Of a stretch of DNA of 37,363 nt, positions 1-37,363 are shown in pieces; the first letter of the stretch is position 1; each line of letters starts with the position of its first letter. A model generated the notes under the pieces. It did no database searches. It had not been told where the DNA came from and saw only the letters and a list, made by a program, of their open reading frames with translations. Both the position numbers and the translations under genes were made by a program. The DNA is from Polyangiales bacterium (GTDB lineage: Bacteria; Myxococcota_A; Polyangia; Polyangiales; Ga0077539), in the NCBI GenBank assembly GCA_044376155.1, contig JBILLI010000003.1:1-37363 (forward strand). Direction: 5' to 3'.

Positions 1-1
1 C

Positions 2-1906
2 TGGTTCCTCGGCAGCGACGCGATGCGGGGCATCCTCGCGGAGCACGTGCCCGTCGCGCGGGTGACCACGCACCCGCGGCTCTCGCGGCTGAAGCACGCG
101 GGCATGAGCTCCCTCGCGAAGGTGCCCCCGCGCAGCGCGATCGTGGCCTTCTCGATGGAGCAGGTCTACGAGATCGCGGAGCGCCTGCGGGTGTTGCGCG
201 GGGGGTGCGCGGTGGTCCTCGGGGCGCTGTCGCCGCGCACGCGCAACGCGCAGGTGGCGATGTACCAGTCCGGCGAGGTGGACTACCTCGTCGCCACCGA
301 CGCCATCGGGATGGGCCTCAACCTCGACGTGCGCCACGTCTCCTTCGCCGCGCTGCGCAAGTTCGACGGCCGCGACACCCGCGGCGTGGAGCTCGCCGAG
401 CTCGCGCAGATCGCCGGCCGCGCCGGGCGCTACGTGCAAGACGGCACCTTCGGCACGCTCGCGCCGCTGCGGCTCGCGCCCGACCTCGTCGACGCCATCG
501 AGAACCACCTCACCTCGCCCGTGCGGCGCATGGTGTGGCGCCGCCACGAGCTCGATTTTCGCTCCGTCGACGACCTCTACGCCTCGCTCATCGAGCCCCC
601 GCGGCGGCCCGGCCTCACCCGCGTGCTCACCGCCGACGACACCCGCGCGCTGGAGTTCCTCGCGCAGCGCCCCGCCGTGCGCGCCCGGCTGCACGCCGAG
701 GCCGACGTGCGGCGGCTCTGGGACGTGTGCTCCGTGCCCGACTTTCGCAAGCTGCTCTTCGAGGCCCACGCGGAGATGCTGGAGTCTCTCTTCGTCGCCC
801 TCGGCGACGGGTCGCGGCCCCTCGCCGAAGACTGGATCGACGCCCACGTCAGCCCGCTCGACACCGTCGACGGTGACGTCGAGACCCTCGTCGCGCGCAT
901 CGCGAACGTGCGCACCTGGACCTTTCTCGCCAACCGCGGCGAGTGGCTCGCCGACCCCGCCCACTGGCAGGAGCGCACCCGCGGCATCGAAGACCGCCTC
1001 TCCGACGCCCTGCACCAACGCCTCGTGATGCGCTTCGTCGACGAGGTCGGCGCCGCGCGCCCCACGGCCGCGAAGACCCCGCGAAGGGTCCCCGTCGGAG
1101 AGTCCCCCGAGGTCTCGCGACGTCACCCCTTCGCGGGCCTCGCGGCGCTGCGCGAGCGCCTCGCGCCCGTGGCCGACCGCCGCACGGTGCTCTCGGACCC
1201 GTGGGTCGAGGCGCTCCTCGAGGCCCCCCACGACGAGCTCCAGGCCGACCTCGCGGGCCGGGTGCGCTACGGCGATCGCGTGGTCGCGCGGCTCATCCCC
1301 GGGGCCGACATCACCCGCCCCGACGTGCGCCTCGTAGACCTCGACACGCTCGGCGCGGGCGCGCGCGCGCGGGCGCAGCGACGGCTCACGGCCTTCGCGC
1401 GGGACCTCGCGGCCTCCGTGGTGGGACCGCTGCAGGGTGAGTTGCCCACCGAGGCCCGGGGCTACGCGTGGCGCCTTGCCCAGCGCCTCGGCAGCGCGCT
1501 GCGGGAGGACCTCGGGGGTGACCTCGACGCGATGGATCCCCTTGCGCGAGAAGCGCTTGTCTCCATCGGCGTGCACATCGGCGCGCGGGCGGTGTGGCTC
1601 CCCGAGGCGGTCCGCGCGGGCTCGCTGCGCACCCGCGCCGCGCTGGTGAGCGCGTTTCACGGGCGCGCGCCGGAGCTCGCGGTGGAGCGCGGGGCGGCCC
1701 CCCTGCCCCGCGGCGTCGACGAGGCGGCCCTGCGCGCGTTGGGCTTTGCGCTCATTGCGGGGTACGCCGTGCGGGTGGACCTCGTGGAGCGCCTGGTCAC
1801 CGCGGGCGAGACCCCCGAGGACGAGCGTGCGCAATGGCTCGGCCTGCCCCGCGCCGCGGCGCTGCGGGTGATTCGCGCGTTGATGGGGACCGCGGGGTCA
1901 TCCTGA
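2..1906 (+). CDS. Suv3-like SF2 ATP-dependent helicase, 5'-truncated by the window edge
   Basis: Frame is open from base 2 (WFLGSDAM...). Contains AIVAFS, GALSPRTRNAQV, VATDAIGMGLNL and QIAGRAGR (SF2 motifs IV-VI of the Suv3 type) plus the IEDRLSDALHQRL C-terminal block. Motifs I/II must lie upstream of the window. Confidence 0.9.
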   Translation, partial: WFLGSDAMRGILAEHVPVARVTTHPRLSRLKHAGMSSLAKVPPRSAIVAFSMEQVYEIAERLRVLRGGCAVVLGALSPRTRNAQVAMYQSGEVDYLVATDAIGMGLNLDVRHVSFAALRKFDGRDTRGVELAELAQIAGRAGRYVQDGTFGTLAPLRLAPDLVDAIENHLTSPVRRMVWRRHELDFRSVDDLYASLIEPPRRPGLTRVLTADDTRALEFLAQRPAVRARLHAEADVRRLWDVCSVPDFRKLLFEAHAEMLESLFVALGDGSRPLAEDWIDAHVSPLDTVDGDVETLVARIANVRTWTFLANRGEWLADPAHWQERTRGIEDRLSDALHQRLVMRFVDEVGAARPTAAKTPRRVPVGESPEVSRRHPFAGLAALRERLAPVADRRTVLSDPWVEALLEAPHDELQADLAGRVRYGDRVVARLIPGADITRPDVRLVDLDTLGAGARARAQRRLTAFARDLAASVVGPLQGELPTEARGYAWRLAQRLGSALREDLGGDLDAMDPLAREALVSIGVHIGARAVWLPEAVRAGSLRTRAALVSAFHGRAPELAVERGAAPLPRGVDEAALRALGFALIAGYAVRVDLVERLVTAGETPEDERAQWLGLPRAAALRVIRALMGTAGSS

Positions 1907-1919
1907 TCGAGAACGCGCG

Positions 1920-2316
1920 GCCCCCTCCACGCTGCCGCTCGCCCTCCCCCACGCTGTGGGCATCGCGAGGGACAAAGTCCCGAAAGATGCTTGTTCTCGG
2001 GTTGAATTCGCGATGCGTGGCCCCCTTCCCCGTCCCTTCCCCCGCCTCGGGGGAAGGGTGGAGAACCACTGCCTCAGGAATGGTCCAGTCGTCTCAAAAC
2101 GCTTGGGGTGCAGCCGTTTCACTTCACACCACGAGTCTCGCCTTCGCGTGGACCATCGCTCCGCCAGCGGCTCTCCACCCTTCCCCCGAGGCGGGGGAAG
2201 GGACGGGGAAGGGGGCCACGAACAGCGACTTCCATAGGAGAACAAGCGTGTTTCGGAAGCGTGTCCCGCGCGATGTCCACGCTGTGGGACAGGGCGCGCG
2301 GCAGCGCGGAGGGGGC
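1920..2316. repeat. Long nested palindromic element, copy 1 (REPIN/MITE-like)
   Basis: Perfect 49-bp inverted repeat 2016-2064 / 2172-2220 (cgtggcccccttccccgtcccttcccccgcctcgggggaagggtggaga), with imperfect complementarity extending out to 1920/2316. Fills the gap between two convergent genes. A homologous copy lies at ~36354-36701. Confidence 0.9.
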
Positions 2317-2321
2317 GATCC

Positions 2322-4502
2322 TCAGCGCTCGACCGCGCGCACGACGTGGAGGCCGCCGCGCACCGACTCCATCACGTCGCGGAGGCGTCGCAGGGACGCG
2401 GGATCGGTGGCCGCGAGGTTGGTGCGCTCGCCCGGATCGTTGGCGAGGTTGTAGAGCTCGAAGCGCCCCACGCCGCGCTCGGTGAGCTTCCAGTCGCCGT
2501 CGATCACGCTGCGGCGCAAGGAGTTGAACGGCCCCTCGGGGAGCTCGATGTACACCGGCCGCGCGGGGGCCTCGGCGCCGAGGAGATCGCCCGCCAGGGA
2601 GACCCCGGAGAGCGCGTCGTCGGCGTCGGCCGCGGGGGCGGTGAGGCGAAGGAGCTCCATGAGGGTTGGAAGCAGGTCGATCTGACTGCGACGGGTGGTC
2701 ACCGTGCGGGGTGAAATCCCCGGCACGCGCAGGAGCAGCGGGACGCGCACGAGCTCGTCCCAGAGCTCGACCCCGTGCCACGCCATGCCGTGCTCGCCGA
2801 AGGCCTCGCCGTGGTCGGCGGTGACGAGCACCATCGTGCGGTCGCGCACCGCGGGCGGGAGCGCGTCGATGGCGTCGAGCAGCCTCCCCACCTGCACATC
2901 GGAGAACATCACCTCGCGGTCGTAGCGGGCGCGCTCCCCGCGACCAAACAGCGGGAGCTCGGGGTGGTCGACGTACTGCTTGTGGGGATCGAAGAAGTGC
3001 GTCCACACGAAGAACCGCCCCGAGGTGCGCTGCGGGTCGCGCAGCAGCGCGAGGGTGCGGTCGGCCACGCGGTGGTCCGCGGCCTGGGTCTCCTGCGTGC
3101 CGCCCGAGGGTTCGGCGGAGAGGTCCCACGGGTCCATGCCCTGCGCGAGGCCGTAGTTCGGGCGGAAGTAGAAATGGCTCGCCGCGCCGAAGCACTGGTA
3201 CCCCCGGTCGCGCAGGCGCTCGGCGAGGAACACGTTCGACGGGAGATACCGGGTGAAATGCGCCCCGTCGCGCGGACACTCCGTGGGGTAGCGACCCGTG
3301 AAGAGCGGTCCGATGGCTCGACCCGTGTAGGAGCTGATGGCGTAGGCGTTGCGCCACACCACGCTCTGCGCCGCGAGGCGATCGAGGTTGGGCGTGATGG
3401 GGTTGGGGTTGCCCGCGTAGTGCGTGTCCCAGCGCAGCGTGTCGACCGTGATCACCACGAGGTTCATCCCCTCGGGGGTCACACTGCGCAGGCTCCGCTG
3501 CGCGACGGGCGTGGGCGCGGGCGGTGCGGTGACCCGTCGCGGCGCGTCTCGCCCCGAGCAGTCTTCGTCGACGTTGTTGCCCGGGAGGTCTGCCGCGCCC
3601 GGGTTCACCGCGGCGTTGTGGTCGTCGCAGTCGCCGCCGCCGAAGGCCCGCGCGTACCCATCACGGTCCGCGTCGGTGCGTCGGCGCAGCGCGCGCAACA
3701 CAATGCGCGGAACCCCGGGACGCGCGTCGACCACCGCCGCGACCTCGTGCTCGCCAAAGTGTCTCGAGGCCTGCTTCAGCAGCGCGGTGGAGAGCAGCAG
3801 GGTCAGCGGCAGCGCGACGCCGCCCACGCGCCGCAGCGCGCGCGCGAGCATCGCGGTGACCGCGACGAGCGCGAGCAGGGTGGTGACCGGCGCGAGGTCG
3901 AGCTCGGGCTTCTTCAGCACCCCGTAGCCCCCGAGGCCCATCGCCGCGAGACCCCCCTCGCCCTGCGCGTCGCCCCAGAAGACCCCGTGGCCCACCACCG
4001 CGAGGGCGAGGGCCCCGCCCACCACGAACGCGCCCCGGATCAATCCCTCGCGCTCGGGGAGCCTCGCCCGCACGACCCGCGTGAGGGCGGCGGTGACGGC
4101 GGCGGTGACGAGCGTGAGCGCGAGCAGGGCCACGGCCTGCGCGAAGCTCGCGAGGCCGGTGTGGTGGTAGGCCGTGAGAAAGTGCCGGCCGGCCCGCGAC
4201 GCGAGGCCCACCCACGCCGCCGACGCGGGCGGAAGGGTCACCAGCAGCGCCGCGATCTCCTTGCGGTGCAGGGAGATCCAGTCGTTGACCTCGTCGGCGA
4301 GGTCGGCGGTGCGCAGGGCCTCCAGCGCGAGCATCGCGGCGCCCGCGCCGAAGCCGGGCACGGTGAGCAACGCGGCCAGGCGCCACGCCATCTCGACGCG
4401 GTGCGAGGGCGGCGCGCCGAGGGCGGTGACGGCGCCGACGAGGACCCCCGCGAGGGGACCCGCCGCGAAGGCGCCCGCGAGTCGGTGGAGGCGTGGAGAC
4501 AT
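2322..4502 (-). CDS. Membrane-anchored sulfatase-like hydrolase/transferase (alkaline phosphatase superfamily) with a MopE-type metal-binding motif
   Basis: Multiple N-terminal TM helices, then DCDDHNAAVNPGAADLPGNNVDEDCSG. Catalytic domain has ITVDTLR, HFFDPH, TADHGEAFGEHG and ELYNLANDPGERTNL. Confidence 0.88.
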   Translation of the reverse strand: MSPRLHRLAGAFAAGPLAGVLVGAVTALGAPPSHRVEMAWRLAALLTVPGFGAGAAMLALEALRTADLADEVNDWISLHRKEIAALLVTLPPASAAWVGLASRAGRHFLTAYHHTGLASFAQAVALLALTLVTAAVTAALTRVVRARLPEREGLIRGAFVVGGALALAVVGHGVFWGDAQGEGGLAAMGLGGYGVLKKPELDLAPVTTLLALVAVTAMLARALRRVGGVALPLTLLLSTALLKQASRHFGEHEVAAVVDARPGVPRIVLRALRRRTDADRDGYARAFGGGDCDDHNAAVNPGAADLPGNNVDEDCSGRDAPRRVTAPPAPTPVAQRSLRSVTPEGMNLVVITVDTLRWDTHYAGNPNPITPNLDRLAAQSVVWRNAYAISSYTGRAIGPLFTGRYPTECPRDGAHFTRYLPSNVFLAERLRDRGYQCFGAASHFYFRPNYGLAQGMDPWDLSAEPSGGTQETQAADHRVADRTLALLRDPQRTSGRFFVWTHFFDPHKQYVDHPELPLFGRGERARYDREVMFSDVQVGRLLDAIDALPPAVRDRTMVLVTADHGEAFGEHGMAWHGVELWDELVRVPLLLRVPGISPRTVTTRRSQIDLLPTLMELLRLTAPAADADDALSGVSLAGDLLGAEAPARPVYIELPEGPFNSLRRSVIDGDWKLTERGVGRFELYNLANDPGERTNLAATDPASLRRLRDVMESVRGGLHVVRAVER

Positions 4503-4509
4503 CGTGCGG

Positions 4510-5253
4510 TCAGGCGCCCTTGAAGACCGGCAGGCGCTTCTCGAAGAAGGCCGTGACGCCCTCGACGCAGTCGGCCGAGCGGAGGCACTCCAGCTGTGCG
4601 CGGCCCTCGTCTGCGTAGGCGGTGACGAAGTCTTTGTGCAGGCCCTCGCGCGCGAGGCGGCGGATGTGCTTCAGCGCGATGGGCGGCCCCGACTCGAGCT
4701 TCGCGATGACCTCGGCCGCGGCGGCGTCGAGCGCGTCGGGCGCCACGAGACGGGCCATGAGCCCGAGGCGGTACGCGTCCTCGGCGGTGAGCTTGTCGCC
4801 CAGGAGCATCATCTCCATCGCCTTCGAGAGCCCGTCGGGGATGAGCCCGCTGCGCACGAAGCCCTCATGAAAGTAGGCGCGGTGCGAGCCCACGCGGAGG
4901 TCACACGCGAGGGCGAGGTCGCAGCCGAAGCCATAGGCCGGTCCGTCGACCACCGCGACGGTGGGCTGCGGCGCCTCGACGAGCGCGCGGAGCAGCCCCT
5001 GAAAGTTCGCGAGGTATCCCTCCAGGGCCTCGAAGAGCGCGGGGCCCGAGGCCGTGGCGTAGCGCAGGTCGGCGCCGCTGGAGAACGCGCCGTTGCGTCC
5101 CGCGAGCACGATCACCCGGGCATCGCCCGCGGCGCGAATGGCCTCGGTGAGCGTGGGCAGCACGGTGGGGTCGAGGGCGTTGCGGCAGTCGGGGCGGTCG
5201 AGGATCAACCAGCGCGCGGCGCCCCGGTCTTCAACATGGATACCGTTCATCAT
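4510..5253 (-). CDS. Enoyl-CoA hydratase/isomerase (crotonase) family protein, PaaG-like
   Basis: LDRPDCRNAL, AFSSGADL, VDGPAYGFGCDLALACD, GLIPD, EGVTAFFEKRLPVFKG. AGGAG RBS before tandem ATGs at 5253/5250, overlapping the upstream stop. The upstream part of the 634-aa ORF is non-coding extension. Confidence 0.88.
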   Translation of the reverse strand: MMNGIHVEDRGAARWLILDRPDCRNALDPTVLPTLTEAIRAAGDARVIVLAGRNGAFSSGADLRYATASGPALFEALEGYLANFQGLLRALVEAPQPTVAVVDGPAYGFGCDLALACDLRVGSHRAYFHEGFVRSGLIPDGLSKAMEMMLLGDKLTAEDAYRLGLMARLVAPDALDAAAAEVIAKLESGPPIALKHIRRLAREGLHKDFVTAYADEGRAQLECLRSADCVEGVTAFFEKRLPVFKGA

Positions 5254-6527
5254 CTCTCCTGCGAGGTCGGGTCTGGCGCGATGAAGGGCGTGCCGTCGGT
5301 GACGGTGCGCGTCGCGGTGGAGGTCACCGGCTCGGGCTCGGTCTCGACGCGCTGCGCCGGGGGATCGGCCGACGCGACGAGCATGACGTCGTGCTCGGTG
5401 ACCGCGGTGGCGGGCATCGCGGTGAAATATCGGGTGCCGCGGTACCACGCCGCGAGCTCGCTGAGGAGCACCCGCAGCACCGACGCCACGGGCAGCGCCG
5501 CGAGGAGCCCGACGAAGCCCGCGACCTTGCCGCCCGCGAGGAGCGCGAGGATGACCCCCGCGGGCGGGATCCCGATGCGCCCGCCGAGGATCCGCGGGGT
5601 GACCAGGGTGATGTCGATGAGGTGCACGATCCACATGAACCCGAAGACCGTGAGCACGTGCGACGAGCCGCCGTCGAGGGCGGCGAGGGCCGTGGCGATG
5701 GCGAGGGCGATGAAGAATCCCGCGTAGGGCACGAAGCTCAAGAGCCCCGCGACGACGCCCACGCCCACGCCGCCGGGCACCTCGAGCACGCTGAGCCCGG
5801 CGGAGAACAGGGAGCCCAGAATGGCCATCACCAGGAGCTGCCCGCGCACGTAGCGCCCGAGGGTCACGTCGACGCGACCGGCGATGCGGGTGGTCTCTTC
5901 GAGCGCGCGGCGCGGCACCAGGGAGCGCACCCCGTCGACCATCTTGTGCCAGTCGGCGAGGAGGTAGAACGCGAGGGCGAGCACGATCACCGACTCGACG
6001 ACCCACTCGAGCACCGAGATGCTCGCGCCCGCGGCGCTGACCGCGAGGTCCGCGGCGCGTTGTGCGAACGCCGACGAGCGCACCCCGGCCTGCGCGAGCC
6101 ACGCGTCGACGGTGGTGGGGATGCGCACGTGAAAGCGCCGACGGAGCTGCAGGAGCAGCGAGTTCGCCCACGGGATGAGGGTGTTCTGCACCTTCGCGGG
6201 GATCTTCGACGCAAGGGTGGTGACCTGGTCCACCATGCCCGGGACCACGAGCATCATCGCGAGGGTGGTGGTGCCCGCGAGGGCGAGCAGCACGATCACG
6301 ATGGCCAGGGAGCGCGGCACCCGCGCGCGCTCCAGGCGGTCGACCAGGGGCACCACGACGTAGGCCATCGCCGCGGCCACCATGAGCAGCGTGAGCAGGT
6401 CGCGGAAGTACCACGCGAGCAGCAGCACGAAGACCAGCGCCGCCCAGGGGAGGAGCAGGCGCAGCGGAGAGGTCGGGGTGACCAGTCGCACGGGTCGACC
6501 GTGCGCGCGCGGCGAGGTGAGGTCCAT
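5250..6527 (-). CDS. AI-2E (PerM) family transporter
   Basis: Hydrophobic profile with AYVVVPLVDRLER, LGRYVRGQLLV, LLSFVPYAG, PRILGGRIGIPP and GLLAALPVA. Start is uncertain (ATG 6527 chosen). Confidence 0.9.
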   Translation of the reverse strand: MDLTSPRAHGRPVRLVTPTSPLRLLLPWAALVFVLLLAWYFRDLLTLLMVAAAMAYVVVPLVDRLERARVPRSLAIVIVLLALAGTTTLAMMLVVPGMVDQVTTLASKIPAKVQNTLIPWANSLLLQLRRRFHVRIPTTVDAWLAQAGVRSSAFAQRAADLAVSAAGASISVLEWVVESVIVLALAFYLLADWHKMVDGVRSLVPRRALEETTRIAGRVDVTLGRYVRGQLLVMAILGSLFSAGLSVLEVPGGVGVGVVAGLLSFVPYAGFFIALAIATALAALDGGSSHVLTVFGFMWIVHLIDITLVTPRILGGRIGIPPAGVILALLAGGKVAGFVGLLAALPVASVLRVLLSELAAWYRGTRYFTAMPATAVTEHDVMLVASADPPAQRVETEPEPVTSTATRTVTDGTPFIAPDPTSQER

Positions 6528-6720
6528 GCGAGGGCGTGCGCCGGTCGGAGTACGCGCGAACCCTCCCGGGGTCAACGGTGACGGACTATGTCCGCACCGA
6601 CCCGCCGGGGACTTGCGTGGGGAGGATCACTGTGCGAGTGTTCAGTCACCGCCGCGATGGAACCCGTGAGGGCACTTCGAGGGCGGTGGGGCTCGTCGCG
6701 AATCAACAGGAGCGTGCGTC

Positions 6721-7083
6721 ATGGCAGACGGAGGTTTTTTTCAGGACAGCACCGTGACCCGTCGGATGGAGGGCGCGCTGATGGTGTTTCAGCGCCTCGA
6801 CGGTCTCTGGATGATCGACCGTCTCGGCGAGGCAGCCAACGACGTGAGCCTCGTGCACGACGACCTCGAGACCGACGGTGACGACGAGACCGCGAGCGCG
6901 CGGGCCGACGACCTCGCGACGGCCATCGCGCGGGAGGAGGTCTGCGGGCTCACCGAGGACGAGCGCCGGGCCTTCCACGCGCGACAGCTCCGAAAGCTCG
7001 GGCTGCACCCTGGGAGCACGGGGTCGGCGGCGCTCTGGCGCATCATCACCGACTTCGACCGCTTCGACCCCTGGGCGGCATAA
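6721..7083 (+). CDS. Small acidic hypothetical protein
   Basis: GC3-biased codons from ~6781 on. RBS-like CAGGAG precedes ATG 6721 and GGAGG precedes ATG 6781, so either start is possible. No recognisable domain. Confidence 0.6.
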   Translation: MADGGFFQDSTVTRRMEGALMVFQRLDGLWMIDRLGEAANDVSLVHDDLETDGDDETASARADDLATAIAREEVCGLTEDERRAFHARQLRKLGLHPGSTGSAALWRIITDFDRFDPWAA

Positions 7084-7320
7084 CAGAGAGGTCCTCGCGT
7101 CCCACCGGAAGCGGCGGCACGGAACCGCGGCGGCGCCTCGCGCCATCCTCGCTCTCGCACGCGGAGGTTGTTGGTCACCTCACTCGTCGCGCGGGCCTCG
7201 GCCCATCCGTCCTCCCTGCGACCCGCGTCGCGATCCGCGCGCGGGAGCGAGAACCCGCGGTGCGTCGTCGCCGTTCGCGGTTCCGCGCCGCTGCTTCCCG
7301 TGAGACGCGTTGCTCTGTTA
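7081..7320. repeat. 240-bp imperfect foldback (MITE-like) element
   Basis: Termini TAACAGAG (7081) and CTCTGTTA (7320). Arms 7096-7129 / 7276-7309 are 30/34 complementary; inner arms 7148-7165 / 7234-7251 are 16/18. Confidence 0.75.
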
Positions 7321-7365
7321 CGGTTCCGCGCGCCGTGGCCCCTGCGCCGCGCAACTCCCACGCTG

Positions 7366-8883
7366 ATGCGCCCGCGCCGCCACTCCATCATCCCCGCCCT
7401 GCCCCTCGTGGGCATTGTCACCACACTCACAATCCCGTCGGCCGCGCAGGCCCAGGGGCAGGCGCCGCGGGTGGGGGTGGGTCCCTTCGTGGGTGAGCGC
7501 GCGGCGCTGACCCGCGCCATGGTGCAGAGCGTCTTTACCGAACACACGGGCGAGATCGAGCTCTTGCCCGCCACCGAGGTGCTGGCCGCCGCGAACCGCG
7601 AGGGGGCCACCGACGCCGACGAGGCCTCGGCCCGCACGCTGGGTCGCACGCTGCGCCTCGACCACGTGGTCGTAGGCACCGTCGAGCGCCGCGGGCGGAG
7701 CTACTACCTCCGCGTGCGCGTGCTCCGCGGGAGCGACGGCGGCAGCGCGGGGAGCGCCTCGTGGGAGTTCGACCGCGTCGAAGAGATCGAGGCCCTCCGC
7801 GGCGAGATCTGGACGCAGCTCTCGGCCTCCTTTCGCAGCCGCGGCCGCGCTTCAAGTTCCACCCCGCCCGCGTCCCCCAGCGGCGGCACGCGCATCGACG
7901 ACGGCGCCCGCACCACCCCCGCCCCCGCGACCCCCGCGGCCGAGACCCCCACAACGGAGTCACCCGCTGCGAGTGAGCCCCGCCGGGACGCCAGCGCCGT
8001 GCCCCCGCTGGGCTGGCTGCACATCACCGCCATGGGCGGCATCGCCGGCCGCTCGTGGCGCGTGCCCGTGCTCGGCGAGCGCACCGCGCGCGGGTACCAG
8101 AACGGTCTCTACGGCGAGCTTGGCCTCTGGGTCGCCGCGATGGTCACGCGCTTCAACGAGGGGCGCATGGGCTTCGGCTTCGAGCTCGGCGCGCGCCTGC
8201 CGGTGGGCCTCGCGTCGCAGGGCCGCGACGCCGACGGTCGGGTGGTGGCGCTGTCGACCACGTCCTTCGAGGTCTTCGTCGGGCCGCTGCTGATGTTCCG
8301 CCCCAGCGGCGGCGGACAGGTTCGCCTCGGCGTGGGCTTCGCGTACCACCAGTTCGACCTCGACACCGCGCGGCTCGCCCCGGAGATGCGCCTCGCGCCC
8401 GTGACCTACCTCGGGCTGCGCATCGCGGGCGAAGGCACCGTGCCCCTCGTCGCGAAGCCCGACCTCGAGGTGGGCCTGCTCGTGGGCGGGGAGCTCCGGG
8501 TGGCCGCCGCGGGCGCTGAGATGCGCGAGGCCTTCGGGCAGAACCCCGACACCACCACCGGCCTGGGCGTGCTGCTCGGGCTCATGGCCCGGCTCGATCG
8601 CGCGGCGCCGGGCCTCGGACTTCGTGCGACCGCCGAGTGGATGCGCTACCGCACGCCCTTCGCGGGCCCCGGTCGCATCGGCACGGGCAGCGACTCGGTG
8701 GACGACTACACCCGCTATCAGCTCGCGGTGACCTACACCTTCGGCGCCACCGCGCCCGCACGCCGCGCCGAACCCGCGGCCGACGCCTGGACGGGCGGAT
8801 CGCGCACGGAGGGTTCCGACACCGCCGCGCCCGCGCAGGAGGCGCCGAGCACGCGCAGCGAGGGTGATCCCTTCGGGCGGTGA
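7366..8883 (+). CDS. Secreted hypothetical protein, probable outer-membrane beta-barrel with an N-terminal periplasmic alpha/beta domain
   Basis: Signal peptide ending AAQA|Q. N-domain includes LDHVVVGTVERRGRSYYLRVRV, followed by a Pro/Ala/Thr linker and alternating amphipathic strands ending YQLAVTYTF. Confidence 0.7.
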   Translation: MRPRRHSIIPALPLVGIVTTLTIPSAAQAQGQAPRVGVGPFVGERAALTRAMVQSVFTEHTGEIELLPATEVLAAANREGATDADEASARTLGRTLRLDHVVVGTVERRGRSYYLRVRVLRGSDGGSAGSASWEFDRVEEIEALRGEIWTQLSASFRSRGRASSSTPPASPSGGTRIDDGARTTPAPATPAAETPTTESPAASEPRRDASAVPPLGWLHITAMGGIAGRSWRVPVLGERTARGYQNGLYGELGLWVAAMVTRFNEGRMGFGFELGARLPVGLASQGRDADGRVVALSTTSFEVFVGPLLMFRPSGGGQVRLGVGFAYHQFDLDTARLAPEMRLAPVTYLGLRIAGEGTVPLVAKPDLEVGLLVGGELRVAAAGAEMREAFGQNPDTTTGLGVLLGLMARLDRAAPGLGLRATAEWMRYRTPFAGPGRIGTGSDSVDDYTRYQLAVTYTFGATAPARRAEPAADAWTGGSRTEGSDTAAPAQEAPSTRSEGDPFGR

Positions 8884-9020
8884 CCCCGTGGCGCGAGCGC
8901 CCCGCCCGGCGCATGCGCGCCTCGCGGTCGGTGAACACAACGATCGGGAGTTCTCGTCGAGAGCGGGGTCGGCACACGCGCTGCACCACGCCCAGGCACA
9001 TCCCCTTCGAGGAGCCTCCC

Positions 9021-9836
9021 ATGAGCGACACCCTGCTGCCCTGCGATTCCTGTCACCGTCACCTCCGCGCGGGCACGTCGCAGTGCCCCTTCTGCGACGC
9101 GGCGGTCCGTCCGTCTGCGGCCGTGGCGGCGCTGTGTCTGGGCGCGGCGCTCGCGGCTTCCCTGGCGGCCCCATCCGAGGCCCTGGCGCAGTCGCCGCGG
9201 ATCCTCCTCGCGCAGGCGCCGGCCGCGGCCTACGGCGCGCCGCCCGTCGTCGACCCGCTGCTGCCGGGTGCCATCTACGAGCGGCGTCCCGGGGCGATCG
9301 TTCGCCCTCCCACGATCACCGTGCAGGTGCGGGACGTGGAGCTCCGCGGAGAGGTCGACCCTGCGGCCGCGCGTCGGGCGTTGCTGTCGGCGTCGTCGTC
9401 GCTCCGTCGCTGCGCGGACCTCGCGCGGCGGGAGGGGGTGTCGTCGATTCGCGCGCAGGTGGAGGTCTCGCCGCAGGGGCGGGTGACGGTGCGCGAGGTC
9501 GAGGGTGTGTCGCCGCGCGTACAGGCGTGTGTCGCGCCCACGCTCCGGCGGATGAACCTCGGGCGCACCCGGGGAACGGTCTCGGCCACGATCTCGCTGC
9601 GGGTGGGGGTGGGCGCGCCGCCGAATGGTCCCGCGTGCCCGGGGCCGAACCCCGCGGGGTGTCGCGAGACGGGCTGCGGCCCGGGGATGGTGTGTGACAC
9701 CCGGGCGGCGTGCCGTCCGTCGAGCTGCGCGTGCACGGCCAACGGCTGGACCTGCACCTCGGACTGCGGCGGCGGGGTGTGTCGCCCGGCGAACCTCCCG
9801 CGCCCGCGCCCTCGCCCGCTGCCCGTCACGGAGTGA
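9021..9836 (+). CDS. Cys-rich hypothetical protein (N-terminal CxxC...CPFC, possible AgmX/PglI C-terminal-like domain, Cys-rich tail)
   Basis: GAGGAG RBS before ATG 9021. PCDSCHRH...QCPFC, a hydrophobic segment, AYGAPP, GEVDPAAARRAL...LRRC, and a 10-Cys C-terminus. Confidence 0.7.
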   Translation: MSDTLLPCDSCHRHLRAGTSQCPFCDAAVRPSAAVAALCLGAALAASLAAPSEALAQSPRILLAQAPAAAYGAPPVVDPLLPGAIYERRPGAIVRPPTITVQVRDVELRGEVDPAAARRALLSASSSLRRCADLARREGVSSIRAQVEVSPQGRVTVREVEGVSPRVQACVAPTLRRMNLGRTRGTVSATISLRVGVGAPPNGPACPGPNPAGCRETGCGPGMVCDTRAACRPSSCACTANGWTCTSDCGGGVCRPANLPRPRPRPLPVTE

Positions 9837-9845
9837 GCGCGACGC

Positions 9846-10952
9846 TCAGGGGTGCAGCACACACCCGCCCGTGACCTCACCCGACCACCTGGCGCGCAGG
9901 GCTTCTTGAAACGCCTCCATCGGATAGGTGTGCGACACCAGCGGCGTGAGCCGCCCCTCGTTGGCCCACGCGAGCACCTGCGCGAGGCGCGGCGCGCGGG
10001 AGCTCGGGTCCATCGCGGTGGAGATCGCCGTGGGGCACCCGAGCACATCAAGGCTCTTCATCATCATGAGGTTCGTGGGCAGGAGGTTGGCGTTGGGCGC
10101 GCCGCGCTCCCCTCGCCCGCGCGCCACGAGGGGCGTCGCCGCCCAGCCCACGATGAGAAAGCGCGCGCCGAAGCGCACGCAGCGCAGGGCCTCCAACGAG
10201 AGCTCGCCGCCCACGGCGTCGTAGACGACATCCACCCCGCGTCCGTCGGTGAGGGACTTCACCGCGTCGCGCAACGAGCGCGGGTCGCCGTCGGGTCCGC
10301 GCAGGGCGACGGTGTGGTCGACCCCGAGGGCCTGGAGCCTCGCGAGCTTCTCGGCCGAGCGCCCCGCGGCGATGACCGTGGCGCCCAGGAGCTTCGCCAC
10401 CTGCACCGCGGCGCACCCCGTGGCGCCCGTGGCCCCGAGGATCAACACGGTCTCGCCCGCGCACAATCGCCCGCGGGTGACGAGGCAGTGGTAGGCCGTC
10501 TCGTAGCTTCCGAGCAGCGCGGCGGACTGGTCCAGGGAGAGGGGCGCGGGCAGCGGGATCAGCGCGTCGGCGGGCGCCACCACCCAGGTCGCGAATCCGC
10601 CCCAGCGCTGGTACGCGCCGAGTGACCTCGGGCCCACGCGAAACGCATCGACGAGCACCCGGTCGCCCACGGCGACCCCCGTCGCCTCGGGGGTGAGAGA
10701 CACCACCTCGCCCGCGCACTCCAGCCCCGGGGTGTAGGGCGGCGGGGCCATGTGCTGGTACTGCCCGCTGGACATCAACAGGTCGACCCACCCCACCGCC
10801 GCGGCGCGCACGCGCACCACGACGTCACCCGGGGAGAGCTCCGCGGGGGAAGGGAAGTCCATGGGCTGCAAGGACATCGACGCGACGCCGTCGAGGGGAT
10901 TCTCGGCGTAGGCGGGGACAACGACGCGGCGGCCGGGCTCGTGCGAGGGCAT
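9846..10952 (-). CDS. NADPH:quinone oxidoreductase family (MDR superfamily)
   Basis: VVVRVRAAAV, YTPGLECAGEV, GETVLILGATGATG, GRGVDVVYDAVGG. Confidence 0.92.
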   Translation of the reverse strand: MPSHEPGRRVVVPAYAENPLDGVASMSLQPMDFPSPAELSPGDVVVRVRAAAVGWVDLLMSSGQYQHMAPPPYTPGLECAGEVVSLTPEATGVAVGDRVLVDAFRVGPRSLGAYQRWGGFATWVVAPADALIPLPAPLSLDQSAALLGSYETAYHCLVTRGRLCAGETVLILGATGATGCAAVQVAKLLGATVIAAGRSAEKLARLQALGVDHTVALRGPDGDPRSLRDAVKSLTDGRGVDVVYDAVGGELSLEALRCVRFGARFLIVGWAATPLVARGRGERGAPNANLLPTNLMMMKSLDVLGCPTAISTAMDPSSRAPRLAQVLAWANEGRLTPLVSHTYPMEAFQEALRARWSGEVTGGCVLHP

Positions 10953-10973
10953 CGCGCGACGATGCCACAGGGA

Positions 10974-12002
10974 TCAGGCGATGAGCGCGGGGGACTCGCT
11001 CACGGTGTTCTCCCCGCGGGGCACCGGCACGTAGCTCTTCGCGGGGTCGCCGTCGAACCAGCGCACACACACCCGGTCGCGGCCCGCGCGCTTGGCCTCG
11101 TAGAGGGCGTCGTCGGCGAGGGCGAGGCACTGGTCCCGCGTGGGGCGCTGATGCCCCGCGGGGATCACCGCGACGCCGACGCTCACCGTCACCCGGGGCA
11201 CGTCGCCGCCGAGGTCGTGGTCTGACACCGCGCGGCGAAAGCGCTCGCCGATGCGCGCGGCGTTCTCGGGCGTGGCGTGCGACACCGCGAGCAGGAACTC
11301 CTCGCCGCCGTAGCGGGCCACGATGTCTTCGCCGCGGGTGCCCCGGGCGAGCGTCGCCGCCACCTCGCGGATCACCCGGTCGCCCTCGGCGTGGCCGAAG
11401 GTGTCGTTCACGGCCTTGAAGTGATCGATGTCGACCATCATCACCAGCAGCGGTCCGCCCGCGCGGATGAGCCCGTCGAGGCGCTCGTCGGCGGCCCGGC
11501 GGTTCATCAGCTGCGTGAGGGGGTCGAGCATCGCCGCGCGGCGAAAGGTCGCCCGCTGCTGCCGCGCCCAGGCGAGGAGGTAGCGGTCCCGGCGGTTGCG
11601 GATCTGCACGGAGATTCGCGCGCGGAGCTCGTCGAGGCGCCCGTCGGTGAAGACGAAGTCGTCGGCCCCGGCGAGGAGCCCCTGCACCACCGCGTGCTCG
11701 TCGCGGGCGCCGCGGGACAGCAGGATGATCGGCACCTGCCGCGACGCATCGAGGGCCCGGAGCTCCGCGCAGCGGTCGATGCCCTCGGTGCTGGGCGTGC
11801 CCACGTCCAGCAGGATCAGGTCCGGCGGGTCGTTGCACACGAAGGAGAGCAGCCGGGCGTCGCGGGCGTGGATCTCCACGGCGTATCCCTCCGCGGTGAG
11901 CCGCGAGGCCAGGAGGATCACCCTCTCCGGCTCGTTGTCCACGAGGAGCACGCGGGGGGTGTCGATCGGAGACGGAGGGAGGCTGTCGTCGTGGTGCGCC
12001 AT
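10974..12002 (-). CDS. Response regulator-diguanylate cyclase (REC-GGDEF)
   Basis: REC: VLLVDNE and PDLILLD. GGDEF domain: DPLTQLMNRR, DIDHFKAVNDTFGH, I-site RGED and RYGGEEF, ADDALYEAKRAGRD. Start taken at ATG 12002. Confidence 0.93.
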   Translation of the reverse strand: MAHHDDSLPPSPIDTPRVLLVDNEPERVILLASRLTAEGYAVEIHARDARLLSFVCNDPPDLILLDVGTPSTEGIDRCAELRALDASRQVPIILLSRGARDEHAVVQGLLAGADDFVFTDGRLDELRARISVQIRNRRDRYLLAWARQQRATFRRAAMLDPLTQLMNRRAADERLDGLIRAGGPLLVMMVDIDHFKAVNDTFGHAEGDRVIREVAATLARGTRGEDIVARYGGEEFLLAVSHATPENAARIGERFRRAVSDHDLGGDVPRVTVSVGVAVIPAGHQRPTRDQCLALADDALYEAKRAGRDRVCVRWFDGDPAKSYVPVPRGENTVSESPALIA

Positions 12003-12134
12003 GGTGCTGACTGTCGCGAACGGCCACGAAGCGACGGACTTGAACCCGCGACGCGCACGGCGCGTGAGGTGTTCGTTGTCGGCACAGCGCCGTGGGTGCG
12101 CCGCGCGGGACGTGGTACAGCCCTGGGGACCGCC

Positions 12135-12617
12135 ATGGCCCCGCAACGACCCGCCCCGTCGGGCTTCAAGCTCCTGACCGAAAACCGCCGCGCCCTCCAC
12201 CGCTACACCATCGAGGAGCGCCTGGAGGTCGGCGTCGCGCTCATGGGCTCGGAGGTGAAGAGCGCCCGCGCGAACAAGATCGAGCTCGGCGACGCCTACG
12301 GGATCGTGCAGGGCGGCCAGCTCGTGCTGCTCAACGCGTACATCGCCCCGTGGCCCTTCGCGCACATGGTGAAGCACGAGGAGCGTCGCCCCCGCCGCCT
12401 CCTGGCGCACCGCGCGGAGATCGACCGGCTGGAGGGCAAGATCACCCAGCGCGGGTTCACCCTGGTCGCGCTGAAGGCCTACCTCAACGGGGGCAAGATC
12501 AAGATCGAGCTGGGCCTGGGCAAGGGGAAGGAGAACGCCGACCGGCGCGAGGAGATCAAGCGCCGGGAGTCAGACCGCGAGGCGCGCGCCGCCATCGCGC
12601 GAGGGAGCAAGCGGTGA
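12135..12617 (+). CDS. smpB: SsrA-binding protein SmpB
   Basis: ENRRALHRYTIEERLEVGVALMGSEVKS, HEERRPRRLLAHRAEI, KIELGLGKGK and DRREEIKRRE; 160 aa from ATG 12135. Confidence 0.97.
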   Translation: MAPQRPAPSGFKLLTENRRALHRYTIEERLEVGVALMGSEVKSARANKIELGDAYGIVQGGQLVLLNAYIAPWPFAHMVKHEERRPRRLLAHRAEIDRLEGKITQRGFTLVALKAYLNGGKIKIELGLGKGKENADRREEIKRRESDREARAAIARGSKR

Positions 12618-13675
12618 TGCGCGAAGTGCCCGAGGACGTCCTCGCCCGGTGGCCGTCGATGCGCGGGGCGGTGTCCCGGCGCTATGGCACGGGGCTCATC
12701 AACGAGACCTTTCTGGTCGAGCACCCCACCGGGGGTCGCGCGGTGGTGCAGCGGATGCACCCGATGTTCGCCCCCGAGGTGAACCTCGACATCGACGCCG
12801 TGACCTCGCACCTCGCGCGCCTCGGGGTCACCACACCCCGGCTCGTGCCCACCGACACCGGCGCCCTCTGGACCCTGCGCGACGACGGCGACGGCCCCCG
12901 GGCCTGGCGCGCGCTCTCGTGGGTCGAGCACGCGCGGGTCTACGACAAGGTCCGCTCCGAGGCCGTGGCCCGCAGCGGGGCGGCGATGGTGGGCACCTTT
13001 CACCGCGCCATGGGGAGCTTCGACGGCGCCTACCGCGCGACGCGCAAGGGCGTGCACGACACCCCGCAACACCTCCGCAACCTCACCGCGGCCCTCGCGG
13101 AGCACCCCACACACCGACTGTACGCGCCCGCCGCGCGCCTCGCGGAGGACGTGCTGCGCGGCGCCGCAGCGTTGGAGATGGTCCCGGCGATGCGGGCTCG
13201 GCACTCGCACGGCGACCTCAAGATCAGCAACCTGCTCTTCGACGCCGACGACCGCTGCGTGTGCCTCGTGGACCTCGACTCGGTGTCGCAGATGCCACTC
13301 CCCCTGGAGCTCGGCGACGCGATGCGCTCGTGGTGCAACCCCGCGGGCGAAGACGCCTCGGCCACGGAGGTCGACCTCGCGGTGTTCTCCGCGCTGGTGC
13401 AGGGCTACGCCTCCACCACCCGCGGGGACGTGCTCGCCGAGGAGCGCGACGCGCTGGTCACGGGCTTCGCGCAGATCGCGCTGGAGCTCACCGCGCGCTT
13501 CCTCGCCGACGCCCTCAACGAGCGGTACTTCGGGTGGGACGCGACGCGCTTCGCCACCCGCGGGGAGCACAACCTCCTGCGCGCGCGCGGGCAGTGGGCG
13601 CTGCACGAGGCCGTGATGCGCGCCCGCCCGACCCTCGACCGCGCCGTGCGCGACGCCTTCGCGGAGGCTCCGTGA
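12617..13675 (+). CDS. Aminoglycoside phosphotransferase (APH)-fold kinase, N-acetylhexosamine kinase-like
   Basis: GTGLINETF, HGDLKISNLLF, LVDLD, ELGDAMRSWCN, RFLADALNERYF. TGATG coupling to smpB. Confidence 0.88.
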   Translation: MREVPEDVLARWPSMRGAVSRRYGTGLINETFLVEHPTGGRAVVQRMHPMFAPEVNLDIDAVTSHLARLGVTTPRLVPTDTGALWTLRDDGDGPRAWRALSWVEHARVYDKVRSEAVARSGAAMVGTFHRAMGSFDGAYRATRKGVHDTPQHLRNLTAALAEHPTHRLYAPAARLAEDVLRGAAALEMVPAMRARHSHGDLKISNLLFDADDRCVCLVDLDSVSQMPLPLELGDAMRSWCNPAGEDASATEVDLAVFSALVQGYASTTRGDVLAEERDALVTGFAQIALELTARFLADALNERYFGWDATRFATRGEHNLLRARGQWALHEAVMRARPTLDRAVRDAFAEAP

Positions 13676-13935
13676 GCGGGGCGGTGACGTGGTCCCTGGG
13701 CGGTGATGCGGTGGTGCTGACGGTGCAGGGGGACGTGCTCTCGCTGCGATCGTCGCGGGCCTTTCCGCCCGGGGCGCCCGCGGCAGGCACGCTCGCGGGG
13801 GAGGTCGCCATCGCGCTCACCCTCAAGGTCGCGGGGAGCCGACGCGAGGACGACGGGCGCTTCGTGGTGCGCGGACGTCTCGTGAGCCCGACGGTGGCCC
13901 TCCGCGCGGCGCTCGCGGCGCTCCCGTTGGGCTGA
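13672..13935 (+). CDS. Small hypothetical protein, possibly a PilZ-like beta-barrel
   Basis: GTG overlapping the upstream stop (GTGA). 87 aa, beta-rich (LSLRSSRAFPPG...LTLKV...FVVRGRL). The fold is a guess. Confidence 0.6.
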   Translation: MSGAVTWSLGGDAVVLTVQGDVLSLRSSRAFPPGAPAAGTLAGEVAIALTLKVAGSRREDDGRFVVRGRLVSPTVALRAALAALPLG

Positions 13936-13973
13936 GCACGCAACCTCCGGGGGGATGTTCCCGAGTCCCGGGG

Positions 13974-14621
13974 ATGATCCTGCGACCGTCTGCGTGGCTG
14001 CCCTCGTTCCTCGACCTCATCGCCCCGCGGCGCTGCGCGGCGTGCGACGCGCCCAACCCCGTCGGTGCGCTGTGCGCGCTCTGCGCCGAGGGCACCGTCG
14101 CCGTCGAAGAGACGCCCGAGGACGTGCGCGCGGTGTTCCTCCACGGCGGCCCCATCGCGGCGGCGATCCACCGCGCGAAGTACCACCCCGACCCCTCGGT
14201 CGCCCGCGCGCTGGGCGTGGAATTGAGGCCCATCGCGGTCCCTGACGGTGCGCTGGTCGTTCCGATCCCCTTGCACCCCAGGCGCTTCGTCGCGCGGGGG
14301 TTCAACCAGTCCGGGGAGCTCGCGCGGGGCTGGCTCGGCGCGGGGCGGGTCTGTCACGGCGTGCTCGCGCGGGCGAGAGACACCCCCACGCAGACCGCGC
14401 TGCACCGCGACGCGCGGCGCGAGAACGTGCGGGGCGCGTTCGTGGTGTGTGCCCCCGCGCGGGTGCAGGGGCGCGCGGTGGTGGTGGTCGACGACGTGGT
14501 CACGACGGGCGCGACGCTCGCCGAGGCCATGGCCTGTGTGCGCGCGGCGGGCGCGGCGACGGTGATGGGGGTCGCGCTGGCCTCGGCCGCGCTGCGGAAC
14601 AAGGCGGTCAGCGGAGGGTGA
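13974..14621 (+). CDS. comF: ComF-family phosphoribosyltransferase with double zinc ribbon
   Basis: CAAC...LCALC, VPIPLH...RGFNQS, RRENVRGAF, VVVDDVVTTGATL. Confidence 0.9.
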   Translation: MILRPSAWLPSFLDLIAPRRCAACDAPNPVGALCALCAEGTVAVEETPEDVRAVFLHGGPIAAAIHRAKYHPDPSVARALGVELRPIAVPDGALVVPIPLHPRRFVARGFNQSGELARGWLGAGRVCHGVLARARDTPTQTALHRDARRENVRGAFVVCAPARVQGRAVVVVDDVVTTGATLAEAMACVRAAGAATVMGVALASAALRNKAVSGG

Positions 14622-15783
14622 GCACGCCCTCGCGCACGAGGCGGCGCACGAGCACGAGGCGGCCGGCGTCATCGAGGCCCGGGAGGTCGGAGATGCGCAG
14701 GGGCTCCCCGCGGAGGCACGCGCGCAGGGCGTCGCGGGCGGCGGCGGGGAAGGTGATCTCGCTGCCGTAGAGCATCAGGGAGACGCCGTCGGCGGTGTCC
14801 TTGAGGCGGAAGAGGAGCGACGGGCGGGTGATCACCTCGCGATCGAGGGTGAGCCCATCGAGCTGGCGGACCTGCTCGATCTGCCCCGGGAGGATCGGGT
14901 GTCGCGTGCCGATGAGCTCCTCGGCGAAGTGGTCCAGGACGTCGTCGAAGGTGGCCTCTTCGGCGAAGCGGCGGAGCAGCGCGCGGAAGCGCTCGCGGGC
15001 CTCGGCGCGGTCGAAGCCCTCGCGGGCGAAGCCCGGGGGCATCCCGTGGCGCATCTCGGTGTCGCGCAGGCCGAAGCGCGCGAGGCTCTCGGCGATGAGG
15101 TCGGTCCACGAGGTGTGCAGCACGCCGAGGGTGATGTGCAGGGAGTCTTCGCCGTCGACGTTGCGCGCGTCGTGCAGCACCCCGCGGGGGATGTACGCGA
15201 GGTCGCCCGGCCCGAGGGTGAAGGTCTGCGTGACCTCACCCACGGGGACCTCGCGGGGGTGGAACTCCTGGCGGCGAAAGGGCAGGGCCACGGGGGTGTC
15301 GTAGAGGGTCCAGAGCTTCTTGCCCTGCACCTGCAGCGCGAACACGTCGTGGGAGTCGTAGTGCGTCTGAAAGCCCTGGGCGTTGCCCGGCGTGCGGTAG
15401 ACGTTGGTCTGAAAGCGCACGCTGAGCTCGGCCTCCATCGCGCGGCAGAGCGCCGCGAGGGGCGCGAGGGCGCCCTCGAGCCCCGCGAAGATCATGGTCG
15501 CGCCCTCGGCGAAATGCTGGGCGGCGCGGGCGTTGTCGATGAGCCCCGAGGCGTAGGTGTAGTCCCCCGGGCCCATCTTGCGGTTGGCGTCGGTGAGGCT
15601 CACCGCGGGGTGCATCGCGTTGCGACCGAAGACGTGGGTGTCGAGGTCGGCGACGGAGAGCAGCTCGGCGTAGCGCGCGGGGTCGCCAGGGTGCAGCACC
15701 AACGGCGCGCGCTCCCAGTGGTCACGAAAGAAGGTGGCGTGCGCGTCGCCCAGGAGGCGCGCGAGGTTCCAGGGGTTCGACAT
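14608..15783 (-). CDS. JmjC/Cupin_4 2-oxoglutarate-Fe(II) oxygenase, ROX (YcfD/NO66/MINA53)-type
   Basis: FFRDHWERAPL, NVYRTP..QGFQTHYDSHDVFALQVQGKKLW (HxD plus 2OG Lys), LGPGDLAYIPRGVLH (distal His), SLHITLG, and a C-terminal winged-helix-like LVRRLVREGVL. Confidence 0.92.
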   Translation of the reverse strand: MSNPWNLARLLGDAHATFFRDHWERAPLVLHPGDPARYAELLSVADLDTHVFGRNAMHPAVSLTDANRKMGPGDYTYASGLIDNARAAQHFAEGATMIFAGLEGALAPLAALCRAMEAELSVRFQTNVYRTPGNAQGFQTHYDSHDVFALQVQGKKLWTLYDTPVALPFRRQEFHPREVPVGEVTQTFTLGPGDLAYIPRGVLHDARNVDGEDSLHITLGVLHTSWTDLIAESLARFGLRDTEMRHGMPPGFAREGFDRAEARERFRALLRRFAEEATFDDVLDHFAEELIGTRHPILPGQIEQVRQLDGLTLDREVITRPSLLFRLKDTADGVSLMLYGSEITFPAAARDALRACLRGEPLRISDLPGLDDAGRLVLVRRLVREGVLTLR

Positions 15784-15829
15784 GGCGGGTGTGGATCTCT
15801 GACGGTGGGGGAGAAGGTGGAGCGCGCGA

Positions 15830-16372
15830 TCAGCGGTGACCGCGGCCGCCGCCGACGGGGTCGGACCAGCTGCCCGAGTCGCCGTCGGTGAGGCCCGTGT
15901 TCATCAGGCGCGCGGTGCCGCGGCCGTTGCCCACGGGGTCAGACCAGCTGCCCGAGTCGCCGTCGGTGGCGCCCGTCGCGCCGCCGCGGCCGAAGTGACC
16001 GCGGCCCTGACCGATGGGGTCAGAGATCTGCCCCGAGTCGCTGTCGGTGAGGCCCGTGTTCATCCCGCGGAGGCCGCCGCGGCCGCCGCCCACCGGGTCG
16101 GCCCACTGGCCACCGTCGCTGTCGGTGGGGCCGGCCTGACCGCCGCCCTGCACGACCATCGCCTGCGGCTGCGCCATGACCTGCGGCTGCGCCACGACCT
16201 GCGGCTGCTGCGTGGTGACGGTGCACCCCGTTAGCACCTGCGAGGCGGCGCCGAGGGTGGTGACGCCGATGACCGCGAGCGCCGTGCGGCGGCTGGGATC
16301 GTCGTCGCGGGTCTTGATCTGAGCGTCGCTGAGCGTCGGCTCGTTGAGGTGGGAGGGGTTTTTCTCAGACAT
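15830..16372 (-). CDS. Putative Tat-exported lipoprotein or precursor with four Asp/Gly-rich repeats
   Basis: AAGGAG RBS. SRRTAL twin-Arg motif, hydrophobic stretch and LTGC lipobox (Cys50), then three QPQxxx repeats and four TD(S/G)D(S/G)GxxxDP(V/I)GxGRG repeats. Confidence 0.85.
   Translation of the reverse strand: MSEKNPSHLNEPTLSDAQIKTRDDDPSRRTALAVIGVTTLGAASQVLTGCTVTTQQPQVVAQPQVMAQPQAMVVQGGGQAGPTDSDGGQWADPVGGGRGGLRGMNTGLTDSDSGQISDPIGQGRGHFGRGGATGATDGDSGSWSDPVGNGRGTARLMNTGLTDGDSGSWSDPVGGGRGHR
15839..16126 (-). repeat. Intragenic tandem repeat, four units with ~78-81 nt period
   Basis: Units start at aa 83, 109, 136 and 162. Units 2 and 4 are both preceded by MNTGL. gaccagctgcccgagtcgccgtcggtg occurs in units 3 and 4. 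Confidence 0.9.
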
Positions 16373-16522
16373 GGTGCGATATCGCTCCTTTGGGGGGAAG
16401 AACGCCGGGCCACACTCCGTGGCCCACGAATGCTACGCGCCGCGTGCACCCGGTCCTTCACCTGCCACGATATCTGAGTTTGTTGTTTCGCGAGAAGGCC
16501 CGTCGAGTACGGTTCTGCTTCG

Positions 16523-17551
16523 TCAGCGTTCGAGGGCCCGCGCGCCGATGGCCTTGCGCACGAAGAGGTCCTCCAGGGTCTCGCGCCGGGGCGTCACGCT
16601 CCCGACGGAGGCGCCGCTCTCCAGCGCTGCCTTCAAGACGTCGGTCACGCCGGCCTCGCCCTGCACCGTCACCAGCACGCGGCCGTTGAGCGAGCCCAGG
16701 GTCACCTGCGGGATCACTTGCAGGCGCGCGCGCAGCGGCTCGCCCACGGCGTCGAGCTCGATCTCCACCGCGCGGATCTCCTTGCGCAGCAGGGTGTCGA
16801 GCGAGCCGTAGGCCGCCATCTCGCCGCGGTTCACGATGGCGAGGCGGTCGCAGAGCATCTCCACGTCGGAGAGGATGTGCGAGCTGAACATCACCGTGCG
16901 GCCGAGGGCGCGCTCTTCGAGGATGAGGTCGCGCACCTCCTTGCGGCCGATGGGGTCGAGCCCCGTCATGGGCTCGTCGAGGATCAAGAGGTCGGGATCG
17001 CCCATGAGCGCCTGCGCGAGGCCGGTGCGCTGGAGCATGCCCTTGGAGAACTTCCGAATGGGCCGGTCCATCACCGACCCGAGGCCCACGCGTCGCAGGA
17101 GCTCCTCGGCGCGTCGGCCCCGCTCGGGCTCGCGCATGCCCACGAGTCGACCCGCGAGGTCCATGATCTCGCGGGCCGAGAGGTACTGGTAGAGGTAGGG
17201 GTTCTCGGGGAGAAAGCCCACGCGTCGGCGCGCGGCGGGGTCGGTGACGGGTCGCCCGAAGAGCTTCACCTCGCCCGCCGACGGGAAGATCAGCCCGAGC
17301 AGGGTCTTGATCGTCGTGGTCTTGCCCGCGCCGTTGGGCCCGAGGAACCCGAAGATCTCTCCCTGTCGCACCTCGAAGGAGATGCCGCGCACGGCCTCGA
17401 CCATCTTGTGCAGCTTCTCGCCCCAGGGGTACTTCGCCGCGGTGCGCTCGAGCCACCCGGGCGGCGCGCCCAGGGCCCGGGGGGTCGTGCGAATGAGCCC
17501 GGTGGAGAACACCTTCACCAGCCCGTTGACCTCGACCACCACCTCGCTCAT
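16523..17551 (-). CDS. ABC transporter ATP-binding protein
   Basis: Walker A GPNGAGKTT, signature FSKGM, Walker B LILDEP, H-loop SSHIL. ATGA-coupled to the upstream aminotransferase. Confidence 0.95.
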   Translation of the reverse strand: MSEVVVEVNGLVKVFSTGLIRTTPRALGAPPGWLERTAAKYPWGEKLHKMVEAVRGISFEVRQGEIFGFLGPNGAGKTTTIKTLLGLIFPSAGEVKLFGRPVTDPAARRRVGFLPENPYLYQYLSAREIMDLAGRLVGMREPERGRRAEELLRRVGLGSVMDRPIRKFSKGMLQRTGLAQALMGDPDLLILDEPMTGLDPIGRKEVRDLILEERALGRTVMFSSHILSDVEMLCDRLAIVNRGEMAAYGSLDTLLRKEIRAVEIELDAVGEPLRARLQVIPQVTLGSLNGRVLVTVQGEAGVTDVLKAALESGASVGSVTPRRETLEDLFVRKAIGARALER

Positions 17552-18663
17552 CGCGCGCCCCCGGCGTGGCGGCGCAGCGCGGCGATCACCGCGTCGGCGT
17601 CGGCCTCGGTCATGCGCGGGTGCAGCGGCGCCGCGACCCCGCCGTCGACCACCGCGTCGGCCACGGGGAAGCTCCGCGCGGCGTTCACCGCGTGGGCCGC
17701 GAAGGCCGGGAGGCGGTGCAGCGCGTAGGAGAGGATCCCCGCTTCGACGCCGTCGGCCCGCAGCGCGGCGATCACCGCGTCACGCCGCGCGCGCAGGCCC
17801 GCGAGGTCCCCCGGCGAAGAATGGGGGATGGTGAATCCCAGGGTCTGGTGGTTCACCACGGCGCCCGCGGGCGCGCGCTGCCAGCGCAGGTCCACGGCCT
17901 CGCGCATGCGCGCCGCGAGCGCGACGCGGCGAGTGAGGATCTCGTCGAGCTTCTCGCACTGCGCCACCCCGACGGCCGCCTGGAGCTCGCTGAGCCGCGC
18001 GTTGGAGCCGGCCTCGACGAAGTCCCCCGGACCGCGGAGTCCGTGGTTGCGGAGCGTGCGCAGCCGGGTCGCGAAGGCCGCGTCGCGGGTGGTGACCATG
18101 CCGCCCTCGCCGGTGGTGATCACCTTGCGCGGGTGGAACGAGAAGGTGCCGAGGTCGCCGAGCACCCCGCACGCCACGCCGTGCAGCGAGGAGCCCAGCG
18201 CGCAGGCGGCGTCTTCGAGCACGGCGACACCAGGGCACGCCGCGCGCACCGCGGGGATGTCGGCGGGCACCCCGAACTGGTCGATGGCGATGACCGCGCG
18301 GGTGCGAGCGGTGCGCAGCGCGGGGAGGCGCGCGGGGTCGAGGTTCCAGGTGTGCGGGTCGATGTCGACGAGCACGGGCACGGCGCCGCGGAGCAGCACC
18401 GCGTGACCGGGAGAGGGCCACGACACCGCGGGCACGATGACCTCGTCGCCCGGGCCCACCCCGAGGGCCGCGAGGGCGAGCTCGAGGGCCACGGTGCCGT
18501 TGCTCACGGCCACGGCCTCGGGCGGAGGGTCACCGAGGCGACGCGCCACGGCGGCCTCGAAGGCGCGCACGCGCTCACCCTGCACGAGCATTCCGGAGTC
18601 GAGGGTCTCGCGCAGGGCGTCGGCCTCGCGCTGGTCGGTGTAGGGCTGCGCCAGTCGGATCAC
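17548..18663 (-). CDS. DegT/DnrJ/EryC1/StrS family PLP-dependent sugar aminotransferase
   Basis: AVSNGTVALEL, GDEVIVP, VLEDAACALGS, FSFHPRKVITTGEGGM (PLP Lys). Start GTG 18663 (VIRLAQP). Confidence 0.93.
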   Translation of the reverse strand: MIRLAQPYTDQREADALRETLDSGMLVQGERVRAFEAAVARRLGDPPPEAVAVSNGTVALELALAALGVGPGDEVIVPAVSWPSPGHAVLLRGAVPVLVDIDPHTWNLDPARLPALRTARTRAVIAIDQFGVPADIPAVRAACPGVAVLEDAACALGSSLHGVACGVLGDLGTFSFHPRKVITTGEGGMVTTRDAAFATRLRTLRNHGLRGPGDFVEAGSNARLSELQAAVGVAQCEKLDEILTRRVALAARMREAVDLRWQRAPAGAVVNHQTLGFTIPHSSPGDLAGLRARRDAVIAALRADGVEAGILSYALHRLPAFAAHAVNAARSFPVADAVVDGGVAAPLHPRMTEADADAVIAALRRHAGGAR

Positions 18664-18699
18664 AGCCGGGCATTGTACGGTAGAAGTGTCCCGCACCGC

Positions 18700-20370
18700 A
18701 TGGCTTCGACGACGCCCGACGCGCCCTCGCTCCGCCCGTACCAACGCGACGCGGTCTCTGCCGTGATCGCCGCGCGGCGGGAGGGTGTACGTCGCATGGT
18801 GGTGTGCCTGCCCACGGGCGCGGGCAAGACCGTGGTCTTCGCGCGCCTCGCGGGCCTCGCGCGGCGGGCGGTGGTGGTCCTCGCCCACCGCGAGGAGCTG
18901 TTGTCGCAGGCGCAGCAGAAGCTCCAGCGGGCGCTGGGCGACGAGGCCGCGGTGAGCGTCGAGCAGGGGTCCCGACGGGCCGACCCGGGCGCGCGGGTGG
19001 TGGTGTGCTCCGTGCGGTCGCTGCGGAGCGATCGCATCGCGCGGCTGCGGCGAGAGCGCGACGTGGGACTGGTGATCTACGACGAGTGCCACCACGCCGC
19101 GGCCGAGGACAACCTCCGGGTGCTGCGCGAGCTCGGCTGCTTCGAGCCCGACTGGGACGGCACCCTCGTGGGCTTCACCGCGACCACCGCCCGGGGCGAC
19201 GGCAAGGGGCTCGACCAGGTCTTCGAGCGCATCGTGTACGCCCGCACGCTGCCCGAGATGATCACCGACGGGTACCTCGCGCCGCTGCGAGGATTTCGCG
19301 TGCAGACCCGCGCCGACCTCACCCGCGTGAGCGCCGCGGGCCAGGACTTCGACGAGGTCGAGCTCGCCGAGGCGGTGGACATCGAGGAGCGCAACGCCCT
19401 CGTGGCGCGCACGATCCAAGAGCTCGCGCGCGACCGCCGGACCATCGCGTTCTGCGTGAACGTCGGGCACGCGCAGAACCTCCGCCGCGCCCTCGGCGCC
19501 CTGGGCGTGCGCGCGGCCACGGTGCACGGCGAAATGCCATCAGAGGCGCGCGCGAAGGTGCTGCGAGACTTCGCCGAGGGGCGGCTGCAGGTGGTGACCA
19601 ACGTGGCGGTGCTCACCGAGGGCTTCGACGACCCCGGGGTGTCGTGCGTGGCCATGGCGCGCCCGACGCGCTCGGCGGGCACGTATGCGCAGTGCGTGGG
19701 CCGGGGCACGCGCCTCGCGGAGGGCAAGCGCGACTGCCTGGTGCTGGATTTCGCGGATGTCTCCGAGCTCTCGCTGTGCTCGCTGCCGTCGCTCTTCGGG
19801 ATGCCCCGGGAGATGGACCTCGAGGGCGAGGACGTGCGCGAGGCGCTGGGGATCTTCGAGCGCATCGCGTTTGACCACCCCGCGTTCGAGGCCGAGGCCG
19901 GGGCCATCACCCTCGGGGAGATCCAGCGGCGCGCGGCGGCGTTTGACCCGCTCACCGCGGAGGTCCACGAGGACGTGCGGGCGATCTCTCGGAACGCGTG
20001 GTCCTCGCTGGGGCGGCACGGGCTGGCGCTGCACTTTGAGGGCGCGCCGGGGCGGGTGCACGAGGCGTTGTTGCGCCCCGTGGCGACGCGGGGCAAGCGC
20101 TGGGCGGTGAGCCTCGATGGCCGCGAGATGGCCCGCTTCTCGACCGTCGACGAGGCCGTCGACGCGGTGGACTTCGAGGTGCAGCGCCGCGGCCCCCACG
20201 CGGCGCGGTCAGCGCGGGCCGAGGCGACGTGGCGGCGCGCGACCTGCCCGACGGCGCGGGCCGAGGCGGTGACGGGGGTGCGACCGGGGCATCCCCCGCC
20301 GCGGAACCTCGGTGAGCTGCTGGCGCTGGAGGCGTGGGCGCTGGTGCTGCGTCCCCCGCGGGCGAAGTAG
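18700..20370 (+). CDS. DEAD/DEAH-box SF2 helicase, Irc3/RadD-like
   Basis: LRPYQ, LPTGAGKT, LAHREEL, DECHH, GFTAT, VLTEGFD, ARPTRS, QCVGRGTR, DCLVLDF. Start ATG 18700. Confidence 0.92.
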   Translation: MASTTPDAPSLRPYQRDAVSAVIAARREGVRRMVVCLPTGAGKTVVFARLAGLARRAVVVLAHREELLSQAQQKLQRALGDEAAVSVEQGSRRADPGARVVVCSVRSLRSDRIARLRRERDVGLVIYDECHHAAAEDNLRVLRELGCFEPDWDGTLVGFTATTARGDGKGLDQVFERIVYARTLPEMITDGYLAPLRGFRVQTRADLTRVSAAGQDFDEVELAEAVDIEERNALVARTIQELARDRRTIAFCVNVGHAQNLRRALGALGVRAATVHGEMPSEARAKVLRDFAEGRLQVVTNVAVLTEGFDDPGVSCVAMARPTRSAGTYAQCVGRGTRLAEGKRDCLVLDFADVSELSLCSLPSLFGMPREMDLEGEDVREALGIFERIAFDHPAFEAEAGAITLGEIQRRAAAFDPLTAEVHEDVRAISRNAWSSLGRHGLALHFEGAPGRVHEALLRPVATRGKRWAVSLDGREMARFSTVDEAVDAVDFEVQRRGPHAARSARAEATWRRATCPTARAEAVTGVRPGHPPPRNLGELLALEAWALVLRPPRAK

Positions 20371-20423
20371 CGACGGGGGCGCCGTGGAATAGCCGCGGCC
20401 CGGTGGGCTATGTTGCTCGGCCC

Positions 20424-22256
20424 ATGTCGTCACGCAGACTCTGCCTCGCCCTGTGCGCGTCGCTGCTCGCCGCCCGCTGCGCCTCTGCTCCGCGCGTCGA
20501 GCCGACGCCGGCCGTGGCCACCGCCCCGACGCCCCCGACGCCGCCGCCGGAGCCCGTCGCGGACCTCTCGCCCGTGCCCGCGCCGCCCGGCCTGCTCGCG
20601 ACGGTGCGCATCCCCGCGCCCCGGGCGATGGTGCGCCGCCTGTCGCAGCACTTCGGCATCGGGGAGCAGCTCGTGGGGCTGCTCGACGACTCGCTGCCCG
20701 AGGTCTTCAACCGCGACGAGGACCTCGCCCGCGCGGTGAACCTCGACGAGCCCATCGACATCGCGGTGATGCGCGGCGCGCGTGGTGAGCCAGAGGTGGC
20801 CGTGGCCTTCGGCGCGGGTCCTTATGGCGAGGTGGTCGGGCGGCTCTCCGAGGCGCACACGCTCACCGTCGAAGGCGTTGCGGCGCAAGGGGTTCGGCGC
20901 GTCGAGCGGCGGCAGGGGCGCACCATGCCGTGCGCCGTGGCGCGCAGCGGCGGGGGCGCGGGCACGGCGCGTCTGGTGTGCGCGGAGCGGTGGGAGCAGG
21001 TGACCCCCGCGCTGGAGTACCTCACGCGCACGCTGCCCGCGTCGCCCGTGAGCCGGGAGCAGGGCGAGGTGGTGGTGCAGGCGTCGTCCGAGACGCTCCG
21101 CGCGGCGCTGCGCGACGACGTGCGGCGGGCGTCGGATCGACTCGCGGCCGACTCGGTGCCTCGCCCCGATCCCAACCACGCGGAGTTCGAGGCGTCGGCC
21201 CGCACGTGGCTGCAGGAGGCCGTGGGGATGCTCCCGCAACTGCTCGACGACCTCGGCGCGGCCGGGGTGACGGTGACCCTCCCCGACGAGGGCCTGCGCG
21301 TCTCGGCGGAGGTCGACCTCGCGCGGGTGACCTCCCCGGTCGCGCGCCGCTGGCTCGACACCCTGGCGCACCCCGACGCGCGCACCGAGCTGCTCGCGCG
21401 GCTGCCCCCCGGCGCGATGCTGTACACCAGCGGCAGCGCGACGCTGGAGCCGCTGCGGGCGACGATGAACTTCGCCGCGATGGCGGCGTCGCGCTCGCTG
21501 GTGCCGGTGACGCGCATGCTCCCCACGGAGTCGACGGCGCTGCGCACCGCGGTGAGCGCGCTCTTCGCGCAGGAGCGCGCGGGCGGCGCGGCGGCGGTGG
21601 GCGTCGACGAGCAGGGGCGCTACTGGAACGTCTCGCTGCTGGAGCTCTCGACCCCGGGGATGCAGTTCGTAGCGAACGCGCGGGCGCTCGTGGCGGCCTT
21701 GCGTCGACCGCTGGTCGCGCGGGCGATTCGCGCGGACCACCAGATTGATCCGCTCCGCTGGCTGCTGCCCGTGGTGCCGGGGCTGCCCCGGGGCGCGATG
21801 CTGGTGCGCATCCCGCCGGGGCAGTTCCTTTGGAGCGGGCTGGTGCGCGACATCGCGGGGGACATGTCCCGGCAGCAGATGGAGGTGCTGCTGGTGCCCG
21901 ACGGCGCGCGGGTCTGGTACGTCGTCGCGCCCGACGCGGTGGCCCGCTACCGCGCCGCCGCGGCTGCGCACGATGCCCCGGTGACGGTGGCCTCGCCCGC
22001 GGGCGAAGACGTCGCCGTGGCCGCGCTGCTCCCCATCGCGGCGTCGCTGTTCTTTCCGGGCGACGTGCAGTTTCGCCGCAACCTCGCGGGGCTGCTGCAG
22101 CGCTCGCCGGACCACGGCGCCACCCCCCTCGCCGTGCGCCTCGGCCTCGGGCCGCAGGGCGACGGCGTGCGCGTGCGGGCGCGCGTCGACGTGCCCCGCA
22201 GCGTGCTGGGGATCGTGGGCCAGGTCATGAGCACCCTCCAGGGTGGACGGCCCTGA
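20424..22256 (+). CDS. Hypothetical exported protein, probable lipoprotein
   Basis: MSSRRLCLALCASLLAARC signal-like N-terminus (lipobox non-canonical), Pro-rich linker, strong GC3 bias. Confidence 0.7.
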   Translation: MSSRRLCLALCASLLAARCASAPRVEPTPAVATAPTPPTPPPEPVADLSPVPAPPGLLATVRIPAPRAMVRRLSQHFGIGEQLVGLLDDSLPEVFNRDEDLARAVNLDEPIDIAVMRGARGEPEVAVAFGAGPYGEVVGRLSEAHTLTVEGVAAQGVRRVERRQGRTMPCAVARSGGGAGTARLVCAERWEQVTPALEYLTRTLPASPVSREQGEVVVQASSETLRAALRDDVRRASDRLAADSVPRPDPNHAEFEASARTWLQEAVGMLPQLLDDLGAAGVTVTLPDEGLRVSAEVDLARVTSPVARRWLDTLAHPDARTELLARLPPGAMLYTSGSATLEPLRATMNFAAMAASRSLVPVTRMLPTESTALRTAVSALFAQERAGGAAAVGVDEQGRYWNVSLLELSTPGMQFVANARALVAALRRPLVARAIRADHQIDPLRWLLPVVPGLPRGAMLVRIPPGQFLWSGLVRDIAGDMSRQQMEVLLVPDGARVWYVVAPDAVARYRAAAAAHDAPVTVASPAGEDVAVAALLPIAASLFFPGDVQFRRNLAGLLQRSPDHGATPLAVRLGLGPQGDGVRVRARVDVPRSVLGIVGQVMSTLQGGRP

Positions 22257-22323
22257 GCGCTGCCTCGCCGCCTCGGCGCGGGACGGAGGTCACCACCCGC
22301 CGAGTGCGGTATGGTGTGGCGTG

Positions 22324-23223
22324 ATGCGCTGGAACCTCCTGCTGATGTCCGTGGCGGCTTCGTTGGGATGCGACAACACCCCGGCGACGCGCCCTCCGGC
22401 CCTGCCCCCGTGCACCACCTGTGAGGCCGCGGTGCGCGGGTCGGTGGGCTCAGGCGGCGGAGGCGGAGGCGGTGGCGGTGGTGGCGGAGGCTTCGACGGC
22501 GGCGGCCTCACCGACGGCGGCGGTGGCGCGGACGACGCCGCGTTGCGCTTCGAGGTGCGCCGCGGCACCGGCAGCAGCGCGCTCACGGGCAGCGTCCGCG
22601 TCGCGCAATCGCTGCCGATCACCGAGACCACCACCTACGTCGCGGCGAGCAACTGGCGGGTCGAGACCTTCGGCCCCGACTTCGCGGAGCAGACGCAGAC
22701 CGACAGCGCCGGGCAGTTCGCCCTCGTGCAGGCGAGCTACATCACCGTCAACGGCACCGGGCCGCTGCTGGGCGTGCGCATGACCCCGTCGCGCGCCGGC
22801 GCGCTCGGCTCCTTCGTGCTCCTGCCGCCGATCAGCGCGGTGGACCTCACGGCGCTGGACATCGACACGCTCCAGGTCGCGCTCTCGCCCGCCATGGGCA
22901 CCGTGATCAGCAGCCGTGGTCACCTCGTCGTGCAGGTGCAGAGCGCGTCGGCGCCCCGGGGGCCCGCGCGAGACACCCTGGTCTCGGTGGTCAACGACCC
23001 CTTCGCGCAGACCTACTACGACGGCCCGTCGGTGGGGCAGCTGGTGGTGAGCAGCACGGGCACCGGCGCCTACGGCTTCGCGGTGGTGCCGAACCTCGAG
23101 GCGCCGGTGGCGCCCGGCTACAACGTCGCGCGCATTCGACTCACCCGCGCAGGCCGCAGCGTGGACTTCGCCGCGCCCGTGTTCAGCGACACCGTGACCT
23201 GGGTCGCGCTCTCGCCTCCGTGA
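22324..23223 (+). CDS. Hypothetical lipoprotein with Gly-rich linker and beta-sandwich-like domains
   Basis: MRWNLLLMSVAASLGC lipobox, a 13-Gly run, and a TQTDSAGQF motif reminiscent of carboxypeptidase-regulatory-like domains. Confidence 0.75.
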   Translation: MRWNLLLMSVAASLGCDNTPATRPPALPPCTTCEAAVRGSVGSGGGGGGGGGGGGGFDGGGLTDGGGGADDAALRFEVRRGTGSSALTGSVRVAQSLPITETTTYVAASNWRVETFGPDFAEQTQTDSAGQFALVQASYITVNGTGPLLGVRMTPSRAGALGSFVLLPPISAVDLTALDIDTLQVALSPAMGTVISSRGHLVVQVQSASAPRGPARDTLVSVVNDPFAQTYYDGPSVGQLVVSSTGTGAYGFAVVPNLEAPVAPGYNVARIRLTRAGRSVDFAAPVFSDTVTWVALSPP

Positions 23224-25001
23224 GTGACGTCGGCTCGTCCCCGGCGCGCGGCGACGCGCTGCGCATCGCGGCCTTCGCGGCGCTGGTGCAGGGCGCGCAG
23301 CTTGTCGCGCTGCGCGGCGACCCGACGGTGCGCGGGCCGGTGATCGACGGGTGGACGTTTCACCTCGACGCCGCGCGCCTCGCCGCGGGCGGCCCCACGG
23401 GCGCGGGGCTCTACTGGCAGTCGCCGTGGTTCGTGTGGGTCCTCGCGGGGGTGTATCGGCTCGTCGGCGCAGACCCCGCGCGCGGCCTCGGGCTCACCGC
23501 CGGGTGCGCGGTGCTCTGCGCCGTGCTGGTGCACGCCCTCGCGGCGCGGTGCGGGCTCTCGCGGCGCGGCGCCCTCGCGGCGGGGGTCCTCGCGGCGCTC
23601 TACGGCCCGCTGTTGTTCTTCTCGGCGCAGCTCATCGCCGCGCCCCTCGACGCCGCGGCCGCGCTCCTCGCACTGCTCGCGGCGATGCGCACGGCGCCGG
23701 GCGATGGGCCGCGCCGTCACGTCCTCGCAGGCCTCGCGCTGGGCTTCGCGGCGGCGCAGCGGGGGACGGTGTGGCCCTTCGCGCTCTACGGCCTGGGCGC
23801 GCTCTGGCGCGCGCGGGCGGCCCTCGGCGCGCGGGCCGCGGGCGCGCGGGCGGCGGTGTTCCTCGCGGGCGCGGCGGCGGCGCAGCTGCCGGTGGCGCTG
23901 GGCAACCTCCGGCGCGCCGGGACCTTCACGACGCTCACCACCAACGCGGGGGTGAACCTCTGGATCGGCAACAACCCCGACCTCGCGCACACCACCGCCG
24001 TGCGCCCCGGCTGCGGCTGGGACTGGCTCACGCTCACCCCCATTCGTCACGGGGTGTTCAGCAGCGTGGGGCGCTCCCGTTGGTTCACCGCGGAGGCCCT
24101 GCGCTGGGCCCTGGAGCACCCCGGCGCCGCGCTGCTCGGCACGCTCAAGAAGATGTCGGACACGCTCAACGGCCTTGAGGTCGCGCGCAACCTCGACCCC
24201 TACGGGGACCTCGCGCGCACGCCCTTGAACGCCGCGCTGCTGGGCCGCGAGGGCCTGCGGGTGCCCTTCGGGCTCGTGCTGCCGCTGGCCGTGGTCGGCG
24301 CGTGGGCCCTTGCGAGAGAGGGGGATCGGCGACGCGAGGGGCGGGCGTTGATCGCCTTCGCGCTGTTGAACGCGCTCGGGGTCGCGCTCTTCTTGCCCGC
24401 GGGGCGCTACCGTCTGGGCCTCGCCCTGGCGCTGCTCCCGGCGGCGGTGCTCGGCGCGCAGCGGCTGGTCGCGGCCGCGCGGCGTGAGCGCGCGGCGCCC
24501 GTGGGGGTGCTGCTCGCGGCCCTGGGCGCGGCGGTCTTCGCGAACCTCGCGCCGCGCTTCACGGGGCCTGACCTCGCCCGCGCCGACGACGTGATCCGCG
24601 CCGAGGCGCTGCTCAACGCCCGCGCCGTGCCCGCCGCGCGCGCGGTGCTGGAGCGTTCGCTCGACGGCTCCCCGCGGGACATCGAGCGGTGGGAGCTCCT
24701 CGCCCGCGCGTGCGTCGTCGGCGGCGACCCCGCGTGCGCCGAGCGGGCGATGCTGCGCACGATCACCCTGGAGCCGCGCTGCTACGACGTCGCCGCGCGC
24801 CTCGGCGCTCTGCGACTGTCGCGGGGCGACGCGCGGGGGGCCATCGACGCGTTCGAGCGGAGCATTCGCGTCGTGCCGATGCAGCCGTCGACGTGGTTCG
24901 GCCTCGCGGCGGCGCGCGACGCGGCGAGGGACCCGGCCGGCGCGGCGCGCGCGCGCTCGGTGGGGGAGCGGCTGAGGGCGGCGATCACGCGCGCGCCCTG
25001 A
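23220..25001 (+). CDS. GT-C (ArnT/PMT-like) membrane glycosyltransferase with C-terminal TPRs
   Basis: Polytopic membrane domain with ID..TF, YWQSP, ALYGPLLFF, NAGVNLWIGNNP and GRYRL, followed by TPR-like helical repeats. GTGA overlap with the upstream gene. Confidence 0.8.
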   Translation: MSDVGSSPARGDALRIAAFAALVQGAQLVALRGDPTVRGPVIDGWTFHLDAARLAAGGPTGAGLYWQSPWFVWVLAGVYRLVGADPARGLGLTAGCAVLCAVLVHALAARCGLSRRGALAAGVLAALYGPLLFFSAQLIAAPLDAAAALLALLAAMRTAPGDGPRRHVLAGLALGFAAAQRGTVWPFALYGLGALWRARAALGARAAGARAAVFLAGAAAAQLPVALGNLRRAGTFTTLTTNAGVNLWIGNNPDLAHTTAVRPGCGWDWLTLTPIRHGVFSSVGRSRWFTAEALRWALEHPGAALLGTLKKMSDTLNGLEVARNLDPYGDLARTPLNAALLGREGLRVPFGLVLPLAVVGAWALAREGDRRREGRALIAFALLNALGVALFLPAGRYRLGLALALLPAAVLGAQRLVAAARRERAAPVGVLLAALGAAVFANLAPRFTGPDLARADDVIRAEALLNARAVPAARAVLERSLDGSPRDIERWELLARACVVGGDPACAERAMLRTITLEPRCYDVAARLGALRLSRGDARGAIDAFERSIRVVPMQPSTWFGLAAARDAARDPAGAARARSVGERLRAAITRAP

Positions 25002-25011
25002 CGCCGCGCGA

Positions 25012-25959
25012 TCAGCCCTGCGCGGCGAGACGTCGGCGAAAGTCGTCGATGGTGCGACCGAGGCCCTCGCGCAGCGGGACCTTCGGCGCGAATCCCAGGA
25101 GCGACCGGGCGCGCTCGATGTCGGGCTGACGCTGCCGCGGGTCATCTTGCGGCAGCGGCCTGTGGGTGACCCGGCTGGGTCCGCCGACGAGCGTGATCAC
25201 CTCCTCGGCGAGCTCGAGCATTGTGAACTCACCCGGGTTGCCGAGGTTCACCGGGCCGTCGAAGCTCGGGCGCGCCATCAGGGCGAGGAGCCCGTCGACG
25301 AGGTCGTCGACGTAGCAGAACGAGCGGGTCTGCCGGCCGTCGCCGTAGAGCGTGAGGTCTTCGCCGCGGAGCGCCTGGAGGATGAAGTTGCTCACCACCC
25401 GCCCGTCGCCGAAGGACATGCGCGGGCCGTAGGTGTTGAAGATCCGCGCGATGCGCACGTCGACGCGCTCCTGCCGGTGGTAGTCCACGGTCAGGGTCTC
25501 GGCGCAGCGCTTGCCCTCGTCGTAGCAGCTCCGCGGGCCGATGGGGTTCACGTTGCCCCAGTAGCCCTCGGTCTGCGGGTGCACCGTGGGGTCGCCGTAG
25601 ACCTCGCTGGTGCTCGCCTGCAGCAGCCGCGCGCGGGTCTCTCGGGCGAGCTCCAAGCAGTGCAGAATGCCCATCACGTTGGTGCGCACGGTCTTGATGG
25701 GGTTGAACTGGTAGTGCACGGGCGAGGCCGGGCACGCGAGGTTGAAGATCTCCTGCGCCTCGACGTGGAAGGGGAAGGTCACGTCGTGCCGCAGGAACTC
25801 GAAGTTCTCGCGGCCGCGGAGGTGGCTGACGTTGGCGCGGTCGCCCGTGAAGAGGTTGTCCATCGCGACGACGTCGTGGCCCGCCGCGATGAGCCGGTCG
25901 CAGAGGTGCGAGCCGATGAAGCCGCACCCGCCGGTGACGAGGACGCGTCGGCCGCTCAC
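25012..25959 (-). CDS. UDP-glucuronic acid decarboxylase (UDP-xylose synthase-like, extended SDR)
   Basis: [77 protein letters not shown]. Confidence 0.96.
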
Positions 25960-26082
25960 GACCGCACCGCCGCGCCACGCGGGGCGCGCACAACGAGCAG
26001 GGAGGGTGAAGGGAACGGGTGCGAGAGAGGCTTCATGGGTGCACGCATTGTCTCACGAGCCGACGCGGCGGCGCCCGCGAGA

Positions 26083-26916
26083 TCACCAGTGCTCCCAGTG
26101 CCACGACTCGGTGGGCACGGTGCGGCGAAAGCCGTACGCCCGCGCGTGCCGGTCGAGCCAGCGGAGCACGCCGGGGGCCGACGTGTTGAGGTCGAGCGCG
26201 TGCCCGCTCTGGTGGTTGGAATTGCCCGGGATCGCCGCGAGGTTGCCCCGCCCCTGGCGGTACGCGCGGTAGAGCGCCTGCTGGTGCTCCATCGTGCGAA
26301 AGCCCGACACGATGCGCAGGTGCACCCCCGCGCGCGAGGCCGCCTCGCGCATGCGCAGGTAGGCCGAAGCGGTGTGTCGCTCGACCGGCTTGCCGTCGAT
26401 GCGGGTCACCTGGATCCGCACCGCGTGACCATGGATGTACCCCTGGGCCGCCCCCTCGGGCACGTCGTCGCTGGTCACCCTCGCGCGCGCCGCGCGGGGA
26501 GGCGCGGGGACCGCCGGCGCGGGGTCGACGCGGCCGGGCTCATGCGGGCGCGACGGGGGGGGTACCGCCGACGGCGCAGGCGCCGAGGCATCGACGTCGA
26601 CGGCCTCGTCGAGCACCTCGTCGCCGTGGACCTCGGGGTCGGCTTCGAGGTCGGGTGAAGAGGACTCGCCGAGGTCGGGCGCGGGCGCCGGGGCGACCAG
26701 CGCGGCGCTGGCGCTGGCGATGTGGCGCGGCGCGGCGGCCTGCGCCTCGGTGGCCTCCAGCACACCGATGAGACCGCCCGCGAGCATCGCGCCCATGGCG
26801 AGCCCGGTGAACGACGCGCCCACGATCCACCACGGCGACTGCCCCGGGTCGCGCGCAGGGGGCGCGGCCGGGGGCGTCGGCGGAGGGGTTTGCGGCTCGC
26901 TCGGGTCGGGCTCCAT
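26083..26916 (-). CDS. M15 family (VanY-like) D-alanyl-D-alanine carboxypeptidase/metallopeptidase
   Basis: VSGFRT, SNHQSGHALD (SxHxxGxAxD), ESWH. N-terminal TM segment and acidic/Pro linker. Start ATG 26916. Confidence 0.88.
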   Translation of the reverse strand: MEPDPSEPQTPPPTPPAAPPARDPGQSPWWIVGASFTGLAMGAMLAGGLIGVLEATEAQAAAPRHIASASAALVAPAPAPDLGESSSPDLEADPEVHGDEVLDEAVDVDASAPAPSAVPPPSRPHEPGRVDPAPAVPAPPRAARARVTSDDVPEGAAQGYIHGHAVRIQVTRIDGKPVERHTASAYLRMREAASRAGVHLRIVSGFRTMEHQQALYRAYRQGRGNLAAIPGNSNHQSGHALDLNTSAPGVLRWLDRHARAYGFRRTVPTESWHWEHW

Positions 26917-26930
26917 CCGCGGGTGGGACC

Positions 26931-27863
26931 TCAGCGCACCGGCGTCTCGGTGCAGGCGGCGCTCTCGCCCCCCTGCGCGCAGACCAGGAGCACCCGCGGG
27001 ACGTTGTTCGCCGCGGGCGCGACGCGGCCGGTGGCCACGAGGGTCGCGATGCCCTCGGCGGGCGTGAGGGAGACCGTCCCGCGCACGAGTCCCGCGCAGG
27101 GCCGCGCGTTGCGCACGCGGAGCTGCAGGGTCACGGCGGCGCCCGCAGGCACCGCCACGTAGTCGGTGAAGGCACCGTAGGCGGCGTTGGCGAAGACCGC
27201 GCGAGCGGGCGCCGCGACAACGGCCGCACGACCCGCAGCGGCCGAGCGCGCGGCCACCGGCGCGGTGCACACGTCAACAGCGCCGAGGCCCGCGACCGCA
27301 TGGAGCAGCCGTACGCGCGCCTGCCCGGCTTCGGGCGCGGTGGCGTCGTCGGCCGCGGCGGCGAGGACGAGCGGGGTCTGGGTGTTGCCCGCGAGTCCCA
27401 GGGCGACCACGGTGTACGACTGCGACGCCTCCAGGGCGGGGGAGTTGCCCGCGAGCAGCGGAGCCGCGTCGCTCGCCGCGCCGGCCGCGCGGATCGCCAC
27501 GGCCTGCTCGCCGACGGGCACGGTCACGGGGCCCGCGGCGTGGCGAAACGCCAGCGCGGCGGCCGCGGCGGTGGTGGCGCCCGCGCCGAGGTACACGTCG
27601 ACGCTCGCGGCGGCGCGGTCGGGGCAGGCGTGGATCACCCGGACCGACGCCGTGGGCGGCGGCTCCGGCGTCTCGGTGGGGACAGCCGCGGGGATGGCGT
27701 TGCTCCGCGGGGCGCCCAGGGAGTCGTCTTCGACCGGCGCGCGCGCGACCGCGTTGAGCTGCTCGGCGCTCATCGGCTGCAGCGCGGGCGGGCTGCTCGA
27801 ACCGCAGGCCGAGAGCAGCGCGGCGAGGGTGGACAGGGGACCGACGAGGCGACGCAGCGACAT
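26931..27863 (-). CDS. DUF4397-like lipoprotein
   Basis: LLSAC lipobox. Two repeats of VRVIHA.P....SVDVY / VRLLHA.....AVDVC, and SYTVVALG. Start ATG 27863. Confidence 0.8.
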   Translation of the reverse strand: MSLRRLVGPLSTLAALLSACGSSSPPALQPMSAEQLNAVARAPVEDDSLGAPRSNAIPAAVPTETPEPPPTASVRVIHACPDRAAASVDVYLGAGATTAAAAALAFRHAAGPVTVPVGEQAVAIRAAGAASDAAPLLAGNSPALEASQSYTVVALGLAGNTQTPLVLAAAADDATAPEAGQARVRLLHAVAGLGAVDVCTAPVAARSAAAGRAAVVAAPARAVFANAAYGAFTDYVAVPAGAAVTLQLRVRNARPCAGLVRGTVSLTPAEGIATLVATGRVAPAANNVPRVLLVCAQGGESAACTETPVR

Positions 27864-28037
27864 GGTGTTGAGCCCTTCTCTTGCGCGCGACGGCGAGGCG
27901 CAGCCGGCGCGGACCGCGGACCATATCACCGTCCCGCGGTGAGGCGCAGCGCCGGGACGTTCGCCTTCGCGGTCCTGCGGTGCTAGGGATCGCGCCCGCG
28001 CGCCACCCTCCCCCGGCGCCCCTGCGGAGTGCCCACG

Positions 28038-30269
28038 ATGCCTCGTTCTGGCCTGCTTCTTCGCTTCCTCGCCCTCTTCGCCCTGGTCGTCGGCTGCGCG
28101 CAGGGCGTGCCCGACGAGGGCGCCCTGGGGACCCTCCCCGACGGGGGCGGCGGCCTCGACGCCGGGTTGACCGCCGACGCCCCCCAGCCGCTCTGCGGCA
28201 CCCAGGGCCAGTCGTGCTGCTCGGGGGAGGCGTGTGAGCAGGGGCTGACGTGCACCGGCGGCGCGTGCGTGTCGTCTCCGCGGTGCGGCGCCGAGACGCA
28301 GGCGTGCTGCGACGGGAACTCCTGCGCCGCGGGGCTGGTGTGCCTGGAGGGCCGCTGCGCCCCGCCCGTGTCGTGCGGCGGCGCGGGCGAGATGTGCTGC
28401 GCCGAGAACGCCTGTGCCAGCGGGTTTCGCTGCGCCAGCGGGCGCTGCGAGGCCATTCCCCCGTGCGGCGGCGACGCCCAGGCGTGCTGCGCGGGCGACC
28501 GCTGCGACGACGGATTCACTTGCACCGCAGGCACCTGCGCCCCGCGGACGGCGTGCGGCGCCGACGGTGAGATGTGCTGCGCGGGGTCGATGTGCGACGC
28601 GGGGCTGACCTGCCAGAGCGGCGTCTGCGCGCGGTCGAGCACGGCCTGCGGCACCCTCGGCGAGGCGTGCTGCGCGGGCAACACCTGCAACGGCGCGGGC
28701 CTCGCGTGCTGCGCGGGGTCGTGCGTCGACCCGGCGGGCGACGCGCGCAACTGCGGCCGCTGCAGCAACGCCTGCGAGGCCGGCGTGCGCTGCGCGGCGG
28801 GGGCCTGCATGGCCGCGGCCTGCGGCGCCAGCGGCGGCCCGTGCTGCACCACCGGCGCGGCCTGCGGCACCGGGCTCACGTGCCAGTCGGGCACCTGCAT
28901 GCCCACGACGGGTGCGTGCACCGCGGCGGGCCGCGCGTGCACCTCGATGGCGACCTGCTGCGCCGGGCTCTCGTGCCGCGCGTCGCCCACCGCGTCGCTC
29001 TGCTGCCGCGAGGCCGCGGCGACGTGCACCAGCAGCACCGAGTGCTGCGGCGCCATGATCTGCACCGCGGGCCGCTGCGCCTGCCGGAGCTCCGCGCAGA
29101 CCTGCGCGTCCAACGCCGACTGCTGCGACGGGCTGACCTGCCAGTCGGGCACCTGCCGACCGCCCACGGGCTGCGCGCTCACCGAGGGCGCGGCGTGCAT
29201 GGCCGGCTCGACCACCGCGTGTTGCGCCAGCGGGCGGAGCTGCGGCGACGTCTCGGGCGCGTCGCGCTGCTGCAACAACGCGGGCGGCGCCTGCGCCAGC
29301 GACACGGGCTGCTGCGGCGGACGTCGCTGCACCGCGGGGCGTTGCTGCGGCTCTGACGGCGCGACCTGCGCGGCGAACTCGGAGTGCTGCTCGGGCTTCA
29401 CCTGCCAGTCGGGCACCTGCCGCGCGGCCCCGTGCACCCTCGGCGAGTCGGTGGCCTGCACCACCACGGGCGCCGCGCCCAACTGTTGCGCGGGCGGCCG
29501 ACGCTGCGCCGACGTGGTGGGCGCCAACCGCTGCTGCAACGCCGCGGGCGGCGCGTGCACGGGCGACTACGGCTGCTGTGGCGACGGGCTCTGCCAGGGC
29601 GGCCGGTGCTGCCAGCCCGACGGCGCGACCTGCGCCAACGGCACCGAGTGCTGCGCGGGCACGACCTGCATGGGCGGCGTGTGCCGCGCGGCCACCGCGA
29701 CCTGCGGGCTGGCCGAGGCCGCGGCGTGCACGACCACGGGCGCCGCGCCCAACTGCTGCGCGGGCGGCCGGAGCTGCGCCGCGGTGTCGGGCACCAACCG
29801 CTGCTGCAACAACAGCGGCGGCGCGTGCACCACCTCGGCGGGCTGCTGCGGGTCGCTGCTCTGCGTGAGCGGTCGCTGCCAGGCCGCGGCGACGTGCGGT
29901 CTCGCCGAGGCGGCGACGTGCACCGTGGGGGCGGCCGCGCCCAACTGCTGCGCGGGCGGGCGGGCGTGCCAGGACGTCGTCGGCACGAACCGATGTTGCA
30001 GCGCCGCAGGGGGATCGTGCGCGAACTCCCTGGGCTGCTGCGGCACCCTGCTCTGCGTGAGCGGGCGCTGTCAGGCCCCGGCGTCGTGCACGCTGGGCGA
30101 GGCCGCGCGGTGCACGCCGGGGGCGGCGGCGCCGGGGTGCTGCACCGACGGACGCAGCTGCGGGAGCATCGGCGGGATCAACGTCTGCTGCCGGGGCTTC
30201 GCGGGGGCGTGCAGCGATGATCTGGGCTGCTGCGGGTCGCTGCTGTGCATCTTCGGGCGGTGCGTGTGA
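28038..30269 (+). CDS. Large cysteine-rich repeat lipoprotein (~22 six-Cys modules)
   Basis: Signal peptide with VVGC lipobox. Seven C-CC-C-C-C modules (one joined to a CVD...D.RNCGRC..AC motif), then 15 C-C-CC-C-C modules. Alternative start GTG 28029. Confidence 0.88.
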   Translation: MPRSGLLLRFLALFALVVGCAQGVPDEGALGTLPDGGGGLDAGLTADAPQPLCGTQGQSCCSGEACEQGLTCTGGACVSSPRCGAETQACCDGNSCAAGLVCLEGRCAPPVSCGGAGEMCCAENACASGFRCASGRCEAIPPCGGDAQACCAGDRCDDGFTCTAGTCAPRTACGADGEMCCAGSMCDAGLTCQSGVCARSSTACGTLGEACCAGNTCNGAGLACCAGSCVDPAGDARNCGRCSNACEAGVRCAAGACMAAACGASGGPCCTTGAACGTGLTCQSGTCMPTTGACTAAGRACTSMATCCAGLSCRASPTASLCCREAAATCTSSTECCGAMICTAGRCACRSSAQTCASNADCCDGLTCQSGTCRPPTGCALTEGAACMAGSTTACCASGRSCGDVSGASRCCNNAGGACASDTGCCGGRRCTAGRCCGSDGATCAANSECCSGFTCQSGTCRAAPCTLGESVACTTTGAAPNCCAGGRRCADVVGANRCCNAAGGACTGDYGCCGDGLCQGGRCCQPDGATCANGTECCAGTTCMGGVCRAATATCGLAEAAACTTTGAAPNCCAGGRSCAAVSGTNRCCNNSGGACTTSAGCCGSLLCVSGRCQAAATCGLAEAATCTVGAAAPNCCAGGRACQDVVGTNRCCSAAGGSCANSLGCCGTLLCVSGRCQAPASCTLGEAARCTPGAAAPGCCTDGRSCGSIGGINVCCRGFAGACSDDLGCCGSLLCIFGRCV

Positions 30270-31054
30270 GCGACGACTTCACCTTCAAGACCCTGCGCGC
30301 GCCGGCGAAGCGCGTGCACCGGCTGGGGCTGGCGCTGAACTTCGGGCTCGACGGCCCGGGTCTCTCTCGCGCGCTGGAGCGCGGGGTGAACTACTTCTTC
30401 TGGACCTCGCTGCGCACGGGCAAGACCACGCCGGTGCTGCGCGAGGCGCTCAAGCGCGACCGGGAGCGCTACGTCGTCGCGGGCACCCCCACCGTGGGCT
30501 TTCTCGCGAGCGGGGTGCGGCGCGGGGCCGAGGCGATCTTGAAGAAGCTCGGCACCGACTACCTCGACGTGCTGCAGCTCGGATGGCTCGGCGTCGCGTC
30601 GGCGTGGACCGAGGGCACCATCGAGGCGCTGGTGAAGCTCCGCGAGGAGGGGAAGGTGCGGGCCATCGGGGTGTCGATCCATGACCGCCCGCGGGCGGGG
30701 AAGCTCGCCGAGGACTCGCCGCTCGATGTGCTGATGATCCGGTACAACGCGGCGCACCCGGGGGCCGAGGCCGACATCTTTCCGCACCTCGCGAAGCGGC
30801 AGCCCACGGTGGTGGCCTACACCGCGACGGCGTGGCGCAAGCTGCTCAAGGCTCCTGCGGGGTGGAGCGGGCCGGTGATGTCGGCGGGGGACTGCTACCG
30901 CTTCTGCCTCTCTTCGCCGCACGTGGACCTCGCGCTCTGCGGCCCGGCGAACACCGCGCAGCTCGATGAGAACCTCGACGCGCTGGAGCGAGGCCCCCTC
31001 ACCGACGAGGAGTCCCGCTGGATGCGTGACTTCGGGCGCGCGGCGCACGGGTGA
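30266..31054 (+). CDS. Aldo/keto reductase-fold protein, catalytically degenerate
   Basis: RLGL, ALERGVNYF, LKKLGTDYLDVLQL, LREEGKVRAIGVS, IRYN, QLDENL. GTGA overlap with the upstream stop. Confidence 0.85.
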   Translation: MSDDFTFKTLRAPAKRVHRLGLALNFGLDGPGLSRALERGVNYFFWTSLRTGKTTPVLREALKRDRERYVVAGTPTVGFLASGVRRGAEAILKKLGTDYLDVLQLGWLGVASAWTEGTIEALVKLREEGKVRAIGVSIHDRPRAGKLAEDSPLDVLMIRYNAAHPGAEADIFPHLAKRQPTVVAYTATAWRKLLKAPAGWSGPVMSAGDCYRFCLSSPHVDLALCGPANTAQLDENLDALERGPLTDEESRWMRDFGRAAHG

Positions 31055-31075
31055 CCGTGGGATGATCCGCGGCGC

Positions 31076-31804
31076 ATGGACGCCGTGCTGGAGGCCCGCG
31101 GGTTGAGCAAACACTTCGGCGCGCACATCGCGCTGGAGGACATGGACCTCGCGCTCCCCGCGGGGGAGATCTTCGGGCTGCTCGGCCCCAACGGCGCGGG
31201 CAAGAGCACCACGATCAACCTCTTCATGGGCTTTCTGCAGCCCACCCGCGGCGAGGCCCGGGTGTGCGGCATCAACTGCTCCCGCGACACGCGAGACGCG
31301 ATGCGGGTGGTGGGGCACATGCCCGAGGAGCCCTCGCTCTTCGACAACCTCACGGGGCGCGAGACCGTGGCCTTCGTGCTCTCCATGCGCGGCGAAGACA
31401 CGCCCGCGCGCCGCGACGAGGTGCAGCACACCGCCGAGCGCCTGGGCTTCGCCCGCGAGATGGACCAGCTCGTGGCGGGGTACTCCATGGGCATGCGCAA
31501 GAAGCTCGCGCTGGTGCTGGCCCTCGCCCACGACCCGCGCGTGCTGCTGCTCGATGAGCCCACCAACGGCCTCGACCCGGTGGTCGCCCGCGAGGTGCGG
31601 GACCTGCTGCAAGAGCGCGCCGCGCGCGGGGTGACGGTGGTGCTCTCGACCCACCTGCTCGACGTCGCGCAGCGGGTCTGCCACCGCCTCGGGCTCATCG
31701 TGCGCGGACGTCTCCGCGCCGTGGGCACGCCCGACGAGGTGCTGCGTCAGGCCGGCGCGGACTCCCTCGAAGACGCCTTCCTCGCGCTCACCACGGCGCC
31801 ATGA
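31076..31804 (+). CDS. ABC transporter ATP-binding protein
   Basis: GPNGAGKST, YSMGMRKK, LLLDEPTNGLDP, LSTHLL. Confidence 0.95.
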   Translation: MDAVLEARGLSKHFGAHIALEDMDLALPAGEIFGLLGPNGAGKSTTINLFMGFLQPTRGEARVCGINCSRDTRDAMRVVGHMPEEPSLFDNLTGRETVAFVLSMRGEDTPARRDEVQHTAERLGFAREMDQLVAGYSMGMRKKLALVLALAHDPRVLLLDEPTNGLDPVVAREVRDLLQERAARGVTVVLSTHLLDVAQRVCHRLGLIVRGRLRAVGTPDEVLRQAGADSLEDAFLALTTAP

Positions 31805-33996
31805 GGGAGGTGCTGGCGCAGCTCCGCGCCATCGCGGTGATGTCGGCGCGCGGCGCGCTGAACTCCCTGCGCCGTCGGCAGGGGGCCGGGGCGCTGGTGG
31901 TGTTCCCGGTGCTCGTGGCCTTTCTGCTCTTCGAGCTCGCGCGCTTCGGCTCGCGCGCCACCGACGGGATGCGCCGCGCCCTCACGCTCTCGTCCCACGC
32001 GCGCGGCACGCACTACGCCGCGCTCTGGCTCTCGCTCCTGGCCCTGGGCATCGCCGCGCTGAAGTACGCGCGGGTGATCCCCGGCCGCGGGTCGCGACGT
32101 CTGCTCGACACGCCGGTGTTCCGCGCGCTGCCCGTCTCACCCGCGGCGCGCGTCACCGTGGAGCTCGTGCTGGGTGCCGGGCAGTCGGCGGGCTTCGTGC
32201 TGCTCGCCTGGGTGCCCGCGGTGTGGGGCCTCGCGCGGCTGCACCACCCTGCCCCGACGGCTGTGGCCATCACCGCGCTGTCGGCGCTGACGGTGAACGG
32301 CGTGGCCACCGTAGCCGCCGTGGCGCTGCACGAGGGCGCGTCGAACCGCTTGCGCGGCAGGGCGTTGGACGTCGTGCGGGTGATCACCGCGAGCGTGGGC
32401 GCGCTCGCCATCGGCGCCTTCGCGTCCATCGGCCCCATCGGCGCGGGGGTGTCGCCGAACTACCGACCGGGCACGGGGATCCCCGCGTGGACCGAGCGCC
32501 TCCCGCTGTACGGCCTCGTGGCGGCGACTCGGGGTGATGTCGATCCTGCGCGGCTGACCCGCTCGCTGCTGTGGCTGCTCGTGCCGGTGGTCCTGGGCGC
32601 GCTCGCGCTGCGTCACCGCGTGCGCCACCCCGCGGACCTCTCCCTCGACGCGCCGCCGACGCCCATGGGTGATGGCCGTTGGCCCGCCGCGATGTCCGCC
32701 GTGCGCGCGGAGTGGCGCATGCTCACGCGGCAGGCGCCCTACCTCCCGTTCGCGTCCCTCGCGTTTCTTGGATTCTTCGCAGCGCTGGGCAAGGGTGCGC
32801 GCTCGGCCACGGGGTCGCCGCTGCCCTCGGTGGTGCTCTTCGGGCTCGTGGGGTGGTCGCTGCTGGTGATGGGCACGGCGCTCTCGGGCGCGGCCTCGCG
32901 GCGCTGGCGGCGCGCGCTCTGGATCCTCCCCGCGCAGGGCGTGGACCACCTCGCGGCCCTGCGCGCGGTGACCCTGGTGCACACGGTGATCACCGCGCCC
33001 ATCGCGCTCGCCACGCTGGTGGTGCTGTTCAATCCCACGCTCCCGCCCGCGGTGTTCTTCGTGCGGCAGACCGTGGGCCTCGCGGTGGCCGTGGCCGTGG
33101 GGCAATGGATGCAGGCCGCCACGCTCTTTCACCACATCGACCCCGCGCCCGACCGACTCACCGGGCTCTCGGTGGGGTCGCTCTTTATCGTGCTCGCGTC
33201 GGTGATGCCCGCGGCGGCGCTGTGCGTGACGCTGTCGGCGATGACCCTGAGCACGTGGGTCCCGCTGCTGCTGGTGGTGGCGGCGATGGCGTGGTCGGTG
33301 GAGCGGGCGGCGGTGCAGCGCCTGCGGTGGATCCGCGACCCCGACGGGGACCGCGACGCCCCGCTGCGCACATGGCCCGCGCTGCGCACCCTCGGGGCCG
33401 CGCTGCTCGCGCAGATCGTGGCGATGCAGGCCGCCGAGACCCTCTTCAACGCCTCGATCACGGCGCAGGTCATGGCGGGCCTGGGCGCGCTGGTGCTCAC
33501 GCTCACGGCGACCTCCTGGCAGGCGTGGCGGCGCTACGACATCACGCCCCGGTGGAGCACCGCGCGGGGCGTGCTCGCGGGGATCGCCGCGGGCGCGGCG
33601 CACTTCGCGTGGAGCTCGCAGTACGCCCGGTGGGTGGTGCGCGCTGGCGCCGACGCCAACCCCCTCGCGGCGGCCGTGCGACACGGGGATTCGTTGCACC
33701 GCGCGGGCTTCGTGGCGCTCGCGGTGGTGGTGGTCCCGCTGGCCGAGGAGCTGTTCTTTCGCGCGTGGCTCCCGCACGCCCTGGCGCGCGACCTCTCCCC
33801 CCGCCTCGCGCGCTACGCGGCGGTGCCCGCGGCGGTGCTCTTCGCGTTGGTGCACGGCACGGCGACGTGGCTGCCCGCGTTCGTGGGCGCGCTCGTCGCG
33901 AGCTGGCTGCTGGCGCGGAGCGGTCGCCTCGCGAGCAACCTCGCGTGGCACGCGACGAACAACGGGCTGGTGGTGGCGGTGGCGCTGCTGGGGTGA
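31801..33996 (+). CDS. Polytopic membrane protein: putative ABC permease fused to a C-terminal CPBP (CAAX/Abi) intramembrane protease domain
   Basis: Many TM helices. C-terminal LAEELFFR, LFALVH and WHATNN are the CPBP motifs. ATGA-coupled to the ABC ATPase. Confidence 0.8.
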   Translation: MREVLAQLRAIAVMSARGALNSLRRRQGAGALVVFPVLVAFLLFELARFGSRATDGMRRALTLSSHARGTHYAALWLSLLALGIAALKYARVIPGRGSRRLLDTPVFRALPVSPAARVTVELVLGAGQSAGFVLLAWVPAVWGLARLHHPAPTAVAITALSALTVNGVATVAAVALHEGASNRLRGRALDVVRVITASVGALAIGAFASIGPIGAGVSPNYRPGTGIPAWTERLPLYGLVAATRGDVDPARLTRSLLWLLVPVVLGALALRHRVRHPADLSLDAPPTPMGDGRWPAAMSAVRAEWRMLTRQAPYLPFASLAFLGFFAALGKGARSATGSPLPSVVLFGLVGWSLLVMGTALSGAASRRWRRALWILPAQGVDHLAALRAVTLVHTVITAPIALATLVVLFNPTLPPAVFFVRQTVGLAVAVAVGQWMQAATLFHHIDPAPDRLTGLSVGSLFIVLASVMPAAALCVTLSAMTLSTWVPLLLVVAAMAWSVERAAVQRLRWIRDPDGDRDAPLRTWPALRTLGAALLAQIVAMQAAETLFNASITAQVMAGLGALVLTLTATSWQAWRRYDITPRWSTARGVLAGIAAGAAHFAWSSQYARWVVRAGADANPLAAAVRHGDSLHRAGFVALAVVVVPLAEELFFRAWLPHALARDLSPRLARYAAVPAAVLFALVHGTATWLPAFVGALVASWLLARSGRLASNLAWHATNNGLVVAVALLG

Positions 33997-34011
33997 GGGC
34001 CGCAGCGGGCG

Positions 34012-35007
34012 CTACGACGTCTTCTTGCGGACGCGCGGCTTCGGGGGCTCTGCGACCCCGAAGACCTCGCGCCACGCATCGGGGATGGCGACGGCGACGG
34101 GGGCCTCGCCGTCGGCGCGGCCGGGCACCCACACGCGCCAGAAGGCCTCATCGAGCGCGAAGCCGTGGCGGCCATCGCCGGGCAGCGGGATCCAGCCGAG
34201 GTCGCGTCCGTCTTCGACCGCGAAGGCATGGAGCGCGCGCGGACCCGCGAGCAGCAGGACGCGGTCGAGGGACGTGAACGCCGCCTGAAACGCGAACCAG
34301 TTCTCGGGCTCCTCGTCGGTCCCGGGCAGCGTGACGGACCACAGGGGCGCGCGGCCGGACATGTCGTACACGCAGACGCCGCGACCGCCCCAGGACTCGT
34401 TGGAGAGCGCGGCGTAGCGCCCGTCACGCGAGAACACCGAGAAGAACGGCGCGTCGTCGAGCCCGGGGTGACCGCGACCGGGCGGGGGCAGCCGCGACAT
34501 CGAGAGGGTCCCGTCGTTCACCGCGGTGAGGTCGAAGGCGAGCACCGCGCCGCTGCCCTGGTCGGCCGCGCCCGCGAGGAGGGTCAGGCCGTCGGGTGAG
34601 AACGACGGCCCCGACGGGATGCTGCTCCCGTTCGCCCCGCGCACCGCGCCCGTGGCGGCGTCGAAGACCGTGACCCGGCCGTTCTTCCAGTTCGTCGCCG
34701 CCACCCAGGCGCCGTCGGCGCTCGGCGAGAGCGTGTGCCGCGCGACCTCGCCGAGGACCGGTGACGGCAGGGCCGTGAGGTCCCAGTCGAATCGGTGCAG
34801 CGTGGCCGCCCGGAGCGACGCCCCCGCGGGCGCGACCTTGCCCGCGAGCACCCCGACCCACGCATCGCAGCCGTTGGCGTTGTCACCGTTCCGCACGGGT
34901 GTCGTCGCGCGCAGAACGGGTGTGCCGGTGGTGAGGTCCCAGAGCGCGAGGGAGGTCTTCTCCAGCACCGCGAGGCGCTGATGACGCGCGTGAAAGACGA
35001 TGCGCAT
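34012..35007 (-). CDS. WD40/YVTN-like beta-propeller protein
   Basis: LALWDL, SADGAWVA, VTVFDAATG, FSPDGLTLLAG, FSRDGRYAA. Start ATG 35007. Confidence 0.8.
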   Translation of the reverse strand: MRIVFHARHQRLAVLEKTSLALWDLTTGTPVLRATTPVRNGDNANGCDAWVGVLAGKVAPAGASLRAATLHRFDWDLTALPSPVLGEVARHTLSPSADGAWVAATNWKNGRVTVFDAATGAVRGANGSSIPSGPSFSPDGLTLLAGAADQGSGAVLAFDLTAVNDGTLSMSRLPPPGRGHPGLDDAPFFSVFSRDGRYAALSNESWGGRGVCVYDMSGRAPLWSVTLPGTDEEPENWFAFQAAFTSLDRVLLLAGPRALHAFAVEDGRDLGWIPLPGDGRHGFALDEAFWRVWVPGRADGEAPVAVAIPDAWREVFGVAEPPKPRVRKKTS

Positions 35008-35071
35008 GGCGCGAGGATAGTCGCGCCCCCACGCGCGCGTCGACGCGGACGCCTCCCCCTGCCTCCTCGCG

Positions 35072-35812
35072 TCAGGGAGGAACCGAGGTGCAGGCATCGG
35101 CCGCCACGGGCACCTCCCACACCCGCAGCGTGCGCGCGGCGTTCTCGCAGACCGTCGGCCGCGCCGCGCCCGGGAAGCGCGCGCGGTCACCGAGCAGCGC
35201 CTGGAGCCGCGCGATGTTCGCCGACGACTCGAAGGGCGCGATGAGCAGCGCCCCCAGCGCGCGTTGACCCATCGCGGGTGAGGCCAGCATCGCGCGGATC
35301 CGCAGCTCGGTCTCGCGGTTGGCCGGCACCCGCAGCGAGGTGTTGTCGTCGGGCCCCTGCCCCGCCGGCGCGTACGGCAGATAAACGGCCCGCTCTCGCC
35401 GCGGCGGACCATAGGCCGCGATGCGCGCGACGATGGCGTCGAGGCCCCGCAGCACGGTGCCGTCTTGCGTCACCGCATCCGCGCCGCGCTCCCAGATCAC
35501 GCGCGTGACCCGGTGGCCCCACCCCGTGACCGCACGCGCGAAGATCAGCGCCCGCGCCCCTTCGCGGTAGTCCATCGCGTCGCGGGGGGTCATGCGCAGC
35601 AGCACCTCGTCGCGCGCGCCGCCGCGTCGTCGGGCCGTCACGATGTGCTCCTCGGCGGTCATCGGGCGCACCGACACCACCTCCGCGTCGAGCGCGATGT
35701 CGGCGTCGCAGAGGGACCACTCCACGCTGAGAATCTCCCGCAGATCCGCCCGCGCGGTGGACGCCCCGAGCGCGAGCGCAATGGTAAGGACGGCGCCGCG
35801 CGACCGCCTCAC
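35072..35812 (-). CDS. Hypothetical secreted protein
   Basis: Signal peptide ending ARA|D; GC3 bias; GTG overlaps the upstream stop. Confidence 0.65.
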   Translation of the reverse strand: MRRSRGAVLTIALALGASTARADLREILSVEWSLCDADIALDAEVVSVRPMTAEEHIVTARRRGGARDEVLLRMTPRDAMDYREGARALIFARAVTGWGHRVTRVIWERGADAVTQDGTVLRGLDAIVARIAAYGPPRRERAVYLPYAPAGQGPDDNTSLRVPANRETELRIRAMLASPAMGQRALGALLIAPFESSANIARLQALLGDRARFPGAARPTVCENAARTLRVWEVPVAADACTSVPP

Positions 35813-36327
35813 GCGCGCAGTTCCAGCTGGGTCACGCAGGTGTAGGGGCGAAGCTCCACGCGGTAGGTGCTGGCGATGCGCCCGGCGCGGAGCGCGTCGG
35901 CGACGGCGGCGATGGCCCGGTCGAGGTCTCCCCAGCGGTGCACGGCGACGGCGTCGAGGGAGACGTCTTCGTTGCGCAGCCCCACGTCGACGAGACGCAG
36001 CCCGAGGTCGTGCGCGAAGGCGTCGTGCGTGATGGCCGCGCAGGGATCGTCGGGCGCAGGACGGCTCTCACAGACCGCACCGCCGCCCAGCGTGCGCCGC
36101 ACCGACGGCCCGATCACCGCGACCGCGAAGACCCGCGTGCCGGGCGGCGAAGACAACACCGAGAGACGCACGGTCATCCCGTGCAGGTCGGTCTCGCCCG
36201 CCCGTGCCAGGGACTGCGTGGCGACGCCCTCGACGGAGGTGCAGACCGTCGGGGCGGCGACGCGCGGGGCGCTCGCGCAGCCGTGCAGCAGCGCGAAGAA
36301 AATCGCTGCGAGATGGGTCCTCGACAT
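35809..36327 (-). CDS. Hypothetical lipoprotein
   Basis: MSRTHLAAIFFALLHGC lipobox; start ATG 36327. Confidence 0.7.
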   Translation of the reverse strand: MSRTHLAAIFFALLHGCASAPRVAAPTVCTSVEGVATQSLARAGETDLHGMTVRLSVLSSPPGTRVFAVAVIGPSVRRTLGGGAVCESRPAPDDPCAAITHDAFAHDLGLRLVDVGLRNEDVSLDAVAVHRWGDLDRAIAAVADALRAGRIASTYRVELRPYTCVTQLELRA

Positions 36328-36353
36328 GGCGTGAGGCTCTGACACTCGCAGAC

Positions 36354-36701
36354 CCGCGTCGCAAGCACGCTCCGTTCGGCACATCTCGAACATGCGCTTG
36401 AACTCGTGGTGGATGCGCGGCTCGTGGCCCCCTTCCCCGGCCCTTCCCCCGCTTCGGGGGAAGGGTGGAGAGCCACGATCTCAGGATTGGTCCAATCGTC
36501 TCGAAGCGTCTGGGGTGCAACGGATTTCGCCTCACACCGCCCGTCCTCCACTCGCGTGGACCATTGCTCCGCCAGGGGTTCTCCACCCTTCCCCCGCGGC
36601 GGGGGAAGGGCCGGGGAAGGGGGCCACGCGTCGCGCATTCACCACGCGAACAAGCGCGTTTCGGAGATGCGCGCCGAACGGAGCGCAAGCGGAGGACGCG
36701 G
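36354..36701. repeat. Long nested palindromic element, copy 2
   Basis: 49-bp arms 36423-36471 / 36580-36628 (47/49 complementary). Outer complementarity 36368-36380 / 36673-36685 and 36354-36360 / 36695-36701. Spacer is homologous to copy 1. Confidence 0.9.
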
Positions 36702-36704
36702 TGT

Positions 36705-37361
36705 TTACGGCGCGATCACATAGCGCGCGCCGAAGGTGAGGCCGAAGGGGGAGCGCGCGATCACGGCGGCGTCGCCGAGGACGTTGCCGTGGGCCTGCGC
36801 GTAGAGCGAGACCGCGCCGAGGTTGATCCCGACGCCCAGCCACGCGCTGCCGAGGAAGGTGCTGTCGCTCGACGGCTGAAAGCTCCCCTCGGGCACGCAG
36901 CTCCCGAGGGTGGTGACGCACTGGTAGGTCCGCTCCTCGCTCGCGCCCACCCGCGGCACGTTCTGCCCGAGGATCCCGCCCAGCACCCACACGCGCTCGC
37001 CGAGCCGCCCGCCCGCGAAGAGCCCGACCCGCGCGGAGAGCATCGGTCGCACGCCCTCGGCGCCGCCGCTCCATCCCGCGGTGGTCGACCCCGGTGTAGC
37101 GCCCGCGTAGGCGGCGGTTTCGCACGCGACCACCGAGCCCCACATCGCGAGGGCCGACGCGGTCTCGCACTGCGAGGTCGGCGTGCTCCGGTCGACCACG
37201 CGCACGTCGGTGCGGAACGAGACCAGCGAGAGCATCAGCTCCGCGTTGAGCCCGATGGTCCACGTGGGGCGCTCGACGAAGTGAATGCGCGTGACGAAGC
37301 CCAGGCGCCCCGACGCCGGGTTCGACGGCGCGGTGAGCCCTGCCGTGGTGGGTGTGCCCCC
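36705..37361 (-). CDS. Probable outer-membrane beta-barrel protein, 5'-truncated by the window edge
   Basis: Frame stays open from 37235 to the window end. Amphipathic strands (WLGVGINLGAVSLYAQAH, FGLTFGARYVI). Confidence 0.65.
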   Translation of the reverse strand, partial: GGTPTTAGLTAPSNPASGRLGFVTRIHFVERPTWTIGLNAELMLSLVSFRTDVRVVDRSTPTSQCETASALAMWGSVVACETAAYAGATPGSTTAGWSGGAEGVRPMLSARVGLFAGGRLGERVWVLGGILGQNVPRVGASEERTYQCVTTLGSCVPEGSFQPSSDSTFLGSAWLGVGINLGAVSLYAQAHGNVLGDAAVIARSPFGLTFGARYVIAP

Positions 37362-37363
37362 GG

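Follow-up and report, generated by a model that had tools for sequence, protein, structure and literature searches.

Does a small, putatively exported repeat protein serve as the substrate of the oxygenase encoded beside it? The question is raised by two neighbouring genes in the window, by which we mean the whole 37,363-nucleotide stretch analysed here from a Polyangiales bacterium (GCA_044376155.1, contig JBILLI010000003.1). An earlier note, made from the sequence alone, had described a 180-aa protein with an N-terminal extension, a twin-Arg motif, a lipobox and four Asp-rich cores ending in GRG, lying 46 bp before a co-oriented JmjC gene with an intact HxD...H and Lys. It proposed that the oxygenase hydroxylates the Asp or the Arg of the repeats before Tat export, to give a surface-anchored, metal-binding peptide or a multi-core RiPP. 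What the note observed is confirmed by our analysis in its coordinates and its features, with one correction on the lipobox, whereas its interpretation is supported only in part.

Organization of the locus

The two genes and their parts, all on the minus strand, are the following:

15830-16372 (minus): gene for the 180-aa repeat protein, a signal-bearing precursor, stop codon included, with AAGGAG 13 nt before the ATG
16301-16348 (minus): residues 9-24, LNEPTLSDAQIKTRDD, conserved pre-twin-Arg motif (T/S)LxDx(D/E)I, predicted docking (leader) sequence for the oxygenase
16286-16291 (minus): twin arginine R28-R29 of the Tat-type signal (SRRTAL)
16235-16285 (minus): hydrophobic region of the signal peptide, residues 30-46
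16223-16234 (minus): lipobox LTGC, residues 47-50
16076-16126 (minus): repeat core 1, TDSDGGQWADPVGGGRG, residues 83-99
15998-16048 (minus): repeat core 2, TDSDSGQISDPIGQGRG, residues 109-125
15917-15967 (minus): repeat core 3, TDGDSGSWSDPVGNGRG, residues 136-152
15839-15889 (minus): repeat core 4, TDGDSGSWSDPVGGGRG, residues 162-178
15784-15829 (minus): 46-bp spacer between the two genes, in which no terminator-like site was found
14608-15783 (minus): gene for the 391-aa ROX-type JmjC 2-oxoglutarate oxygenase
15118-15426 (minus): predicted double-stranded beta-helix catalytic core, residues 120-222, with H141 (15361-15363), D143 (15355-15357), K156 (15316-15318) and H204 (15172-15174)
14611-14850 (minus): predicted C-terminal winged-helix domain, residues 312-391, whose predicted leader-binding face is residues 340-385 (14629-14766), carrying the conserved motif DLPGxLDDxGKxVLVRRLVREG

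The repeat protein is not a chance open reading frame, because we found 113 homologues at E <= 1e-3 and 802 cluster representatives at the same threshold among 1.84 billion proteins. RNA-library contigs, about 96% alike and from two runs of one study, cover the whole repeat gene and bridge the spacer into the JmjC gene (X15 record 3 and X17 record 9). R28 and R29 are invariant in an alignment of 15 sequences from two phyla and in another of 51 orthologues, and 109 of the 113 homologues have an RR motif in the first 90 aa, which in the alphaproteobacterial members reads SRRSFL. The D, G and R columns of the cores are invariant in the 51 orthologues, as are G49 and C50 of the lipobox. Yet, the lipobox is conserved only in this orthologue group: other paralogues have AxA-type sites, and 71 of the 113 homologues have a lipobox-like site. 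In the pre-twin-Arg motif, T13, L14, D16 and I19 are invariant in the three paralogues of this genome, and L14 is at least 90% conserved in the 51 orthologues.

The assignment to the Tat pathway rests on motifs, i.e. the invariant twin arginine followed by a hydrophobic stretch and a lipobox or AxA site. Among curated profiles, PF10518 matched only 2 of 15 members, with a best E of 0.071, TIGR02811 matched at E 0.078, below its cut-off, and nothing passed a threshold for the window protein. The genome encodes tatC (169 bits, over the cut-off, contig C1002).

The enzyme matches PF08007 (JmjC_2) at 88.8 bits against a cut-off of 22 (E 2.6e-25). H141, D143, H204 and K156 are invariant in 60 homologues and align with the HYD, H and K of NO66, so that the Fe(II) triad and the 2OG-binding Lys are intact.

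Linkage of the two genes across genomes

The note had named two conditions that would have refuted its proposal and that could be examined computationally, the absence of conserved linkage and the grouping of the enzyme with uL16 hydroxylases, and neither was fulfilled. Regarding linkage, the genome of the window has three JmjC paralogues, and each has a neighbouring repeat gene carrying the same pre-RR motif, RR and repeats. In a sample of 401 Myxococcota genomes, the repeat family is present in 7 and the JmjC clade (E <= 1e-58) in 8. Seven genomes have both, the next-best JmjC hit is only 2.9e-41, and 9 of 11 clade JmjC genes are adjacent to a repeat gene by their coordinates. In an alphaproteobacterial order of 151 genomes (that of genome G414), the repeat family was found in 25 and the JmjC clade (E <= 1.5e-67) in 26. 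Of these, 24 are adjacent and co-oriented by coordinates, and the other two were resolved by reading the loci: genome G429 has a short-repeat variant and genome G480 has two repeat genes directly upstream. Hence, all 26 clade JmjC genes lie directly downstream of 1-6 repeat genes. However, genomes within each order are kin, and in several alphaproteobacterial loci the module sits in one conserved ruvC/ruvA-transketolase neighbourhood, so that the 26 cases represent far fewer independent events.

Adjacency is not universal. We searched genomes through an unlinked repeat paralogue (P0062), and 15 of the 16 genomes found in this way also hold a clade JmjC at E <= 5.7e-72. Of the 16 clade JmjC genes in these genomes, 4 are adjacent to a repeat gene, 11 have none within about 7 kb, and 1 lies at a contig end. 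Within 8 kb on either side of the 16 P0062-type repeat loci, a JmjC gene was found in only 2. Two further JmjC genes (G380:C54 and that of genome G315) also lack a neighbouring repeat gene. Ten of the 13 unlinked genes fall in one clade of 11 rows with 100/100 support, and may thus reflect few separation events; one Sandaracinaceae lineage keeps both genes but unlinked. Co-occurrence has exceptions too, since G315 has the enzyme but no detected repeat gene, and genome G416, a MAG of unknown completeness, has a repeat gene but no enzyme.

The subclades of the enzyme go with subtypes of the partner. The C494, G365_C57 and G285 enzymes all pair with a Cys-containing type (AEA followed by CRRRTGRTD), and the enzymes of the window and of genome G120 pair with the 4-unit lipoprotein type. 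No third gene is conserved beside the pair in Myxococcota or Alphaproteobacteria, be it a protease, a transporter or another tailoring gene.

Predicted structure of the enzyme and of the complex

The AlphaFold2 model of the enzyme (pLDDT 94.3) has a full three-domain ROX architecture, with a JmjC core, a helical dimerisation domain and a C-terminal winged helix. It matches NO66 over all three domains (Foldseek E 2e-30, TM 0.74, 24% identity, about 440 columns aligned to the full-length protein). The enzyme is nearest NO66 and MINA53 and is not an orthologue of E. coli RoxA/YcfD. Solved YcfD structures match at only E 2e-4 to 7e-4, against 4e-25 for NO66, and with a Foldseek TM of only 0.49-0.56, against 0.74 for NO66, RoxA matches the window gene at E 2.5e-4, and in the tree RoxA is joined by a very long branch (3.6 plus 3.6 changes per site).

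In contrast, the repeat protein alone is predicted to be disordered (pLDDT 42.8), with a single helix at residues 26-40, and therefore resembles a peptide substrate. Prediction of the complex gave ipSAE values of 0.69, 0.70 and 0.68, against 0.00 for the best of three controls. This mark was reached by 58 of 80 solved complexes and by 2 of 110 mismatched pairs, counts that hold only roughly because we used our own alignments. The runs agree in at least 25% of contacts, and the pLDDT of the partner is 34-36. The confident interface joins JmjC residues 340-385 with partner residues 9-24, so that the N-terminal extension pointed out in the note is the part predicted to dock on the enzyme. The short motif lies against a beta-strand (341-346) and a helix (372-384) of a beta-beta-beta-alpha-alpha winged-helix domain. 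The motif DLPGxLDDxGKxVLVRRLVREG of the docking helix is conserved in the Myxococcota clade, whose partners carry TLxDxDI, and differs in the alphaproteobacterial clade, whose partners lack TLxDxDI, although this covariation rests on two clades only. No confident contact between any repeat unit and the active site was returned.

Interpretation

Our results suggest, with moderate confidence, that the two genes form an enzyme-substrate module. In this view, the small gene encodes an intrinsically disordered precursor made of the docking motif, a Tat signal peptide with a lipobox, a Q/P-rich linker and four 17-residue units, TDxDxGxxxDPxGxGRG. In the cytoplasm, the oxygenase would bind the docking motif with its winged-helix domain, much as an RRE binds a RiPP leader, and would oxidise, most likely hydroxylate, one conserved residue in each unit. 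Because the docking site abuts the RR motif, release of the finished product would free the signal for Tat export, and signal peptidase II would then remove signal and leader together, leaving a lipid-anchored, modified repeat protein outside the cytoplasm. Unlinked paralogues carry the same docking motif and would be served in trans. The linkage, the co-occurrence, the ROX fold, the intact active site, the conserved motifs and the docking, the last as a prediction, come out of our analyses, and support the view that the pair is a conserved functional unit. Catalysis on the repeats, the target residue, the order of events, the use of Tat and the function of the product, including any binding of metal, are inferred. 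The note's suggestion of a multi-core RiPP, in the sense of one cut into peptides, finds no support in the genes conserved beside the pair. As for the target, we favour C-3 of the invariant Arg of GxGR, albeit with somewhat less than even confidence, over one of the three Asp, which we consider unlikely, because precedents in the family concern Arg, His and Orn/Lys.

The best surviving alternative, though an unlikely one, keeps the module but adopts the Asp chemistry of the note, in which beta-hydroxylation of one or more of the three invariant Asp of each unit would give hydroxy-Asp metal ligands in an exported metal-binding protein. These Asp are invariant in long and short repeat variants, the D-x-D-x(n)-D spacing looks like that of calcium-binding loops, and the enzyme has a sub-threshold match to Cupin_8 (E 3.8e-5), the family of FIH-type enzymes. 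Yet, no PF08007 enzyme that we found in the literature acts on Asp, the known targets being Arg (YcfD), His (NO66, MINA53) and Orn/Lys (PhaI, BipG), FIH is a distant structural match (TM 0.33-0.35), and no Pfam calcium-binding family matched the repeats.

It is less likely still that the oxygenase is an ordinary hydroxylase of a ribosomal or other protein, and the repeat protein a regulator or merely a co-inherited neighbour. Annotation pipelines do call the homologues 'ribosomal protein L16 Arg81 hydroxylase' or 'cupin domain-containing protein', and half of the Myxococcota-side enzyme genes are unlinked. Moreover, the genome, which is 87% complete, holds no closer RoxA homologue, the best hits of RoxA being these same three paralogues (4e-9 to 2.5e-4), so that a ribosomal substrate is not excluded by the presence of another candidate enzyme. 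However, a housekeeping ribosome modifier would not be expected in only 8 of 401 Myxococcota genomes that are almost exactly those with the repeat family. The same co-distribution in a second phylum, the three separate pairs in one genome, the co-diversification of subtypes, the predicted docking of the conserved leader and the distance to RoxA also speak against it. Finally, a different activity, such as an oxidative cross-link or macrocyclisation within each unit (a 2OG-dioxygenase-catalysed macrocyclisation in RiPPs is reportedly described, ref. 45 of PMC12710340) or a role mainly as a signal-peptide-binding export chaperone, might be suggested by the Cys bracketing each unit or the conserved Tyr/Trp of many family members and by the docking site abutting the RR motif, but is improbable because the aromatic residue and the Cys are absent from short repeat variants still paired with the enzyme and because the invariant Fe/2OG site argues against a purely chaperone role.

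Relation to described systems

Our literature searches found no description of this gene pair, in agreement with the note, but several of its ingredients are already in print. The ribosomal oxygenases NO66, MINA53 and YcfD/RoxA share its PF08007 core, its HxD...H plus Lys and its three-domain architecture. The enzyme described here differs from them in being genomically tied to a putatively secreted repeat protein and not to ribosomal genes, in its patchy distribution, and in a winged-helix domain predicted to hold a substrate leader, a role not known to have been assigned to the ROX winged helix. PF08007 enzymes also hydroxylate ribosomally made precursor peptides on a basic side chain, PhaI giving gamma-hydroxy-Orn in the phaeornamide pathway (PMC8784127) and BipG acting on Orn in that of biphenomycin (PMC12707348). 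These enzymes sit in multi-enzyme clusters (arginase, lanthionine synthetase, MNIO, rSAM) with NHLP or short precursors. The module studied here has two genes, with a precursor that carries a putative Tat signal and, across the family, 3 to more than 25 tandem units.

The predicted binding mode resembles that of RRE-dependent RiPP biosynthesis, and RRE-like folds fused to PF08007, with bacterial homologues in RiPP-like contexts, have been noted (PMC12710340). Here, the putative leader lies in the n-region of an export signal peptide, where its removal with the signal is inferred, the product would be a protein of about 130 aa rather than a small peptide, and no dedicated leader protease or transporter is present beside the pair. 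By analogy, bufferins are signal-peptide-bearing RiPP metallophores whose precursors combine an export signal with cytoplasmic modification, using Sec signals, MNIO enzymes and Cys chemistry. Tat proofreading chaperones (REMPs such as TorD) are non-catalytic cytoplasmic proteins that bind the Tat signal region before export and serve cofactor enzymes.

A bolder reading, which we hold only tentatively, is that binding of the winged-helix domain to the n-region of the Tat signal masks the twin-arginine motif until every repeat unit is hydroxylated, a catalytic proofreading step coupling post-translational modification to export. It would yield a new class of exported, hydroxylated repeat (lipo)proteins in Polyangiales and marine or freshwater Alphaproteobacteria, possibly metal- or calcium-binding, as well as the first non-ribosomal substrate class for bacterial ROX enzymes and a function for the ROX winged helix.

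Bacterial ROX/JmjC oxygenases are known for the hydroxylation of ribosomal proteins and, recently, as tailoring enzymes in a few RiPP clusters. To these, our results add a compact two-gene module that recurs in two phyla, with a candidate substrate family that has hundreds of 50%-identity clusters and no Pfam or NCBIfam model, and a predicted recognition mechanism in which the winged-helix domain binds a defined 16-residue motif. They point to an unusual link between modification and export, with cytoplasmic oxidation inferred to be tied to Tat export of a disordered protein, and explain why many 'L16 Arg81 hydroxylase' annotations in Polyangiales and Caulobacterales-like genomes are probably wrong.

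The repeat gene and the oxygenase gene

The window is 70-78% G+C, and the homologues of its genes carry names that place the organism in Polyangiales/Sandaracinaceae (Myxococcota). Genomes, contigs and loci are designated below by G, C and L numbers, G000 being the genome of the window. The two genes of interest, their main parts and the two neighboring genes are as follows.

15830-16372, minus strand: repeat gene, encoding 180 aa, with an ATG start 13 nt after AAGGAG
residues 9-24 of the repeat protein: pre-signal stretch LNEPTLSDAQIKTRDD
residues 28-29: twin arginine of the SRRTAL motif, followed by a hydrophobic stretch
residues 47-50: lipobox LTGC, followed by a Q/P-rich linker
residues 83-99, 109-125, 136-152 and 162-178: four 17-residue units
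14608-15783, minus strand: oxygenase gene, encoding 391 aa, starting 46 bp downstream of the repeat gene on the same strand
13974-14621, plus strand: ComF-like phosphoribosyltransferase gene (TIGR00201 at E 1.3e-22, below its cut-off)
16523-17551, minus strand: DrrA-type ABC ATPase gene

The earlier note had described the signal-bearing protein with four Asp-rich cores and the co-oriented JmjC gene with an intact HxD...H and Lys, and this description is accurate. A promoter and terminator scan of positions 14300-16800 found nothing, and in particular no terminator-like site between the two genes. The 3' ends of the oxygenase gene and of the convergent ComF-like gene overlap by 14 bp (14608-14621). 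The ORFs at 10974-12410 (minus), 16523-17551 (minus), 17548-19527 (minus) and 17566-20370 (plus) are, from their translations, ordinary neighbours, including a response-regulator/GGDEF-like protein (containing GGEEF), the ABC ATPase, a long ORF whose C-terminal part looks like a sugar aminotransferase, and a long ORF whose C-terminal part looks like a helicase. Many overlapping ORFs in this region are high-GC artefacts.

Contigs from two RNA-library runs of one study, about 96% alike, lie on this stretch. One covers 15529-16460 and the other 15726-16418, so that together they span the whole repeat gene, the spacer and the start of the oxygenase gene. This is only a hint of expression. Contigs cannot prove a single transcript, and DNA carry-over is possible. 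Two other RNA runs (X16 and X19) gave only short or partly fitting pieces, and the parts of the stretch without cover carry no meaning. The habitat labels of the DNA runs (lake or fresh water) are not used as evidence here.

A sizeable family of repeat proteins

The repeat protein has no match in Pfam or NCBIfam, and a search of a protein atlas gave only unnamed clusters at scores of 0.86 or lower, plus a 31% TAT_signal cluster at 0.83, which is no more than a lead. Yet the family is real and sizeable. We found 113 homologues at E <= 1e-3 in the 90% clusters, and a profile of 15 diverse members found 802 representatives of 50% clusters at E <= 1e-3, and 440 at E <= 1e-10, among 1.84 billion proteins. 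All are small, and are named in the sources only as 'hypothetical protein' or 'Tat pathway signal protein'.

The unit is (G)(I/L/V)TDxDxGx(Y/W)(A/S)DPxGxGRG. Shorter variants exist, TDSDPSDPVGRGRG and TD(S/N)DS(T/S)DRxGQGRN, and the common core is therefore D-x-D-x(2-6)-D-x-x-G-x-G-R. Copy number ranges from 2 to more than 25. The extreme short-unit variants come from two alphaproteobacterial genomes. One (L092:5607-6785, genome G480) is a 392-aa protein with more than 25 units of about 13 residues (TDSDS(S/T)DTxGHGRTG), whose signal has KRSFL in place of RRSFL, and the other (L091:4500-5336, genome G429) has about 14 units of TD(S/N)DS(T/S)DRxGQGRN. The profile search missed the G429 protein and matched only the smaller of the two repeat genes of G480, weakly (E 9.3e-6). 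In many family members each unit is bracketed by Cys (C-x18-19-C), as at L025:6010-6441, L088:5975-6670 and L062:2649-3869, which suggests disulfide-closed loops after export, but the window protein has no such Cys.

R28 and R29 are invariant across two phyla, 109 of the 113 homologues have an RR motif in the first 90 residues, and alphaproteobacterial members read SRRSFL. In the 51 orthologues of the window protein the lipobox G49-C50 is invariant, whereas other paralogue groups have AxA-type sites instead. Curated Tat profiles do not reach significance (PF10518 matched 2 of 15 members, at E 0.071), and Tat use is thus inferred from motifs and from the presence of tatC in the genome. Alone, the protein is predicted by AF2 to be disordered apart from the signal helix (pLDDT 42.8). 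Tat is reported to carry small, unstructured, hydrophilic proteins (Richter et al. 2007, cited in PMC13186574).

A ROX-fold enzyme that is not a RoxA orthologue

The oxygenase matches PF08007 JmjC_2 at 88.8 bits, against a cut-off of 22. H141, D143, H204 and K156 are invariant in 60 homologues and align with the HYD, H and K of NO66. The AF2 model has a pLDDT of 94.3 and a pTM of 0.89, and a Foldseek search with it matched NO66 first (E 2e-30, TM 0.74, 24% identity, about 440 aligned columns), then MINA53, then YcfD (TM 0.49-0.56), with FIH far behind (TM about 0.35). By sequence, NO66 scores 4e-25 and solved YcfD only 2e-4 to 7e-4. In a tree of 31 rows, E. coli RoxA joins by a very long branch, and the best hits of RoxA in the genome of the window are the three paralogues described below, at 4e-9 to 2.5e-4. 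The enzyme thus has a predicted ROX fold without being a RoxA orthologue. Annotation pipelines nevertheless label homologues 'ribosomal protein L16 Arg81 hydroxylase'.

Linkage in Myxococcota

The genome of the window has three JmjC paralogues, each with a repeat gene beside it that carries the same pre-RR motif. The repeat gene is directly upstream and co-oriented in the window and on contig C494, and divergent, 757 bp away, on contig C1004. The pair on C494 lies downstream of a small gene whose product looks DsrE/TusD-like and of another with a possibly TusA/DsrC-like C-terminus (L005:856-1335 and 40-849), and these genes are not seen beside the other pairs.

In an even sample of 401 Myxococcota genomes, the repeat family is in 7, all in the order of the window, and the JmjC clade (E <= 1e-58) is in 8. 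Seven genomes have both, and G315 has the enzyme only. By coordinates, 9 of the 11 clade JmjC genes are adjacent to a repeat gene, and that of genome G285 is flanked on both sides. The remaining two, on contig C54 of genome G380 and in G315, have none within about 6 kb. At L032:7625-8596 (contig C54 of G380), the unlinked JmjC gene lies directly downstream of a gene whose product begins ...FFEGPEKKVEL... and looks like an S-adenosylmethionine decarboxylase proenzyme. Reading the frames around the JmjC gene of G315 (L030; C150:3763-4947) found no partner, and this is the one clade JmjC without any detected repeat gene in its genome. Its winged-helix helix has diverged (…DLPDEAKLEFVEGLVRAG…) at the positions predicted to hold the leader, although this is a single case. 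Genomes G355 and G380 hold further orphan repeat genes, which share no common neighbour.

We also looked for a conserved third gene and found none. The ComF-like phosphoribosyltransferase and ABC ATPase genes that neighbour the pair in the window are not found beside the other pairs.

Other results cut against simple adjacency. A scan with the repeat paralogue P0062 found 16 loci in named MAGs, only 2 of which have a JmjC gene within 8 kb. Yet 15 of the 16 genomes hold a clade JmjC elsewhere, at E <= 5.7e-72, a count that includes the unpublished genome G411. Of those 16 JmjC genes, 4 are adjacent to another repeat gene (on contig C17 of G413, in G409, in the Oceanicaulis genome G414 and in the Sphingomonadales genome G415), 11 have none within about 7 kb, and 1 lies at a contig end. 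In the tree, 10 of the 13 unlinked genes fall in one clade of 11 rows with 100/100 support. The loss of adjacency is thus concentrated in one Sandaracinaceae lineage, in which both partners persist and the orphan repeat proteins keep the predicted docking motif.

Recurrence in Alphaproteobacteria

The order of the Oceanicaulis MAG provided an independent test in another phylum. Among 151 of its genomes, the repeat profile hits 25 and the JmjC clade (E <= 1.5e-67, the next hit being 8.6e-40) is in 26, and all 25 repeat-bearing genomes are among the 26. By coordinates, the JmjC gene lies directly downstream of, and co-oriented with, one to six tandem repeat genes in 24. Reading the last two loci resolved them: G429 has a Tat-signal protein with a short repeat variant directly upstream and G480 has two repeat genes directly upstream, which makes 26 of 26. 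These genomes are kin, and several share the same ruvC/ruvA-transketolase neighbourhood, which we read as lineage synteny and not as function. The count therefore overstates the number of independent events, and the recurrence across phyla is the stronger point. Several members of the tandem arrays (loci L084-L090, genomes G421, G461, G551, G560, G521, G490 and G505) carry one in-frame stop (TAA, TAG or TGA) in the match, and may be decaying copies or mis-assemblies.

Co-diversification and predicted contact

Enzyme subclades go with partner subtypes. The enzymes of C494, of contig C57 of genome G365 and of G285 pair with Cys-containing AEA|CRRRTGRTD-type partners. The enzymes of the window and of genome G120, and the unresolved branch of contig C19 of G365, pair with 4-unit lipoproteins. 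The enzymes of locus L002 and of genomes G355 and G059, whose branches are not resolved into one clade, pair with SDSDSGPNAD-type partners.

A complex prediction run with our own alignments (A3 and A4) gave ipSAE values of 0.69, 0.70 and 0.68, whereas the best of three controls was 0.00. The mark was reached by 58 of 80 solved complexes and 2 of 110 mismatched pairs, although these counts hold only roughly here, the runs agree in at least 25% of contacts, and partner pLDDT is 34-36. The confident predicted interface joins partner residues 9-24 to enzyme residues 340-385, which are strand 341-346 and helices 347-356 and 372-384 of the winged-helix domain. That helix carries DLPGxLDDxGKxVLVRRLVREG, which is among the best-conserved stretches outside the catalytic core. 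It differs in the alphaproteobacterial clade, whose partners have a short K-x-x-L-S-RRSFL n-region and lack TLxDxDI. No repeat unit was placed confidently in the active site, and we draw no conclusion from this about the target residue.

Relation to described systems

The enzyme family and leader-guided peptide hydroxylation are known. PF08007 enzymes hydroxylate Orn/Lys in RiPP precursors, as PhaI (PMC8784127) and BipG (PMC12707348) do, and a JmjC-type enzyme hydroxylates Phe in curacozole (PMC11575548). RRE-like folds fused to PF08007 have been reported, with the remark that bacterial homologues sit in RiPP-like contexts (PMC12710340). Our literature searches found no description of a Tat-signal repeat precursor paired with a ROX enzyme, although the supplements of the related PF08007 and RRE papers may hold gene-neighbourhood lists that include this module. 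We found no description of the substrate family, of the two-gene module and its distribution, of the placement of the recognition motif in the n-region of a Tat signal, or of the predicted role of the ROX winged helix.

Interpretation

Our results suggest an enzyme-substrate module as the most economical reading, which we consider somewhat more likely than not. The linkage of the genes, their co-occurrence, the conserved motifs and the intact active site rest directly on the analysis, as do, at the level of models, the ROX fold and the docking of the partner, whereas catalysis on the repeats, the target residue, the order of events, Tat export and any function of the product (metal or calcium binding, protease resistance or surface chemistry) are inferred. 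The interpretation in the earlier note, that the oxygenase may hydroxylate the repeat Asp or the GRG Arg before Tat export to give a surface-anchored, modified metal-binding peptide or a multi-core RiPP, is partly supported. Family precedent (Arg, His, Orn/Lys) and the invariant GxGR favor hydroxylation of Arg, but the beta-hydroxy-Asp of that note remains possible. In our view, a ROX-type oxygenase would use its winged-helix domain as a leader-recognition element and would oxidize each unit of a disordered precursor in the cytoplasm. The precursor would then be exported by Tat, with removal of its signal plus leader, and in the orthologue group of the window it would also be lipid-anchored.
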